Shown here: in pieces, positions 1 to 64,000 of the stretch
Position numbering within the stretch: the first letter of the stretch is position 1
Layout of the letters: every line of letters begins with the position of its first letter
Virus record (IMG/VR): IMGVR_UViG_2926584956_000001
Span: 146-64,145 of that record
DNA length: 64,000 nucleotides
Reading direction: 5' to 3' (one strand)
From: a virus
The notes under the pieces: generated by a model
What the model saw: only the letters and a program-made list of their open reading frames with translations
The model's database searches: none
Told to the model about the DNA's origin: nothing
Program-made: the position numbers and the translations under genes

Positions 1-7
1 TATCAAC

Positions 8-40
8 CATGGTATCAGCATCGCCACCGCGTTCATGGTA
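8..40. promoter_or_regulatory. Candidate integrase arm-type sites (CATGGTA x2) near the left prophage end
   Basis: CATGGTA at 8-14 and 34-40; same heptamer twice at the right end (63939-63945, 63951-63957); GTTCATGGTA is shared by both ends. Confidence 0.45.
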
Positions 41-94
41 CTGTGAAACAAACTTTCGCATAGGTTGCATATCTGTTTGGGATTGGAGTGTGAA

Positions 95-1282
95 ATGGCG
101 TTAACCGACGTCGCTATTCGCAACATGAGCCCTGGGGACCGCGATTATAAGGTCACGGACAAGGACGGCCTCTACCTGCTTGTCCGAAAGAACGGATCGA
201 AGCTATGGCGGATGAACTACACCTTCGACCGGAAACAGAAGACGGCATCGTTCGGGAAATACCCGAGCGTCAGCCTCGCGGAAGCAAGGTCCAAATGCGC
301 TCAAGCTCGCCGCGACCTCGCCGATGGCTTCGACCCCATCGCACGCAAACAGAGAGCCGCCGAGCAGACCAAGCTCGCGGAAGGGAACCTTTTTGAGGCC
401 GTTGCGGAAGAGTACCTTGAATCACTCAAGCACCGCGGTCGAACGACAGACACCATAAGACTCCAGCAATGGGTGTTGATGGACGTGATCGGTCCAAAGA
501 TCCTTAAACGGCCGGTGTCAGAGATCCGCGCCGCCGAGGTCCTAGAGGTGCTGCGCAAGATCGAAAGCAGCGGGCGCATCGAGACCGCCCATCGCGCGCG
601 TCACGCAATGAGTGCGGTATTTCGATTGGCAATAACGACCGATAGGGCAGAAAGGAACCCAGCCGACGCCGTCAAGGGCCTACTCAAAACAAGAAAAGCA
701 AAACATCATCCGGCGATCGTTGATATCGCCCCGCTTAGAACCCTCTTGAAAACTATTGACGATTACAGAGGGCACCCCACAATGCGCCTAACCACTTTAT
801 TTCTTGCATATACATTTACACGTCCAGGGGAAGTGCGACTCTCCACATGGGACGAAATTGACTACGAGGACGATGTTTGGAGGATTCATCCTGAGCGCAT
901 GAAAATGCGCCGCCCACACGAAGTTCCACTTACCTCGTCCACCCGAAAGATCCTCCGGGACGCGAGGGCACTTCGCGCGCACAGCGAGGGCTACATCTTC
1001 CCTTCCATCCGCTCATCATCCAAGCCAATCGCCAGGGGAAGCCTGAGCCGCATGATGGGCCTTATTGGGTATCGTGGGCAGATGACGCCCCATGGCTTCC
1101 GCTCGACCGCGTCCTCCATTCTAAATGAACGCGGTTATCGCAAAGAGGCAATCGAACTCCAGCTCGCCCATGAGGAGGAGGATGAGGTTCGACGGGCCTA
1201 TAACCGCGCCCGGTACTGGGACGAACGGGTTGAGATGATGCGGGACTGGGCGAGAATCCTCGACGACCTCAGGACGGGGTAA
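95..1282 (+). CDS. int: Tyrosine integrase, P4/IntA-like with N-terminal arm-binding domain
   Basis: N-term 'DGLYLLVRKNGSKLWRMNY..GKYPSVSLAEAR'; catalytic R (TRPGE), HGFR, QLAH, AYN. ATG at 95 preferred to ORF-track TTG at 65. Confidence 0.95.
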   Translation: MALTDVAIRNMSPGDRDYKVTDKDGLYLLVRKNGSKLWRMNYTFDRKQKTASFGKYPSVSLAEARSKCAQARRDLADGFDPIARKQRAAEQTKLAEGNLFEAVAEEYLESLKHRGRTTDTIRLQQWVLMDVIGPKILKRPVSEIRAAEVLEVLRKIESSGRIETAHRARHAMSAVFRLAITTDRAERNPADAVKGLLKTRKAKHHPAIVDIAPLRTLLKTIDDYRGHPTMRLTTLFLAYTFTRPGEVRLSTWDEIDYEDDVWRIHPERMKMRRPHEVPLTSSTRKILRDARALRAHSEGYIFPSIRSSSKPIARGSLSRMMGLIGYRGQMTPHGFRSTASSILNERGYRKEAIELQLAHEEEDEVRRAYNRARYWDERVEMMRDWARILDDLRTG

Positions 1283-1299
1283 AATCACCCTTTTAATAT

Positions 1300-1312
1300 C
1301 ACCTTATAGGTG
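1300..1312. promoter_or_regulatory. Palindromic operator-like motif CACCTTATAGGTG
   Basis: Intergenic copy of the recurrent CACY-N5-RGTG motif, upstream of the AlpA-like gene. Confidence 0.6.
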
Positions 1313-1355
1313 CTATCCACTTTCCGAACGATCTCTCGCCGGGAAGTGGAGCGCC

Positions 1356-1601
1356 ATGACACTCACTGAGAAACACCGAGAAGAAGTCGGATTTCTCCGC
1401 CTGGAGCAGGTCCTGGAGTTGGTCCCCGTTGGCCGGTCCACGCTGTATCGGATGATGTCGCAAGGGCAATTCCCGACACCTTGCAAGTTTGGCCACTCTC
1501 GGATGTGGGCCTATGACGAGGTCCGTCGTTGGGCGGGCGGGATGCGCAAGCGCAAAGATGCCTCAGCCGCCCCTCGGCGCAACGACGACGACATCATTTG
1601 A
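1356..1601 (+). CDS. AlpA-family HTH protein (excisionase / recombination directionality factor)
   Basis: 'FLRLEQVLELVPVGRSTLYRMMSQGQFPTPCKFG..RMW' is the AlpA pattern; adjacent to integrase. Confidence 0.88.
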   Translation: MTLTEKHREEVGFLRLEQVLELVPVGRSTLYRMMSQGQFPTPCKFGHSRMWAYDEVRRWAGGMRKRKDASAAPRRNDDDII

Positions 1602-1618
1602 TCGCCAAGAGGACCGCA

Positions 1619-2227
1619 ATGAGTGGAGCCGCTAGGCGATTGGTTCACAACCCGGCCGTGGACGGGGTGACAGTAACTTTCCTCTCGGACGCGTTTCGCA
1701 TGTCGCGCTACCGGGTGCAGACGCGCATTCGGCGCCTCCGCCCGCTTGGCTTCGACCGAAGCAATGCCGCCCTTTATGACCTCGCCGACGCGGCAGCCTG
1801 CCTGATCGAACCCAAGGTCGACGCTGCAAAATTACTCCGCGATCTGAAACCCGAGCAACTTCCCGACCGCCTTCGAGAGACATACTGGAACGCTAAGTTC
1901 AAGCAGCTCCGCTATGAGGAGAAGGCGGGGGACCTCTGGCGCTCCGAGAAGGTGATCGCCCTCCTCTCTGAGGTACTTCAGGACATCCGAACGAAGCTCC
2001 AGCTCCTACCTGACTCGCTGGATCGGGCGATCGGCCTCTCGAATGAGCACCTGACCACGGTCACCAGCATCGTCGACACCATTCAGGACGACATCCACAA
2101 GCAGATCGTTGAGGTCGCCGCCAGCGGACGGACTGTGAACCGTCTCTTGGAAGAGGAGGAGGAAGCGGAGGGCGATCGGGATCAGGACGACCTCAGCCCT
2201 GTCGACGACTATGAGGACATCCTGTGA
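1619..2227 (+). CDS. Terminase small subunit (DUF1441 / Nu1-like)
   Basis: 'LRETYWNAKFKQLRYEEKAGDLW'; overlaps the start of the large subunit; ATG at 1619 after AGGA. Confidence 0.8.
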   Translation: MSGAARRLVHNPAVDGVTVTFLSDAFRMSRYRVQTRIRRLRPLGFDRSNAALYDLADAAACLIEPKVDAAKLLRDLKPEQLPDRLRETYWNAKFKQLRYEEKAGDLWRSEKVIALLSEVLQDIRTKLQLLPDSLDRAIGLSNEHLTTVTSIVDTIQDDIHKQIVEVAASGRTVNRLLEEEEEAEGDRDQDDLSPVDDYEDIL

Positions 2228-4302
2228 GCCACTACGAGCGCCTGGAAGATATCCTCCTCAGAGTGGCAGAGGCAGTCCGCCCCCCGGAGCGCCTTACGGT
2301 GTCCGACGCTGCCGCCAAGTACCGGAAGATCTACAACCCCGGCTCCTACGTCGGCCCCTGGGATAACGACTTCGCGCCGTATCTGATTGAGCCGATGGAC
2401 GTACTCACGTCCCTCGACCATACCGCGATGATCTTCGCGGGTCCCGCCCGTTGCGGTAAGACGGACATCTTCTTCAACTGGCTAACCCACACATCGATCT
2501 GCGACCCGGCCGACATGATGCTCGTGCACATGAGCCAGGGTACGGCCCGCGACTGGTCGATGAGTGATCTACGGCGCGTCTTCCGATACACGCCCGCGCT
2601 GGGTGAGAAGGTACTCCCCGGACGTCAGAACATGAACGTTCACGACATCCGGTTCCTGGCAGGCACTCGTCTTTTGGTTAAATGGCCAACGATCAACGAG
2701 CTGTCGGGGAAAACCATCCCGCGCGTCTGGTTCACTGACTACGACCGCATGGATGGTGACATCGACAAGGAGGGGCCACCCTTCGACCTCGGGCGAAAGC
2801 GGACCCAGACATACGGCCGTCATGGAATGACCGTCGCGGAGTCGTCCCCGGGCTATGAGATCGATAAGGCTGATTGGCAACCGTCGACGCCGCATGAGGC
2901 CCCTCCGACGCAGGGTGTCCTCGCCCTCTACAATCGCGGTGACCGGCGTCGCTTCTACTGGCGCTGCGCCCACTGTAAAGAGCCCTTTGAAGGGGACTTC
3001 AAGCACATCTCCTACCCCGACTCTGCGGACCACCTGGAGGCGGCCGAGGCCGCCACCCTGGACTGTCCTAACTGCGGGTACTCGCACACCCATGAGGCTG
3101 GCCCTGGCCAACCTGGGAAGAACGAGCTGAACTACGAGGGGCGTTGGATCAGGGAGGGGCAGCTTTGGCTGCCGGATAGGACGATCGTCGGAAATCCGCT
3201 GCGGTCGGACGTAGCCTCGTTCTGGCTCAAAGGCGTTGCGGCAGCCTTCGTCGACTGGAAAACCCTTGTCTTCAAGTACCTGAAGGCGATCGAGGAATTC
3301 GAAAAGACCGGCAACTATGGGGCGTGGAAGACGACGGTCAACACGGACCAGGGGTTGGCGTTCATCCCACCTACTCTCGTCTCCGACCGTACCCCCGAGC
3401 TTTATCGGGATCGCGCGAAGCCCCTCCCTCAACGCGTCGTCCCCCGCGACGTCCTGTTCCTTGTCGCGACCATCGACGTCCAGATCAGCCGGTTCGAGGT
3501 TCAGGTCCAGGGGGTCGGACTCGGCGGGGACGTCACTATCATTGACCGCTTCAAGATCAAATACTCGCGCCGCGAAGACCCGGACGCGCCGGGTCAGATG
3601 TTGCGGGTTTCACCGGGGACGCATCTGGAGGACTGGCATGTCCTGGTTGAGGAGGTGATCGAGCGGACTTATCCGTTGGACGACGACAGCGGACGCCATA
3701 TGGCCATCAAGGCGACGGGTTGCGACTCTGGTGGGGCCGCGGGCGTGACGGCTGCCGCCTATAACTTTTGGCGCTGGCTCAGGGATGAATGCCCTGGTGG
3801 CCATCATTTGCGGTTCCAGCTCATCAAAGGGGCTTCCTCGCCCCACGCTCCGCGCGTGAAAATCGCTTATCCCGACTCAGAGCGGAAGGACCGGCGGGCG
3901 GAGGCTCGCGGCGAAATCCCCGTCCTCGAAATCAACTCCAACATGATCAAGGATCAAGTCTACGGAATGTTGGGCCGCACGGAGCCCGGGGGTGGGATGG
4001 TCCTGTTCCCCGAATGGCTGCCGAGATGGTTCTACGCTGAGCTGACGGCTGAGGTGCGGATGCCCAACAAGGGCTGGGAAAACCCGCGGCGCGTCTCAAA
4101 CGAGGCTTGGGACTTGCTTTGCTACTGCCTAGCCATTTGCCTTTCCAGGCACATCAACATCGAGAACATCGACTGGGGTGCGCCCCCCAGCTTTGCCATG
4201 CCCTGGGACAAAAACGACTTCGTCTTCTCGCCCGATGAGGAGCGCCCGTTTGAAGAGGAGGAGGACTATGACCTGGGAAAACTCGGCGCTAGTTTAGGCT
4301 AA
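2224..4302 (+). CDS. terL: Terminase large subunit, lambda GpA family
   Basis: Walker A-like 'GPARCGKT', 'SSPG', CxxC zinc motifs, nuclease 'ATIDVQ', 'CDSGG', 'NEAWDLLCY'. Confidence 0.93.
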   Translation: MSHYERLEDILLRVAEAVRPPERLTVSDAAAKYRKIYNPGSYVGPWDNDFAPYLIEPMDVLTSLDHTAMIFAGPARCGKTDIFFNWLTHTSICDPADMMLVHMSQGTARDWSMSDLRRVFRYTPALGEKVLPGRQNMNVHDIRFLAGTRLLVKWPTINELSGKTIPRVWFTDYDRMDGDIDKEGPPFDLGRKRTQTYGRHGMTVAESSPGYEIDKADWQPSTPHEAPPTQGVLALYNRGDRRRFYWRCAHCKEPFEGDFKHISYPDSADHLEAAEAATLDCPNCGYSHTHEAGPGQPGKNELNYEGRWIREGQLWLPDRTIVGNPLRSDVASFWLKGVAAAFVDWKTLVFKYLKAIEEFEKTGNYGAWKTTVNTDQGLAFIPPTLVSDRTPELYRDRAKPLPQRVVPRDVLFLVATIDVQISRFEVQVQGVGLGGDVTIIDRFKIKYSRREDPDAPGQMLRVSPGTHLEDWHVLVEEVIERTYPLDDDSGRHMAIKATGCDSGGAAGVTAAAYNFWRWLRDECPGGHHLRFQLIKGASSPHAPRVKIAYPDSERKDRRAEARGEIPVLEINSNMIKDQVYGMLGRTEPGGGMVLFPEWLPRWFYAELTAEVRMPNKGWENPRRVSNEAWDLLCYCLAICLSRHINIENIDWGAPPSFAMPWDKNDFVFSPDEERPFEEEEDYDLGKLGASLG

Positions 4303-4366
4303 ATCTCACTTTTAATTTGCTATACACTTATGTTAGTGCTATCCCCCGATAAACGGAGGACCTGGA

Positions 4367-4609
4367 ATGGCCGTGCCGCCCAACTGCCAGCATCTGAAGC
4401 AAAAACTCGACGAGGCCGAGGCTGCTTTGCACGACCTGCAAACGGGCCGCGCAGTCCGGGTTCTCGTGGACCATGATGGGTCTCGCATCGAGTATCAGGT
4501 TGGGAACAAGGCCCAGCTTTCGGCCTATGTGAGCGAGCTACGTAAGGCACTCGACGCTTGCCTTTCAGGACGCGTCAAGTCCAACGGCCCGCTGAGGTTC
4601 GTCTGGTGA
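4367..4609 (+). CDS. Head-tail joining protein, gpW-like
   Basis: 80 aa between terL and portal; 'LDEAEAALHDLQTGRAVR..RIEYQ'. Confidence 0.8.
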   Translation: MAVPPNCQHLKQKLDEAEAALHDLQTGRAVRVLVDHDGSRIEYQVGNKAQLSAYVSELRKALDACLSGRVKSNGPLRFVW

Positions 4610-6288
4610 TGGGTGAGGATCTGGAAACCAATTCTCCGGGCGAGCCCAACCCGGAGAACGCGCCCGCATCGGCTGATCACTCTCCCGTTCTCCCGGCCGA
4701 TGCGGGCGCACCCGACGCCGTCGTTGGTGGTGCCTACGAGAGCGCGAGCTTGTTCGATCGTGGGCTGGCGCTCTGGTCACCTTCCATGGGTTCGGCCGAC
4801 TTCGACATCCTCGACGATAAGGAGGTCCTGGACGCCCGGTCGCGCGATGCGATCCGCAACGACGCCTACACGCGAGCCGGTGCCGACATCCGCAAGGACA
4901 ACATCGTCGGCTCCCTCTACATGCTCAACGCAAAGCCGAATGCGGAAGTGCTCGGCCTCGACGAAGTCTGGGCAGAGGAGTTTCAGCAGGAGGTCGAAGC
5001 GAAGTTCACGCTGTGGGCCGAGAGCATCAACAACTGGGTCGACGCCTCCCGCCGGAACAACTTTACGGATCTCGTCCGCCTCGCTGTCGGGTTGGACATG
5101 ATGGCAGGAGAGGTCCTGGCCGTCGGAGAGTGGGAGAAGGACCAGCCTCGCCCATTCAAGACGGCGGTCCAGATGGTCGACACCGATCGGCTGTCGACGC
5201 CCCCGACCGTGTTCAGCAACGACAATGTCCGCGGGGGTATCCGTAGGAACCGAAAGGGGCAGCCGGTCGGATACTACATCCGAAAGGCACACCCGACCGA
5301 TCACCGTACGCGCCTGGAGGCGCATCAGTGGCGCTATGTGCCGACCCGCAAGCCATGGGGGCGTCAGCAGGTCATCCACATCTACGAGACGTTCCGCCCG
5401 GACCAGAGCCGGGGCGTCGCCGCCATGGTCTCAGCTCTGAAAGAGACGCGGATCGCCAAGAAATTCCGCGACGTGATGCTCCAGAATGCCGTGGTCAACG
5501 CGACTTATGCGGCGACCATCGAGTCCGACCTCGATACGGAGAAAGTGTTCGAAGCCCTTGGCGGCGGGCGAGGTGGCGATGATTGGCCCAAGCAATTCAA
5601 CAAGTATGCGGGTGGTTATCTCGGCGCGCTCTCCAAATACATGGAGAACGCAAAAAATGCCGACCTGAACGGCGTCCGCATCCCTCATCTCTTCCCTGGC
5701 TCGAAGCTCCGTCTTCAGCCTGCCGGTCAGGGCGGCCCCCTGGGGACCGAGTTTGAGGCATCCCTTCTTCGCTATCTGGCGGCCAACCTCGGGGTCTCAT
5801 ACGAGCAGCTTTCCCGCGACTTCTCGAAGACAAACTACTCGTCGATGAAGGGCGCCCTCAATGAGACCGAGAAGGGCATGCGCGCCCGCAAGCGCTCGAC
5901 GGCCGACCGTTTCGCGACCCACATATTCTGGATGTGGCTGGAGGAGGCAATCGCCTTCGGTGAGATCTTCTCCCTGCCCCGCCGCGCCCCGAACTACTGG
6001 GATGGCTTGAACCGTGAGGCTTACGGGGCGTGCGAGTGGATCGGCGCTTCCCGCGGCCAGATCGACGAGCTGAAGGAAACCCAGGCTGCCGTCCTGCGCA
6101 TGCGTGCCGGTCTATCGACCCGTGAGGAAGAGCACGCGCGCCTCGGTAAGGATTGGCGGCGCGTCCTCAGTCAGCTCGCCCGGGAGAAGAAGGAGATCGA
6201 ACGCCTTGGGCTGAACCTCGACGAGAAGAGCAACATGATGAACGCCGCGTCCGGGGCACCCCGAGACCAGGAAGAGGATGCAGCTTAA
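4609..6288 (+). CDS. Portal protein, lambda family
   Basis: 'RSRDAIRND', 'RPDQSRG', 'GVSYEQLSRDFSKTNYSS'; position; TGATG coupling at 4607-4611. Confidence 0.92.
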   Translation: MGEDLETNSPGEPNPENAPASADHSPVLPADAGAPDAVVGGAYESASLFDRGLALWSPSMGSADFDILDDKEVLDARSRDAIRNDAYTRAGADIRKDNIVGSLYMLNAKPNAEVLGLDEVWAEEFQQEVEAKFTLWAESINNWVDASRRNNFTDLVRLAVGLDMMAGEVLAVGEWEKDQPRPFKTAVQMVDTDRLSTPPTVFSNDNVRGGIRRNRKGQPVGYYIRKAHPTDHRTRLEAHQWRYVPTRKPWGRQQVIHIYETFRPDQSRGVAAMVSALKETRIAKKFRDVMLQNAVVNATYAATIESDLDTEKVFEALGGGRGGDDWPKQFNKYAGGYLGALSKYMENAKNADLNGVRIPHLFPGSKLRLQPAGQGGPLGTEFEASLLRYLAANLGVSYEQLSRDFSKTNYSSMKGALNETEKGMRARKRSTADRFATHIFWMWLEEAIAFGEIFSLPRRAPNYWDGLNREAYGACEWIGASRGQIDELKETQAAVLRMRAGLSTREEEHARLGKDWRRVLSQLAREKKEIERLGLNLDEKSNMMNAASGAPRDQEEDAA

Positions 6289-7607
6289 TGTACAAGGCGC
6301 TTTTGTCCCGCTTCTCCGACTCGCCGAGCTTGGTGTCGGAAAGCCAGATTAAGTATTTCGAGGGGTGTCTTCACGCTCTGTCCCAGAGCCCGGATCTGTC
6401 TGCTCTTCTGGACGCGAAAGCCGAAGATGGCGACGAGTTCTGGGACCCGAAGGACCCCTTCCTCGCGGCCCGTCGCCCGTACATTGTCCGCGGCGGGGTG
6501 CTCCAGATCCCCGTTGCCGGGGTGCTCCTGAATAACTTCCCATGGCAGATCGGGGGGTGGGCGACCGGTTACCAGTACATCTCGCGCGCGTTTCAACGCG
6601 GCTTGGCTGACCCCGAGGTGTCAAGCATCGCCTTCGTCATCAACTCGCCGGGTGGAAACACTGCGGAGTGCTTTGACCTCACCGACCGCATTCAAGCGGC
6701 AAAGGGGCAGAAGCCCGTTGGCGCGTTCGCCTATGAGATGGCGTTTTCGGCCGCCTACGCGATCGCAGCCTCTGCCGATTCGATCGTTATGTCCCGGACG
6801 GGCGGCGTCGGGTCGATCGGTTGCGTCATGATGCACGTCGACTTCAGCAAGGCCATGGACGCGGCGGGGGTGAAAGTCACTTTCGTTTCCGCACCCGAGG
6901 GCGGTCACAAGACCGACGGGAACCCCTATGAGCCGCTGGGCGACGAAACCCGGGCGCGCATGCAGGCCCGCGTCGACGAGTCTTACCAGACCTTCGTCTC
7001 CACCGTGGCCAACGGTCGCGGGATGACCGAAGACGCCGTTAGGGAGACGAAGGCCCTGACATTCACAGCAACCCAAGCTCTTTCCAACGGGCTCGCCGAT
7101 GAGGTGGCACCGTTCGATGAGGCCCTGGCCGCGTTCGCGGCGAACTCCACTGAGAAAGGAACCGAAATGACTGAGAAGAGCAAACAGACCGACGATACGT
7201 CTGTTGACGCATCGACCCATCAGACGGCCGTCGCCAACGCCGAAGCGAAGGGCTTCGCCGAGGGTGTGTCGGCTGAGCGCGGACGCATCAATGCGATCCT
7301 CAGCTCGGAAGAGGGCAAGGCGCGTCCGAAGGCCGCTCTTTCGGCCGCGCTGAAGACCGACATGACGGCTGAGCAGGTCACCGCATTCATCGCCGATCTC
7401 CCCGAGGAGAAGGCTGAAGCCTCGACCGGAAGCAACACCGGGTCCCAGGCTGAACGGAACGCCCAGAACTTCGACGCGGCCATGAGCGCCGACAACCCCG
7501 ACGTCGGGGCTGGTGACGACGAGAGCGGCAAGGGCACGGAAGACGACGTCACCGCCCTCGCCGCCAACTTCGGTCTTTCCGGATTCAAGAGCCGACAGAC
7601 CACTTAA
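6288..7607 (+). CDS. S49 prohead protease with C-terminal scaffold-like region (lambda gpC-like)
   Basis: 'INSPGG', 'AFSAAYAIAAS', 'GSIG', 'KTDGNPYEPL'; TAATG coupling at 6286-6290. Confidence 0.9.
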   Translation: MYKALLSRFSDSPSLVSESQIKYFEGCLHALSQSPDLSALLDAKAEDGDEFWDPKDPFLAARRPYIVRGGVLQIPVAGVLLNNFPWQIGGWATGYQYISRAFQRGLADPEVSSIAFVINSPGGNTAECFDLTDRIQAAKGQKPVGAFAYEMAFSAAYAIAASADSIVMSRTGGVGSIGCVMMHVDFSKAMDAAGVKVTFVSAPEGGHKTDGNPYEPLGDETRARMQARVDESYQTFVSTVANGRGMTEDAVRETKALTFTATQALSNGLADEVAPFDEALAAFAANSTEKGTEMTEKSKQTDDTSVDASTHQTAVANAEAKGFAEGVSAERGRINAILSSEEGKARPKAALSAALKTDMTAEQVTAFIADLPEEKAEASTGSNTGSQAERNAQNFDAAMSADNPDVGAGDDESGKGTEDDVTALAANFGLSGFKSRQTT

Positions 7608-7621
7608 CTTCCACATAAAAG

Positions 7622-7634
7622 CACTTTATAAGTG
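7622..7634. promoter_or_regulatory. Palindromic operator-like motif CACTTTATAAGTG
   Basis: Intergenic, upstream of the decoration gene; identical copy at 31550-31562. Confidence 0.6.
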
Positions 7635-7661
7635 CAATACACCAACGCGAAGGAGCCTGCT

Positions 7662-8069
7662 ATGGCGAACGAGAAAGTACCGTACCCGGAGGCAGGCCAG
7701 GCCGCCTTCGAACAGCTCGACGACTATCACTCGGACCTCCTGATCTCGGGAAGTTGGCCGATTCTGTCGCCGGGCTATCCGCTTCCCGTGAAGGCCGACG
7801 AGGAGCTTAAGAAGTTCCAGGTCTGCGGGCGTGACTCCAACGGCGACGTCGTGCCCGCCGTCAAAGACACCGTTCAGGCGTCGCTGATCTGCACCCAGGC
7901 GGTCACGGGTGCCACGGACGGCACGACGACGGCGCCGTTCTTCTACGCGGGCTGCTTCAACCCGGACGCGCTGGTCTGGGACGCCTCCTACGCGACCGAC
8001 GAGGACAAGCGCGCCGCCTTCGAGGGTGCGCCGTCTCCCACCCAGATCCTCATTCGCGCTCGCGGCTGA
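7662..8069 (+). CDS. Head decoration protein (gpD-like)
   Basis: Between protease and capsid; 'FFYAGCFNPDALVW'; RBS AAGGAG before ATG 7662. Confidence 0.8.
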   Translation: MANEKVPYPEAGQAAFEQLDDYHSDLLISGSWPILSPGYPLPVKADEELKKFQVCGRDSNGDVVPAVKDTVQASLICTQAVTGATDGTTTAPFFYAGCFNPDALVWDASYATDEDKRAAFEGAPSPTQILIRARG

Positions 8070-8100
8070 TCGAGCGGAAACAAAGAAAGGACCTCGATCA

Positions 8101-9189
8101 ATGTCTGCACCCTACAAAGTCTGGGACACCCGGAAGTCCCTCGGCGTCTACCGGGACGTCGAGCCGACCTACAGCTACTGGCGCCAGCTCTTCTTTCCGT
8201 ACTCGATCACCTCCACTGACGAATGGATCGACTTCGAGAAGCTGATGAAGGTCGGCCGTCGCCTCGCGCCGTTCGTTCGTCCGCTCGCCGCCGGCAAGCC
8301 GCTGTACGACGACTCCTCGGGCTCCTTCCGGTTCAAACCGGCCTACGTCAAGGCCCTTGATCCGATCGATCCGACGGCGCCCCTCGTGAAGCGTCCGGGC
8401 GTCGACCGCTCCATGTTGAGCCAGGGCGAGCTGACGCCCATGCAGCGCCGGGAGCTACTGAAGATGGCCATCACGGCTCAGCACATCCAGGCGATCGAGC
8501 GTCGCTGGGAGTGGATGTGTGCCCGTGCGATCATCGACGCGAAAGTGACGATCGAGGGCGAGAATTACCCGAAGACGGAACTCGATTTCCGTCGCGACCC
8601 GGCCCACTACATCGTCAAGACCCCTGGCACCTACTGGGGCGACACGGGCGTCTCCATCTTCGACGACCTCCAGCGGATGGTCGACACGATGTTCAATGCG
8701 CAGTTCGGCGGGTTCCCGACGCGCATCACCATCGGGTCTCGCGTCTGGGCCGTGCTTCGGCAGGACGAGGAGTTCATGAAGCACATGGACAACAACTACC
8801 GCGGCCCGGCGGCGACCATCGAGCGGGGCCTTATCAGCGCCGAGAAGGTCGTGAAGGTCGGTGAGATGACGGTCGGCGGCGGCTCGGGTGCCTCCATCGG
8901 CATCTGGCTCTACCAAGACACCTTCGAAGACGACAACGGCACCGAGGTTCCGTTCATGGCTTCGACGGACATCGTCCTCACGGCGACCGGCGAGCGGATC
9001 ATGGGTCACCAGTGCTTCGGCGCAATCATCGACCCCTACGCGGAGTATCAGGCGCTGGAAATCTTCCCGCGCAACTGGATGGAGACCGGTGATCCGGCGG
9101 TCGAATACATGCTCCACCAGTCGGCCCCGCTCATGGTGCCGGTGAACACCAACGCGACGCTGCGCGCCACCGTGGTCCCGGCCGCGTAA
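8101..9189 (+). CDS. Major capsid protein, lambda gpE family
   Basis: 'RRLAPFVRP', 'FKPAYVK', 'AIERRWEWMCARA', 'QSAPLMVP'; RBS AAAGGA. Confidence 0.92.
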   Translation: MSAPYKVWDTRKSLGVYRDVEPTYSYWRQLFFPYSITSTDEWIDFEKLMKVGRRLAPFVRPLAAGKPLYDDSSGSFRFKPAYVKALDPIDPTAPLVKRPGVDRSMLSQGELTPMQRRELLKMAITAQHIQAIERRWEWMCARAIIDAKVTIEGENYPKTELDFRRDPAHYIVKTPGTYWGDTGVSIFDDLQRMVDTMFNAQFGGFPTRITIGSRVWAVLRQDEEFMKHMDNNYRGPAATIERGLISAEKVVKVGEMTVGGGSGASIGIWLYQDTFEDDNGTEVPFMASTDIVLTATGERIMGHQCFGAIIDPYAEYQALEIFPRNWMETGDPAVEYMLHQSAPLMVPVNTNATLRATVVPAA

Positions 9190-9272
9190 GCGCGTCCCAA
9201 TCAATCCGGTCGGCGGTTATCTCGCCGACCGGTCGACCTTCAAACAACACAATCATCCATCGGAGAAACGAG

Positions 9273-9572
9273 ATGAAACAGTTTGCGGTGCACACCGTCC
9301 ACTACGCCGAGAATGGCATCAAGAAAGTCGCCAAGCCGGGCTCGACCTTCGACATCGACGACAAGACCGCCGGGGACCTCAAGGCGGTCGGCGCCTCCCG
9401 TGATCTGACCAGCGAAGAGGTCGAGTTGGAGGAGTTCCGCTCTTCCAAGTCCAAGCCGTCGGCGCCGAAGACCGGGAAGACCGAGAAGACCGAAGGCGGG
9501 GACACCTCCAAGACCACGCGCGTCAAGCAGCCCACGGCTCCCTCTGGCGACGAGGGTGACGAGGACATCTGA
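9273..9572 (+). CDS. Small virion assembly protein (gpFI position)
   Basis: RBS GGAG, follows capsid, charged C-tail; function from synteny only. Confidence 0.55.
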   Translation: MKQFAVHTVHYAENGIKKVAKPGSTFDIDDKTAGDLKAVGASRDLTSEEVELEEFRSSKSKPSAPKTGKTEKTEGGDTSKTTRVKQPTAPSGDEGDEDI

Positions 9573-10000
9573 TGAGCCGCTTTCGCGCTCATATGGATAG
9601 AGGGCGGCGGACGCTTCATGAGCACATGAGCGTCCCCGCCCTCTATTTTGATGCCGCCCTGACCCACGTCCAGGCGGTCACCGTGCGTGTGCATGAGAAC
9701 TACGTGCGCGTCGGCGGTCAAAGTAACTTTCATGCGGCCGAGGTTGAGGAAGACTCCCCCCGCATCAGCTTTCTTCTGTCGGAGGTCGAGCAGCCGCAGC
9801 GCGGCTTTTATGTCACCACAGGGCCGGGCGTCGGATATGTGGTCGATCACAAGCTCCCGTCCGGCTCCGTCGATGTGATGGCGGAGGTAACCCGCCAGCG
9901 TCCGGTTGACATAGCGGGTTTGCCGACACCCTACGGAGACGGGTGGCTCCCTGCATTCATCCGGGGCTCTCTGACATTTCCGGCCATGCGAGGTGGATGA
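9572..10000 (+). CDS. Head-tail adaptor (gpFII-like)
   Basis: Coupled to upstream stop; synteny. Confidence 0.6.
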   Translation: MSRFRAHMDRGRRTLHEHMSVPALYFDAALTHVQAVTVRVHENYVRVGGQSNFHAAEVEEDSPRISFLLSEVEQPQRGFYVTTGPGVGYVVDHKLPSGSVDVMAEVTRQRPVDIAGLPTPYGDGWLPAFIRGSLTFPAMRGG

Positions 10001-10572
10001 TGTACCTTCTGGCACTGGAGAACGTCACTGACACCGACCTCGAAAAGCTCCCGAACGAAATCAACCGGGCGGCCCGAATGGCGATCAATAAGGCGGCCGA
10101 GCGCGGCCGTGGATGGTTCGCTCGGGACATGCTCGATCAGGTCGCATTCCCTGGGAACTACCTAGCCCCATCAACCGGGCGACTCCGGGTCGAGAGGAAT
10201 GCGACTGACGCGGACTTGGAGTCATCGATCGCCGGTCGCCGTCGGCCGACCTCTCTTGCTCGATTCTCAACCGGGTCCCGAAAGAACGGCATTCACGTTC
10301 AGGTCAAGCCCGGGCGCACTCGGAAAATGAGCAACGCGTTCATCATGAACCTCCGCTCCGGGAACGAAGGTCTGGCGGTTCGAACCAAGGGCGGCCAGCC
10401 GCCGGCAAAAGCCTTCAAACCGAAGTCCCTCGGCCGTGGGCTGTGGCTTCTCTACGGGCCGTCCGTAGATCAGGTCTTTCGGGGGATGATTGAGCAGGAG
10501 GACCGGGCCTACGGGCGCATCGAGCAATTCCTGGGCGCCGAGTTCGAACGCCTTCTCGATCTCAAATTATAG
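9997..10572 (+). CDS. Minor tail / tail completion protein (gpZ-like)
   Basis: 'AARMAINKAAER', 'LYGPSVDQVF' typical of gpZ-like proteins. Confidence 0.7.
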   Translation: MMYLLALENVTDTDLEKLPNEINRAARMAINKAAERGRGWFARDMLDQVAFPGNYLAPSTGRLRVERNATDADLESSIAGRRRPTSLARFSTGSRKNGIHVQVKPGRTRKMSNAFIMNLRSGNEGLAVRTKGGQPPAKAFKPKSLGRGLWLLYGPSVDQVFRGMIEQEDRAYGRIEQFLGAEFERLLDLKL

Positions 10573-10580
10573 GTTGGACA

Positions 10581-11096
10581 ATGGCAGATCCCTTCCGCCT
10601 CACCGTACTCCAGGCGCTCACGACGGTCATTGAAGGTGTCAACCCGGACGCTGGGTTTCAGCACGATCTTCGTGGCTCAGTGTTTCGCGGGCGCAGTGTG
10701 TACGGTGACAACGACCCCCTGCCGATGGTCTCGATCCTGGAGCACCCCGACCCCCCAGTTCCCGCCGATACTCAGTCGGACAACCCGATGGCGACCCGGG
10801 AGTGGCACCTCTTGGTGCAGGGATTCACCAAGGACGACATGGTTCATCCTTCCGACGCATCTTATCGGCTGAAGGCCGAAGTTGAGACGGTCCTCTCCGC
10901 GGAGAGGACGCGTGAGGGCGGTCGGAACCCGCTGGGCCTCGGCTCAGTGACACGCCGCAATGGGAGCCAGGTCCTAGAGATGTCCATCGGCGTCGGGACC
11001 GTGCGCCCGTCAGACGAGCATCCCTCCTACTTCGGCTTCTTCTGGCTCCCGCTGCGCCTCCGCCTCGTGGAGAAACTGGACGATCCGTACTCATAG
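10581..11096 (+). CDS. Tail terminator (gpU-like)
   Basis: 'VFRGRSVYGDNDPLPMVSILE'; precedes tail tube. Confidence 0.65.
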   Translation: MADPFRLTVLQALTTVIEGVNPDAGFQHDLRGSVFRGRSVYGDNDPLPMVSILEHPDPPVPADTQSDNPMATREWHLLVQGFTKDDMVHPSDASYRLKAEVETVLSAERTREGGRNPLGLGSVTRRNGSQVLEMSIGVGTVRPSDEHPSYFGFFWLPLRLRLVEKLDDPYS

Positions 11097-11110
11097 CCTG
11101 TTTTAAATAT

Positions 11111-11141
11111 CACCTTTCTCGTGTATATCACCTTGATTGTG
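11111..11141. promoter_or_regulatory. Tandem operator-like motifs CACCTTTCTCGTG and CACCTTGATTGTG
   Basis: Two degenerate CAC-N7-GTG copies at 11111-11123 and 11129-11141, upstream of the tail tube gene. Confidence 0.5.
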
Positions 11142-11163
11142 CACAAGCAGCAGGAGACCGAAC

Positions 11164-11955
11164 ATGCTGGTCGACGACTACGAAAATAATTACGTACTGG
11201 GCCGCGGCGAGCTGTACTTCGCCCAGTACCTCCCGGGAACCCGGACACCGGGTGGCGAGCGCTATCTCGGCAACACGCCGGAGTTCAACGCCACGATCGA
11301 GACGGAAAACCTCGATCACTACAATTCGGATCGCGGCATCAATGAGAAGGACGCCTCGATCCCGCTCCAGGTCAATCGTACCGCGTCGTTCATCACCGAC
11401 AACATCCACGTCAATAATATCCAGCTCTTCTTCTACGGAAGCTCGGAAGTCCTCACCGACGCGGGTGGCGCTGTGACCGGCGAGGTGATCTCCGGGGTGC
11501 AGCCGGGGATGATTTACCAGATCGGCATGTCGGAGACGAACCCGGTCGGCGTCCGCGCGATCAGTTCAACCGGGTTCACGGCCAGCCAGGGTGGCAGCGA
11601 ACTGACGGCCGGCGAGGATTATGAGATCGACTTCGATCAGGCCCGCCTCAAGATCCTGGAGGGCGGGGCCGTGACGCCCGACGGCGACATCTCGCTCGAC
11701 TACACCACCCTCGCCAGCACCCGCACGCGGGTGATCTCCGGTCGCACCCCGATCGAGGGTGCACTCCGCTTCATCTCCCGCAACCCGGTCGGTAGTCAGC
11801 CGGTCTGGTACATGCCCTGGGTCAAGCTTCGCCCCAACGGCGACTACGCCCTCAAGGGCGACGAGTGGCAGCAGATCCCCTTCAACGTGGAGATCCTGCG
11901 CAAGGCCGGCGTCGAGGCGATCTACGTCGACGGCCAGCCGAAAATCAACGCGTAA
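11164..11955 (+). CDS. Major tail tube protein
   Basis: 'NYVLGRGELYF', 'RYLGNTPEF', 'LKGDEWQQIPF'; RBS AGGAG. Confidence 0.85.
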   Translation: MLVDDYENNYVLGRGELYFAQYLPGTRTPGGERYLGNTPEFNATIETENLDHYNSDRGINEKDASIPLQVNRTASFITDNIHVNNIQLFFYGSSEVLTDAGGAVTGEVISGVQPGMIYQIGMSETNPVGVRAISSTGFTASQGGSELTAGEDYEIDFDQARLKILEGGAVTPDGDISLDYTTLASTRTRVISGRTPIEGALRFISRNPVGSQPVWYMPWVKLRPNGDYALKGDEWQQIPFNVEILRKAGVEAIYVDGQPKINA

Positions 11956-11979
11956 CCTTCCGACCAGGAGAACGGCATC

Positions 11980-12483
11980 ATGGGTCTCAAGGACCTCAGA
12001 CTGCCGACGGAGACAGTACAGTTCGCGGGCGGCGAGTTCGCCGTCCGCGGGCTCTCCTTCGTCGATATCAGCGCCCTTGCTCGCGACTTCGGCCCTGAGC
12101 TGAACGCCCTCTACCGCCATTTCGAGAACTTGGTTGAAGGCGGTGGTGAGGGAGTCTCCGACGAGGGCATGACCATCGAAGGTGGCTTGATGGAGGTGGG
12201 CGCCCGTGCACTGGGCACCGCTCCCAAACTCGTCTCTATGATCATCGCCATGTCGTGCGAGGAAACCGCCGCCCTTGAGCCGGAAGATCTCAAGGTCGTC
12301 GGGCAACTGCCGGTCGCGATCCAGCTCGACGCCTTGGATAAGATCGGTCGGCTGACCTTCGAGATGGAGGGCGGCTCAAAAAAAGTGCTGGAGATCGTCG
12401 TCAATCTTCTTCGCGGCGCGCAGGGTCTCTTCGGAGAAATGCGGACTTCGAAGGCTGGCTCTTTGGCATCCGCCGCCGAGTAA
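11980..12483 (+). CDS. Tail assembly chaperone (gpG-like)
   Basis: Between tail tube and tape measure; 'GEFAVRGLSFVDI'. Confidence 0.8.
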   Translation: MGLKDLRLPTETVQFAGGEFAVRGLSFVDISALARDFGPELNALYRHFENLVEGGGEGVSDEGMTIEGGLMEVGARALGTAPKLVSMIIAMSCEETAALEPEDLKVVGQLPVAIQLDALDKIGRLTFEMEGGSKKVLEIVVNLLRGAQGLFGEMRTSKAGSLASAAE

Positions 12484-12689
12484 GTCAGCTCCTCGATCAC
12501 GGCCATCCCTTGGCGCAGCACTATCCAGTTGGGATGGTCCTTGTCGAGAGCGATCTGGTTACGACCCGGGTCACACGAGAGGCCGCGAGCTTGGCGGCTC
12601 TCAACCAGATGGCGGTCTCCTCCCTACTCAACAAAAAGGCGGGGAAGCACTTCGACAAAACCATGAAGGCGATCTTTGCCGAGGACTAG
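12378..12689 (+). CDS. -1 frameshift extension of the tail chaperone (gpGT-like); not in the ORF track
   Basis: A-AAA-AAA(G) at 12378-12385 in slippery register; -1 frame open from 12384 to TAG 12687-12689, encoding '..FEGWLFGIRRRVSQLLDHGHPLAQHYPVGMVLVE..'. Confidence 0.7.
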   Translation, partial: KKSAGDRRQSSSRRAGSLRRNADFEGWLFGIRRRVSQLLDHGHPLAQHYPVGMVLVESDLVTTRVTREAASLAALNQMAVSSLLNKKAGKHFDKTMKAIFAED

Positions 12690-12716
12690 GCATAGGCACC
12701 TTTATGGGATACAAAG

Positions 12717-12729
12717 CACTTCTTAGGTG
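12717..12729. promoter_or_regulatory. Palindromic operator-like motif CACTTCTTAGGTG
   Basis: Intergenic, upstream of the tape measure gene. Confidence 0.55.
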
Positions 12730-12747
12730 CTTTTAAGAGGCGTTCGG

Positions 12748-15700
12748 ATGGCCGACAAGGATATCAGGCTCGTCATACGGGCGAAGAACGAGGCCAACCG
12801 AGCGATCAACTCGGTTTCTGACGCGCTCAAAGAACTGGTCGCGATCAACGGGAAAACCGAGGAGTCGGCCGACAAGGTCGACACGGTAATCGGGAAGCTC
12901 GGCAGAGAGTTCAAGAAACTCTCTGCCGAGGTCTCCGGGCTCTCTGCCCTGGGCAAGGTCTCCGCTCAGATGGAGCGGGCCGCGGGCGCGATGGACCGGC
13001 TCCAGAAGGAGGCCCACGACGCGAGCGCTGAGTTCGAGCGCGTCAGCAAGGAAGCCCAGGCCGCCGCCAGGGCCACTGAGTCGCTTCGTCAGAAGCAGTC
13101 CCAGCTCACAGCGACTCAGACGAATCTCAAAACATCGGTGGCCGCCTCCAAGAAGGAAATGCAGGAGGCCAACCGCGAGCTGAAGGCCGCTGAGAAGGCC
13201 CTCGAACGTGTGGCGACGGCCTCCAAGAAGCACCAGTCGTCCACGCCCTGGTCCAATGCGGCCGCGTCTGCCCAGACCCTCGCAGAGGGGGCAGTAGAGT
13301 CGGCCCGGCAGAATGCCGATGAGGCAACCAAAGCTTATCAGCGACTGAGCGGTGAGCTGAAAACGCTCGGCCAGGATCTCAAGAGCACCGGAACCGAGCT
13401 GCGCAACGCTGCGAAGCACGAGCAGGATCTAACCGACAAGACCCAGAAGCTTGCCGAGGCGTCGCAGAAGAGCGCCGATGCCGTCACCCGCGGCAAGCAG
13501 GAGCTGAAGGAAATCCAGGGCGTCGCGTCGGAAGCCGCATCCAAACTTGGCGGCGTCGCGATCAGCCAGGAGAAGATCACTCAAGCCACGGCCGAGGCAA
13601 ACGCCGCCCTCGGCCGGACCAAAGCCCTACAAGAGGCGATGGCCCGATATTCGGACGGCGGCGGTGGATTCACCGACCCCGAGAGCGCCGCCGCATTCCG
13701 TCGCCAGCGGGCCGAGGTGGAACGGGCGCAAGAGGCGTACCGCACCCTCGACGCTGAGGCCAAGCGGCTCTCGGCTGCCTTGGACGGCACGGTCGCCCCG
13801 ACCGATCGCCAGACGCGCGCTTTGAGGGAGGTGCAGGCCGCCGCGGCAGCCGCCGGTAAGGAGCTGAAACAACAGCGGGCGATCCTGCAACAGATGCCGG
13901 GCGCGTACAATCGCGTGCGGAGTGGGGCCGGTGCGTTCGAGTCTGTCTACGGCGCCTCGCGCAAAGCAATGTCGCTGACGCAACGCCTTCGCGGCGAAGT
14001 GCTCTCGCTCACGACCGCCTACTTCGGGCTCTACGCCGCCGCCAATCAGGTCGGCTCGGTCATTTCCGCCTACCAGAAGCTGGAGGCCACCACGAGTCGC
14101 CTCGGGGCGGTCATGGAGCAAAACCAGTCGGCGATCCGAAAGGAGCTTCGCTGGTTGGAGCGCCAAGCGAGTCGCCTTGGCATCGAGTTTGGCACGCTGG
14201 CGGACGAGTACTCCAAGTTCTCCGTCGCGGCCAGCGCAGCGAATTTCCAGGGTGACAGCACCCGGAAAATTTTCCTGTCGGTGGCGGAGGCCGCCCGGGT
14301 CAACAAACTCTCGATGGAACAGACCTCGGGTGTCTTCCTGGCGCTGACGCAGATGATCTCCAAGGGCAAGGTGACCTCGGAAGAACTGCGTCGTCAGCTC
14401 GGCGATCGGCTGCCGGGTGCGTTCAACATCTTCGCGGACGCAATTGGCGTATCGACGGCTGAACTCGATGCGATGATGAAGGCAGGAGATGTCCTTGCCG
14501 ACGAGAGCAACCTAATCGCGTTCGCCGATCAGTTGAACGACAGGTTCGGCCCGCAGCTACAGAGCTCTCTCAAGACTACGACAACTCTCCTTGGGAAGTT
14601 CTCGAACGAGATTTTCCAAGCTCGTCTCCGCGTCGGAGATGGCGGCTTCATCGAGTCGTTCAATGAAGCCCTCCGGGAGATGATAAGTTACTTTCGCAGC
14701 CGAGAGGGCCGAGACTTCTTCCTCTCCCTCGGGGCTGCCCTTGGGCGGGCTACCGACGTCCTCACGTTCTTTATTCGAAACATGGATCTCCTAATCCTGG
14801 CAACGAAGGGCTTCATCGCACTGAAGCTCTACGGGGTGACGCTGAACATCATCTCGGGGCTTACCGGGGTGCAGCGAGCCACGCTGGCCAGCCGAAGCGC
14901 ATGGGATCTCTACAAGTTCAGTGTCCGTGGTGTCCGTCGTTCCCTTCGCTTGATGCAGGCTGCGGGCGTCGCCGCTCTGGGTACTCTTCGCGGCCTTCGC
15001 ACTGGAGCGATTTCAACGGCGGCTGCGTTCCGGGCCGCGCGATCGGCGACAGAGGTCCTAGCGCTTTCCTTGCGGCGAATCCCGGTCGTGCTGTTGTTCT
15101 CGGTGGCAGCCGTCGCCGTCGATCAGATTATCCAGAACTGGATTGGTGGCGTCGACGACGTGACCCAAGCGGTGGATGAACACCGACGTGTGATGGAAGC
15201 CGTCGTCAGCGCTTATGAGAGCGCTAAGAACAAAGCTAGTGACTGGGTAAAGTCCGTCGAGGATGTGAGCATCTTCGATGTGGAGAAAAACTTCACAAAG
15301 CAACTGGACCTTCTTGAGAAGGCCCAGGATGAATTCAAGAATAAAATCAAGAATGATCTCATTCAGGGGAGCTTCGCTGATACGTTCTTCAGCAACGAAG
15401 ACCAGCGAAAGGTCCGCAGATTTGCCCGCGAACTGTACTCTAACTTTGATCCCTATGAGATGGACAAAGTTCTCAAGCAGTTCGAAGAGCTGAATGACGA
15501 GATCAACGACATCGACGCAAAGAAGGCTCTTTCGGAGCTTCGGGACTACGCTACGGCAGTGGCCGATGCCGCGATCAGGACCGGAGATGCCGCGGTCGCC
15601 GCGGAAGCATTTGATAGCACACTCGAAGAAGTCGATGCTGTCCTCGCAAAAACCGGCACCTCAATGGAGGATCTGACCGGTGCGACCAACCAGACCGAGA

Positions 15701-17541
15701 GCGCTTTTGATGCGGCGGTGAGGGCTGCCAAGCAGTACCAGGACGCCCTCTCTCAGCTCCGCGGCCAAGTCTCGTCCCTGAAGGGCGAGATGAAGCAAAT
15801 GCAGGACCTCGCCGCGATCGACCAAGCCTACGCCTCGGTTGTTCAGTCAGTCGGCCAAGAGCGAGGTGCCAGCCGGAAGATCATCGAAGCGGCCCGTCTG
15901 CGCGACATGGCGAAGTTCGAAGTCTTGGCTGAGGGCAGCCGGGTCACCCCCCGCATGTTCGACGTCATCCACGGCCATGAGAGTTTCCGCACCGACGCCT
16001 ATGACGACGGCTACGGCACGATGACGATTGGCTACGGCTCAACGCGCATCAACGGTCGCCCCGTTCAGGCCGGTGACAGCATCAGCCGCGTTGACGCCAT
16101 GCGGCAGGCCCAAGCGGATATGGAACGGCTGATCGCCCAGATTGACGCGATGGTCGATGTACCTCTGTCGGATAGCCAGCTCACATCCCTGGTCTCCTAC
16201 GCCTACAACGCCGGCATCGGCTCATTGGAGCGCGACGGTATCCTCGATCCGCTCAACCGCGGTGACTATGCCGGGGCTCAGGAGGCGATCCGCAACGGCG
16301 TCGACACGTCCAACGGCCAGTACGTTCAGGGGCTGCGCAATCGTCGCGAAAAGGAAGCGGCGATGTTCGGCGAAGGCTTGGATTCACCGGAAGTCCTCGC
16401 CCAGAAGGTGCAGCTTGAGCGAGAGCTGGCCAAGACGCGCGCTGACGCGGCCGAAGCGACGAAAACCCAGATCGCCGACAACGAGTTCGAGATTGAGCAG
16501 CAACAGCGAAAGCTCGATGGGAAAGAGCGCGAGGCGTTTATCGAGGCGGAGCTGAGGGAGGCCCGTCAGCAGAACCCGTACATCACTGAGCAGGAACTGG
16601 CCGCCGTTCGTCGGCAGGCCGAAGAGATGTACAAGCTGAACAACGCGCTCACGAAGGAAGAGCAGCAGAAGGAGCGCATCGCCAAGATCCAGGAGCGCAT
16701 TTCCCTCCTGGAAGAGAAGCGCACCGCTCTCCAGCAACTCCGGGAGTTGCAGGCCGAGCGCGGCGACATCAAGGGACTCGAGAGGACCGACGAGAAGCTG
16801 GACCGGGTCAACCAGCAACTCCTCGTCGCCATCCAGCGGGCGCGCGAGTTCTGGCAGTCGGTCGGTGGTCCGGAGGCCGAGGCGGCCCTGGCCCGCCTCG
16901 ACACACTGGAAATGCAGCTTCGCAGGACGGGTGATACAGCCGGTTGGTCGTCCAAGGAAATAACCGAGCTGATGGCCGGTGCTGGGACGAACGCCTTCGA
17001 CAAGTTTGCCCAGGCGATAGCGAACGGCGAGAACGCCATCGTGGCGCTCCGTGACGCCTTCCTACAGTTCGCGTCCGACTTCCTCATCCAGATCGGCCGT
17101 ATGCTCGTCCAGGCGGCTCTTCTGCGCTTGCTGGCCCCGTTTGGCGGATGGGTCTCGGGCGGGATGAACGCTGTCATGGGCGTCGGGATGTTCCACGATG
17201 GCGGCATCGCGGGCTCGGCGACCACCATGCGCGCGGCAGCGCCAAGCTGGTTCGCTGGTGCCACCCGTTACCACTCGGGCGGCATTGCCGGCCTTCGTCC
17301 TGACGAGGTCCCCGCTATCCTCCGCAACGGTGAGGAGGTGCTGACCGAGAACGACCCGCGGCACCGAAATAACGGCGGAGCCTCTGCGCCCGCGGCCCCT
17401 CCGGTTGTCAAGGTGGTGAACGCCTTCGACAGCGCCCAGGTCGTGAGTGAAGGGCTGAACTCCGCAACGGGTGAGCAGACCTTCTTGAATATCGTGCGGT
17501 CGAACGCCAGTACGATTCGCGACACCCTGGGGATTCGCTGA
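12748..17541 (+). CDS. Tape measure protein with internal phage-lysozyme (GH24-like) domain
   Basis: About 1597 aa, Ala-rich coiled coil; tape-measure core 'LTQMISKGKVTSEELRRQLGDRLPGA'; lysozyme segment 'HESFRTDAYDDGYGTMTIGYGS..YNAG..GLRNRREKEAAMF'; C-term 'FHDGG..GLRPDEVPAIL'. Confidence 0.93.
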   Translation: MADKDIRLVIRAKNEANRAINSVSDALKELVAINGKTEESADKVDTVIGKLGREFKKLSAEVSGLSALGKVSAQMERAAGAMDRLQKEAHDASAEFERVSKEAQAAARATESLRQKQSQLTATQTNLKTSVAASKKEMQEANRELKAAEKALERVATASKKHQSSTPWSNAAASAQTLAEGAVESARQNADEATKAYQRLSGELKTLGQDLKSTGTELRNAAKHEQDLTDKTQKLAEASQKSADAVTRGKQELKEIQGVASEAASKLGGVAISQEKITQATAEANAALGRTKALQEAMARYSDGGGGFTDPESAAAFRRQRAEVERAQEAYRTLDAEAKRLSAALDGTVAPTDRQTRALREVQAAAAAAGKELKQQRAILQQMPGAYNRVRSGAGAFESVYGASRKAMSLTQRLRGEVLSLTTAYFGLYAAANQVGSVISAYQKLEATTSRLGAVMEQNQSAIRKELRWLERQASRLGIEFGTLADEYSKFSVAASAANFQGDSTRKIFLSVAEAARVNKLSMEQTSGVFLALTQMISKGKVTSEELRRQLGDRLPGAFNIFADAIGVSTAELDAMMKAGDVLADESNLIAFADQLNDRFGPQLQSSLKTTTTLLGKFSNEIFQARLRVGDGGFIESFNEALREMISYFRSREGRDFFLSLGAALGRATDVLTFFIRNMDLLILATKGFIALKLYGVTLNIISGLTGVQRATLASRSAWDLYKFSVRGVRRSLRLMQAAGVAALGTLRGLRTGAISTAAAFRAARSATEVLALSLRRIPVVLLFSVAAVAVDQIIQNWIGGVDDVTQAVDEHRRVMEAVVSAYESAKNKASDWVKSVEDVSIFDVEKNFTKQLDLLEKAQDEFKNKIKNDLIQGSFADTFFSNEDQRKVRRFARELYSNFDPYEMDKVLKQFEELNDEINDIDAKKALSELRDYATAVADAAIRTGDAAVAAEAFDSTLEEVDAVLAKTGTSMEDLTGATNQTESAFDAAVRAAKQYQDALSQLRGQVSSLKGEMKQMQDLAAIDQAYASVVQSVGQERGASRKIIEAARLRDMAKFEVLAEGSRVTPRMFDVIHGHESFRTDAYDDGYGTMTIGYGSTRINGRPVQAGDSISRVDAMRQAQADMERLIAQIDAMVDVPLSDSQLTSLVSYAYNAGIGSLERDGILDPLNRGDYAGAQEAIRNGVDTSNGQYVQGLRNRREKEAAMFGEGLDSPEVLAQKVQLERELAKTRADAAEATKTQIADNEFEIEQQQRKLDGKEREAFIEAELREARQQNPYITEQELAAVRRQAEEMYKLNNALTKEEQQKERIAKIQERISLLEEKRTALQQLRELQAERGDIKGLERTDEKLDRVNQQLLVAIQRAREFWQSVGGPEAEAALARLDTLEMQLRRTGDTAGWSSKEITELMAGAGTNAFDKFAQAIANGENAIVALRDAFLQFASDFLIQIGRMLVQAALLRLLAPFGGWVSGGMNAVMGVGMFHDGGIAGSATTMRAAAPSWFAGATRYHSGGIAGLRPDEVPAILRNGEEVLTENDPRHRNNGGASAPAAPPVVKVVNAFDSAQVVSEGLNSATGEQTFLNIVRSNASTIRDTLGIR

Positions 17542-18815
17542 TGCCCCAGAGTGACATGATCCCGGCCCCTGCGGAGGCACGTCTTTTTCCCATTGCACCC
17601 AACTGGGATGAGCGCGTCCGGGCGTCGATTGAATACAAGACCGACATTATCACCGCAGGCGTCGGCAGCGAGCAGCGTCGGGCCGTCCGCGACAACCCGC
17701 GGCGGGTCATTGAATTCACGGCGCTCCTGGGTTGGCAGGAGCGAATCGTTGCCGACTACTTCATGGCCGGTGCCTTGCCGTACCCAGTCGTGATCCCGGA
17801 CCCCACCCGTCACATCGTTCTCACGGAAGAGCTGGTTGCTCCGTACCAGGAGAACCCGCCGGATGGCCCATACACCTTCGAGGCGGCCGAGTACGTCTCA
17901 GACACGACAACCGAGACGCCCCCGGCGTGGCTGGAGGTCGGTGACACTGTGATGGTGGCCACCCCCTACACCGGCTACCAGATGGAACCGCGAACCATCG
18001 GCGGCTTCAGCGCGAACGACATCTTCTTCAGTGACGAAGATGGGTCAGCATTCCCGGCATACAGCACCGTCCACCCGGTTCTATTTGGTCATTGTCGGGT
18101 GGAGCCTCGGTCGGTGCGATATTCGAACCGCGTCGCCAGCCTGCCAGTAACTTTCGAGGTGATCCCTGGTAGCGAGATCTTTGAGCCCACAGCGCCGGGC
18201 TTCACGCTGGACGGCCTTGAGGTTCTGGAGATCAAGCCGAATTGGGCCTCATCCCCGTCTATGACCTACAGCTTTCCACGCGAGGTCATCGACTACGGCT
18301 ACGGTCGCATCGGGAACCACATCCCGTATGACTTTCCCGCCCGCATCATGAAGTACGAATACCTCGCCCGGGACCCCGGGGAGGTGAAGTACATCACCGA
18401 CTTCTTTATGCGGAAGCGCGGCCGTCGGAACTCTTTTCTCGTGCCGACCTGGGAAGATGATGTTCCGTATCAAGCGATCGGCGGCAACGGGCGTCAAATC
18501 GTAATAGCCGACCCGACGTTCGGCGCGATCTACACGGGATCGACTGTCTTCCGCCGAATTCTCCTGCGGATGACGGACGGTCGCCTCCTGTACTTCAAAA
18601 TCGAGTCAATTACCTCGCTCCCCGAGACCGGCTCGTCGGTGATTACGACCGTCGAGCGAATGCCTATCGAGGAAATCTCTCCCGCGACGCTTCAGGGTAT
18701 CTCATGGGTTCTGCCGGTTCGCTTCGGCAGCGATCGCCTCGACGTCGATTGGGTGACCGGTTCCTCCGCGCAGGTCGCTTTGACCTTCCAGACCTTGGAG
18801 GACCTGACGATATGA
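17541..18815 (+). CDS. Distal tail protein-like
   Basis: Coupled to tape measure; duplicated 'P.W' modules (APNWDE, KPNWAS). Confidence 0.6.
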   Translation: MPQSDMIPAPAEARLFPIAPNWDERVRASIEYKTDIITAGVGSEQRRAVRDNPRRVIEFTALLGWQERIVADYFMAGALPYPVVIPDPTRHIVLTEELVAPYQENPPDGPYTFEAAEYVSDTTTETPPAWLEVGDTVMVATPYTGYQMEPRTIGGFSANDIFFSDEDGSAFPAYSTVHPVLFGHCRVEPRSVRYSNRVASLPVTFEVIPGSEIFEPTAPGFTLDGLEVLEIKPNWASSPSMTYSFPREVIDYGYGRIGNHIPYDFPARIMKYEYLARDPGEVKYITDFFMRKRGRRNSFLVPTWEDDVPYQAIGGNGRQIVIADPTFGAIYTGSTVFRRILLRMTDGRLLYFKIESITSLPETGSSVITTVERMPIEEISPATLQGISWVLPVRFGSDRLDVDWVTGSSAQVALTFQTLEDLTI

Positions 18816-19627
18816 GCTTCGCCGAATACGAGGTTAGCGAAGAGGGTGGTGCGCCGTTCGAACTCTACGAGTTTCAGTATGGCGACAGTGCCGCCTATCG
18901 CTACACGAACTACGATCATGACGTCGAATGGAACGGCGTGGTGTGGCTTGCACGCCCGATCTCGCGTGAGAGCTATCGGTCCTCCGGTAAGGTCGACAAG
19001 ACCACCCTCGATATCAAGATGCCGGTCGACAGTGACATCGCGGCTCTGTTCACCGGCTTCCCGCCGACTCAGGTCGTCCGCGCCGTAGTTCGGGCGGGGC
19101 ATCGGGCCGACCCGGAGAACCCGCTTGTCATTTGGACCGGCCGCGTTCTTTCGGTCGCCAAGCAAGACAATCAGATCACGCTTACCTGCGACAGCACACT
19201 CGTCTCCATGAAGCGGGTTGGGTTGCGGCGGAACTGGCAGTTGGCTTGCCCATTCCAGCTATACGGGCCGCAGTGCAAGGCGGAAACAGAGCCGCGTCAG
19301 GCGACGGTCACGGCCGTCGGCCAGGGCTCGGTCCAGCTCACGGGGAACTGGGCTGAGGGCGTAGAGCCTCACAAGTTCAACGGCGGGATGATGCGGTGGC
19401 AGGGTAATACTGGGACCGAATACCGCACGATCCATAATGTTACAGAGAACTCATTGAATATTGTCGGCCCTCTGCGGGGATTATCTGTCGGAGAGACCGT
19501 CGATATTTTCCTCGGATGCAATCGCCGCACTGATGACTGCCAGAATTTACACAACAACATCCACAATTTCGGCGGGATGCCCTGGATTCCGACGAAAAAC
19601 CCAGTTCGATACCACCCATTCTGGTGA
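18812..19627 (+). CDS. Tail hub protein (DUF2163 / BR0599, gpL-like)
   Basis: 'CPFQLYGPQC', C-term 'GCNRRTDDCQNLHNNIHNFGGMPWIP'. Confidence 0.85.
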   Translation: MSFAEYEVSEEGGAPFELYEFQYGDSAAYRYTNYDHDVEWNGVVWLARPISRESYRSSGKVDKTTLDIKMPVDSDIAALFTGFPPTQVVRAVVRAGHRADPENPLVIWTGRVLSVAKQDNQITLTCDSTLVSMKRVGLRRNWQLACPFQLYGPQCKAETEPRQATVTAVGQGSVQLTGNWAEGVEPHKFNGGMMRWQGNTGTEYRTIHNVTENSLNIVGPLRGLSVGETVDIFLGCNRRTDDCQNLHNNIHNFGGMPWIPTKNPVRYHPFW

Positions 19628-19633
19628 GCAATA

Positions 19634-19870
19634 ATGGCTGCTTTTGTAGGTCTACTTCTCGGCCTCGCATTGATGATCATCGGCTACGTTCTGATGCCGA
19701 AGCCGAAGGGTCCGAAGCCGCCTGCTGTCACAGAGCTGGAGGGGCCAACCGCCGAGGCCGGTCGACCGATCATGGTCATATTCGGCGAAGTCACGATCAA
19801 GAGTCCGAACTTCCTCTGGTGGGGCAATAAATACCACGTCAAAAGAAGCCGTAGGACTGGAAAGAAATGA
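19634..19870 (+). CDS. Small tail assembly protein
   Basis: N-terminal hydrophobic helix, 'AEAGRPIMVIFGEVTI'. Confidence 0.7.
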   Translation: MAAFVGLLLGLALMIIGYVLMPKPKGPKPPAVTELEGPTAEAGRPIMVIFGEVTIKSPNFLWWGNKYHVKRSRRTGKK

Positions 19871-20076
19871 ATTCTGATCGTGAGATGATCTCAATACAAG
19901 ACGTTCGCAGGGCCGGTTATTGCATAAGTGGCGCGAGGGAGTGGTGCAATCTGCGCGAAATCTCCTTTCGTGATCTTGTCCGAAGGGGGGTTCCAGCTTC
20001 CGACGTCGAGAACCTTGGCGACCCAATCGTCGAGCATATCCTGAAAGTGAAGCGGAGCGAGGGTGATGGGCAGTAA
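19867..20076 (+). CDS. Small tail assembly protein
   Basis: 'DVRRAGYCISGAREW', overlap-coupled in the tail operon. Confidence 0.65.
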   Translation: MNSDREMISIQDVRRAGYCISGAREWCNLREISFRDLVRRGVPASDVENLGDPIVEHILKVKRSEGDGQ

Positions 20077-22456
20077 GAAAGGCTCAACCCAAACTTGGGT
20101 CGAATACTATCTCTCTTTCCACCTCGGTTATTGCATAGGGCCGGTCGATGAACTGACCGCGCTATTCGCAAATGATCGGGAGTTTTTCCGCGGCAGCGCG
20201 TCGGGCGGAAAAATCGCAGTCGACAATCCGAACCTCTTCGGGGGCATCGATCGAGAGGGCGGCTTGCAAGGGGATGTCTATGTGCTCACGGGGGCGGAAG
20301 ATCAGACGCTCCCTCCCGAGCTGGCCGCGCGCTTTGGCTTAACTCCTGAGACCGCACCCGGCTTCCGTGGCGTCGCCAGCCTTGCCTTCCTCGGACCCAC
20401 CCAGAACGACGGCTTCAAGATCTCGGCCAACTACCCCCAAGTCCCAGTGATCAAGGCCCGATTTCGCCGGGGCTCTTACACGCTCCCGGCGGTGCGGCCG
20501 ATCATCGTGAATTCCTATGGCTACTGGGACTGCAACCCGGCACACATCCTGCACGAAGTCATTACCAACGGCGAATGGGGCATGGGCGCCGAGCCTGGGA
20601 TGCTGGACGAAGCGTCGTTCGTCCGGGCCGCGTCGACGCTGTCGGACGAAGACTTCGGGTTGTCCCTCCGCTGGGCTCAACAGGCGACGATCGAGTCGTT
20701 CGTTCAGGAGATCCTGGACCACATCCAAGGGCTCCTCTACTTCAGCCCCTCCAGCGGACTCCTGACCCTGAAACTCCTCCGGAAGGACTACGATCCGAAC
20801 GCCCTCCCCGAGCTGGGACCAGAGGATGGCGTTCTCAAGACGTTCCGCCGGAAGCTCTGGGGTGAGACGGTGAACGAGGTCGTCGTCTCCTGGACAAATC
20901 CAGAGACCGAGGAGGAAGAAACCGTCGCGTTCCAGGATCTCGCAAATATCGCGATGCAGGGCGAGGTTGTCAGCGAGACGCGCAACTATCATGGAATTCG
21001 GTCGCCGGAACTCGCTGTCAAGGTGGGCAACCGAGACATCGTTGCAGCGGCGACGCCATTGGCATCGGCCGAGATGCTTCTCGATCGACGCCAGTGGGCG
21101 ATCGAGCCCGGCGACATGGTCCGCATCAACTGGCCCGCCCACAGCATCGACCGAATCCTGATGCGGGTCATGGAGGTCGACTACGGAAAGCCTGACAATT
21201 CACAGATCAAAGTGACCCTGGTCGAGGATGTCTTCGGCACCGACTATGCCCAGTATATCTCGATCCCGGAAACCGAATGGACCCCTCCAGACCAGGACCC
21301 GAACAGCCCCGAGTTCATCGGCCTGGACGCCAAATTCGTCGCGATCCCCTACCCCTTTGTCTCGACAATGGTGGGCGCTGAGAACGTTGACGATGGGGAC
21401 TTCCCCTTCATCATTATTGCCGCCCTCGTCACGCCGACGCGCGAGCAGACGGATCTTCAGTCCTTCGTCTTGAACGAGCCGACGTCCGACCCGACCGGGG
21501 CTGCCGGTTGGATAGGGGCTGGCGAGAAGAACACCGTGGGCATGACCGGCATTGTGGAGGGTTTGGATCGGGAGGTCGTCAGCGATGTCCTGATCGATAT
21601 GGAGAATGTCCGAGGTGTGTCCCGCCCGCAGGTCGGCCGCGTCGGCCACATCGACAACACCCTGGGAGGCGGCGACGGACTTTACATGAGCGAAGGGCAA
21701 GAGGAGCTGGTTCTCTTCCTCGCAGACCTCGGAAACAACCTCTGGCGCGTCGCTCGGGGCGTTTTCGACACCATACCCCACAGATGGCCTGCCGGGAGCA
21801 CGATCCGTTTCATTGACGACAGCTTCGATGCACTCGATCCGACCGCCGAGCCCGCTTGGTCGCAGGTCTCCTACAAGCTTCAGCCGAGGACCAGCCTCGG
21901 CCTCCAGGACATCAATCTGACGCCGGTCACCAGCACCAGCCGTCCCGCCCGACCCTACCTTCCGTTCCGACCGGCAAACGTCCGCATGGACGGATTGATG
22001 TTTGCTGGCCCGGACTACAGCGAAAACTACAACCCACGCGACTGGGCCATGTTGATCACATGGTCGACCCGTCACCGGAAGATGGAAGACGCCGTCTATC
22101 GACGTTGGGATGAAGGGGACGTGACCCCCGAGACGGGACAAACGACCGAGGTTTGTTTCTGGGCTGCGGAACCTGGGGGGTACGAGGAGCTTGAGCGCCG
22201 CGTGAGGGGGCTGACCGGCTCGTCCTACTCAATCGACATCTACGGCACCGGGCAAGTCGAGGCATTCCCCCTCAAAGTCGTATCAATGCGGAGCGAAATG
22301 GAATCACTCCAGGGCATCGAAGAAAATGTCCGCCTTTACAAAAAGGGCTACGGCTCGGACTGGGGGTATTTCTACGGTGGATGGCCGAACCCCGGCGCCC
22401 CTGACGATCCTTGGCTTGGTTTCACGGTCGGAACCCCCGGCCAAAGCGGAGAATGA
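20066..22456 (+). CDS. Central tail / host specificity protein (gpJ-like)
   Basis: 'GGIDREGG', 'NPAHILHE', 'LKLLRKDY', 'IEPGDMVRINW'. Confidence 0.85.
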   Translation: MGSKKGSTQTWVEYYLSFHLGYCIGPVDELTALFANDREFFRGSASGGKIAVDNPNLFGGIDREGGLQGDVYVLTGAEDQTLPPELAARFGLTPETAPGFRGVASLAFLGPTQNDGFKISANYPQVPVIKARFRRGSYTLPAVRPIIVNSYGYWDCNPAHILHEVITNGEWGMGAEPGMLDEASFVRAASTLSDEDFGLSLRWAQQATIESFVQEILDHIQGLLYFSPSSGLLTLKLLRKDYDPNALPELGPEDGVLKTFRRKLWGETVNEVVVSWTNPETEEEETVAFQDLANIAMQGEVVSETRNYHGIRSPELAVKVGNRDIVAAATPLASAEMLLDRRQWAIEPGDMVRINWPAHSIDRILMRVMEVDYGKPDNSQIKVTLVEDVFGTDYAQYISIPETEWTPPDQDPNSPEFIGLDAKFVAIPYPFVSTMVGAENVDDGDFPFIIIAALVTPTREQTDLQSFVLNEPTSDPTGAAGWIGAGEKNTVGMTGIVEGLDREVVSDVLIDMENVRGVSRPQVGRVGHIDNTLGGGDGLYMSEGQEELVLFLADLGNNLWRVARGVFDTIPHRWPAGSTIRFIDDSFDALDPTAEPAWSQVSYKLQPRTSLGLQDINLTPVTSTSRPARPYLPFRPANVRMDGLMFAGPDYSENYNPRDWAMLITWSTRHRKMEDAVYRRWDEGDVTPETGQTTEVCFWAAEPGGYEELERRVRGLTGSSYSIDIYGTGQVEAFPLKVVSMRSEMESLQGIEENVRLYKKGYGSDWGYFYGGWPNPGAPDDPWLGFTVGTPGQSGE

Positions 22457-22459
22457 CTT

Positions 22460-23161
22460 ATGACAGTGGTGCACTCCTTTCAACTTCATACGAGCTTCCC
22501 GCAGCACGGCTGGGAAGAGATGATGACGGAAAATCTCGTCAAGATGTCCCAGACCCTAAATCCCCGTGCGAGCAGCAAGACGACAGCGCTCCCGGCGATC
22601 GGTCAGGAGGACGAAGCCTACATCATCCCCGACACGAACCAGCTCGCGTTCTGGACCATGGACGATTGGCACATCATGCCAATACCGACCGGCGTCCTGG
22701 TATTTGTTGAGGACGAACAGGCTTACTTCCGATGGAACCCCCTGGTCAGCGATTGGACCCTCGCCTTCCCCCTGAACTACAGCCTCCCCGACATCCCGAA
22801 GACCCTGTCGTTCTACGCCCCTGGCTACATCAGGCCGAACGCCACCATCTTCAACTATGTCACGGCCGAGGAATTCACTCTGAGGGCCGGGGCACCGGGT
22901 TCCCATGCACGTCTCCGGGTCCCCCCGGTTGGGGGCTCGATAGTCCTGACTGGGAACAACGGACTGACAATCACTTTTGCTTCCGGTTCCACTGAAGGGG
23001 TGTTTTCACAGCCCGAGGACGCGGTCTATCGGTTCTTCGAAGGGCCTGAGGGTCCGTTTGCCCAGACTGACACGTTCACCCTCCGGTCGGGCGAAACCTA
23101 CGATGCGATGGACCTCTCCGTCACCCTGGCTGGCGTCGCCCGCCCGCCCTACGAGAGTTGA
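22460..23161 (+). CDS. Tail-associated protein (DUF2793-like N-terminus)
   Basis: 'ENLVKMSQTL..ALPA..DEAYIIP..QLAFW'; synteny. Confidence 0.55.
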   Translation: MTVVHSFQLHTSFPQHGWEEMMTENLVKMSQTLNPRASSKTTALPAIGQEDEAYIIPDTNQLAFWTMDDWHIMPIPTGVLVFVEDEQAYFRWNPLVSDWTLAFPLNYSLPDIPKTLSFYAPGYIRPNATIFNYVTAEEFTLRAGAPGSHARLRVPPVGGSIVLTGNNGLTITFASGSTEGVFSQPEDAVYRFFEGPEGPFAQTDTFTLRSGETYDAMDLSVTLAGVARPPYES

Positions 23162-23168
23162 GGTCGTC

Positions 23169-23969
23169 ATGACGCTTGAGAACGGCTGGATCGAGTCGAC
23201 GATGGTCCGATATGCGAACCGGACCCTCTCCTGGAACTACGACACCGGCAAACCGACTGCTGGGTTCCCACGGCCGATGTACGAAGACATCGTGCGGCAG
23301 GACTCGTCGATCTCCCTCCGCCAGGGCGTTAGGGCGGGTTGGCAGGCAGGCGAACACCTCTGGGATGCGGACATGAACCTCAACTTCGTGTTCATGAACC
23401 GCTGGTCCGCGATGGTGAACGAGTTCTATCGGGAGCCGTGGGGGATCTGGCCGCTGCCGACCCCAAACTACTCCTATGTGAAGAGGGATGGGAACCACGC
23501 CACCTACTTCAAGGGGGCGACGGTCGACACCGAGGTCTATCCCTACACGGGCGCCAAAGCCTACATCAAAGCCGACTACCTGAACGTCGGTTTCAACGGG
23601 TCCGAATGGAAGGCGTTCTGCGAGACGCCCATCTGGAAGCCCCGCATGGAAATTGCCTTCTATGCGTCGGCCCTGTCGCCGAGCGAGGAGGTTTCTTACA
23701 CAGCAACCGAGGCGTTCTGGCTGCCCAGCGGTCATCTGCATTTTTCTCACGCTCGCAACATCGTCGACCACGGCAGGCACTATAGCCCGCGCGGCGAGCG
23801 CCCCGTTCGCAAAAACGGGCAGCAGATCGGGGTCGCCTTCTCAGACCTGGAGCTGCCGAGTTCAGGGATCATCCTGGATGAAGAGCAGACATTCAACGCC
23901 GGGGACGTCCTCAGCGTCGACGGCCCCATGCGCGACGTCGCTATTTCTTTCTTTGGGAAGCGCCTATGA
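23169..23969 (+). CDS. Tail-associated hypothetical protein
   Basis: RBS GAGG before ATG 23169; C-term resembles the preceding gene ('IAFYASA' vs 'LSFYAPG'). Confidence 0.55.
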   Translation: MTLENGWIESTMVRYANRTLSWNYDTGKPTAGFPRPMYEDIVRQDSSISLRQGVRAGWQAGEHLWDADMNLNFVFMNRWSAMVNEFYREPWGIWPLPTPNYSYVKRDGNHATYFKGATVDTEVYPYTGAKAYIKADYLNVGFNGSEWKAFCETPIWKPRMEIAFYASALSPSEEVSYTATEAFWLPSGHLHFSHARNIVDHGRHYSPRGERPVRKNGQQIGVAFSDLELPSSGIILDEEQTFNAGDVLSVDGPMRDVAISFFGKRL

Positions 23970-26900
23970 CCAAGATCATCGCGAAGAAACTCAACACCTT
24001 CCCCTTCATCGAAGTCATCGAGAGCGGAACTTATGGGGAGGACCCGGTCACCTTTGACGTCGAGCCGCCTCTTGCCGCGGCGCTGGAGGGGGCTGAGTTC
24101 TCCTACAAGCGGAACCAAGCAGCCCTGGTCAACGACCTCCGGGTCGAGGGTTCGGAGCTGTTCGGCAGTGACATTGTCCCGATTCCGCAGGACGGCATCC
24201 GGGTTTTCTCCGACGACGACCGCTTCCTGCTTTTCGGTGGTGACTCCGAGGGCGGGCCGCTCCTGATGCGACGGGCGGGGCCGACATATATGAGGCGCAA
24301 CGAGACGATCGAGTTCCCCGGAGTTCTGTCATTCGCGGCCTTCGCCGATCACAGCCGACTCCTGGCGATGATTGCCACAAACAACCCGGGCACGATCGAG
24401 ATCCAGATCCGGGATGAGGATGAGAACTTTCGCCCCCACGAGGGGTTGGACGATCCTATGGAGCTTGATGCGCCGGTCGGCACGGTCGAGGAGTTGTCCT
24501 TCACCCCGGACTTTGCGTTCCTTCACTGCCGGACTGACCAGGAGAGCACCCTGTTCTCCACGGACGAGGACGTCTTTTCCGACGTGGGGTTTCCGTCTAC
24601 CGGGCGCATCCTTGCTGTGTCCCCGGACTCGCGCTTCTTCGTGGTTGATGACGGGGACACGACCGACCCGCTAACCGTCTACTTGCGTGATGGGTTGACC
24701 TTCACGCCATTCGGAACCCTCCAGTCGTCCGACGGCAACAATCGGAAAGCAACTTTCGACCCGGAGGGGGACGTCCTAACGGCGACAGCGGGGGGATATC
24801 TCCAGATCTACCATCTTTATCCGGAAGATGGCTGGGTGCGTTCGGGTGGTATCGGCAATCCTGGCGACGTCGCGTTTTCGCGGGACGGCTCGATGATGTA
24901 CAATCGCCAAGGTCTTTACGGGAAAACGTCCGAAGAAATTCTTCCGTTCGCTGCTGAGTTCACCATCGTCGACGGTGCATTCTCGCCCGACGGAACTCGG
25001 TTCGCCTACAGCACCGGCTCAGAGGCGGGTTTCACGATCGCATCATGGGATGGGGAAACCCTGACTACGATCCAGCAGTCCCAAACCGCTGTCCCCGGCG
25101 CCATGGGTACTCGCTTTGCATGGTCTTCCGACGGGAGTGCCCTGGCGATGGAATCGCGGCTCCCCGGCGAAGCAAATGACCAGCAAGTCGAAGTGTGGAA
25201 GTGGGATGGGAACCTGGAATCTTACATCCAGAACACCCTTCCTTCATCCATTGTAGGCGGAGGGGGTACGTTCGACTGGTTGTCATGGTACGCCGACGAC
25301 CGGTTGATCTGTGGCTTTTCAAATGGCGGGGTTACCATACTAAACTTTGATGGGAGTGTATTTACCCGGCCCTACGATATCTCGTTTGCATTTTTCTCGG
25401 GAGAATACATAAAATCTAGGTCCGCCACCTCTGATGGTAAGCTTTTTGTGGCGACGAATAAGGCTTGTTACATATTCGAACTTGGCGAGGCGGCTGCCAC
25501 CCGCCTACCCAACCTTCCAATGCCCACTTGGTTCGACCCATTGGGCCCATCGAGCCAGATCGGCGCAGTCGCTCCTTCTTATGATCGTTCGCGAGTGCTC
25601 GTTAACTTCGGATCAACGGGCAGCACGCCTTATCTCGTACTGATGGTGCCAAGTGGATCGACATATAGCATCGTTGACGAGCGATTTGGCGATGTCTCAT
25701 CAGCACCGGTTGACGGCAACCTGGTCACATTCTCCCCCGGGGGAGATCGAGTCTTAGTAGATACCTACTACGAGTTAGAGTTATTCTCGCTCGTCGGTGA
25801 CACCCTGGAGCTGGAAGGTCGCATTTCACTCATCGGCGTCCCTGGCGCGACCCCCGGTTCAATTTCGGGGTTGGACTTCGTCAGTGGAGCGCTCCGCGTC
25901 GATGGTGGCTTCTACAAAGCCAGTGATCCCTACACCCTCTACAGCTACGCCTTCCTTAGCGGCCCGGGCGTTGGTGGCGCGGCAAACGATGGCTTCTCTC
26001 CGAACGGTGAGATAGTCCACACGACCGGCGAGCATCGGGCCGTCGACGATCTGGGAACACCGCTGACCCACCTCTCCTTCGAGCACACCTACCCCGCTGA
26101 TCAGGTCACCGACGTCCAGTACAGCAACTCAGGCAACCACGTCCTCTGGGAGAACCCGGACGGGGTTGCCCTCGCCGTTCGAAGGCCCGACGACACCTTC
26201 ATTGAGGTCGAACGGCTGACCGGAACCTTCGTTACGGTCTACGAGATTGATCGCGAGGACTATGTCCTCCGCGAAAAGGGCTACGAGGTGCATGCGGAGG
26301 GGGCGGTAGTCACCGACATGGTCTTCTCACAGAGCCCAGTGGCCTTCTCCTATTTCGTTTCCGATGAGGGGCGGCAGGTCTACAACACCGCCTTGGAAGA
26401 CGCCTACTTCTTCAAGGGAACCGAGTATGACGAGGACATGCTCGCGTCGTTCTTGGCCTTCTCACCAAGTGAAAGTCACTTTGCAGCAACCTATCAACGG
26501 GATGACGGTGGTCATTACGTCGTCCTCTACAAGTTCATGGACGGCGATCTGAACTACGAGGAGACCGACCGGAAGACGGTCGAGTTTGGGCCGGTCGATT
26601 TCTCAGGGTGTGCCTCGATCGTCGTTGCCCACGGCGGCGAACAACCATTCTCGGTATTCGACGTCGACCTTGAAACGGACACCCTGATCGAGAAAGAGAT
26701 CCCGCAGATTGATTGGGAAACCGAGGGTCTAATCCTCGATGTCAAATTCGCTGATTGCGACAACCTCGTGCTCCTCACTGAGGATGAGGTCATCAACTAT
26801 GAGAGCGACGGCGAGACTGGGGACTGGGCCATCACCGATGAAGTCGACCGGGACGACCGGGGTGGCGATCGCCTCGATCAATACGAGGGTGACGACAACT

Positions 26901-27040
26901 TCTATGTCCGCCCCGGGGAACCCGGTGGAGGTGGCGGCCCTGGCGATGGTGGTGGCGGAGGCTACGGATGGGACGGGGGCGTTCTCACCCCGAGGACCTA
27001 CATCCCCTACGTCGCCGTGAACGTCTTCTATCGGGAGTAG
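23966..27040 (+). CDS. Large acidic beta-propeller (WD40/YVTN-like) tail or receptor-binding protein
   Basis: 1024 aa; repeated blade-end motifs 'SPDSRF', 'FSRDGS', 'FSPDGT', 'WSSDGS', 'FSPGGD', 'FSPNGE', 'YSNSGN', 'FSPSES'. Confidence 0.7.
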   Translation: MTKIIAKKLNTFPFIEVIESGTYGEDPVTFDVEPPLAAALEGAEFSYKRNQAALVNDLRVEGSELFGSDIVPIPQDGIRVFSDDDRFLLFGGDSEGGPLLMRRAGPTYMRRNETIEFPGVLSFAAFADHSRLLAMIATNNPGTIEIQIRDEDENFRPHEGLDDPMELDAPVGTVEELSFTPDFAFLHCRTDQESTLFSTDEDVFSDVGFPSTGRILAVSPDSRFFVVDDGDTTDPLTVYLRDGLTFTPFGTLQSSDGNNRKATFDPEGDVLTATAGGYLQIYHLYPEDGWVRSGGIGNPGDVAFSRDGSMMYNRQGLYGKTSEEILPFAAEFTIVDGAFSPDGTRFAYSTGSEAGFTIASWDGETLTTIQQSQTAVPGAMGTRFAWSSDGSALAMESRLPGEANDQQVEVWKWDGNLESYIQNTLPSSIVGGGGTFDWLSWYADDRLICGFSNGGVTILNFDGSVFTRPYDISFAFFSGEYIKSRSATSDGKLFVATNKACYIFELGEAAATRLPNLPMPTWFDPLGPSSQIGAVAPSYDRSRVLVNFGSTGSTPYLVLMVPSGSTYSIVDERFGDVSSAPVDGNLVTFSPGGDRVLVDTYYELELFSLVGDTLELEGRISLIGVPGATPGSISGLDFVSGALRVDGGFYKASDPYTLYSYAFLSGPGVGGAANDGFSPNGEIVHTTGEHRAVDDLGTPLTHLSFEHTYPADQVTDVQYSNSGNHVLWENPDGVALAVRRPDDTFIEVERLTGTFVTVYEIDREDYVLREKGYEVHAEGAVVTDMVFSQSPVAFSYFVSDEGRQVYNTALEDAYFFKGTEYDEDMLASFLAFSPSESHFAATYQRDDGGHYVVLYKFMDGDLNYEETDRKTVEFGPVDFSGCASIVVAHGGEQPFSVFDVDLETDTLIEKEIPQIDWETEGLILDVKFADCDNLVLLTEDEVINYESDGETGDWAITDEVDRDDRGGDRLDQYEGDDNFYVRPGEPGGGGGPGDGGGGGYGWDGGVLTPRTYIPYVAVNVFYRE

Positions 27041-27072
27041 CCTTGCCAGAATATCACGTTTAAAGTAGATAT

Positions 27073-27085
27073 CACCTTATATGTG
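27073..27085. promoter_or_regulatory. Palindromic operator-like motif CACCTTATATGTG
   Basis: Intergenic, upstream of the 27102 gene. Confidence 0.55.
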
Positions 27086-27101
27086 AACCGGAGATCTCCC
27101 C

Positions 27102-27533
27102 ATGACTGTCAGCATTGCAGCCGCCGCGGCCATGGCCGCTTGTGACGCCATCAACGGCTTTATCGATGCCGGCGCTTCTGCCGGCACCCTGGTCATCTAC
27201 GAGGGCACCCGCCCCGCATCCGTGGCGACTGCCATTGGCGCGCAGACGGCCCTGGTCACCCTGACCCTCGGCGACCCGGCGTTTGCCGCTGCCGTCGATA
27301 CCACTGCCGGTGGGCACGCCACGGCGAACCCGGTGGACCCCGTTCAGGCAGGTGCCTCTGGTACGGCCCAGTTCTTCCGCATCTTCGACGGCGATGGTGA
27401 CGCGGTCATCGACGGCGATGTCACCGACACTGCCGGGAACGGCGATCTGAAGCTCTCCTCGACGGCTGTGGTTGCCGGGATCGACGTCACCGTCGTCTCG
27501 CTTACGACCACGATGCCCAAGAGCGCGGCGTAG
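27102..27533 (+). CDS. Virion structural protein (small Ala/Gly-rich tail component)
   Basis: 'GTLVIYEGTRPAS..LVTLTL', 'GTAQFFRIFD..VIDGDV'; RBS GGAG. Confidence 0.7.
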   Translation: MTVSIAAAAAMAACDAINGFIDAGASAGTLVIYEGTRPASVATAIGAQTALVTLTLGDPAFAAAVDTTAGGHATANPVDPVQAGASGTAQFFRIFDGDGDAVIDGDVTDTAGNGDLKLSSTAVVAGIDVTVVSLTTTMPKSAA

Positions 27534-27544
27534 GTTCGTCTGAT

Positions 27545-29014
27545 ATGGCGCAGGGGAACCCACAGCTCGCCACCTGGAGCATTGACGAAGTCGTTCGGCT
27601 CTATGAGATATCGAATGACGTCTTCGTCCAAATCGACTCCCGGGGTGGCTTCGCAAACAATGCGTCAAGCCCTGCGCCGTACCTCCGCTTTGTGAATGAC
27701 AGCGAGCATCTTCTTGTCAGGGCTGGGACGTATTCTTCGGCCGCGACGATCCGGACGCTTGCGCTTCCCTACGTCAGCGACCCGATTATCTCCACGCAGA
27801 ACCGGCCCGCGGCGTCTGCCAATATCCTGGCTGGCGGCTCCGATCTCTTCAACGCAGCCGACGGGGATTACATCTTCATGTCCCCGGACGATGACCCTCG
27901 GTCCCGAGCCGCCCAGACGATAGTCGACTCGGACGGCCAGCTTATCCTTGGGGGTGACGTCGGCTACCCGGCCCCAACGGAACTCACGGCGGCCGCGATT
28001 TCCCCTGACGGCAAGCTCCTCGTCGGTGCTCAGGCGATTGGCACCCGATCCAATGTCTGGGTCCGCCACAGCTATCATGAGGATGGCCACCCGATTTATG
28101 GGGACCCCCAGGCAGGAGACCTCCAGCCGGCGTATGAGCTTGAGGTGCGCGCGCCGATCGACGGGCTGGCCTGGGCTTCGAACGGTGACTTCATGTTCGG
28201 TGTGGGCGGTGATGGCTACATCCAAGGCTACCGCCGCGTCGATGACAACCTGATCCTGGAATGGGTCCATCAGACGACGCGCGGAGCGCCCACAGCGATC
28301 GTGGCATCGCCCGACTCCCGAACGATTGCGATTTCCTTTGAGGAGGAGGGGGTTTTCTCCACCGTCCTCTATGAGCGCACCGGCCCCTACCTCGCTGAAG
28401 AGCAGGTCCTATCGGGTATTGGTCAGGCGCTCACCTTCAGCGGTGGCGGCACCTACCTCATCGACGCCATCTCGCGCGTCGCCTTCAAGCGCCAACCCGA
28501 CCTGTCCTTCGCTCTTCTCTCTGGCGCCATGGACAACGTCGCCAGCGGTGTTCGGTCACAGGCTGTCAGCAGCCACGTTTTGAACCTCTCGGGCCGGGCT
28601 CATCTCTATCGGGGTGCTGTCGGCTCTGTTGCGCTGCGCGAAGTTGACCTCAGCAACACCCGCTTGACGCTCCTCTCCGAGGCCGCGGAGTTCAACCCGG
28701 ATGACGCATCGATCGGCGACGTCACCTCCGAGGGGGCGTTCGAGGTCACAGACGCGGGCTGGCCCGCTGGAGGCAAGGTTCTGACCGGCGTCCAGTTCGC
28801 CCCTCTGACCGGCGGTCTGGCGTCGCTGACCGCCGATCCCTGCACGCACATCGCAGTGGAAGAGGCGCTGAGTCACCGACACGTCGTGATCTACGACGCG
28901 ACCGATCAGACGCCGATCGTCTTCGTCGAGTTTCCGGTCGATTACACCACACCGGAAGGCGCCGAACTCAGGTTGACGTTCGAGTACGATTCACTCCTGA
29001 TCTTCTCAACTTAG
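27545..29014 (+). CDS. Beta-propeller tail-associated protein
   Basis: 'ISPDGK', 'WASNGD', 'SPDSRT', 'FSGGGT' repeats plus a distinct C-terminal domain. Confidence 0.6.
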   Translation: MAQGNPQLATWSIDEVVRLYEISNDVFVQIDSRGGFANNASSPAPYLRFVNDSEHLLVRAGTYSSAATIRTLALPYVSDPIISTQNRPAASANILAGGSDLFNAADGDYIFMSPDDDPRSRAAQTIVDSDGQLILGGDVGYPAPTELTAAAISPDGKLLVGAQAIGTRSNVWVRHSYHEDGHPIYGDPQAGDLQPAYELEVRAPIDGLAWASNGDFMFGVGGDGYIQGYRRVDDNLILEWVHQTTRGAPTAIVASPDSRTIAISFEEEGVFSTVLYERTGPYLAEEQVLSGIGQALTFSGGGTYLIDAISRVAFKRQPDLSFALLSGAMDNVASGVRSQAVSSHVLNLSGRAHLYRGAVGSVALREVDLSNTRLTLLSEAAEFNPDDASIGDVTSEGAFEVTDAGWPAGGKVLTGVQFAPLTGGLASLTADPCTHIAVEEALSHRHVVIYDATDQTPIVFVEFPVDYTTPEGAELRLTFEYDSLLIFST

Positions 29015-29022
29015 GAGGGGCA

Positions 29023-31218
29023 GTGATCTTCGAGCGCATCCCTCTCAGCGGCGCATCGTCGGACAACGTCAACGACGTTTCCATCACACCAGATGGCACG
29101 CACCTTTCGACGGCGGTCAGCGTCACTTCGGCGGGGCAACACGTCCAGGCGTTCACCCTGTCCAACGCCGAGTTCAACCGGTCCCTTTCTTTCACCTCCT
29201 CCCTCTCTGGGGACTACGGCTACTCAGCTCGGATTCATCCCGGCGGAGATTTTCTGTACGCAGGCATCGGATCGAACCTCGTCATCTATGAGCGGGACGG
29301 CGGCACCTACTCCATCTTACGCTTCAACACCTCTGCCGCAGGTCTTCCCCGCAGGGTCGCTGTGAGCCCGGATGACCTCCATATTGCTGTCGCAACGAAC
29401 ACATCGGGCGGGGGCCTTTACCTACTTAAGAAGAACGGTAGCTCGTTCAGTCAAATCCCGATGTCTGCGGGTGATAAGCCCGGAACAACCGCCTACTACG
29501 TTGCCTATTCACCTGATGGTCAGTATCTGGCCGTCGGATACAATGGTGGCAGCAATCTCATTGTCTACCGCAGATCCGGGGACACCTATACGCGACTTCC
29601 CGCCCCTGACGTCGCCCCGACATCATACTGCCACCATCTGAACTGGTCCCCTGATAGCAGTCATCTGGCGGCCTCGTTCTCGGTTGATCCGGGCCTTCAC
29701 GTATATGAGGTGACCCCCTCGGCGGTCACCCTTGTCGCAGCACGCGATGTGAGCGGGTCACCGCCGAGGGTAGAAGCCAGTTTCTTCCTGTCGATCGACT
29801 CGCTCCTGGTCCTCTATGGCGGGGGTGATCCCAGTCCCCTATTCAACTTCGACGGTTCCACACTCTCATTCAATCAGGACGTCGATTTTGGTGGATACGA
29901 TGTTGGCCAAGGCCGGGCCGACATCACGGAAGATCGCAAGACAATCGCAATGGCGAACGGGTTTCCGACGGACTCTATCGCGGTCTTTCGAAGCCCGAAA
30001 TCCTCTGGTGCGCTCAGCTATCCAACATTCACCCTAGACGCAGAAGTCGACCTCCTTCCGATTGAGGTCTCCGGTGAGGTGACCTTCCCGTCGGCCGCGA
30101 CGAACTTCGCCCTGTCGACGGATCAAACCCCTCCTCCCATTCTTCCCCCGGTAGAGGTCCAGGCCGCCTATCTCACGGTCGAGTCCATGGGAATGAGCCT
30201 GGACCAGGGTCCCCCGGCGAATCCGTATCTGTACGCCTGGACGACGTTCCCCGCCCTGACGGCCGCGGCGGAAGCCAGACTTGGCAATAAGATCCAGAGC
30301 GAAGTCATCTTCCCGCGACTCCAGAGCGACGGCTCCCTCGAATGGGACCTCCTGCTGAGCGGTGGGGCTAGTCTCCCCCGCTTCAAAGCGGAGGGCGAGG
30401 CCGAGGCGCGCATCGTCACAGTTGATGCGAAAGTAACTTTCCCCGTCCTCTCGGCAGCCGGTGAGGCGCTGGTCCCGAACGGTGGTGCAGTCGAGCTTTC
30501 CTTCCCGACGTTTGAGGCAGATGGTGAGGTTGGCGTTCCGATCGTCATTGAAGGAGAAGGGGGCTTCCAGGCGTTCTCGGTCGAAGGCTCGGTGAACGTG
30601 CCTCTGGGGGCCTTCGTCGAACTCAATTTCCCCGGTTTGTCCGTCGGCAGTCTAGGGGGTTACCCCATTGAAGGTGCCGGGGCGCTCGATGCGCCTCCGT
30701 TCCACCTCCGGGGTGAGATCGAGGTTCACATCCCCGACGACTACACTGTCCGGTCGGCGGCGCGGTTCCCTCAATTCCAGATCCTCGGCGAGGGGCTTGC
30801 CCCCCCTGGCGGACCTGCGGAGATTCGCTTCCCCTTGTTCGCTGCTCAGGGGGAGGTGAATGTCCCGCTCGCTGCCATTGCCGCGGTCACATTGCCGACC
30901 TTCGGGTTCGACGCTTTCCTGTCTGTCCCCTATCGCATCGACGCGAATGGCCGCTTTCCCGCCCTGGTGATCGACGGCCTTGCTGGGCACCCCGTTCAAA
31001 TCATGGGGCCGATCTCGCTCCCAGCGTTCCGCGCATCGGGGAAGCTCAACTATCGCGATCACATCACCATGGACGCAACTTTCCCTGCATTCCGAGTTAG
31101 GGGGCGGGACTATCAATCACTCAGCCTCGGCGGGGTGGCCCTTGGGTTGACCGATCGCGGTGTCACCATTGGATCGGGCGTGACCCTCTGGGGCACCCCA
31201 AGTTTGAGGATTGGATAA
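29023..31218 (+). CDS. Beta-propeller protein with ~20-aa repeat C-terminal stalk (tail fibre candidate)
   Basis: N-term 'TPDGT', 'HPGGD', 'SPDDL', 'YSPDGQ', 'WSPDSS'; C-term recurrent 'FPxLxAxGE' units. Confidence 0.6.
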   Translation: MIFERIPLSGASSDNVNDVSITPDGTHLSTAVSVTSAGQHVQAFTLSNAEFNRSLSFTSSLSGDYGYSARIHPGGDFLYAGIGSNLVIYERDGGTYSILRFNTSAAGLPRRVAVSPDDLHIAVATNTSGGGLYLLKKNGSSFSQIPMSAGDKPGTTAYYVAYSPDGQYLAVGYNGGSNLIVYRRSGDTYTRLPAPDVAPTSYCHHLNWSPDSSHLAASFSVDPGLHVYEVTPSAVTLVAARDVSGSPPRVEASFFLSIDSLLVLYGGGDPSPLFNFDGSTLSFNQDVDFGGYDVGQGRADITEDRKTIAMANGFPTDSIAVFRSPKSSGALSYPTFTLDAEVDLLPIEVSGEVTFPSAATNFALSTDQTPPPILPPVEVQAAYLTVESMGMSLDQGPPANPYLYAWTTFPALTAAAEARLGNKIQSEVIFPRLQSDGSLEWDLLLSGGASLPRFKAEGEAEARIVTVDAKVTFPVLSAAGEALVPNGGAVELSFPTFEADGEVGVPIVIEGEGGFQAFSVEGSVNVPLGAFVELNFPGLSVGSLGGYPIEGAGALDAPPFHLRGEIEVHIPDDYTVRSAARFPQFQILGEGLAPPGGPAEIRFPLFAAQGEVNVPLAAIAAVTLPTFGFDAFLSVPYRIDANGRFPALVIDGLAGHPVQIMGPISLPAFRASGKLNYRDHITMDATFPAFRVRGRDYQSLSLGGVALGLTDRGVTIGSGVTLWGTPSLRIG

Positions 31219-31493
31219 TGGCAAGCACCGATCAGATCACATTGCGGAACACCGAATGGACCCGCGTCGGGCAAGGCGCCACCACGGTCGCAATCCAAAT
31301 GGTCAGCAACGGACAGATCCGTGTCCACGTCGGCGACTCAGAGCCCCAGCTCTCTGCCGCGGGTCTTATCATCGGGAGCGACGTCGACGAGTTGCCGCTG
31401 ACGTTTACCGCCTCGAACCTCCCCGAAAATGCCGGGGTTTGGGTGCGCGCCATGAGCGCGGACACCCTCGATATAACGGCATTGGCTTATTGA
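31218..31493 (+). CDS. Small hypothetical virion protein
   Basis: TAATG-coupled; 'ITLRNTEWTRV', 'VWVRA'. Confidence 0.55.
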   Translation: MASTDQITLRNTEWTRVGQGATTVAIQMVSNGQIRVHVGDSEPQLSAAGLIIGSDVDELPLTFTASNLPENAGVWVRAMSADTLDITALAY

Positions 31494-31549
31494 GGATTTT
31501 GCGACGGCAAGCCGTTGAAATCGGGGCTCTCCAGTAGTAGTGTGCAAAT

Positions 31550-31562
31550 CACTTTATAAGTG
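31550..31562. promoter_or_regulatory. Palindromic operator-like motif CACTTTATAAGTG
   Basis: Intergenic, upstream of endolysin. Confidence 0.6.
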
Positions 31563-31587
31563 TATTTCACTTCTGGAGAGCGGGAAA

Positions 31588-32439
31588 ATGACCCAGTCGA
31601 ACTTCTCGAATGCCCTCGCTAAGGTCCTCGTCCATGAGGGCGGCAAGGCAGACCACCCGAATGATCCCGGTGGCCGCACCAACCAGGGCATCACGCAGCG
31701 CACCTATGACGCCTATCGCTCGCGCTTGGGCCTCGGAAAACGGGATGTCTGGAACATCACCAACGGCGAGCGCGACGCCATCTACCGGCGCCAATACTGG
31801 AATGTCATTCACGGCGATGAGCTTCCGCCGGGCGTCGCCTACGTCGTCTTCGACGGCGCCGTGAACTCGGGACCGTCCCGCTCCGTGAAGTGGCTCCAGC
31901 GTGCCCTGGGATCGGCTTACACGGGTCGCGTGGATGGCCTCATTGGGATCATGACCATGGACGCCCTCCGGGCGGTCAATGATCACGACCTCCTCATTGT
32001 CAAGATCCTCCAGCTCCGCAGGGCCTTTCTGAAAGCCCTTTCGACCTGGAAATATTTCGGCCGCGGTTGGACCGCTCGCGTCAATGATGTGCGCGCAACC
32101 GGTCAGGCGTGGGCTCGGGGCTCGGTCGGCCCGGCCATCCACTGGCATGAGGGCGGCAGCGCCAAGGCCGAAATCGAAGACGCCAAGAAAGCACCGCCGA
32201 CGGGCGTCGCAGACGCGCTCATTGGCGGGGGCCTTGGTGCCGGTGGTGGCGCCCAAGCGATCGCGGAGGCCAAAACCACGCTTGTCCCCCTGGCGGGCGA
32301 CGGCGGCCTCGTGGACTCGATCCTGGTCGGCCTGACGATCGCGGGCATCGCATTCACCCTCGGCGGCATCGCCTATCGGATCTGGGCGAAGCGCAAGCAG
32401 GCGGCTCTTGAGGAGTCGCTCGATGTGGCGACGGCATGA
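31588..32439 (+). CDS. Endolysin, glycosyl hydrolase family 108, with hydrophobic C-terminal segments
   Basis: 'HEGGKADHPNDPGGRTNQGIT', 'FDGAVNSG', 'FGRGWTARV'; C-term 'ILVGLTIAGIAFTLGGIAY'. Confidence 0.9.
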   Translation: MTQSNFSNALAKVLVHEGGKADHPNDPGGRTNQGITQRTYDAYRSRLGLGKRDVWNITNGERDAIYRRQYWNVIHGDELPPGVAYVVFDGAVNSGPSRSVKWLQRALGSAYTGRVDGLIGIMTMDALRAVNDHDLLIVKILQLRRAFLKALSTWKYFGRGWTARVNDVRATGQAWARGSVGPAIHWHEGGSAKAEIEDAKKAPPTGVADALIGGGLGAGGGAQAIAEAKTTLVPLAGDGGLVDSILVGLTIAGIAFTLGGIAYRIWAKRKQAALEESLDVATA

Positions 32440-32732
32440 CCGATTGGTTCAACAACTCGATCCCCTGGTGGACCCTGGCAATTGGCGGCGGAGCCCTCAC
32501 CGTCGTCGCCTGGGTCTACCTAGGGCGTAAAGCGGCGACTGCATTAGCAGTCGCCGTCTTTCTAGCGGTCGTCGATCGCCGAGCCCGGCAGGCTGGCTGG
32601 GAAGCCCGGGACGACCTTCAAAAGCGACGGGAAGAGGATTTCGTCGATGACTATCGCGACCACGAGAAGCGTTCCCGCGCTCGTTCTGAGTCTGAGCTTG
32701 ATCGCCGCAACAATCGCTGGCTGCGCGACTGA
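32436..32732 (+). CDS. Inner-membrane spanin (Rz-like) candidate
   Basis: N-terminal hydrophobic helices, charged helical C-term; overlaps a lipoprotein ORF. Confidence 0.6.
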   Translation: MTDWFNNSIPWWTLAIGGGALTVVAWVYLGRKAATALAVAVFLAVVDRRARQAGWEARDDLQKRREEDFVDDYRDHEKRSRARSESELDRRNNRWLRD

Positions 32733-32892
32733 TCCCGATGCGGGCTCCAACGCGTGGTGCCAGACAAACCAGCCCATGCGGCCGACGGCGGCCGAGTACG
32801 GGGCGTTCAGCCTAGCTCGAAAGATCGAGATGGATTCCCACAACAGCTTTGGCACCAAATGGTGTGGCTGGTCTCCGAAAGGAGGGTACTGA
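32647..32892 (+). CDS. Outer-membrane spanin lipoprotein (Rz1-like) candidate
   Basis: Signal peptide with lipobox 'LIAATIAG-C'; overlaps the 3' end of the i-spanin candidate in another frame. Confidence 0.65.
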   Translation: MTIATTRSVPALVLSLSLIAATIAGCATDPDAGSNAWCQTNQPMRPTAAEYGAFSLARKIEMDSHNSFGTKWCGWSPKGGY

Positions 32893-33278
32893 TGAGCCCA
32901 ACGAGTGGGAGCCCACTACCGCCCTCTGAGGTCGCCCGGCTCTACGAGGCAGTGGGGCGATTGACGGCAAGCGTCGAAGCCACGCGGGCCGATGTCAAGC
33001 GGATGGAGGAGAGGTCAAACGCGGGTCTCAGCCGGGTTTACGAGCGCCTGGACACTTCCGCGAGACGAATGGCGGAGGTCGAGGCGTCGCTCAAATCCCT
33101 GGACACCTCCTACGAGGAAGACGTGAAGCCGACCATCGAATTCGTCCGGTCGCTTCGCCAGCGCGGCGTTGGGTTTCTCGCCGCGGCTGGCATTGCGGGT
33201 ACAGGCATCGGGTCAGTCGCAGCCACGACCCTGTACATTTACTGGGATAAGATGATCAAGTTCTTGCAGAACCTCTGA
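32892..33278 (+). CDS. Coiled-coil protein with C-terminal TM helix (DUF1515-like, possible holin)
   Basis: TGATG coupling; 'AVGRLTASVE', C-term 'VGFLAAAGIAGTGIG'. Confidence 0.55.
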   Translation: MSPTSGSPLPPSEVARLYEAVGRLTASVEATRADVKRMEERSNAGLSRVYERLDTSARRMAEVEASLKSLDTSYEEDVKPTIEFVRSLRQRGVGFLAAAGIAGTGIGSVAATTLYIYWDKMIKFLQNL

Positions 33279-33591
33279 TCGACATCCGGGAGATTTCAGT
33301 GATGAAGCCGACCCCGGCACCACTGGCTTCTCCCTCGATAGCCTCCCGATGCATCATGTCACGCAGGATCTTCCCGAGCAGTCCCGGGTCGTCGCGATCT
33401 CGCACCTCGCGAACGGCCAACCGGGCGTACTCGGCACCGCGCTTAACATCGCGGCTCCAGTCATCGCTCCCCTCGACCGACCAGTAGGGGAACCCACCAC
33501 CTGCGTCGATGAAGGGAAGGTTGGGCAAGTCTCGGCCGGTTTCCACGTTCGTTTCAAAATACATACGCGACTCCCTTGGGCGCTTACTCAT
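33256..33591 (-). CDS. Hypothetical protein
   Basis: ATGA overlap with the methyltransferase stop. Confidence 0.6.
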   Translation of the reverse strand: MSKRPRESRMYFETNVETGRDLPNLPFIDAGGGFPYWSVEGSDDWSRDVKRGAEYARLAVREVRDRDDPGLLGKILRDMMHREAIEGEASGAGVGFITEISRMSIRGSART

Positions 33592-34589
33592 TTGCGCCCC
33601 AACAATTCAAGATAGACGTCGGCCCCATCCCTCAGATTCAGACGCGACATCATCCCATCGACGTATTCATCCTCTTGTTCAATGAGGATGCAATCTACGC
33701 CCTCTTGGCGTGCCGCTTCTCCGGTTGTGCCCGACCCCGCGAAGGGATCGAGGACGATCCCACCCGGTGGCGTGACATGGCGAATAAGCGATCGAATGAG
33801 GGCAACTGGCTTGACGGTTGGGTGTGTAGACCCGGATCGATCCTCCTTGTTTGCCTTCCTGTGGTAGATGACGGGATCGGGAAACGGGTTGGCATAGCTC
33901 TCAAAGAACTCACCCGCCCCCTCCGGCAATAGAGCCAGGGCTTCCCGAGAACCGTCGTGGATGAAATTTGCCGGCCAACGTCCCGACGCAGGTCTACACC
34001 CCTCGATATTCACAGGGCCTACACCGTGCTTCAGGATGTTCTCGCGGGCGTTCTTCTCCGAGAACGGCTTCTGCGCGATATAGATGGGCTCCACGGCAAC
34101 CTTCCGACTGGCCGTCCCGTAGTACCACCCACCCCAATTGTTGGCCTGCTCATTGGCCCCGAGTGCGCGCACAGCACACTTTGCTTTCGTCATGCCGGTC
34201 CCGTAGACCCAGCAGATAAACGGGTGCATGACGAAACCGGCTTGTTCCATCGCAGCCGCCTGGAGATGCCCAGTCCGAGCTGACGAAAAGGCGGCAACAT
34301 ACCCCCCAGGTAGTATTATCTCCGCCAACAAAGCCCAGAATTGCGCATCTTGGGCGATTAGGCTTCCACTTTCACCACTGTCCCAAGATTTACCAACGAA
34401 ACGATCTGATTGCCGGGAGAAACGACCGTCCCTTCCGACCTTTGCTTTCTTTGAACTTTGTTTACCAAAGCGCCTCACAACCGAAAGAAGATGGTATGGA
34501 GGATCAGTGACGACTGCGTGAACCTGTATACAATCTTTTGCCAGTTGCTCAATAACTTTTCTTGAGTCACCCCGATGTAGCTCGATCAC
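33588..34589 (-). CDS. Solitary DNA amino-methyltransferase (N4-C/N6-A, beta-type motif order)
   Basis: Motif IV 'VTDPPY' near N-term; 'HPTVKP'; motif I 'LDPFAGSGTTG' near C-term; GTG start. Confidence 0.9.
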   Translation of the reverse strand: MIELHRGDSRKVIEQLAKDCIQVHAVVTDPPYHLLSVVRRFGKQSSKKAKVGRDGRFSRQSDRFVGKSWDSGESGSLIAQDAQFWALLAEIILPGGYVAAFSSARTGHLQAAAMEQAGFVMHPFICWVYGTGMTKAKCAVRALGANEQANNWGGWYYGTASRKVAVEPIYIAQKPFSEKNARENILKHGVGPVNIEGCRPASGRWPANFIHDGSREALALLPEGAGEFFESYANPFPDPVIYHRKANKEDRSGSTHPTVKPVALIRSLIRHVTPPGGIVLDPFAGSGTTGEAARQEGVDCILIEQEDEYVDGMMSRLNLRDGADVYLELLGRK

Positions 34590-34653
34590 TAAAAAGCTCC
34601 TGATACTTCAGACGCCGACGGGCTGAATTCTGATCAGCGCTCGAACCAACGCG

Positions 34654-34869
34654 TTAGAGGATGTCATCGTCGGACAACCTCGCCTTCGGGGCGGACTGTG
34701 ACCGGTACGCCAACGCCTCGCTGATCGCATCAACAGGGTCTTTGGACACCCCAGACTTCAGAGGCCCATGACCTGAGACCTCGCGGAATCGAGCCTCGAA
34801 GAGGCCGCGCGCGTTCGCCCAGAGCGTCAAGTGATTGAGTTCACCCGCCCTGGCGAGTCTCCTCAACAT
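34654..34869 (-). CDS. Hypothetical protein
   Basis: Part of the coupled leftward gene run; start uncertain. Confidence 0.5.
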   Translation of the reverse strand: MLRRLARAGELNHLTLWANARGLFEARFREVSGHGPLKSGVSKDPVDAISEALAYRSQSAPKARLSDDDIL

Positions 34870-35146
34870 CGCTTCGAGGCGCCCAGCCTCCGAGGTCTTT
34901 CTCGACCGACTCGAGCTTCTTGGCGGCATCGCTCATCTCCTCGTGAATTTGCTCGCGGAGCATGGCTTTGAGCGCCGCCCGTCGTTCCGGGTCCAACCGA
35001 CCCTCAAAATACTGCCCCTGAACGATCGCATCGAACCGGCCGTTGTTGATGGCCTTCAGCTTGGTCTGAAGCTCGACCATCTGATCGATCGCGTTGCGCG
35101 CCGTGAGAAACGCCCCCAGCCGTTCGCCATCAGACAACGTCGTCAT
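34841..35146 (-). CDS. Hypothetical protein
   Basis: Part of the coupled leftward gene run. Confidence 0.5.
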   Translation of the reverse strand: MTTLSDGERLGAFLTARNAIDQMVELQTKLKAINNGRFDAIVQGQYFEGRLDPERRAALKAMLREQIHEEMSDAAKKLESVEKDLGGWAPRSDVEETRQGG

Positions 35147-35351
35147 CCTCACCGTTCTCCTTTCTCGGCAAGCTCCTCAGGGCTTTTTCCATCGCCTCGA
35201 TCGGGTCGCGCCCCTCGTTGTAGCGCGCTGCGTATTCGCCCTGGACGAGGCAACCAACCTGCCAAGCGTCCCCGTCCGGAGCCCTGGCAATCGATATGCT
35301 TCGCAGCCCGCGGTGACGCTCTGCCCAGCGGATGAGGAAATCGAGCTTCAT
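35130..35351 (-). CDS. Hypothetical protein
   Basis: ATGA overlap with the upstream gene. Confidence 0.55.
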   Translation of the reverse strand: MKLDFLIRWAERHRGLRSISIARAPDGDAWQVGCLVQGEYAARYNEGRDPIEAMEKALRSLPRKENGEDDDVV

Positions 35352-35689
35352 TCCGCGCCCCAACCAGGCAAGCTCCGGTACTCGACTGGCCTACCCTCAC
35401 TGACCGCATTGGCGATCCCCGCTGACATCCCCTCGGACACTCCCAGGTCCGCGTAGACAACGGTTGCATCAGCCAACCTGCCCCACTCGAACCCGGCCAT
35501 GATGCCCTTGTGGCGCTCGGCGGGGATAAGATCGTTGAGGACGCCGGGTTGCGTGTAGAGCGCATGGGAGGCGAAGGGCGCCTCGTCCCGCGACAGACAG
35601 TCGGCCATGGCGGCGCGGAGGTACGCCATATTTCGCTTTCGCTGCGCGGCGCCACCGGCAAATGGGCTCTCGATCACGACGCGCTTCAT
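35348..35689 (-). CDS. Nucleoside 2-deoxyribosyltransferase-like fold protein (DUF4406/DUF7768-type)
   Basis: 'RVVIESPFAG', 'EAPFASHALYTQ', 'ADATVVYADLGVSEGM'. Confidence 0.7.
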   Translation of the reverse strand: MKRVVIESPFAGGAAQRKRNMAYLRAAMADCLSRDEAPFASHALYTQPGVLNDLIPAERHKGIMAGFEWGRLADATVVYADLGVSEGMSAGIANAVSEGRPVEYRSLPGWGAE

Positions 35690-35883
35690 CAGAAGATGCC
35701 CCTGTCCCGAAGCCACCAGTCCGCCACAACAAGATCGGAGTCCCCCTCCTCGATCGACTGGCCGTCGAGGCACACCGACCGGGGGACCCAGAACTCTTCG
35801 TCCTGATGATCGACCAGGACGGCGTCATCTGTGGTCATGGTGACTTCGCAGTAGATCGTTCGCTGACCTGCCGTGCGCCCCAT
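35689..35883 (-). CDS. Hypothetical small protein
   Basis: 'EFWVPRSVC', 'VADWWLRDRGI'; TGATG-coupled. Confidence 0.65.
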   Translation of the reverse strand: MGRTAGQRTIYCEVTMTTDDAVLVDHQDEEFWVPRSVCLDGQSIEEGDSDLVVADWWLRDRGIF

Positions 35884-35885
35884 TG

Positions 35886-36185
35886 TCAGATCATCCCGAG
35901 CGCGTGGAGATAAAGGTCGAGAAGGGCTTCCTCCTCCTGGCGCTCCTCTTTTTCCTTCTTCCGAAGGGCGACCACCTTCCGCATCGTCTTCGTGTCGTAG
36001 CCGTTCGCCTTGGCTTCGGCGTAAACGTCCTTGATGTCGTCGGAGATGGTCTTCTTCTCCTCCTCCAGGTTCTCGATGCGCTCGACGAACTGGCGGAGTT
36101 GATCAGCGGCGACGCCGCCGGCATTCGAGCCGCCGGAGAGGTCGTCCCCGCCAACGACATCATCGTCATCGTAGTTCTTCGCCAT
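35886..36185 (-). CDS. gapR: GapR / DUF2312 (UPF0335) nucleoid-associated protein homolog
   Basis: '[63 protein letters not shown]'. Confidence 0.92.
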
Positions 36186-36197
36186 AGGTGTTTCTCA

Positions 36198-36692
36198 CTA
36201 AAAAAGTGCCTGTTGGTCGTCAGGAAACCGGTTCCGGACATAGATCCGGAGCGTCGTGATAAAGTAGTCGGCGGAGATGCGACCCTGGTGCCACTCGTCG
36301 AGGGCGTAGAGGACGTGGTCGTCATACTCGGGAATGTGGTTGACCTGGATGAACTCTGACATCGGGATCGGCGTGGCGTCCGATGCGTCCGGGCCGGTCC
36401 ACTTGAGCTTCAGAGCCCAGGCCCAGTTCAGGAAGCCGTTGGCCTTCCGAACTGCGAGGCGTTTCGGCTTGGCTTTCAACACATCCCGGCGAAGCTCGGC
36501 GTGATGCAGGGCTTTCTCAAGATCCGACTTCCCGCCTTTGAACGGGGCTCGAATGACGTATTCGAGGATGTTGCCCAGGAAGAAGTCGTATCCATTCGCG
36601 GCGATTACTTCGACCGGTTGGATGGGAAATCTCTTGTAGTGACCGCCGGATACCTGCCGGTCGAGTGCGTTCGTCTTCTGGTTTGTCACGCC
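36198..36692 (-). CDS. DUF3310 (SaV-like) domain protein
   Basis: 'QVSGGHYKRFPIQPVEVI..FFLGNILEYVIRA..KGGKSDLEKALH'; start uncertain. Confidence 0.75.
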   Translation of the reverse strand, partial: GVTNQKTNALDRQVSGGHYKRFPIQPVEVIAANGYDFFLGNILEYVIRAPFKGGKSDLEKALHHAELRRDVLKAKPKRLAVRKANGFLNWAWALKLKWTGPDASDATPIPMSEFIQVNHIPEYDDHVLYALDEWHQGRISADYFITTLRIYVRNRFPDDQQALF

Positions 36693-36922
36693 AATCCTCG
36701 CAGCGAAAAATGCTCGATTGTCACCTTGGGATCGGCGGCATGCCGCCAAGTCCCGTCCTTCCCCAGAAGGAAAGTCCCGACTGATGTCGCCATCACCTTC
36801 GCGTCCCCGCTAGGCGCCCCACCCACAACTTGAACAATCTTGTCGAACCAACCATGGGCTCGGGGTGCGCTGAGCTTCACCTTGATCATGACAACCTCAC
36901 CCAAGGGGCACCTGTCAGTACC
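36686..36922 (-). CDS. Hypothetical small protein
   Basis: Fills a gap in the leftward run, preceded by the operator motif at 36927-36939; start uncertain. Confidence 0.35.
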   Translation of the reverse strand, partial: GTDRCPLGEVVMIKVKLSAPRAHGWFDKIVQVVGGAPSGDAKVMATSVGTFLLGKDGTWRHAADPKVTIEHFSLRGLA

Positions 36923-36943
36923 ATAGCACCTAATATGTGCCAA

Positions 36944-37897
36944 TCAACAAACGTCTTCGTCCTCGATTTCAGTCGAAGGAGCAGGGGGAGCGCCCAGGTG
37001 AGCCGGCAGATCGAAGGGGAGGTCCAGGAGCCCGGCGATCGCCTCGTAGTCCTCGACGGGGATGCGAACCCACCCATCGTGGTCGGACTTCATGCGCTTA
37101 AAACAGCGTTGCAGCTCTTCAACGCGCGCGCTGGTTTTCTCTGCCTTCGTTGGGGCCTTGGGAGCCTTCGGGCTCGGCGCAGGCAAGTCACCTTCACCAC
37201 CTCCCCCTTCATCGGAACCCCTGGGCTCTTTGGCGCTGCGAACATGCTTCGCTGTCGCACGTTCTTTTCCGGCTTCGTTCGCCGCCGCGACGGCATCACG
37301 CAGCACCTTCAGAGCCGCGTCCTCATCACCTCCGCAGCCCTGAACCGTCTCGATTGCCAGGGTGGCGGAGATGCGGCCCTTCCGAACCAGATCCTTGATC
37401 TCGTCGCGCATGTCAGCGAGACCGACCAACTGCGCAACGTACACCCGACTGACCCCGGTCTGCCGTGCGATCTCCGAGTCGCTCAGGCCCAGTTCCTTGA
37501 GCCGCTTGTATACAGTCGCCGTCTCCAACGGCGAGAAGGGCTTCCCCGAGTTGCGGACGATCTGGGAAAGGACGCGATCGGCGTCCGACGCTTCCTTATC
37601 GCTCATCCGGACGCTGAGGAGCATGTCCGGGTCTGCCTCGTACTCCTCGATCGCCCGAAGTGCACCGCGGAAGCGCGACTCGCCGTCTTCGATGTAAAGC
37701 TTCCCGCCCTCCAGATAAGCGGTCAGAGGCTGTTTGACGCCGACGGCCGCGATCGACTGGGCGAGCTTGTCGACGTGTTCCTTGTTCTCCGGGTCGTCAA
37801 AGTCCCGGCTGTTCCAGCCTTCCTTGATGTGGAGGTCCGAGGTGTGAACCCGAAAAAGGTCACTCCGCCCCTTCGCAATATCTTTGATTCCAGCCAT
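36944..37897 (-). CDS. ParB/Srx-like N-terminal domain protein with HTH
   Basis: 'WNSRDF..LAQSIAAVGVKQPL..IEDGESRFRGA', 'PFSPLETATVYKRL..SEIARQTG'. Confidence 0.8.
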   Translation of the reverse strand: MAGIKDIAKGRSDLFRVHTSDLHIKEGWNSRDFDDPENKEHVDKLAQSIAAVGVKQPLTAYLEGGKLYIEDGESRFRGALRAIEEYEADPDMLLSVRMSDKEASDADRVLSQIVRNSGKPFSPLETATVYKRLKELGLSDSEIARQTGVSRVYVAQLVGLADMRDEIKDLVRKGRISATLAIETVQGCGGDEDAALKVLRDAVAAANEAGKERATAKHVRSAKEPRGSDEGGGGEGDLPAPSPKAPKAPTKAEKTSARVEELQRCFKRMKSDHDGWVRIPVEDYEAIAGLLDLPFDLPAHLGAPPAPSTEIEDEDVC

Positions 37898-37962
37898 TGG
37901 TGTCTCCCTTTCCGATAGCGAACAATTACTCTCTAAAATGTGTGAAAGCAATTAGAAAGTGA

Positions 37963-38661
37963 CTATCGGATCAATTTTATCGACTGGTCGCCCCGAACGC
38001 CGGGGTTTAGGGCTACCTCGTCTCCTGCCCGAACTCCGTCTACATAGGTGTCCTCGGCTTTACGGCTGGGCCTCGCACGTGCCTGCTTGATCCCGATGCC
38101 GGCGTCAGCCAGGGCCTCGTCGATGAGTTGACCCTTCAGAACCACTAGTCCTTTGCCGGTTGGCTCCGCCGTCTTGAGGGCGCGTATCCGCTGAGCCAAC
38201 CGGTCGGCCATCCCGTCGAGGAACGGGTTAACCTTGCGTCGCCGAGCGCCCTCGCGCAGCAGGCCGTACCGCCGGTTCACTTGCGCCTGGGAGCGGAGCA
38301 TCGCATTGCGGCATATCTCCAGAAGATACCGAGCGACGTCGACCTCGTGATCGAAACCGAAGAAGTCGATTGTCTCGCGGCTGGAGCCCCGCGGGCTTTT
38401 CCAATATCGACAGCCGGTCAGATCCGCGATTGCCGAAGCCACTTTCCAAAGCCTCTCACCCACCGGGTCGTTGTAGATCTCCCGATGACGACGAAAGGAA
38501 CTTTCGCGCACCTGGACCTCGTCGAGGGTGAGGTTGTAGCGGGAAAGCATTTCAGCCGCCTTGGCCGCCGCCGAAACCGCCTCGTCCTCGGTGCAGCCGT
38601 TCTCGGTTGTCTTGGCCAGGAGCGCCCTTATCCGGGCGGCGATCTTCCCCTTGTCGACCAT
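37963..38661 (-). CDS. DUF2786 / DUF7168 domain protein
   Basis: 'IAARIRALLAKT..GCTEDEAVSAAAKAAEMLSRYNL'; RBS GAG before ATG 38661. Confidence 0.8.
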   Translation of the reverse strand: MVDKGKIAARIRALLAKTTENGCTEDEAVSAAAKAAEMLSRYNLTLDEVQVRESSFRRHREIYNDPVGERLWKVASAIADLTGCRYWKSPRGSSRETIDFFGFDHEVDVARYLLEICRNAMLRSQAQVNRRYGLLREGARRRKVNPFLDGMADRLAQRIRALKTAEPTGKGLVVLKGQLIDEALADAGIGIKQARARPSRKAEDTYVDGVRAGDEVALNPGVRGDQSIKLIR

Positions 38662-38668
38662 GGAGAAC

Positions 38669-38965
38669 TCACTTCTTCGGGGGCTTCTTCCGATGCACAA
38701 TGGGTGTTGTCGTAGGGGTGACGTTTCCTGCTGCAATCGGTCGCCGACTGACCCCGCGGCCCTCAAGGGTCTCGATCCGTCCCCGCAGCAACTGGTTCTC
38801 TGTCCGAAGACGTTTGATCATCCTATATAGCTCCTCCGGAGTCTCCCGGATGTACTCCCGATAGCTCACGATGTAGCGGGTGCGTCGCTTGAGCATCCGC
38901 CAGCAGTAATTCGCCGACACACCGGACAAGAAGAAACTGACCGCAACGACGGCATCAGATAGCAT
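38669..38965 (-). CDS. Hypothetical protein (N-terminal hydrophobic helix, coiled coil)
   Basis: RBS GGAGG; coupled run. Confidence 0.5.
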   Translation of the reverse strand: MLSDAVVAVSFFLSGVSANYCWRMLKRRTRYIVSYREYIRETPEELYRMIKRLRTENQLLRGRIETLEGRGVSRRPIAAGNVTPTTTPIVHRKKPPKK

Positions 38966-39140
38966 CCTGCTTCCTCCGAACCGCGACAAGGAAATGATCA
39001 TCGGGGATCTCGGGCGGGCGCCGCGTGAAGAGCTTTTCTCCTCTGCCAATCGACGCCGACAATTCATCGGATGCGTCGATCCAGCGCCCCTCTCCGTTCG
39101 GGTTCGACTTCGGGACGATCTTCAGCTCTCGACGGGTCAT
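38955..39140 (-). CDS. Hypothetical small protein
   Basis: ATGA overlap with the upstream gene. Confidence 0.5.
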   Translation of the reverse strand: MTRRELKIVPKSNPNGEGRWIDASDELSASIGRGEKLFTRRPPEIPDDHFLVAVRRKQDAI

Positions 39141-39424
39141 CTTGCCCCTCCCTTCCTCTCGAAGCCGATCGGATGCCAACCCGCCGGGATCTTGTCCCGG
39201 ATAAGGAGGTAGCGGTCGGCCACACTCTTGACCTTCCGAAACTCGCGGATCGATATGCCTTCGATGCGAATCCACTTGGCATCCGGCGAGTGAAGGTTGG
39301 GCTCCATGTCGTCGCGGTTCGGGGCGATGCGGACGAGCATCGACTTCCGCGGATATGGAGTGACTTCGGGATCAAGCTTCTCCCGAGGGGCTTGGCGGGG
39401 AACTATTCCCGGCGGATATTCCAT
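39137..39424 (-). CDS. Hypothetical protein
   Basis: TGATG-coupled to the ligase. Confidence 0.55.
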   Translation of the reverse strand: MEYPPGIVPRQAPREKLDPEVTPYPRKSMLVRIAPNRDDMEPNLHSPDAKWIRIEGISIREFRKVKSVADRYLLIRDKIPAGWHPIGFERKGGAR

Positions 39425-40281
39425 CAGATGTCCTCCACAGATCGGAATGCCTTGAAGACCGGCAGGAGGGGTGCCCCCTTCGGGCCGGTGCGTTGGTACT
39501 TGAAAGTCACTTTACGACCCAGGTAGCGGCGCTGGTTGGCCCAAATGATCAACCTCTGCGCCTGGGTGAACCCGGTCCCCAGCTCGAACTCGATGCCGTC
39601 CTTCCAGCGAAGAACCAGGGCGCCCAGCATCTCCGTTCCGACCATCCCTGCCTTCGCGGTCGATCGCTTTGCGTAGCCCCGCTCGTCACGGGTCTGTTCA
39701 TTGGTGTTGTGCCGGCGCTCGACGAAGGCGATAACCTCGGCCTCGTCGTCGACGAAGCGTTTGATCTTGAGGAGCGCGCCCTCTTTGAGCGTCGACCGGC
39801 CAAACTTGTAGGGCGCATCGGAGCGACGGACGATCACACCTTCCCAGCCCGCCGACACAAGATTTTCCTCGAACTGGATCAGCTCGGCCGCGTCGACGAC
39901 CAGTTCGCATTCCGCACGACGGCCTGCGGTGACACGCCTCCATCGACTCCGGTAAGGATCGCCCGGATGCTCGACATGGTCGAAGGTATGGAAACAAAAG
40001 TCCCATTCACCTCCGGCCGACATGACCTTCGACTGGACGGTGTTCAGCTCGTCAGGGGCGCCGTCGGTATAGGTGACGATCTCCCCGTCGTGGTGCAGGA
40101 AGTCCGGGTGACTGAGAGCCGCGCGTATTTCGAGGTTCGGGATCGGCTTTAGCGTGCGCGTTACCGGCCCGAGGCCCGGCAGAACGACGCACCGGATGCC
40201 GTCGAATTTGGGCTGAGCGATCAGAGGGAAGACGAGCTTCGATAGGTCAGCCGTTTCCGCGAGCATAGGCCGAAACTGCAT
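39424..40281 (-). CDS. ATP-dependent DNA ligase (compact phage type)
   Basis: Motif I 'QPKFDGIRC', 'WEGVIVR', 'LLKIKRF', OB fold 'FELGTGFT..TFKYQ..PVFKAFR'. Confidence 0.92.
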   Translation of the reverse strand: MQFRPMLAETADLSKLVFPLIAQPKFDGIRCVVLPGLGPVTRTLKPIPNLEIRAALSHPDFLHHDGEIVTYTDGAPDELNTVQSKVMSAGGEWDFCFHTFDHVEHPGDPYRSRWRRVTAGRRAECELVVDAAELIQFEENLVSAGWEGVIVRRSDAPYKFGRSTLKEGALLKIKRFVDDEAEVIAFVERRHNTNEQTRDERGYAKRSTAKAGMVGTEMLGALVLRWKDGIEFELGTGFTQAQRLIIWANQRRYLGRKVTFKYQRTGPKGAPLLPVFKAFRSVEDI

Positions 40282-40320
40282 CGCACATTCTCCAGTTATT
40301 TTCACCTAAAAGGTGCCTTA

Positions 40321-40698
40321 TTAGGAAAGATAAACGGTGAACCCTGCGTCCTGGGCCGCTTCCCGCATGCGGCGCAGCCAGGGCGCCAAGCTGACGAACT
40401 CATCCATGGAATGATCGAAAATGACCACTCGATAGTCGGGATGCAGGCGCCCCATCGGGTTCTGTTGCGCACTGAGGACGCGAAGCTTCGCCCCGTTATC
40501 CGCGATCAGGACCGTCCGCGAGGGGACGTGGAGCGGGAGCCGAGGTCCTTCCTCCCAGGCCAGATGCTGAGCCAGCTCGAACACGTAGTCGCCGACGACT
40601 TGGTTCGGGACTATGAAGGTGACATTGTGGCCCTCCACAATGTGACGAAGGCCCTCGCGGAGGAGCTGCGTCGTTCGGCCGGTACCGCGATCAGGCAT
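40321..40698 (-). CDS. Hypothetical protein (degenerate P-loop-like 'RGTGRTT')
   Basis: ATGA overlap, RBS GGGAGG. Confidence 0.55.
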   Translation of the reverse strand: MPDRGTGRTTQLLREGLRHIVEGHNVTFIVPNQVVGDYVFELAQHLAWEEGPRLPLHVPSRTVLIADNGAKLRVLSAQQNPMGRLHPDYRVVIFDHSMDEFVSLAPWLRRMREAAQDAGFTVYLS

Positions 40699-41479
40699 GA
40701 TTACCTCCCTTTCGCGCCGCGTGGTGACGCTTCGCCCATTCCTCAGCGAGTTCGAATGAGTCATGGGTTGAGATCACCTCAGTGCCCATGGGCTTGGCCG
40801 GGTTGCGTTGGCTCAGCCAGAACACACCCTCATTTTCGCTGATCCGATAGCCGAAGGGGCCGCGGAACCCGTGTAGCGTTGGGGTCCACTCCCATTTTTT
40901 GGTCCAGGCCCTCGCCAAGTCACAACGTGCTTTGATCAACTCGGTATTGTAGATTCTTTCAGCGAATCCATTGTAGGTATCTGCCCCGCCGGCACGCAGC
41001 TCTTCCTCAAGCAGCCTCACCCATTCAACGGGGTTGTTTTTGATCGGCGTGTCGCACTCCCGATTTGCCGTGCGATCCGCCTTAAATTCCTCGTCTACGA
41101 TGCGGAGGGCGTCCCTATAGGTCTCCGATTTCTGCGAGAATGAGTGGGCGATGTCGGTGAGGCCCTTCATCCGACAGTCCTCGCATTCCTTCTCGCACTC
41201 GTCGCGCTGCGCCCCCAACCTCTCCTTGATACGCGCGTAGGCGTCTGGCTCGGTGGGCATCGACGAAGCGGGCTCAAGGTAGAGTCCTTTCGAGTCTTCC
41301 CGCATCACTTCCTCAAGCTTCGCGAGGTCTTCGGGCGACGGCTCAGCCCACATCACAGCCGTCGACACGGCCCGGTACAGGGGCTCAGGCTTGCCCTTGG
41401 TCGCATGCGCCGTCGGCACGTCATGGCGGGTCAGCATTCCATCGGACCAGAGATAGGCACTGGGCTCTTGCTCGATCAT
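40691..41479 (-). CDS. Hypothetical protein
   Basis: 262-aa ORF in the coupled leftward run. Confidence 0.6.
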   Translation of the reverse strand: MIEQEPSAYLWSDGMLTRHDVPTAHATKGKPEPLYRAVSTAVMWAEPSPEDLAKLEEVMREDSKGLYLEPASSMPTEPDAYARIKERLGAQRDECEKECEDCRMKGLTDIAHSFSQKSETYRDALRIVDEEFKADRTANRECDTPIKNNPVEWVRLLEEELRAGGADTYNGFAERIYNTELIKARCDLARAWTKKWEWTPTLHGFRGPFGYRISENEGVFWLSQRNPAKPMGTEVISTHDSFELAEEWAKRHHAARKGGNHA

Positions 41480-41922
41480 CGCCGCACCTCAAATGCCGTG
41501 GGGTTCTTGGCCGCGGCCGATCGCAGGACCTTGAGGAACTGGTCTTCCGGCAGCAGCGCCCGGAACTCTTCCAGGATGAGATGATCCCGGTTGTTGATGG
41601 CCGCCACTTTCCGCTCGAACCGCAACTCGGCGCGAAGCTGCTCCACAGACTTACGGGCGTGCTTCTTCCACTGGAGCGCTTTTCGGGCCTTGGCCCGCCA
41701 CGCAATGGAGCGGTCCTCAACGCCGTTGACAGACAATTCGATCTGACCCTCGATCGTGATGATGGCCTGGGTCAGACGCGCCAGTGCGTCGTCGCACTCC
41801 TCGACCGTCTTCAAGTCGCCGAGGGTCTTCTCGTCGCCGACGTCGATATCAGCCCATTGGACGGAATACCGGGGCGGCCCGGAGGTTTCGGTAGTGGTTA
41901 CGTCTTCGATTGTATCGGTCAT
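41476..41922 (-). CDS. Hypothetical protein
   Basis: ATGA overlaps at both ends. Confidence 0.6.
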   Translation of the reverse strand: MTDTIEDVTTTETSGPPRYSVQWADIDVGDEKTLGDLKTVEECDDALARLTQAIITIEGQIELSVNGVEDRSIAWRAKARKALQWKKHARKSVEQLRAELRFERKVAAINNRDHLILEEFRALLPEDQFLKVLRSAAAKNPTAFEVRR

Positions 41923-42143
41923 CCGTATTCAATCCTAAGCTCGGTCACCAGTCGAATGGCCCGTCGCAGCTTGCGGGTTTTCTCCTGGCCGCTCCGATCG
42001 GCAACTTCCAAGAGCGATGTCAGGGCAACGTCCAGCCGGTCGACGCGCTCCATCGCCCTAACGCGATCCCGCTCGACGGCCTCTTCTCTTCGTTTTTCTT
42101 CCTCGCGCCATTGAGGGCTGCCGGGGCGAAGGGGTAGGTACAT
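41919..42143 (-). CDS. Hypothetical coiled-coil protein
   Basis: Coupled run. Confidence 0.55.
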   Translation of the reverse strand: MYLPLRPGSPQWREEEKRREEAVERDRVRAMERVDRLDVALTSLLEVADRSGQEKTRKLRRAIRLVTELRIEYG

Positions 42144-42620
42144 TCACTCCGGGTCCTTGACGAGTTGACGTCCGAGGTCCGTGACCTCCCACATCCGGGC
42201 GTTGTTGGCCGATCCACCGATCGCGGACACGCGGATGTACTTCTTCCAGGAGAGCGCATGAACGTGGTAGCGGACGTTGGCTGCGATCTCGGATTCCACC
42301 ACGCCCTCGCCCTTCTCTCCCTGCATCAGGAAGATCAACCGCAGCACACAAAGCTGCCGCAGCGTTATTTCGGGGAAACCCGGCGGGATGCCCTCGGCGA
42401 AGGCTTTGAGCGGGGCGCTAGCGAGGCGAGCCAACGCCTCACGCTTCTGATCAGCCGCTTTCTGACGCGGCCCCTCGCATCGGCGAACGGCGGCCGCGGT
42501 CAGGGCCCGCACATCGTAGCCGAGCTTGCTCAGGTATGCGGTGCAGCCGGCCTTGTTGGGGCAACCTGCCGGCTTCGGGTCGGGGCATATACTGCATCGG
42601 GTTTCAGCAGAGGCGACCAT
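42144..42620 (-). CDS. Hypothetical protein with Cys-rich N-term and wHTH-like C-term
   Basis: ATG at 42620 coupled to the MazG-like stop; 'CSICPDP..CPNKAGC', 'ITLRQLCVLRLI..WEVTDLG'. Confidence 0.5.
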   Translation of the reverse strand: MVASAETRCSICPDPKPAGCPNKAGCTAYLSKLGYDVRALTAAAVRRCEGPRQKAADQKREALARLASAPLKAFAEGIPPGFPEITLRQLCVLRLIFLMQGEKGEGVVESEIAANVRYHVHALSWKKYIRVSAIGGSANNARMWEVTDLGRQLVKDPE

Positions 42621-43132
42621 CAGTACGCCTTCCCACCATTTGCCCGGTTTTCGGGCTTGTGATCGGCCCGGCCCTGATTGAACCGGTTCTTCTCGATGGT
42701 GGCGCCCGCAACGTCGAGGTCGCGACTGCCTGACGAGTCCAGCATGTGAAAGATCGCCAGGGCGAACCGGACTTCCTGAAGCGAGAAATCTTGCAGGAGC
42801 CGAGTGACCGCAATGAATGCTGACGGCACCCGACAGTTGCGCGCCGCCGCGGTGTCGAGGACGCGGATCGCGAAGTCGGCATACTCCACTTCGCGGCCGT
42901 CGCGTTCTGTGAGCTTGTCGTCCTTGAGGCTCTTCCGGTCGGCCTCCAGAGCCTCGGAAAGCTCGGAGTGCATAAGCGCGATCACCTCGCCGAAATTTCG
43001 CTCGATCGGCAGGCCGGTGGCCGGGTCCTGATACCACCCAGCTTCAACGGCCGTATCGTGAGCGAGGTTCTGGGCGGCCTGGAGCCCGCGGTATGCCAAG
43101 AACTCCTGATCCGTCATCTCATCTGTGTGCAT
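42620..43132 (-). CDS. MazG-like nucleotide pyrophosphohydrolase
   Basis: 'IALMHSELSEALEADRK..EVEYADFAIRVLD..IEKNRFNQGR', all-alpha NTP-PPase pattern; RBS GGAGG. Confidence 0.8.
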   Translation of the reverse strand: MHTDEMTDQEFLAYRGLQAAQNLAHDTAVEAGWYQDPATGLPIERNFGEVIALMHSELSEALEADRKSLKDDKLTERDGREVEYADFAIRVLDTAAARNCRVPSAFIAVTRLLQDFSLQEVRFALAIFHMLDSSGSRDLDVAGATIEKNRFNQGRADHKPENRANGGKAY

Positions 43133-43165
43133 GGCCTGTCCTCCAATCAATTATGCGGTCAATAC

Positions 43166-43178
43166 CACTTTTTAAGTG
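43166..43178. promoter_or_regulatory. Palindromic operator-like motif CACTTTTTAAGTG in a divergent promoter region
   Basis: Between the MazG-like gene (left) and the 43249 gene (right). Confidence 0.55.
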
Positions 43179-43219
43179 CTATGCAAACTGAAAAAGTGAA
43201 AATCGTGACCCTTGACCAT

Positions 43220-43234
43220 ATTCTGCTTTTGTTC
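43220..43234 (+). promoter_or_regulatory. Possible alphaproteobacterial LexA box (GTTC-N7-GTTC, one mismatch)
   Basis: ATTC-TGCTTTT-GTTC next to TTGACC at 43212-43217. Confidence 0.35.
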
Positions 43235-43248
43235 TCTTTCTCCACAGC

Positions 43249-43548
43249 ATGGAGATGCGCCTCTGGGAATACCCGTATGTCGTTGTCCGGGTCTCGTGCC
43301 ACGTCTGTCGGCGGCACGGGTCATACCGCCTCGCGCGCCTTGCCGATAAGCACGGCTCGGATATCCCGCTCGATCGGCTCCTGGAGGCGCTGGCGCGTGA
43401 CTGCCCCTGGCGCGACCCCGCAGTGAAACGCAAAGCTCGCCAGGGCGAAGGATGTGGGGCTCACTTCCCCGACGTGGTTGGGCCAAGGCCGCCAGACCTG
43501 CCACCCGGTGGCGGCCTCCGGTTAATCCCAGGTGGAAAAGCCGCCTGA
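43249..43548 (+). CDS. Small Cys-containing (CxxC...CP) protein typical of rhizobial mobile DNA
   Basis: 'VRVSCHVCRRHGSYRLARLADKHG..LARDCPW..CGAHFPD'. Confidence 0.7.
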   Translation: MEMRLWEYPYVVVRVSCHVCRRHGSYRLARLADKHGSDIPLDRLLEALARDCPWRDPAVKRKARQGEGCGAHFPDVVGPRPPDLPPGGGLRLIPGGKAA

Positions 43549-43554
43549 TTTCAA

Positions 43555-43578
43555 TTGATTATAAAGTTCTAAGGTAAG
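43555..43578 (+). repeat. Single upstream copy of the flgE-flanking 24-bp motif
   Basis: TTGATTATAAAGTTCTAAGGTAAG vs downstream TTGATTCTGGAGTTCGAAGGTAAC, same orientation. Confidence 0.75.
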
Positions 43579-43610
43579 AGCTAGACGGCTAAAGGCCAGC
43601 CCCGCGCAAG

Positions 43611-43634
43611 CCCCGGGGAGCTTACTCCCCAGGG
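43611..43634 (+). promoter_or_regulatory. Hairpin in the flgE 5' leader
   Basis: GGGGAG-CTTA-CTCCCC stem (43615-43630), extendable by CCC/GGG; RBS GGGAG lies downstream. Confidence 0.45.
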
Positions 43635-43652
43635 AATAAGCGGGAGCCTATT

Positions 43653-45377
43653 ATGAGCCTATACGGGATGCTGCGGACAGGCGTGTCGGGGATGAACGCG
43701 CAGTCCACGAAACTCTCGACGGTCGGCGACAACATCGCCAACGCCGACACCACCGGATACAAACGCGCCTCGACCGAATTCTCTTCCCTGCTGATGCAGA
43801 ACTCAAAGACTAGCTACAACTCGGGCTCGGTCGTCACCAATGTCCGCTACGCCATCAACCAAGAAGGGCCGCGGATCTACACCACGTCGCCGACCGACCT
43901 CGCGATCAACGGCAGCGGTTTCTTCGTTGTCCAGGACCCCTCGGGGCAGCCCTTCATGACCCGCGCTGGTGGTTTCCAGGTCGACGGTGCGACCGGCCTT
44001 CTGAAGAACCAAGCCGGCTTCACCCTCATGGGTTACGACGTGAGCGGCGGGCAGAACCCAAACGCGGTCCTAAACGGCTTTGCCAACATGGTCCCAGTCG
44101 ACCTGACGGCCATGAATATGCAGGCAACGCCGACGACAGAGGGCACGTTCACCGCGAACCTCGACGCCCGTAAGCCGTCCCTGGCCTCTTTGATCGGGAA
44201 CCTCAGTGGGGGCGAGCCAATAATGGCCGGCGTCACCGCAAGCGCCAACTCAGCCGCCTCGACCTACAATTCCACCACCTCCGTAACGATCGAGGACAAC
44301 CTCGGCAATCCGATTACTTTGGATATCTACTTCAACAAACTCGGCCCCAATACCTGGGAAATGACCACGTTCAACGACGCCGATGGTACGGCAGGCGGTT
44401 TCCCATATACACGTGCCGACAAGCTCGCTCCCGGTGACCCCGATCATCTGGACAACGTGATTCTCAGCTTTGATCCGGTGACAGGGGACCTGAACTCACC
44501 GGATTTCATTGGCTTTGAGTTCTACAATGCCGGAGCTGTTGAGCAGGTCGTCGAGTTCGACATCACTGGAATCACGCAGACCGCCGATCCAACCACGGCA
44601 CTGTCGGCGGAGATTAACGGCAACCTGCCGAGCAACAACGCCATCAACTCGGCCTACACGACGAAATCCTCGATCGAGACCTACGACAATCTGGGCGGCA
44701 CGGTGCTCGTCGACGTCTACATGACGAAGGTGACCGAGGAGCAATGGGAGATCACCACCTTCAACAAGGCCGACGCCGACCCGGTGACCGGAGGCTTTCC
44801 CTACTCTACCGATCCGCTCGCCACGCAGACGGTGACGTTCGATGCGACAACGGGCGAGTTGACCGGTGACATCGACCCGAACACCGGCCTGACATCGCCC
44901 GCGACCACGATGACGCTCCCGATCCCTGGCGGGCAACCGATGACGCTCGACATCGCGGACCTCACGCAGCTCAAGAGCGACTACACGCCCCTGGAGGCCG
45001 ATGTGAACGGCAACGCGGCCAGCACCGTCTCTGACGTCGAGATCGGTGCTGACGGCACCGTCCAGGCCGTCTACGACAACGGCTCGAAGATCCCGGTCTA
45101 TCGCATCCCGCTCGCCGACGTGCCGAGCCCCGACAAGCTCGAACAGATGGCTGGCAACGTGTTCCAGACGACGCTCAACTCGGGCGACATCATGGTCGGC
45201 TTTCCGACCGAGGGGAGCAACGGCGAGATCATCTCGGGCGCCCTGGAACAGTCCAACGTCGACCTCGCGACCGAGTTCACGGAGATGATCGTCGCCCAGC
45301 GGAGCTACACCAGCAACTCGAAGGTCTTTCAGACCGGAAACGAGTTGCTGGAAGTCCTGATGAACCTCAAACGATAG
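43653..45377 (+). CDS. flgE: Flagellar hook protein FlgE (574 aa, tandemly duplicated D2/FlaE domain)
   Basis: N-term 'GVSGMNAQSTKLSTVGDNIANADTTGYK', 'TDLAINGSGFFVV..TRAGGF', C-term 'GALEQSNVDLATEFTEMIVAQRSYTSNSKVFQTGNELLEVLMNLKR'. Confidence 0.96.
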   Translation: MSLYGMLRTGVSGMNAQSTKLSTVGDNIANADTTGYKRASTEFSSLLMQNSKTSYNSGSVVTNVRYAINQEGPRIYTTSPTDLAINGSGFFVVQDPSGQPFMTRAGGFQVDGATGLLKNQAGFTLMGYDVSGGQNPNAVLNGFANMVPVDLTAMNMQATPTTEGTFTANLDARKPSLASLIGNLSGGEPIMAGVTASANSAASTYNSTTSVTIEDNLGNPITLDIYFNKLGPNTWEMTTFNDADGTAGGFPYTRADKLAPGDPDHLDNVILSFDPVTGDLNSPDFIGFEFYNAGAVEQVVEFDITGITQTADPTTALSAEINGNLPSNNAINSAYTTKSSIETYDNLGGTVLVDVYMTKVTEEQWEITTFNKADADPVTGGFPYSTDPLATQTVTFDATTGELTGDIDPNTGLTSPATTMTLPIPGGQPMTLDIADLTQLKSDYTPLEADVNGNAASTVSDVEIGADGTVQAVYDNGSKIPVYRIPLADVPSPDKLEQMAGNVFQTTLNSGDIMVGFPTEGSNGEIISGALEQSNVDLATEFTEMIVAQRSYTSNSKVFQTGNELLEVLMNLKR

Positions 45378-45379
45378 AA

Positions 45380-45514
45380 TTGATTCTGGAGTTCGAAGGT
45401 AACGCGGCGATCGGTTTTGATTCTCAAGATCCAAGGTAATTGATTTCCGCGTTTTGATTCTGGAGTCCTGAGGTAACGGGAATGCCAGTTTTGATTCTCA
45501 AGTTTTGAGGTAAC
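45380..45514 (+). repeat. Four direct repeats with an exact 37-bp period immediately after the flgE stop
   Basis: 24-bp units start at 45380, 45417, 45454, 45491; consensus TTGATTCT(GG/CA)AG-N5-AGGTAA(C/T); 13-bp spacers all end in GTT. Confidence 0.92.
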
Positions 45515-45941
45515 AGATCTGTCATTATCGGGATATGGAGATTGACAAAGCCGGCCAATCCTGGCAAAAAAAAGCAACCTCGAACGATGCGAAAACATTA
45601 ATACTTCCGAATATTCGGAAATAATTTGATAAAAAGTGCGATATTAGCCGATTGCACTTTTCTGTTGCGTTATATTTTCTTTGTGTTACTGATTGACCGC
45701 GCGTTTTATCTTCGGCACATTGCGAGTCGTCGCATCGCTCTTGATGCGTCGCGGGTTGATGACCGCTCGAAAGATAAAGGCGCGTCATGCTATGGGGACT
45801 AAGGACGCAATCGCGTTCCCTATGGTTCGGCGCGGCGGGAAGCCTCACGGCTTGCCGCTTTGTTCCTTGCGGTCTGCTAACCCGCCGTTGCCGAACCGCC
45901 ACGATTAGCAGCGTGGCGCATCAACCAAGGAACATCCCCAA

Positions 45942-46466
45942 ATGACTGATATCCGCATTCCCGTTTCTGCCGTCGCCGAAGTGGAAGGCGAGCCGCGAAT
46001 CCGCGATCTCGACCTTGCCGACCGGCTCCAGTGGTCCCGCCCGCGTGAAATCCGGACGCTGATCGCGCGCAATCTGGCAGAGCTAGAGTTACATGGCGGA
46101 ATTTGCTGCACGACGCAGCAAAATACCGGCAGGCGCGGACGGCCCGGAAAATCCTACTATCTGAACGAGGGGCAAGCGCTCGTGATCGCCGCTCTTTCGC
46201 GCACCGACCGCGCCGCGCAAATCCGCAAAGCCATTGTGGACGTGTTCATTGCCTATCGGCGCGGCCAGCTTGTCGAGGTCAAGGCGCACCGTCGCCGCAA
46301 GCCGGAACGTGAGCCGGTCAACCTCGACACCGCTTATCTGGAGACATTCGACGAAACGCGGAAATTCCTTTCCCGGTTCGCCGATCAACCCGCCGCGCTG
46401 GTCGACGTGCTGGCCGGTTGCGTGGCGCGCATCGAGGCACTGGAGCGCGCCCTAGAAGCCGCATAG
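45942..46466 (+). CDS. Phage antirepressor / Rha-like regulatory protein
   Basis: 'PRIRDLDLADRL..IRTLIARN..GRPGKSYYLNEGQALVIAALSRTDRAAQIRKAIVDVFIAYRRG'; RBS AAGGA. Confidence 0.75.
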   Translation: MTDIRIPVSAVAEVEGEPRIRDLDLADRLQWSRPREIRTLIARNLAELELHGGICCTTQQNTGRRGRPGKSYYLNEGQALVIAALSRTDRAAQIRKAIVDVFIAYRRGQLVEVKAHRRRKPEREPVNLDTAYLETFDETRKFLSRFADQPAALVDVLAGCVARIEALERALEAA

Positions 46467-46493
46467 GGTCGCCGCGATACTCCAGACACAGAA

Positions 46494-46521
46494 AACCCCG
46501 CTCTAACGCTAGAGCGGGGTT
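46494..46521. terminator. Bidirectional intrinsic terminator
   Basis: AACCCCGCTCTA-ACGC-TAGAGCGGGGTT, 12-bp stem with A/T flanks, between convergent genes. Confidence 0.85.
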
Positions 46522-46676
46522 ATTTCGTTTCAGCCGGTCAGCCGGTTAGCGGAACCATGGCCAGATAAACCACATGCCGACCGCATACACGACAAGCGGG
46601 CCGACCGAAAAATCGCGGATCATCTCTGGTATCACATAGAACACGAGCGACACGCCGATAATAACGAAGCGTTCCA

Positions 46677-47510
46677 TTAGCGTGCACCCTCGAAAAGATC
46701 CGGAGTTGCCGGACAACGATAAGGTGGATCATATTCCGGGTTGCTTTCGCGAAGCTTGGCAATCTTTTCCTCACGGATCGCCGCAACGCGCAGGTCATAT
46801 TCCACCCAATCGACGGCGGATTCCCATGCGTGATAACCCGCCTCGTCGGGCAGCATGTGATAAATGTCCATATCGTCCGGCTCGCCACACACCGCGACAA
46901 GCAAAATGCTCAATTCGTTATGGTCCCATTGCTCGACCGGCTTTGCCAGCCAGTCGGCAAGGTCACTCGAATAGAACGAGATAAAGCCGCTCCGGCTCGT
47001 GCACCGTTCCTCAATCGTCGCCTTTAGCTTTTCGTGGCCGTCCCGTTTGCTCAAGAGAAAGAGCGCTTTCACGGTGTCGGTGGGAACGTGACAGAAAATC
47101 CGATCAGTCTCGAAATTGTAGAATTGCGGCGACGACATGGACTCGAAGGTCAGACCAAGCGAGTCGGCGCGATAATCTTCCGTCTCGAATTCCCGCGTTT
47201 CCCAATTATAGCGCTGCCGCGTCGCTGGCTTGGTCATGCCGATTTGATCACCCGCCCATGCGTCGAATGCGGTCACATAGTCTTTTGCGAGCGCGTCGAA
47301 TGCGGCGGGATAACCGGTCACCCTCAGCAAGATTTCGGCGATTTCCTCAGCGTCAAGCCGCAACTCAGGCGCGATCCCCTCTTGCCTGTCGTCGGACTCT
47401 GCTTCGTATTCGGCGAATTGTTCCTCTTGCAAATCGATTTCGCCAGACCAGAGCGACTCATAAAAGCCGGAGAACGGGATTTTGACGATAAGCGAGTCGG
47501 ACATTGCCAT
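46677..47510 (-). CDS. Hypothetical acidic early protein
   Basis: About 277 aa, preceded by the repeated leader with GGAG; 'IPFSGFYES', 'SPQFYNFETDRIF'. Confidence 0.7.
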   Translation of the reverse strand: MAMSDSLIVKIPFSGFYESLWSGEIDLQEEQFAEYEAESDDRQEGIAPELRLDAEEIAEILLRVTGYPAAFDALAKDYVTAFDAWAGDQIGMTKPATRQRYNWETREFETEDYRADSLGLTFESMSSPQFYNFETDRIFCHVPTDTVKALFLLSKRDGHEKLKATIEERCTSRSGFISFYSSDLADWLAKPVEQWDHNELSILLVAVCGEPDDMDIYHMLPDEAGYHAWESAVDWVEYDLRVAAIREEKIAKLRESNPEYDPPYRCPATPDLFEGAR

Positions 47511-47512
47511 AA

Positions 47513-47541
47513 CTCCGAAAGTTACTTGCACCTTTTAGGTG
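47513..47541 (-). repeat. Repeated early-gene leader (operator plus RBS)
   Basis: CTCCGAAAGTTACTTGCACCTTTTAGGTG, identical at 47838-47866; variants at 49365-49393 and 48532-48560. Confidence 0.85.
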
Positions 47542-47550
47542 CTTAATTGA

Positions 47551-47829
47551 TCAGGAAAACGCGGTCAGCATGGCGCGGCGCACCTGCCGAACCCGTTGCG
47601 CCCATTGCTCATTATTGTGTTCGCAGATCCGGCAAGGCTCACCTTCCCGCCCCTCTTCAGCGCGGCAATCGGTGCCGTCTGCCATATCGGTCGGAAACAA
47701 TTTCGCGGCGACGCGCGCGGCGCGTTTCCGGGTGACCATGAGTCCGGGGTGCCACGGCTCACCGGGATTCCGTGGTCCGTCTGACGGCTCGCCCGGCTCC
47801 AGATCCGGGATAAAGTAGCCTTGCGACAT
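47551..47829 (-). CDS. Hypothetical early protein
   Basis: Preceded by the leader copy at 47838-47866. Confidence 0.6.
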   Translation of the reverse strand: MSQGYFIPDLEPGEPSDGPRNPGEPWHPGLMVTRKRAARVAAKLFPTDMADGTDCRAEEGREGEPCRICEHNNEQWAQRVRQVRRAMLTAFS

Positions 47830-47866
47830 TGCGCTTGCTCCGAAAGTTACTTGCACCTTTTAGGTG

Positions 47867-48523
47867 TCAATGCGTCCAGAAGAAATAATGATGATAATCA
47901 TCGACATAGGCCACGACGTCGCCAGCGCACTGGAAGTCACGCGCGACCGAGTCCCAATCAATATGGCCTTGAAGCCATTCCGGAATCTCCGACATATCGT
48001 GCGTTTCCTCGGTGAATTCTTGCGCCATGTCGCGCCAGCTATCGAAACAACCGCGGTAACGGTCGCTTATGAAATCTTCCGCGTCTTCATCATCATCGGC
48101 ATAATCGTTCATTGCCTCGATAAGGACGGAAACCGGAATCCGCGCATCTTCGGCCGCTTCGGCGATCGTGGCGCGTCGCGCGACTTCGTCGAGCCCGGCA
48201 TATTCGCCAAGCTTGCCGAGTCCCTCGTGATCGTGAATCGCGTATTCCTCAGCCGACCGGAAGCGCTCGACAAGGCGCATCGGGTCGCCGCACTCCGGAC
48301 ATTCCGGAACCGGGTTAGGGCCGAAGTCTGACAGGGTGCGCCGCTTGGTCTCGCCGCAATCGTCGCAAATCCAATCTTCCCGCATGACGTTCGGGCAGGG
48401 CGACGCCTTGAGCATGTCGGAAATTTCCCGCGACATGTCCGCAACATCGTCTGTCGCGTTGATCCATTTGCCGTGCAGGATTCCGTTGTTGTAGGCCGCA
48501 AGATCGGCAACATAAATGCGCAT
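47867..48523 (-). CDS. ardA: Antirestriction protein ArdA
   Basis: 'RIYVADLAAYNNGILHGKWI', 'EEYAIHDHEG', 'YRGCFDSWRDMAQEF', 'HIDWDSVARD'. Confidence 0.88.
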   Translation of the reverse strand: MRIYVADLAAYNNGILHGKWINATDDVADMSREISDMLKASPCPNVMREDWICDDCGETKRRTLSDFGPNPVPECPECGDPMRLVERFRSAEEYAIHDHEGLGKLGEYAGLDEVARRATIAEAAEDARIPVSVLIEAMNDYADDDEDAEDFISDRYRGCFDSWRDMAQEFTEETHDMSEIPEWLQGHIDWDSVARDFQCAGDVVAYVDDYHHYFFWTH

Positions 48524-48569
48524 TGGTTTAGCCTCTAAAGTTATTTTCACTGCAAAGGTGCGTCGCTGA

Positions 48570-49355
48570 TTAAGACGCGCCGAGTCCTTCGGCGAACGAT
48601 GCGCGCAAGCTTTCGTCTCCGGAATAGAAGCCGGGGCAACCGTCGTCGACGTGGTCACCATCGGCCAGCCGCTCGTTTTCTTCCCGCTTGTCCCGAATAT
48701 CGTCGAGCAACCGCGAAACGCGCTCTTTCAGGCTCGCGCAAATGGTCGGGACCTTGACCGGGTCGACGGTCGCGCGGATCTCGCGACGTTCGGCCAGCAG
48801 TGCCTTGACGGTCTCGCGCATGTCGGCGATTTCGGCGCGGTTTTCCGCAACACGCAAGCCAGCGCTCCAGGCGGAGCTATGATCCCGCTCACGTTCGGCG
48901 ATCATCTCCGCCAGACCGTCAGCCCATCGCGCGGCGGTGTATTCCTCGTCTGTAACGTCAAACTCGATACAGGCGGGACCGTCCGCGTCCGCGCTGCCGT
49001 TGATGTCGTTGTCATAGCCGGCAACGAAGCACTCAACGCCATTGCGAGCCGGTATCCGGTAGACCACGCCCCGGACGGTTTCCGATTGGTCGTTATCCGT
49101 GAACCATCCGGTATGCCGGATTGAGCGGCAAACGTCGTCGGCATACCCGACAAACCGCAATCCCGCCGCGCTTGGCTTTTCGATCCATCGGAGAGTCCGC
49201 GATCCAAGCTTGAACGGCGGGTTGATCACGCCACCCCGTGACGGATAACGCGACGCGCCGTCGATAACGTCCCGCCGTGCGCGCTCGATAGCCTCACGAG
49301 CGGCTTTGCCGTTCTGACGGTGCCAGCCGTAAGTGGTTTTCAGGTCAACGCCCAT
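48570..49355 (-). CDS. Hypothetical early protein
   Basis: Preceded by the leader copy at 49365-49393. Confidence 0.65.
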   Translation of the reverse strand: MGVDLKTTYGWHRQNGKAAREAIERARRDVIDGASRYPSRGGVINPPFKLGSRTLRWIEKPSAAGLRFVGYADDVCRSIRHTGWFTDNDQSETVRGVVYRIPARNGVECFVAGYDNDINGSADADGPACIEFDVTDEEYTAARWADGLAEMIAERERDHSSAWSAGLRVAENRAEIADMRETVKALLAERREIRATVDPVKVPTICASLKERVSRLLDDIRDKREENERLADGDHVDDGCPGFYSGDESLRASFAEGLGAS

Positions 49356-49394
49356 TTTCCCAATCTCCGAAAGTTACTTGCACCGGAAAGGTGC

Positions 49395-49856
49395 TTAGCG
49401 ATCCGCGACCAAGTCGCGGGCGCGCTGAATCATGGTCTCGAATTCGGCAAGCGCCGCGCCTAGCCGTTCGTCGCCGATTTCGGAGCGGTAGCCGTCCAGA
49501 TCTTCGCAGCCGACGCCATTAATCCACGCAATGCCGTCAGAAGATGCCTTGCGCGCCGCTTCGAATTCGTCTGCCGTGGTGCTGGCCTTCGCGAGTTCAC
49601 GGACCAAGGCGATAAGGTCATTGAAGCCGGGACCATGCCAGCTTGGCACGTCGACGAAATCGCCATCATCAACAGACAGCGAAATCTCGCCTTGAACGCA
49701 TTCCGGACTCCAATTCCAATTGGTCGCGGCTAAATCCCCTTCGTCTTGCATTTCCATGATAGCCGCAGTCTTAGCCGCTTCAGGGGAGTCCGCTTTAACT
49801 TCGGTCTCGTGATAGCAGCGAAGATCCGCGCCAATGGTGACAGTATATTTCGGCAT
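49395..49856 (-). CDS. Hypothetical early protein
   Basis: Fills the gap in the leftward run; RBS GAGG. Confidence 0.6.
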   Translation of the reverse strand: MPKYTVTIGADLRCYHETEVKADSPEAAKTAAIMEMQDEGDLAATNWNWSPECVQGEISLSVDDGDFVDVPSWHGPGFNDLIALVRELAKASTTADEFEAARKASSDGIAWINGVGCEDLDGYRSEIGDERLGAALAEFETMIQRARDLVADR

Positions 49857-49869
49857 CGGTTCGGCCCTC

Positions 49870-50043
49870 TTAATTCAGCGTCAGCAAGTCGGGTGCGATC
49901 CGGAGCGTTCGGCCGCTCCAATACATCCGGACGTGAACCCATTTGCGGCCGATTTTGACCACGTCGCCGAACCGGTCGCCGCTCATCCATAGATCCGTCC
50001 CCGGATCAACCTGGACACTGTCGCCAATCGTGAAATTGCCCAT
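49870..50043 (-). CDS. Hypothetical small SH3-like protein
   Basis: 'IGDSVQV..GDVVKIGRKWVHVRM'; RBS GAGG; operators at 50049-50079. Confidence 0.6.
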   Translation of the reverse strand: MGNFTIGDSVQVDPGTDLWMSGDRFGDVVKIGRKWVHVRMYWSGRTLRIAPDLLTLN

Positions 50044-50147
50044 TGCCTTACCTCTTAGGTGTAAGTCACTTTCTAAGTGTGAATGTCTCACATGACCGGC
50101 CGAATGACAACTATAAAGTGGCATATCGGCTTAGAAAGTCGGCCCGG

Positions 50148-50486
50148 TCAGACCTTATCGAGGTAGGCGAGCACGAAGCCCAAAGCCGCAACCCCGGCAA
50201 TGATCATCCCGCCAAGGCGGACCGTCAGTTGCAGGGCGAGCTTGTCGGACTTGTGAGCCACGTCGGCGCGCAAGCGGTCTGTTGCTGCAACCATGTCGAG
50301 GCGCAATTGATCCATATCCCGACGCAACATGTCCGCCGTGGCGTTTAGGTCCGACTTGGTGACAAGGTCCGACATGATGTAATCGCGCACCGCTTCAGCA
50401 TGGGCGTTTGCAGTGTCGCGCGGAATGCCGGACGCTTCAAGGCGCCTTGCGTAGGACAGCGAGTCGAATGCGTAAACCATCGTCAT
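50148..50486 (-). CDS. DUF1640 / CCDC90-like coiled-coil protein with C-terminal TM helix
   Basis: 'FDSLSYARRLEASGIPRDTANAHAEA..LVTKSDL..LTVRLGGMIIAGVAAL'. Confidence 0.8.
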   Translation of the reverse strand: MTMVYAFDSLSYARRLEASGIPRDTANAHAEAVRDYIMSDLVTKSDLNATADMLRRDMDQLRLDMVAATDRLRADVAHKSDKLALQLTVRLGGMIIAGVAALGFVLAYLDKV

Positions 50487-50503
50487 ACCCTCGAAAGTTA
50501 CTT

Positions 50504-50785
50504 TCAATGCCGGAGGAACGCGGCGAATGGTTCGAGCGCGTAGGCCCTCGTCGTTCCCCTCGAAAGCGACTTTGAATGCCGGAGCAACGCGCGCCCGCGT
50601 GTCTCGATAGCGGCGAACAAGTCGTCTGACGGGTCGACCGTGACGAAGTCCCAACCATTCGACGACAGGGCGACCGCTCTTTCTAGCGTGCGATCATGCC
50701 GGAAGTTGGCGATGGTCCGTCCGCCGATGCCGTGAATCGTCCAGCCTTTAGACGTTGGCGTGATTTCGACGCTGCCGATTTTCAT
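50504..50785 (-). CDS. Hypothetical early protein
   Basis: RBS GAGGG; leader-like motif at 50793-50810; overlap with duplicated leaders makes the 3' part uncertain. Confidence 0.45.
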   Translation of the reverse strand: MKIGSVEITPTSKGWTIHGIGGRTIANFRHDRTLERAVALSSNGWDFVTVDPSDDLFAAIETRGRALLRHSKSLSRGTTRAYALEPFAAFLRH

Positions 50786-50964
50786 CGCCCTACCCTCGAA
50801 AGCTACTTTATGTCAGACATGCGCACGACGCGCACACCGGCCGACTTGAGCGCCTGCAATTCCGAATGGCGCTTGACCTCGTTAAGGTCACTCAAGAGCG
50901 CCCGCGCGGCTGATTTGGTGAGGTGCGTCATTTGCTCAATCCCTCATCTCGTCTTGACCATTAC

Positions 50965-51007
50965 TTTATAGACTCTTTTTGCGAGTCTTAGCAACCAAAA
51001 AGAGTCT
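50965..51007 (-). promoter_or_regulatory. Candidate leftward sigma70 early promoter overlapped by a 12-bp inverted repeat
   Basis: Minus strand TTGCTA (50994-50989)-N18-TATAAA (50970-50965); IR AGACTCTTTTTG (50970-50981) / CAAAAAGAGTCT (50996-51007). Confidence 0.55.
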
Positions 51008-51049
51008 TTTTACGAAGAAAAGCGACGGATCGGGACCACCTGAAATCTA

Positions 51050-51302
51050 GCGGGATCTGACGGGACCCGGTCAGCGCGTCGCATCGGTCGAGCGGTCGAG
51101 ACGTGGCGGGATCTGACGGGACTAGTCGGGAAAACCGCTATATTCGAGCGCGCATAGCGCCTTGTATCGAGCGCTATATTCGAGCGTGCATACCGGTCGG
51201 CGCTCTGTTGGCTGGCACGGCTTGGCTTTAGGTGACACGAAACAGGACGGTACGGGATGCGGCGGGAATTGCTCCGCTCACCGCTATATTCAACCGTGCA
51301 TA
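51050..51302. repeat. Direct repeats in the non-coding region
   Basis: GCGGGATCTGACGGGAC at 51050 and 51106; CGCTATATTC(G/A)A(G/C)CG(C/T)GCATA at 51136, 51172, 51282. Confidence 0.8.
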
Positions 51303-51604
51303 GCGGTGGCCGGTGTGCAGGTTGTTGCAGTCATCGGGTGGCACGGGACGGGACTGTCCGGGAGTAATGCGGACGGGTCGGGACATGACCATCGCGTTGG
51401 ATCAGGTGCGCGGCTGAGACGTGGCGGGATTAGGTGGGACGCAGCGGGACCGGGCGGCACGGGTTGGCATTGGATGGGCGTTCGGATGTGCCGGGTGACC
51501 GGGTGGCTCGGGGTCCTTCCTGGGATTCGGGTGTACCGCGGGGGAGCACCGACCCCGGAGCTTGAGAGTTTTCAGAAAAAATTCCGATGATTTTCGATGG
51601 GCGA

Positions 51605-51927
51605 AATTGCCGGGCGCCACCCGGCAATTACCCGGCAATTTACCCGGCAATTTACCCGGCAATTTTCGAGAGTTAAGTATATGAATATAAAGAGTTTTCT
51701 ATCTCTTATCTGTAATTGCCGGGTAACTTCGGAGACCCTGTGGTGAAACGGTATCATATTACCGGGTCCCTCTCGTCGTGAGGGGTTCACTCCCCCCAGG
51801 GGAACGGGGGGTGCGCAAAAACGCCCGGCAATTTCTCTAATAACTCAACGATTTCAATAACTTAACCCTCTAAAATTGCCGGGTAAATTGCCGGGTAAAC
51901 TGCCGGGTACCCCGGGTAATTGCCGGG
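51605..51927. repeat. Iteron-like AATTGCCGGG repeat cluster in both orientations (candidate origin or packaging site)
   Basis: AATTGCCGGG at 51605, 51714, 51874, 51886, 51918 (variant 51898); CCCGGCAATT at 51620, 51631, 51643, 51655, 51824; AT-rich tracts between. Confidence 0.85.
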
Positions 51928-52802
51928 TGAAGCCAATTCGGGGGTGAAAACAGGCCGAAATCGCAGAAATCGTTGGTCGTAGTCCCAGTTCGTCTCACCG
52001 ATTTAATCACTCGCAGATCAACCGAATTTCCGGAAAATGCGCTCGAAAATTAAATGCGGGCCGCCGAATTAATCGTCAGCCCGTCGCGCGGCGCCGAGAT
52101 TGACATCTTGATCCGACTGAACGACCGTTTAGGGGCACAGAACGTCGATTAGCTGATTATAAATTGGCTGAAATTGTCGGTTTGTGCACTTCACTACCCG
52201 CGGTCCCGGTAGTTGCCACAGCCCCACGCAGCCCCGGCTTACCGGGACCGCACCCTTGGATACTGGCTCGCGAAGATGGTCCATCGGACCTTCAGAGGCG
52301 TCAGCCTTCGGGGCGGAGCGGGCGACGGGGCCGCGCGATTGTCAGCCAAGATGAACCGCGCGCCCCCGTTCTTCAGATAGCAGGGCCGCAGCCGGTCGCC
52401 CCCTGTCGTGTAGACCCCACCGGGATTTTGACACCGGCCGCTAGGCTGTGCTCTTGACCCACTGCGGTTCCGGCGATCGCACGCTTGCCTCTCACCCCTG
52501 CCACCGGTCGCTGGAACCGCACCCCTCCAGTTCTCGCCTCCATCACAGGGAGGCCGCCCAGGCGCGTCGAGCCTCGGACCCGTCACCGGTCGCCCGGCGC
52601 CCGCGATGGCCACACACGGGCCTCTGTGTTGATCTGAGGGGGTGTTGGCGAGGTATCTGCGCGCCACGGGACACCCGGCAGCCTAGAATGCCGTTTCCCG
52701 GCGCAGGGGAGCCCACCTGTGAGCTTCAGCGGCAATCCGGCATCAGAGAGCCCTCAACCCTCAAAGGCGCTCAGTAGGCTCCTGTGTGGCCCACAAAAGA
52801 AA

Positions 52803-52824
52803 AGCCCCGCTCAATGGCGGGGCT
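52803..52824 (-). terminator. Intrinsic terminator for the leftward primase operon
   Basis: AGCCCCGC-TCAATG-GCGGGGCT with an A-run on its left (U-tract on minus strand). Confidence 0.8.
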
Positions 52825-52852
52825 CTTCGGTCAGGTCAGATTGTCGGGTTGG

Positions 52853-53524
52853 TCACGCGTCGACGAGGGCGGCGTCTTCCATTTCCCCGAGAGCGTAGTG
52901 GCGACCGTCCGATGAATCCCGCCCGGTTTCCTTGATGCGGCGGTCCACAATCAGCCGACCGAAAACTTCTTCGTGCTTTGAGTAGGGCAGGTTCACAAAA
53001 AAGAAGGATCTAAGGGCTCTCTTGATCTCCCCGCGGGAAGCGTCGCTGCCCTTCTGATGAAGGTATTTCACCACTTCATCGCCAGTCGCCTTTACGCGCG
53101 CGATCATTTCCGGATCAACTTCATCAGCGCCCGTCATACTGCGCACCATCTTGCAGTCAGCAAGCGGCCTTGCGTACTCCAGTGAGAGTGTATGGAGGGA
53201 CAACATGACCTTCTTTTCCGGATGCGCGAACCACTCGAAGCCGCCGCGGATATAATCCTCGGACTCATCATGGGTTATCTCGAAACCCCCGTAGATCTTG
53301 CCGAAAACATCGGGCTCGAATTCTTCGCTCGGCTGATACTCCCTATCGAAATGCATACGAAAATCGATAAAAATGAGGCCGCGCTTATCGAGGGTTGCAG
53401 TTTTTCGAAGAGTGTTCGGGTACTCACGCCAATCGATCGTTCCGTCAGAGATCCAATATTTCAAGATCCGTTTGATCTCTTTCGTTAGATTGATGTTTTT
53501 GGCCCAATCTTGCAGCTTATTCAT
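52853..53524 (-). CDS. Hypothetical protein whose C-term resembles the primase C-terminal domain
   Basis: 'GDEVVKYLHQKG..IKRALR..EEVFGRLIVDRRI' vs primase 'GDSVVHYLEKKG..IRDALR..REVFDRLIADRRI'. Confidence 0.7.
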   Translation of the reverse strand: MNKLQDWAKNINLTKEIKRILKYWISDGTIDWREYPNTLRKTATLDKRGLIFIDFRMHFDREYQPSEEFEPDVFGKIYGGFEITHDESEDYIRGGFEWFAHPEKKVMLSLHTLSLEYARPLADCKMVRSMTGADEVDPEMIARVKATGDEVVKYLHQKGSDASRGEIKRALRSFFFVNLPYSKHEEVFGRLIVDRRIKETGRDSSDGRHYALGEMEDAALVDA

Positions 53525-53547
53525 CAGATTTCTCCTTGGTTGATGAT

Positions 53548-56016
53548 CTACGTGCGTTTTTGACCCGGCCTTCGTATGATCGCGAACCGGTTGCCCTTCT
53601 TTCCCCTGGAGCCTGTCTTCTCGACGGGTCTGATCCGTCGATCGGCTATAAGCCGATCGAAGACCTCCCGGCGCTGCTGGAGGTTCATGCCACTGAAGTA
53701 CGGTCGTAGAGCGTCCCTGATCTTGTGCTCAGGCGCCCCCTCATCACCCTTCTTTTCCAGGTAGTGCACGACGGAGTCGCCGGCTCGCTCGGTCGCGTCC
53801 TTGCCGAGATTGTCGATGAACAGCTTCGCCATGCGATCGTGGTAGAAGAAGACGTAATCCCTCGCCCACTTCAGGTGCTCCAGCTCGATCTGGTCGCTTT
53901 CGCAGCTAATCGCGACGATCACGGCCACGCGCATCGCGATCTCGCGGGTGCGGGCATAGAGAGCATCCATGCCGCTTGCTTCCAACCGATCCATCCGCTC
54001 ATTGACCTCGTCATCCATCTCGTCGAGGAGTAGCTGACACTCATCACTGAACGGGATCACATTGGGCTCGGGCGCCGTGGTGGGGTCGTTCAGGAGCGTG
54101 AAGTCGATGTCGTCTTCTCCGTCCTCCCCAGGCGTGGCCCATGCGCGCTTACGCGCCCATTTAATCAGACGGTCAGAGACCCACTTCTCTGCCCTCACAA
54201 TCCGTCGGGTCTTTTGCCGTCCAATGGGACTCTCTACGATCAGGAACCGGTTCAGGAAGCCGTCCGCGACGTCGCCCTCGCCCAGCGCCTCGTAGAATTT
54301 TTGCGGCACGGACATTGTAACTAGGGACAAGGCTGGGCGGACGATCTTGTTGTTTTTCGACTGGGCGTCGCTCTGTTCCTTTGTCATCCCCCGGGAACTG
54401 TACGCAATCCCCTGGAATATCCCGTCCAGGCGGCCGAACGCCTCCATCAGTGCGCTCTGCATGTCGAGTTTGTTCGCGTTGCCGGAATTGCGGGCAGAGG
54501 CGAGGTAGCGACCAATCTCGTCCGACAAAGCGATGTGGCGCGGGTAATCTATTAGCTTGGAGAGCACACCGGCCTCGGAGGAGTAGGTCTTCGGGCCAAT
54601 CAGGCTGTCCAGGCGCGAAGCTTCGAGCAGCTTCTGGATGGTCGTCAGGATGTGCTCTTTGCCGCTGCCGGTCCGCCCAAGGCCCATCAGATAAAGACTG
54701 GTGAAGTTGTCTTGGTCCGATGACCAGTTGCGTCCCAGGACGACAGAGCCAAATCCGAGGGCGGCTTGGACGGCAAATTGAGGTTGGGGGCGATAGGCCG
54801 TGCGGTTGTAGTATTCGACGACGTCTTGAAGGGCGCCGGGGATACTCAGAAGACGCTCCGGGATGCCTTGCGCCAGGACCTTCCGAACGGCTTCGGCGTG
54901 GCGCTCGCCTGGGTCGGATGGCTTGGTCCGCGTGGAAGGTTTTTCAACGACAACGACCTCCTCCCCGGGCTCCACCTCATCGTCAAAAAGAGCAATGATC
55001 TCGTCATCGCTCAGCCGCGGGGCTCCGTCGTCCTCAACCGGCTCCGCCTCGGTCTCTTCGTCGTCGTCGTCGTCGTCGTCGTCATAGTCATCGTCATCAA
55101 ATGCGCCAATCAATCGCTGTTCTTCGGCGAACTTGACGATGGTCCGCATGGTGATCGGGTGGTGCGTGCTGCCTTTGAAGGACCGCCACTGGCCCTTCAT
55201 TTTGTCAGCCTCATATTTCTCGCTTCGCTTGGAGTAGTCGCACCACAGATCGAACGCTTCGGCTTCTAATTCCGGGTCGTCGCTGAACTCATGCTTCAGC
55301 GCCATCCCCAGGTTGCGCCATCCGTCGCGGTCCTCGCACCAATAGTTCGCGTCGAGGTCTTCGATATACGCCTCAGCCTCCTCGATCGTGAGGCCCAAAG
55401 GCTCAATGTCGGTTGAGTACGGGTCGTAGTCGTCGCCGTAGATCAGATCCGCGATCCGGTCGGCATCGATCTCGGGCAGTCCGTCGATCTCGTCGAACTC
55501 GACCAACCAGCGGTATTTTTTTTCGGTCACCGGGTGGATGCTTGGCGGCAGCGCGACCTGCTTGCCGGTGCCGAACAGCTCGATTTCCCACTCGCGGTGC
55601 TTCTTCCCCTCGCGATCGACGAAGGTGTCCTTGCTCTTGGCCAGCTTTTTGGACGGGAAGGGCTCTGTGGTGCCGAAATAGAAATGCCGCGACGCGCCGC
55701 CCGATCCGGATTTGACCGTCGGCAGCTCGTCCAGGTCTACGCCTGGGAACAGGTCGTGCAGCGCCGCATACGCGTCGTCCTCGGCCTCATCAACACGGAT
55801 ATCCATGTCGATGACGTGCAGATAGAGCCCGTCGACCAACGACGGCTCGCCGAGGCGGACGCCGATGTTATGGCCTTCTTTGTAGCGCCGGCAGAACTGG
55901 TCGTAGGACAGACGGGGAGCCTTGGACCAGTTCTCATTGACTGGTGCCTTGGACTTCTTCCGCAGCAGATGAACAGCAAAGCCGGCCCGAATAAGACGCT
56001 TCGCGTCCTTAATCAT
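53548..56016 (-). CDS. Primase: Prim-Pol + PriCT-2 + DUF3987 ATPase
   Basis: 'NIGVRLG..VIDMD', 'SGSGGASRHFYF', 'QVALPPSIHP', 'RDGWRNLGMALK..DLWCDYSKRS', Walker A 'GRTGSGKE', 'DEIG', 'DGFLNRFL'. Confidence 0.88.
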   Translation of the reverse strand: MIKDAKRLIRAGFAVHLLRKKSKAPVNENWSKAPRLSYDQFCRRYKEGHNIGVRLGEPSLVDGLYLHVIDMDIRVDEAEDDAYAALHDLFPGVDLDELPTVKSGSGGASRHFYFGTTEPFPSKKLAKSKDTFVDREGKKHREWEIELFGTGKQVALPPSIHPVTEKKYRWLVEFDEIDGLPEIDADRIADLIYGDDYDPYSTDIEPLGLTIEEAEAYIEDLDANYWCEDRDGWRNLGMALKHEFSDDPELEAEAFDLWCDYSKRSEKYEADKMKGQWRSFKGSTHHPITMRTIVKFAEEQRLIGAFDDDDYDDDDDDDDEETEAEPVEDDGAPRLSDDEIIALFDDEVEPGEEVVVVEKPSTRTKPSDPGERHAEAVRKVLAQGIPERLLSIPGALQDVVEYYNRTAYRPQPQFAVQAALGFGSVVLGRNWSSDQDNFTSLYLMGLGRTGSGKEHILTTIQKLLEASRLDSLIGPKTYSSEAGVLSKLIDYPRHIALSDEIGRYLASARNSGNANKLDMQSALMEAFGRLDGIFQGIAYSSRGMTKEQSDAQSKNNKIVRPALSLVTMSVPQKFYEALGEGDVADGFLNRFLIVESPIGRQKTRRIVRAEKWVSDRLIKWARKRAWATPGEDGEDDIDFTLLNDPTTAPEPNVIPFSDECQLLLDEMDDEVNERMDRLEASGMDALYARTREIAMRVAVIVAISCESDQIELEHLKWARDYVFFYHDRMAKLFIDNLGKDATERAGDSVVHYLEKKGDEGAPEHKIRDALRPYFSGMNLQQRREVFDRLIADRRIRPVEKTGSRGKKGNRFAIIRRPGQKRT

Positions 56017-56030
56017 CGGGCGTGGCCTGC

Positions 56031-56525
56031 CTATTCGGTGCGGACGTAGGGGGCGAGCTTTTCAGGGGTCAGAGTGGAGCCCGGCAGGTTGCAGAGCGGC
56101 GTCACGTAGTGGCCGAAGATGCGGTTGCGGCGGAACGCCTTGCGCAGCGTCTCCGCGTGATAGCCGAGAGCCCCGGCGACCGCGGCCACGCGAATCGAGC
56201 CCTTGCGGTGGCGGCTGATGTGCTCCGGCAGGTTCTCGGTCAGGACATCCACAAGCCGGGGAACGTAGTCCGGGCCGTCCATGACGTAGGGCGCCAGGAC
56301 CGCCTCGGTGAGTGTGGAGTCGCGCAGCGCCAGAAGGGCGGGGACATCACGGCTCAGCAGTTGACTTGTGTCGACGATCCGAAGCACATTTGCCGTGCTT
56401 ACCTGCATATCTCGTGCGACGGCCTCTTCGTCGAGGCGTCCCTTCTCCACGTAGTGCGGGAGGTTGCGGACCAGCACAACGGCCAGGGCTTCCGGCGCAC
56501 TACCCAGCCTCGTCAACGTCTTCAT
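56031..56525 (-). CDS. Hypothetical protein, possible HTH (Cro-like position)
   Basis: C-term 'IRVAAVAGALGYHAETLRKAFRRNRI'; divergent from the replication operon. Confidence 0.5.
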   Translation of the reverse strand: MKTLTRLGSAPEALAVVLVRNLPHYVEKGRLDEEAVARDMQVSTANVLRIVDTSQLLSRDVPALLALRDSTLTEAVLAPYVMDGPDYVPRLVDVLTENLPEHISRHRKGSIRVAAVAGALGYHAETLRKAFRRNRIFGHYVTPLCNLPGSTLTPEKLAPYVRTE

Positions 56526-56568
56526 CGTCGGTCTCCGAAAAAAATAATCACTCTCCCCTTTCCAATTT

Positions 56569-56581
56569 CACTTATTAAGTG
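56569..56581. promoter_or_regulatory. Palindromic operator-like motif CACTTATTAAGTG at the divergent junction
   Basis: Between leftward primase operon and rightward replication operon. Confidence 0.6.
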
Positions 56582-56640
56582 ATATGTCAATGTCCATCGA
56601 CCGAACACCGGACATCGACCCACTGAAACGGAGAACGGAA

Positions 56641-57093
56641 ATGAGCCTCGAAGAAGCCCTGCGCGAACACACCGAAGCCCTGCGCGAAAACACCGAAATG
56701 CTGCGGACCATCACCGCGAAGGCCAAGGACGGCATGGCCGCTCAGGGCACCTCGAAGAAGAGCAGCGGCTCGGACGGTGACGGTGACGCCGCGGAGGCCC
56801 CGAAGCGTGGCCGCGGTCGCCCGGCTGGTAGCCGGAACAGCTCCACCAAGAGCACCAAGGCGCCGACCGAAACCGAGATGAAGACCAAGGCGAAGGACTT
56901 CCTGGAGGCCGCCGAGAGCGACGCCGACCACCTCGCCCGCCGCGAAGCGGTGAAGAAGATCGCCGAGGAGTACGAGGCCGACAAGTTCTCCGCGATCGAC
57001 GAAGCCTACCGCCGTCAGGCCCTCGACACCCTCGAAAGCACCGCCAAGAAGTGGACGCCGGTCGAGGACGGCGAGGACGACGACGACGTCTGA
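56641..57093 (+). CDS. Hypothetical charged protein with AT-hook-like 'KRGRGRP'
   Basis: Host-like codon usage; start uncertain (56584 or 56641). Confidence 0.65.
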   Translation: MSLEEALREHTEALRENTEMLRTITAKAKDGMAAQGTSKKSSGSDGDGDAAEAPKRGRGRPAGSRNSSTKSTKAPTETEMKTKAKDFLEAAESDADHLARREAVKKIAEEYEADKFSAIDEAYRRQALDTLESTAKKWTPVEDGEDDDDV

Positions 57094-57225
57094 TCGTCAG
57101 CCCGGGGCCCTCTGGTTTCCCCAGAGGGTCTTCCGGCGAAGGGCACGCCGGGCGGTCCCCAGCCCCGACCCTCCCAGCCATCTGGCGATGCCCTTCACCA
57201 GAAGACCTTCGATCAGGCGACCTAA

Positions 57226-58395
57226 ATGGCGGAAAAGCCTCACGCCCGTCTTGCCCCCTCGTCAGCCTCCATTTGGGGGCATTGCGCGCTCGCGCCGAAC
57301 ATGGAGGAGGAGCACGGCTACGACGATCGGACGGAGGCGAATTCCGAAGGCGACGTCTTCCACGACATCATGGAGAAGTGCCTCGTCAAGGAGCGGGACC
57401 CCTACTCCTTCGTCGGAAAGACCTTCACCCGCGGCGAGTTCGAGATCGAGATCGACGAGGCCGCCGCCGAGATGATCGCCGAAGGCATCGACCGGGTCGA
57501 AGACATCCCCGGTAAGCTCTTCGTCGAGAAGCGCGTGAAGCTCGATCGTTGGATGCCAGGGCAATTCGGCACGCTGGACATCGGCATCATCGGGCGCCGC
57601 CGCATCACGATCTGGGACAACAAATTCGGGCGTGTGCCTGTTTCTCCGGTCATGAACTTCCAGCTCCAGCTCTACGCGCTTGGGTTCTGGGACCAGATCG
57701 CCCGGCACATGACGTCCGTCACCGACTTCCGGCTCATCGTCTGGCAGCCTCGTGTGCCGAATGGGGGTGGGATCTGGGATACGACCCTCGAAGACCTGCT
57801 TGAGTTCGGTGTGCAGATGAAGTTTGCCGCCGAGGCGACCGAGGCGCGTAACCCGAAGGCGACGCCAGGGCCTTGGTGCCTCTACTGCCCGGGCGCAAAG
57901 GCTCGGAAGTGTGAAGCGCATGATGAGCACATGCTCCGCACGATTATCGATGACTTCGACAATCTGGACCACGACGTCGCGCACGACCTTCCGCCGAAGC
58001 CGTTCCACCTGATGCCGCCGGAGCAGCGGCGCTACTTGCTTGAGAACAAGCCCCTCATTGACCGGTGGTTTCAGCGCCTCGAAGCCGAGGCGATGGAAGA
58101 TGCGCGCATGGGACGGCCGACCCCTGGCCAAAAGTTGGTCGAGGGGCGGCGCCCGCCGAGGAAATGGCGCGCGCAAGAGCGAGCCCAGAAACGCCTCGTT
58201 CGTCTCCTGGGCGAAGACGATGCCTTTACACGGAAACTAAAGAGCCCTGCCCAGGTCGAGAAGGAGCTTCCTCCGCGGATCTGGGAGCGCTTGTCAGACG
58301 AGATCGAGACCGGCGAACCCAAGCCGACCCTGGTCCCGGAACACGACTCCCGCCCAGCAATCACGCCGCTCATCGACCTTTTTGACGATGAATAG
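57226..58395 (+). CDS. DUF2800 PD-(D/E)xK (Cas4-like) exonuclease
   Basis: 'HARLAPSSA..C', 'EKRV', 'FGTLD', 'IWDNKFG', 'QLQLYALG', 'CLYCP..C'. Confidence 0.88.
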   Translation: MAEKPHARLAPSSASIWGHCALAPNMEEEHGYDDRTEANSEGDVFHDIMEKCLVKERDPYSFVGKTFTRGEFEIEIDEAAAEMIAEGIDRVEDIPGKLFVEKRVKLDRWMPGQFGTLDIGIIGRRRITIWDNKFGRVPVSPVMNFQLQLYALGFWDQIARHMTSVTDFRLIVWQPRVPNGGGIWDTTLEDLLEFGVQMKFAAEATEARNPKATPGPWCLYCPGAKARKCEAHDEHMLRTIIDDFDNLDHDVAHDLPPKPFHLMPPEQRRYLLENKPLIDRWFQRLEAEAMEDARMGRPTPGQKLVEGRRPPRKWRAQERAQKRLVRLLGEDDAFTRKLKSPAQVEKELPPRIWERLSDEIETGEPKPTLVPEHDSRPAITPLIDLFDDE

Positions 58396-58419
58396 CACTT
58401 TAAAGTGGAGATGCACGAT

Positions 58420-59253
58420 ATGAGTGATCGAAAGAAAAATGACCCCTGCCGCGTCCAGCTCAAGGACGTCCGTCTGTCGTTCGCCCACCTCTTCCGAGCC
58501 CAGGCGTTTGGCGACGGCGAGGGCGAGCCCAAGTTCAACGCGAACTTCCTGATCGACCCCGAGACGAAATCGGGGCAGCGGAACCTGGATCTGGTCGAGG
58601 CCGCGATGGATGAGGCCAAGGCGATAAAGTGGCCCAAAGGCCCGCCGAAGCTGAAGGAGGACAAGCTCTGCCTCCGCGACGGCAGTGACACCGAATATGA
58701 TGGCTACGAAGGCATGATGTTTGTCTCGGCCAACAACGCCAAGAAGCCCCTGACCCTCGATCGGGACAAGGTGGAGGTCGTCGAGGCCGACAACGTCCTC
58801 TACTCGGGCTGCTACGTGGACGCCATCATCCGTGTCTGGGGGCAGGACAACAAATGGGGCAAACGGGTCAACGCCAGCCTGGAGGCCGTTCGGTTCCGTC
58901 GCGACGGCGACGCCTTCGGCGCCGCTCCGCCCGACCCGGATGAATTCGACGACATCGACGACGATGAGGATGACGGCAAGTCGACCCGGCGTCGTTCCCG
59001 CGCTGATGACGACGAGGAGGATGAAAAGCCCCGCCGTCGCCGCCGCTCCAAGGACGACGATGACGACGAGAAGCCCCGTTCCCGTTCCCGTCGCCGGTCC
59101 CGAGACGATGACGAGGATGATGACGAGGATGAGAAGCCCCGTTCCCGTCGCCGATCCCGGGATGATGACGATGACGATGATGACGTCGACCGCCCATCCC
59201 GGAACAGTCGCAGCCGCCGTCGCAGCCGCGACGACGATGACGACGACATCTGA
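58420..59253 (+). CDS. DUF2815 ssDNA-binding protein with long Arg/Asp low-complexity tail
   Basis: 'VRLSFAHLF', 'CLRDG', 'YSGCYVDA', 'GKRVNASLEAVRFRRDGDAFG'; C-term RRRSRDDDD repeats. Confidence 0.88.
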   Translation: MSDRKKNDPCRVQLKDVRLSFAHLFRAQAFGDGEGEPKFNANFLIDPETKSGQRNLDLVEAAMDEAKAIKWPKGPPKLKEDKLCLRDGSDTEYDGYEGMMFVSANNAKKPLTLDRDKVEVVEADNVLYSGCYVDAIIRVWGQDNKWGKRVNASLEAVRFRRDGDAFGAAPPDPDEFDDIDDDEDDGKSTRRRSRADDDEEDEKPRRRRRSKDDDDDEKPRSRSRRRSRDDDEDDDEDEKPRSRRRSRDDDDDDDDVDRPSRNSRSRRRSRDDDDDDI

Positions 59254-59306
59254 TTGAAGATGCGCGAGCGGGCTCCCAGGTGACCTGGGAGCCCGACGCA
59301 GTTCTG

Positions 59307-61292
59307 ATGATGATTCCCTATACCCTCGATCGCGAAGTCGAGTTCATCGACACCGAGACCTACCCCAACTACTTCCTCTTTGCCGCCAAGAGGAAGAGTG
59401 ACGGCCGCGTCTGGTCGGTCGAGACGACCAGCCGATTGTCCCAGGAAGACCGCCGCCGACTGCGCCGCTTCGTCAGTAAGAAACGCACCGTCGGCTTCAA
59501 TTCCCGCAATTTCGACATGCTCCTCATCGCCGCGGCGATCGACGGTAGATCGGTCGCCGAGATCAAGCGGCTTGCCGACGCCGTCATCGTCGAGAAAATG
59601 CGCCCCTGGGAGGTCGAAGAGGCGTTCGAGATCCAGTGCCCCAAGCGGATTGATCACATTGACCTCATTGAGGTCGCGCCGGGCCAAGCCAGCCTGAAAA
59701 TCTACAACGGCCGCCTGCACGGGAAACGGATGCAGGATCTGCCCTACGACCCCGGCAAAACACTCTCAGACGAAGAAATTGAAGAGACCTACACCTATTG
59801 CGTGAACGACCTGGACGCCACCGGGCTCCTTTTCGACAGCCTACCTCAGCAGCTCGCTCTGCGCGCCCGGATGAGCGAGGAATATGGGACAGACCTCCGC
59901 TCGAAGTCAGATGCCCAGATCGCTGAGACAGTGATCCGATCGCAGGTCGAAAAGCGCCTTGGTAAGCGGCTCCAGAAACCGAGGTTTCGCACTGGCTTGT
60001 CGTTCCGCTATCGCGTTCCGAGCTTCATCAAGTTCAAGCATCCGGAGCTACGCTCGGTCCTGCGGCTGATCAAGGAAAGTAACTTCCGCCTCTCTCCGGG
60101 TGGCAAGGTCGTGCTCCCGGACGCGCTCAAGGCAGCCAGGATCTCGATCGGTGACAGCGTCTATCGGATGGGCATCGGTGGGCTTCATAGCTCTGAGGAG
60201 CGAGTTTCGCACCTTGCGGACGCGGACCACATCCTCGTCGACCGCGATGTGACCTCCTACTACCCCTACATCATCATGAACCTGGACCTCGCGCCCCAGC
60301 AGATGGGCTTGGCGTTCATGGGGGTCTATCGGGGGATCGTAAACAAACGCCTCAAAGCGAAGAAGGCCGCGGGGGCTCTGAAGGCCGAGATCAAGGCCGA
60401 AGAGAAGGCAAACCCGGAGGGTTTGAGTCGTCTCAGTGAACTCAAGAGCCGCCTCGATACGGAAACGGCCACCTCGGACACTCTGAAGATCGTCATCAAC
60501 GGGAGCTTTGGAAAATTCGGCTCCCAGTTCTCGGTCCTTTTCGCCCCAGACCTCCTCATCCAGACGACGGTCACCGGCCAGCTTTCCCTCCTGATGCTGA
60601 TCGAGCGCCTGGAGGGGGAGGGCGTACCCGTTGTCAGCGCGAACACGGACGGCATCGTCATCCGTTGCCCAAAGTCCGACGTGGACCTGATGAATGACAT
60701 CGTCCGGGAGTGGGAAGAGGACACCGGCTTCGGGACCGAAGAGACGCCATATTCCGCGCTCTACTCGGCCAATGTGAACAATTACATCGCCGTTAAGCCG
60801 GACGGGGATGGGGTGAAGACCAAAGGGTACTACGCCAAAGCTGGTATCGCGAAGAACCCCGAGAACGAGATCTGCATCGACGCTGTGGTCAAATACATCA
60901 CCGAAGGGGTTCCGGTCTCCAAGACGATCCGCTCGTGCCAGGACGTCCGAAAGTTCCTTACGGTTCGCACTGTGAACGGCGGCGCCGTTTGGAACGTCCG
61001 CGAAACCGAAGTGCCCCGGTACGGAAAAAACGGTCGGGTCCTGAAACCCGGCGTCGCATTCGACACCTCCGACGCCGAATACCTCGGAAAAGCAATCCGA
61101 TGGTATTACTCCACCTCCGTTGAGGGATGCATCCATTATAAGACGAACAGCAATCGTGTCCCGAGAACACAGGGCGCCCGCCCTCTAATGGAAATACCCG
61201 ACCGACTTCCAGATGACCTCGACTACAACTGGTACATCCGGGAAGCTCGATCGATCTTAGAGCAGATCAACTTCTTTGAGCCTGTCGTATAA
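59307..61292 (+). CDS. DNA polymerase, family B-like with 3'-5' exonuclease
   Basis: Exo 'DTETY', 'GFNSRNFD', 'YCVNDLDAT'; pol 'DVTSYYP', 'KIVINGSFGK', 'ANTDG'. Confidence 0.9.
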   Translation: MMIPYTLDREVEFIDTETYPNYFLFAAKRKSDGRVWSVETTSRLSQEDRRRLRRFVSKKRTVGFNSRNFDMLLIAAAIDGRSVAEIKRLADAVIVEKMRPWEVEEAFEIQCPKRIDHIDLIEVAPGQASLKIYNGRLHGKRMQDLPYDPGKTLSDEEIEETYTYCVNDLDATGLLFDSLPQQLALRARMSEEYGTDLRSKSDAQIAETVIRSQVEKRLGKRLQKPRFRTGLSFRYRVPSFIKFKHPELRSVLRLIKESNFRLSPGGKVVLPDALKAARISIGDSVYRMGIGGLHSSEERVSHLADADHILVDRDVTSYYPYIIMNLDLAPQQMGLAFMGVYRGIVNKRLKAKKAAGALKAEIKAEEKANPEGLSRLSELKSRLDTETATSDTLKIVINGSFGKFGSQFSVLFAPDLLIQTTVTGQLSLLMLIERLEGEGVPVVSANTDGIVIRCPKSDVDLMNDIVREWEEDTGFGTEETPYSALYSANVNNYIAVKPDGDGVKTKGYYAKAGIAKNPENEICIDAVVKYITEGVPVSKTIRSCQDVRKFLTVRTVNGGAVWNVRETEVPRYGKNGRVLKPGVAFDTSDAEYLGKAIRWYYSTSVEGCIHYKTNSNRVPRTQGARPLMEIPDRLPDDLDYNWYIREARSILEQINFFEPVV

Positions 61293-61314
61293 ATTACACT
61301 TCTAAGGGGTTATT

Positions 61315-61614
61315 ATGCTCGAAAGCTACATCGAAAGAGCGGTTTGCAGACACGCACAGTCAACCGGTTGGATCGTCCGAAAGCTACAGTGGGCAGGTCG
61401 CATCTCCGGGCCGGATCGCTTCTTTGCCAAAGCCGGTCGAGTGGTTCTGATCGAATTCAAGCAGACCGGAAAGCGACCCAATAAAGCCCAGGCGCGCGAG
61501 ATCCATCGCCTCAAGAGCCACGGCGTTGAGGTCCACGCCGTCGATACGATTGAGGACGGTATCCGTATCCTGGGCGGCAAGCACCCCGCCCGATCGGACG
61601 CCGACATCATATGA
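61315..61614 (+). CDS. VRR-NUC domain nuclease
   Basis: 'LESYIE', 'SGPDRFF', 'LIEFKQ..Q'. Confidence 0.88.
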   Translation: MLESYIERAVCRHAQSTGWIVRKLQWAGRISGPDRFFAKAGRVVLIEFKQTGKRPNKAQAREIHRLKSHGVEVHAVDTIEDGIRILGGKHPARSDADII

Positions 61615-63110
61615 AGGCGCCGCGGAAGCGATCGGACCTCCTGCGTCCTCAGATCCGCTTCGTCAACAAGGTGAAGCGCCTACGGACGATCATCCTGGCG
61701 CTCCCGATGGGGGCTGGGAAGACCGTCATCGTTCTGACCGCCCTCCTTGACCTCCTCGACGATCGGAAAGTCAACAAGGTCCTGGTCGTTGCGCCGCTCC
61801 TGGTCGCATCGGCCACATGGCCCGACGAGTTCGAGGAATGGGAGCATCTGCGGGACCTCACCTGGACACTGGTCCGGGCCGAGGACGACGACGATGACAT
61901 CGCAGACGCGCGCCGGGATGACTACCAGTTCGCAAGGGACGCTCTGGATCTCCCGATTGATCAAGCGGCCGCCTACGCCCAGCGCATGAGTACGCGCCGC
62001 AAGGAGTGGAAGCGTCGCCGCCTCATCCGCCGGGACACCGAGATCCACATCATCAATCGCGAAATGCTCCCGTGGGTCTGGGAGTATTTCGGACGCGGAA
62101 AGCGTTGGCCCTACGACGTACTCGTCGTCGACGAAGCGTCGATGTTCAAAAACGCGAAAATGAAGACCAAGCTCAAGCGGCTGACCCGCTTCGGCGTCGC
62201 CGTGAAGGCCCGGCCATTCATCTCGCGCTGCATCCTGTTGACCGGCACCCCCGCCCCGAAGGGCATCATGAACCTCTGGGGGCTGGCTAAGGTCGCTGAT
62301 GGCGGGAAGCGCCTCGGCCGCAGCATGAAGGCGTTCAAAGACCGATGGTTCAACCAGGGTTACATGCGCTGGGAGATCGAGCCGAAGGATGGTGCGGAAG
62401 AAGACATCATGGCCCGCCTGGGGGACATCATGTTCTCCCTGCGCGAGGAGGACGTCGTTCAGCTCCCCCCGCGGATCGACCAGACGGTGAAAGTGACTTT
62501 ACCCCGAAAGGTTCTCCAGGAGTACAAGCGCTTCGAACGCGAGCTGGTCTCGGAGGTCTATGACGTAGAGGCGGTGAACCGCGGCGTTCTACACAACAAG
62601 CTCCTCCAGTTCGCAAACGGCAGCATGTATCAGGAGGACGGCAAGGACGTCTGGATTCATGACAAGAAGCTAGAAGCCCTCGAAGCACTCATTGAAGACG
62701 CCAATGGCGCTCCTGTTCTGGTCGCCTACTCGTTCAAATTTGACCTCATGCGCATCCGCAAAGCCTTCAAAAGGGCCGTTGTATTTGGTGAGGGCGACGT
62801 TAGGAAGACGAAGACTCGTTGGAATAATGGTGATATTGGATTGATGCTTGCTCACGCGGCCTCCGTCGGCCATGGGCAAAATATTCAATACGGAGGTAGT
62901 ATTTCGGTATGGTACGGGCTCACGCCCGACCTCGAATTATACCAGCAATTCAACAAGCGACTTCATCGGCGGGGTCAGAGAGACACGGTTTTCAATTATC
63001 ACATCGTCGCCGAGGGAACCTACGACGAGAAAATCTTACCACTCCTGTCCGAACGCGGGGCGACGCAGGACCGCATCCTCAACTCGGTGCGGCTTCATCT
63101 TACAAATTAA
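61611..63110 (+). CDS. SNF2-like DEAD/H helicase
   Basis: 'PMGAGKT', 'VVDEAS', 'LLTGTP', 'GHGQNIQ', 'QFNKRLHRRGQ'. Confidence 0.92.
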   Translation: MKAPRKRSDLLRPQIRFVNKVKRLRTIILALPMGAGKTVIVLTALLDLLDDRKVNKVLVVAPLLVASATWPDEFEEWEHLRDLTWTLVRAEDDDDDIADARRDDYQFARDALDLPIDQAAAYAQRMSTRRKEWKRRRLIRRDTEIHIINREMLPWVWEYFGRGKRWPYDVLVVDEASMFKNAKMKTKLKRLTRFGVAVKARPFISRCILLTGTPAPKGIMNLWGLAKVADGGKRLGRSMKAFKDRWFNQGYMRWEIEPKDGAEEDIMARLGDIMFSLREEDVVQLPPRIDQTVKVTLPRKVLQEYKRFERELVSEVYDVEAVNRGVLHNKLLQFANGSMYQEDGKDVWIHDKKLEALEALIEDANGAPVLVAYSFKFDLMRIRKAFKRAVVFGEGDVRKTKTRWNNGDIGLMLAHAASVGHGQNIQYGGSISVWYGLTPDLELYQQFNKRLHRRGQRDTVFNYHIVAEGTYDEKILPLLSERGATQDRILNSVRLHLTN

Positions 63111-63195
63111 AAGTGCCGAATCACTTTCGAAATTGACACTTATCTCCGCATGGCTTATGTCAAGCACATAATTTGGCGTGAGAGAGTGTTCAACG

Positions 63196-63927
63196 ATGTC
63201 CCAGGAAGTCCCAGAAAATACCGCCCCGGCTCACCCAGAGTTTGCCAAGCGCTTCAAGACGGCATGCGATAATTATTCCCAGTGCCCACCGATGCAGAAG
63301 GGCCGGCTTGTTTGGATTCGTGATAATCTGGAATCGAGATTTAACATATCCGTAAAAGGCGAAGCAGTTCGTAAATGGCACTCTGGTATTGCCATCCCTC
63401 GCCCTAAAACCCTGTCAGCCCTGGCGAAGCTCCTCCATGTGGACGATGGCTGGCTTGCCTTCGGCCTGGAGAGCGAAGTCCCGTCGGCCGAGCGGAAATC
63501 CCGCCTTCTTTCAGATGACGGAGCGGCCAACATCGTCGTCGGCTTCATTCAGATGTCCGGCGGGTATTGCGCCTTCCCCGAGGACGGCGATCCCGATTGG
63601 ATCGACTTCTATGCGATTCTCCGTGCCAAGCAGCGCAAGATTATGGTCTGCCCCTACCGCGACGGCGAGGGCGACAGCGGTCACTTCGAGGTTCCGAATG
63701 AACATCGTAATGGAATTGCCCTCGGCGTCTTTCGCACCGGCCCGACCTCGATCGACCTCTTCGTTCTGCCGAGTGAATGGATCGAGGAATTCGGAGAGCC
63801 CCGCGGCCCCTTCATCACGGCACCCGTGAAGCACTCGGGCAAGAAATGTCTGATGGGCGGGAAGGTACTCATGCCGATCCAGAACGTGGTAGATGAGCTG
63901 GTTGGTTCTCTGGACCGCTTGGGTTAG
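63196..63927 (+). CDS. XRE-family HTH repressor (CI-like) with non-S24 C-terminal domain
   Basis: 'EFAKRFKTA..EAVRKWHSGIAIPRPKTLSALAKLLHVDDGWLAFG'; lies next to the right end. Confidence 0.75.
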   Translation: MSQEVPENTAPAHPEFAKRFKTACDNYSQCPPMQKGRLVWIRDNLESRFNISVKGEAVRKWHSGIAIPRPKTLSALAKLLHVDDGWLAFGLESEVPSAERKSRLLSDDGAANIVVGFIQMSGGYCAFPEDGDPDWIDFYAILRAKQRKIMVCPYRDGEGDSGHFEVPNEHRNGIALGVFRTGPTSIDLFVLPSEWIEEFGEPRGPFITAPVKHSGKKCLMGGKVLMPIQNVVDELVGSLDRLG

Positions 63928-63938
63928 ACCCTCTCGTT

Positions 63939-63957
63939 CATGGTATTGGCCATGGTA
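63939..63957. promoter_or_regulatory. Candidate integrase arm-type sites (CATGGTA x2) near the right prophage end
   Basis: Mirror the heptamers at 8-40. Confidence 0.45.
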
Positions 63958-64000
63958 CCGGCCAATTCAGCCAATCTATTTGTCTTTGATTTTCAATATC

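Follow-up and report, generated by a model that had tools for sequence, protein, structure and literature searches.

An oriented two-box repeat brackets a flgE cargo gene beside a C4 antisense RNA–antirepressor module in a temperate siphophage

The stretch of viral DNA analysed here (64,000 nucleotides, hereafter the window) carries a rightward accessory island that comprises a small open reading frame, ORF99, and a flagellar hook gene, flgE, together with one copy of a short repeat ahead of flgE and four tandem copies behind it, and the island is followed by a C4-type antisense RNA and an antirepressor-like gene (Table 1). The window makes up nearly all of contig C8, which is 64,173 bp long, has a 19-bp terminal overlap, and has a GC content of 60%, compared with 66–67% for the host contigs. 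The ends of C8 have 95 bp in common with the end of contig C7 and the start of contig C9, so the phage is integrated between C7 and C9. In one public sequencing run, the unitig depth is ~515–620 for the phage and 179 for one host unitig, suggesting, with the caveats that apply to depth, that the reads hold extra copies of the phage. The window is a temperate siphophage, with genes for a P4-type integrase, an AlpA/Xis-like ORF, terminase subunits, portal, protease, capsid, and tail proteins, and a 1604-aa ORF that is probably the tape measure. Further genes encode a DNA methylase, a GapR homologue, a ParB-HTH protein, a ligase, a MazG-like pyrophosphatase, and ArdA, and others encode a primase, an exonuclease, a Gp2.5-like SSB, a family-A polymerase, a helicase, and a repressor-like protein.

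Table 1. Positions of the features discussed in the text (numbered from the first letter of the window).
Feature	Position	Strand	Remarks
Integrase	65–1282		sole recombinase found; phrog_1; NCBIfam PRK09692 domain below cut-off
AlpA-like ORF	1356–1601
ParB-HTH ORF	36944–37951
Head of rightward accessory island	43150–43248	+	promoter-like region; element AAGTGAAAAT; CACT-N5-AGTG palindrome
ORF99, small cargo ORF	43249–43548	+	stop 6 nt before unit 0
Unit 0	43555–43578	+	5′ of flgE
GC-rich leader hairpin	43611–43634	+	ahead of flgE RBS; read from sequence
flgE cargo gene, 574 aa	43653–45377	+	two FlgE_D2 stretches
Four-unit tandem array	45380–45514	+	units 1–4 start at 45380, 45417, 45454, and 45491; exact 37-bp period
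Sigma-70-like promoter match	45598–45625	+	overlaps perfect 16-bp palindrome 45605–45620
Leader hairpin	45636–45666	+	7-bp stem and U-run; read from sequence
C4-type antisense RNA	45818–45903	+	Rfam RF01695, 58.5 bits; gathering score 45
C4 target boxes	45905–45934	+	b2 TTAGCAG 45905–45911; a2 CAAGGAACA 45926–45934
Rha/Ant-like antirepressor gene, 174 aa	45942–46466	+	phrog_63 anti-repressor Ant, E = 2.6e-6
Repressor-like ORF	63178–63927		weak phrog_2967 and phrog_4 matches

The head of the island may serve as its promoter, and a degenerate copy (CTTTCTCC) of the repeat core found in related phages lies just 5′ of the ORF99 ATG; the element at the head of the island, as AAGTGAAA(A/T)T, is also present ahead of the first repeat in two of these relatives (L020/G061 and L158/G412). 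ORF99 has no Pfam, PHROG, or NCBIfam match and no homologue in the related phages. The product of flgE, described as FlgE in a preliminary description of this DNA, is a true full-length FlgE according to both Pfam and NCBIfam. The phage gene is 85% identical at the nucleotide level to the host flgE (C6:10991–12220) over its first 518 nt and its last 452 nt, with homology running from the ATG to the stop codon, and this likeness to the host is absent from the flgE leader and from the array. By its sequence, flgE is host-derived captured cargo, and a host-like genome is proposed as its source. Unit 1 of the array starts only 2 nt past the flgE stop codon, and inspection of the sequence for promoters and terminators revealed no terminator between the two.

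The repeat itself is a 24-bp two-box motif that is asymmetric and one-directional, and consists of the conserved boxes TTGATTCT and AGGTAA, separated by 9 nt that include a conserved AG. All five copies listed in the preliminary description are present on the + strand at the positions in Table 1, with start-to-start distances of 1825, 37, 37, and 37 bp, and the upstream copy is co-oriented with the array and lies ahead of flgE. The alternation of two unit types, A-B-A-B (CTGGAG/CTCAAG), that had been noted in the array is genuine, as units 74 bp apart are 65–73% identical over 37 bp, compared with 59–70% for neighbours, and the pattern appears to reflect an old duplication of 74 bp. The 13-nt spacers are as unrelated as they had been said to be, whereas the GTT with which they were said to end is found in the three internal spacers and is missing from the stretch after unit 4. 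Across the four tandem units, 16 of the 17 invariant columns fall within the 24-bp unit (hypergeometric P = 6e-4) and the pairwise identity of the spacers is 23–46%; therefore, conservation is concentrated in the two boxes. The array is missing from the Tandem Repeats Finder output for the window because its spacers are too divergent.

A degenerate pattern of the motif matches five times in the window, compared with 0.01 matches expected from shuffled sequence, and a pattern search that allowed up to two mismatches found only these five copies in the whole 4.7-Mb genome (13 contigs). A position weight matrix built from the five copies gives them scores of 38–42 bits, and the runner-up in the genome reaches 18.9 bits. 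The repeat is real and selected. The pattern and matrix scans of the 13 contigs, which located no host site with close similarity to the motif, also lend no support to the earlier suggestion that the array collects sites for a host flagellar regulator. A promoter scan of the array gave no matches, and by eye the unit fits none of the sigma-70, sigma-54, sigma-28, ECF, CtrA, IHF, or DnaA-box sites. The TGATTCT sequence of units 1–4 fits the extended GcrA/CcrM motif, and GANTC is absent from unit 0 and from every unit of the related phages.

Outside this genome, the exact window motif has nothing but two single chance matches in IMG/VR, and 50 single chance matches in GTDB genomes, among them an unrelated low-GC 'Rhizobium sp.' MAG contig; searches of JGI metagenomes returned 0 matches and then 90 chance matches. 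Among the metagenome chance matches, one is a tandem repeat that looks eukaryotic and has a period of 37 bp, and a second is an intergenic region from a soil bacterium in which two copies show loose similarity. BLAST searches against phages and plasmids gave flgE as the sole match, and the repeat family is previously unreported. The uniqueness of the exact motif, together with an A-B-A-B pattern that amounts to a 74-bp duplication, is what would be seen if the repeats were a neutral local duplication that is private to this phage and resembles the repeats of its relatives by chance. Such an origin is very improbable, however, as the fifth copy, 1.8 kb away, has the same two boxes, the conservation is confined to these boxes, and the arrays of the relatives match in position, orientation, and copy number.

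Directly 3′ of the array, starting ~85 bp after it, lies a module resembling immI of phage P1, which was overlooked in the preliminary description. The AT-rich stretch at 45520–45720 (a 34% GC region) contains the sigma-70-like promoter match and its palindrome, which presumably constitute the operator and promoter of a C4–ant operon; related phages have palindromes of their own at the matching position. The leader hairpin, the terminator part of which gives a weak STnc430-like match, may be a leader terminator of the IsrK type, or else the terminator of flgE. In the C4 RNA, the a′ sequence lies in a loop (45859–45868) and the b′ sequence is single-stranded (45874–45880); the b2 and a2 boxes downstream are perfectly complementary to b′ (7 nt) and a′ (9 nt), and a2 covers the ribosome-binding site (RBS) of ant. 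These boxes are the only bipartite C4 target in the genome, which has a single C4 RNA. The Ant protein also gives a weak Phage_pRha match, below the Pfam cut-off, and its homologues are encoded 3′ of C4 or sRNA-Xcc1 RNAs at four of nine IMG/VR loci.

The roles of the c4 antisense RNA and of Ant have been described for the immI region of P1 and P7 (PMC8546580). The window module is similar in that an antirepressor-like gene follows a C4 RNA and has perfect b2/a2 boxes over its RBS, but differs in that the array lies outside the known module, the protein is a short Rha-like Ant, icd is absent, and the upstream a1/b1 positions mismatch the module's own C4. The repeat units themselves do not qualify as cognate C4 boxes, because pairing of the a-box requires a bulge and the b-box is left unpaired.

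Four direct repeats beside a region of 34% GC could also be the iterons of a replication origin, and the arrays of the related phages flank genes in the way that the incC and incA iterons flank repA in P1. This explanation is barely credible, since no initiator gene is adjacent and the AT-rich stretch is explained by the promoter and leader of the C4–ant operon. A much better candidate for the origin is the region at 51.0–52.0 kb, where three repeat families and an AT-rich core lie beside the primase operon.

A search of IMG/VR with the Ant protein as a probe yielded two proviruses with C4, ant, and an upstream array (L020, which is G061, and L021, which is G062), and a scan for a two-copy pattern yielded five further GC-rich phage contigs with arrays (G411, G412, G413, G414, and G415). 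According to a whole-record comparison, G061, G062, G412, G413, and G414 belong to the phage family of the window, with shared genes at 30–68% amino acid identity; common genes are those for the integrase, terminase, portal, capsid, tail, methylase, GapR, MazG-like, primase, exonuclease, polymerase, helicase, and repressor-like proteins. The four near-complete records each have ~25–35 genes in common with the window, and the partial G413 has ~8. The partial loci G411 and G415 have the MazG-like gene in common with the window, plus a match to phrog_8188 (G411) or a GapR-like match. The hosts of this phage family are Rhizobiales-like, and the related prophages are from soil bacteria.

All seven relatives carry co-oriented ATTT(T)CTCY arrays in an island between the MazG-like gene and the early/primase operon, and the units point away from MazG in all six relatives in which the backbone can be oriented. 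In L020 and L021, co-oriented AGATTTCTCY arrays lie directly 5′ of an AT-rich, palindrome-bearing region, the C4 RNA, and ant, as in the window. L020 has six copies, and L021 has four at spacings of 39, 37, and 17 bp, the first of which lies 3 nt past the stop codon of an unrelated secreted-protein gene. In the relatives, the spacings are irregular; they cluster at 17, 27, and 37 bp (14 of the 28 measured), and many of the 17-bp spacings come from recent tandem copies and are thus not independent; a spacing of 37–39 bp recurs in L021 and G413. Arrays are absent from the closest MazG/phrog_8188 relatives (L201, L202, L313, and L314).

The unit of the relatives has a contiguous core, GATTTCTCY-GAGG(T), with a second box that reads GATTTCTCYGAGGT, and the window unit consists of GATTCTC, ~7 nt, and then (G/A)AGGTAA. 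The window unit may be a diverged, split version of the GATT(T)CTCY-GAGG core, because the two are similar over 8–9 nt (with small gaps) and agree in position, orientation, copy number, and the recurring 37-bp spacing, although the case for homology falls short of statistical proof. The commonest RBS in these phages is GGAGAAAT, which is the core of the relatives in reverse complement. The dispersed single copies of the core that cause a strong strand bias in the relatives are RBSs of genes on the opposite strand, and in one G413 array the RBS of a leftward gene forms the first unit. As the complement of the core is a common RBS, the arrays could be derived from RBS segments or act as Shine–Dalgarno (SD)-like or anti-SD-like RNA, and part of the apparent repeat family could accordingly be RBS-derived or RNA-acting.

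An element that works at the RNA level, with units in the flgE 3′ UTR or in island transcripts serving as SD-like or anti-SD-like repeats that influence translation or stability, or as bipartite mimics of the C4 target that titrate an antisense RNA (TTGATTC as the b-box and AAGGTAAC as the a-box), would agree with several of these features. The units share their strand with flgE, C4, and ant, and no terminator separates the flgE stop codon from unit 1; their layout of 8 nt, 9 nt, and 7 nt resembles the 7/15/9 layout of the C4 target; and the a-box can pair with the loop of the resident C4 over 7 bp with one bulge. In addition, the leader positions homologous to the a1/b1 boxes of the relatives mismatch the window C4 and faintly resemble the unit boxes, and the core of the relatives is the exact complement of their common RBS. 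Such an element is nevertheless decidedly unlikely. The array folds no better than shuffled sequences (z = −1.3) and has no per-unit fold, the genome encodes a single C4 and lacks any RNA with complementarity to the two boxes together, and the b-box and the resident b′ do not pair. The strand that has the SD-like sense in the window is the opposite of that in the relatives, and the host lacks CsrA. Moreover, the cargo of G412 is antisense to the units and one G413 array lies 5′ of a divergent gene, which argues against a function in the cargo mRNA. A sponge of the CsrB/RsmZ type was rejected, as the 97%-complete host genome has no CsrA and GGA is present in the A-type units only; a C4 decoy for a second resident RNA was likewise rejected, as the genome has one C4 and no a′/b′ pair complementary to the units.

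Two further RNA-based proposals of the preliminary description found no support. In its period of ~36–37 nt on the coding strand, the array does resemble ToxI and other type III antitoxin RNAs; however, type III units are near-identical over their full length (34–45 nt), fold, and precede a gene of the ToxN family, and the window units have none of these properties, with unrelated spacers, the fold score given above, and, according to Pfam, no adjacent ToxN-like gene, the array being followed by C4 and ant. Silencing of the host flgE finds no basis in complementarity to the host flagellar cluster (C6), to which the array has none; the chance 12–16-mers lie elsewhere, and the bipartite C4 target exists in the phage only.

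The genes between the repeats differ from phage to phage. The window has the order ORF99, unit 0, flgE, and four units, and G061 has two units, two unrelated secreted-protein genes, and two units. In G412, one unit is followed by 1.5 kb of genes that are antisense to the units and then by four units, and in G413 an 8-kb operon lies between five units and six units. Codons 3–7 (RFLRG) of the G061 secreted-protein genes are the repeat itself. Co-oriented cargo ORFs end 2–6 nt ahead of a unit in six of six cases, and a gene like phrog_2320 adjoins the array in three phages (G062, G412, and G414), each time in a different orientation or position. The arrays have been extended by local duplication, of 74 bp in the window and of 17 bp and 91 bp in G413. 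The position of homology break-points was examined in the single pair G061/G412, the only one that can be aligned, the flanks of which are ~80% identical at the nucleotide level. Homology of the left flank extends precisely to the 3′ edge of the first unit and no further. The cargo is unrelated, and within the variable region alignment is restricted to the terminal units. The C4–ant module is present in G061 and absent from G412, and homology is back beyond the module.

The preliminary description had offered, as one possibility, a cassette-capture array in which flgE fills one slot and the others are empty. The description had named different genes between copies in relatives as the outcome that would favour this possibility, and this outcome is what the relatives show. 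The cassette-like bracketing of the cargo is thereby supported, as it is by the breaks at the repeat edges in G061/G412, while its integron-like nature is contradicted by the lack of an inverted repeat or fold of the attC type and by the presence of a P4-type phage integrase only. The window family shares with integron cassettes the ORF-then-site order, the direct orientation, the variable cargo, and the gene-less units. The attC site is an imperfect inverted repeat (R″-L″/L′-R′) of ~57–141 bp that folds as single-stranded DNA; in contrast, the units here are only 24 bp long, and the window has no attC-like imperfect palindrome, no integron integrase, and no attI/Pc. A site-specific system with integron-like logic, in which the units would be sites for a phage recombinase, each ORF with its unit a mobile cassette, and the gene-less units empty slots, is proposed with considerable doubt, and it is just as doubtful that an undescribed system inserts, excises, and inverts modules of an ORF and a 24-bp unit at one-directional sites by means of a phage recombinase or a factor of the Xis/AlpA type. 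The integron-like system would fit the ORF-then-unit junctions of 2–6 nt, the direct repeats that bracket the cargo, the exact 37-bp 'empty' period, and the two unrelated G061 proteins that take their first codons from the unit, as well as three copies of TTGATTTT, which resemble box 1 and adjoin int/attP and the AlpA/Xis-like gene.

Against such a system, the window sequence contains no inverted repeat within or between units and the units form no hairpin, and the P4-type integrase, which sits 19–43 kb from the repeats, is the only recombinase found, with the integron-integrase model absent among its profile matches. The arrays of the relatives have no copy near their int genes, and no joints of an excised or empty flgE form, whether circle or deletion, were seen in a single DNA run, which is a weak test, as it was made on contigs only and is blind to rare forms. 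If an undescribed cassette system were at work, captured genes would obtain from it their start codons and the first part of their signal peptides, and host genes such as flgE would be loaded by it beside the immunity switch.

Conserved sequences at the joints of phage mosaics have rarely been found and are unidentifiable at most boundaries, and short conserved boundary sequences have been proposed to act as recombination linkers at such joints (PMC3029335). The repeats of the window family are similar to these lambdoid linkers in that they sit where homology breaks, with different modules on either side, in the one pair G061/G412. Unlike the lambdoid linkers, however, they occur as several copies in an array of strictly one direction, in which two boxes are conserved and a spacing of 37 bp recurs, suggesting that they are recognised by something and may be more than a mere patch of identity. 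An alternative is that the units are passive recombination linkers or scars, which bind nothing and regulate nothing and are regenerated at junctions by homologous or microhomology-mediated exchange, with gene-less arrays arising from unequal crossing-over or slippage. Such passive linkers would account for break-points that fall exactly at the unit edges, for cargo that is different in every phage, for the varied placement of the phrog_2320-like gene, and for the visible growth of the arrays by local duplication. They are nonetheless rather unlikely, as the two boxes are invariant in five copies while the sequence between is randomised, which would be unexpected if ~8 bp of identity sufficed for rare exchange; co-orientation is strict in every phage, the spacing of 37 bp is exact in three phages, and arrays of 4–8 units would be purposeless for a linker.

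The explanation that we favour, tentatively and short of calling it probable, is that the repeats are protein-recognised boundary or insulator elements of a moron slot that double as cross-over points. A sequence-specific DNA-binding protein encoded by the phage would recognise the units, and binding would block or insulate transcription. The co-oriented arrays, which point from the MazG-like operon to the early/primase operon, would delimit lysogen-expressed cargo, and would insulate this cargo (ORF99 and flgE in the window) from the adjoining switch with its palindromic operator/promoter, C4, and antirepressor. Related phages would swap cargo by homologous recombination at the units, which may act as cross-over points because they are the sole conserved sequence in an otherwise variable region, and unequal exchange or local duplication, such as that of the 74-bp A-B dimer in the window, would produce a gene-less run of four units. 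The proposed binder could be the AlpA/Xis-like, the repressor-like, or the ParB-HTH protein. Strict co-occurrence of gene and array is absent for each of the genes examined in the relatives of the window, namely those for phrog_8188, ParB-HTH, GapR, AlpA-like, and repressor-like proteins, and the repressor-like ORF of the window has no match among solved structures.

The repeats are akin to known phage boundary or operator-like repeats, and the nearest known working mode for the proposed boundary elements is suggested to be the orientation-dependent block to elongation at the stoperators of phage L5. In L5 and its relatives, such as Bxb1 (Cluster A), stoperators are asymmetric 13-bp repressor sites, oriented with respect to transcription, that stop elongation and number 24–34 genome-wide (PMC9283540, PMC3029335). 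The window units are likewise asymmetric, lie in short intergenic spaces by start and stop codons, and point in one direction; the five units are on the + strand together with flgE, C4, and ant, next to stop codons, and co-orientation holds in all the relatives. They differ from stoperators, which are spread through the genome and are also found at the early lytic promoter, in that the five window sites are clustered within 2 kb and the cargo of G412 is antisense to the sites. The cognate repressor of stoperators is a monomeric two-domain protein that binds the site and blocks elongation, and the repressor-like protein of the window has no detectable relation to the gp71 type. Several observations speak against the boundary/insulator explanation: the sites are few and clustered, unlike the dispersed stoperators; the collections searched hold no other instance of the exact window motif, the likeness of which to the relatives' core spans 8–9 nt; no gene co-occurs strictly with the arrays, which the closest MazG/phrog_8188 relatives lack; the complement of the relatives' core is a common RBS; the break-points are from one phage pair; and the spacings in the relatives are irregular.

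A recognisable, oriented repeat family found at both edges of a moron slot in Rhizobiales prophages of one family makes the gain and swapping of morons, and their transcriptional separation from the lysis–lysogeny switch, amenable to testing. The cargo of the window is itself unusual, as the flagellar hook gene is derived from a host, has an enlarged D2 region, and lies beside a C4/antirepressor switch, and the locus could therefore tie flagellar lysogenic conversion to immunity control. The preliminary description also likens this prophage to the flagellotropic phage Chi.

The phage FlgE protein is 574 residues long, compared with ~410 residues for the host copy, and contains two FlgE_D2 stretches recognized by Pfam; the central region of the phage gene (window 44230-44990) has no nucleotide match to host flgE. 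A stray flgE fragment also lies in a non-flagellar context on another contig of the same genome (G000:C1:1570271-1570413). This fragment comprises 84 nt with 90% identity to phage flgE 45003-45086 and an adjacent 72-nt stretch with 81% identity, and it breaks the assembly graph at its position.

Among related proviruses, two unrelated genes for secreted or lipoproteins (L020 2623-3578, equivalent to G061 48401-49356) share the same initial residues, M-x-RFLRG, which are encoded by the repeat unit itself, so that the unit provides the signal-peptide start of both proteins. In the phage of a second related provirus, L021, tandem repeats of another kind, with units of 30-33 bp, are found where the early operon ends (L203 12166-12560).

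Downstream of the array lies an unannotated switch resembling immI of P1, whose components are listed in the table. The loops of the C4 RNA in the window do not match the two leader positions homologous to the a1/b1 target boxes of the relatives, and this mismatch makes it look as if the C4/target pair has been swapped.

Coordinates of phage features in the window
Feature	Window position	Strand	Evidence or content
GapR nucleoid-protein homologue, phage-encoded	35886-36185	-	Pfam E = 1.8e-35
P1 immI-like switch	45818-45934 and 45942-46466		C4 antisense RNA, perfect b2/a2 boxes over RBS, Rha/Ant-like gene
Leader position homologous to relatives' a1/b1, TTGATGA	45755-45761
Leader position homologous to relatives' a1/b1, AAGATAAAGG	45771-45780
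AlpA/Xis-like ORF	1356-1601

The phage GapR gene shows 79% nucleotide identity to a host locus on contig C3, and its product is the best conserved small protein among related phages (49-68% amino acid identity). The non-coding region at window 51000-52000, which adjoins the primase operon, contains several repeat families, including four copies of the 12-bp repeat ACCCGGCAATTT, inverted copies ~210 bp away around an AT-rich core, and CGCTATATTCGAGCG-type and GGGAC-rich repeats; this region is probably a replication origin.

CACY-N5-RGTG palindromes, reported in the preliminary description upstream of start codons, were observed again when the upstream regions were listed; they lie directly 5′ of many start codons (window 43166, 47529, 47854, 40303, and 12717, among others) and are often followed by CAAGTAACT.

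The two ends of the phage contig C8 (window -144 to -50 and 63934-64028) have 95 bp in common with contig C7 at its end and with contig C9 at its start, which places the integrated prophage between C7 and C9. In sequencing run X1, phage unitigs have a depth of ~515-620 versus 179 for one unitig of the host, a difference that may point to spontaneous induction or replication. The int/attP region at the C8 junction (window 63939-63964, C8 130-190) is flanked by about six CATGGTAYC repeats and likewise by three copies of TTGATTTT, and both repeats are possible candidates for arm-type or repressor sites.
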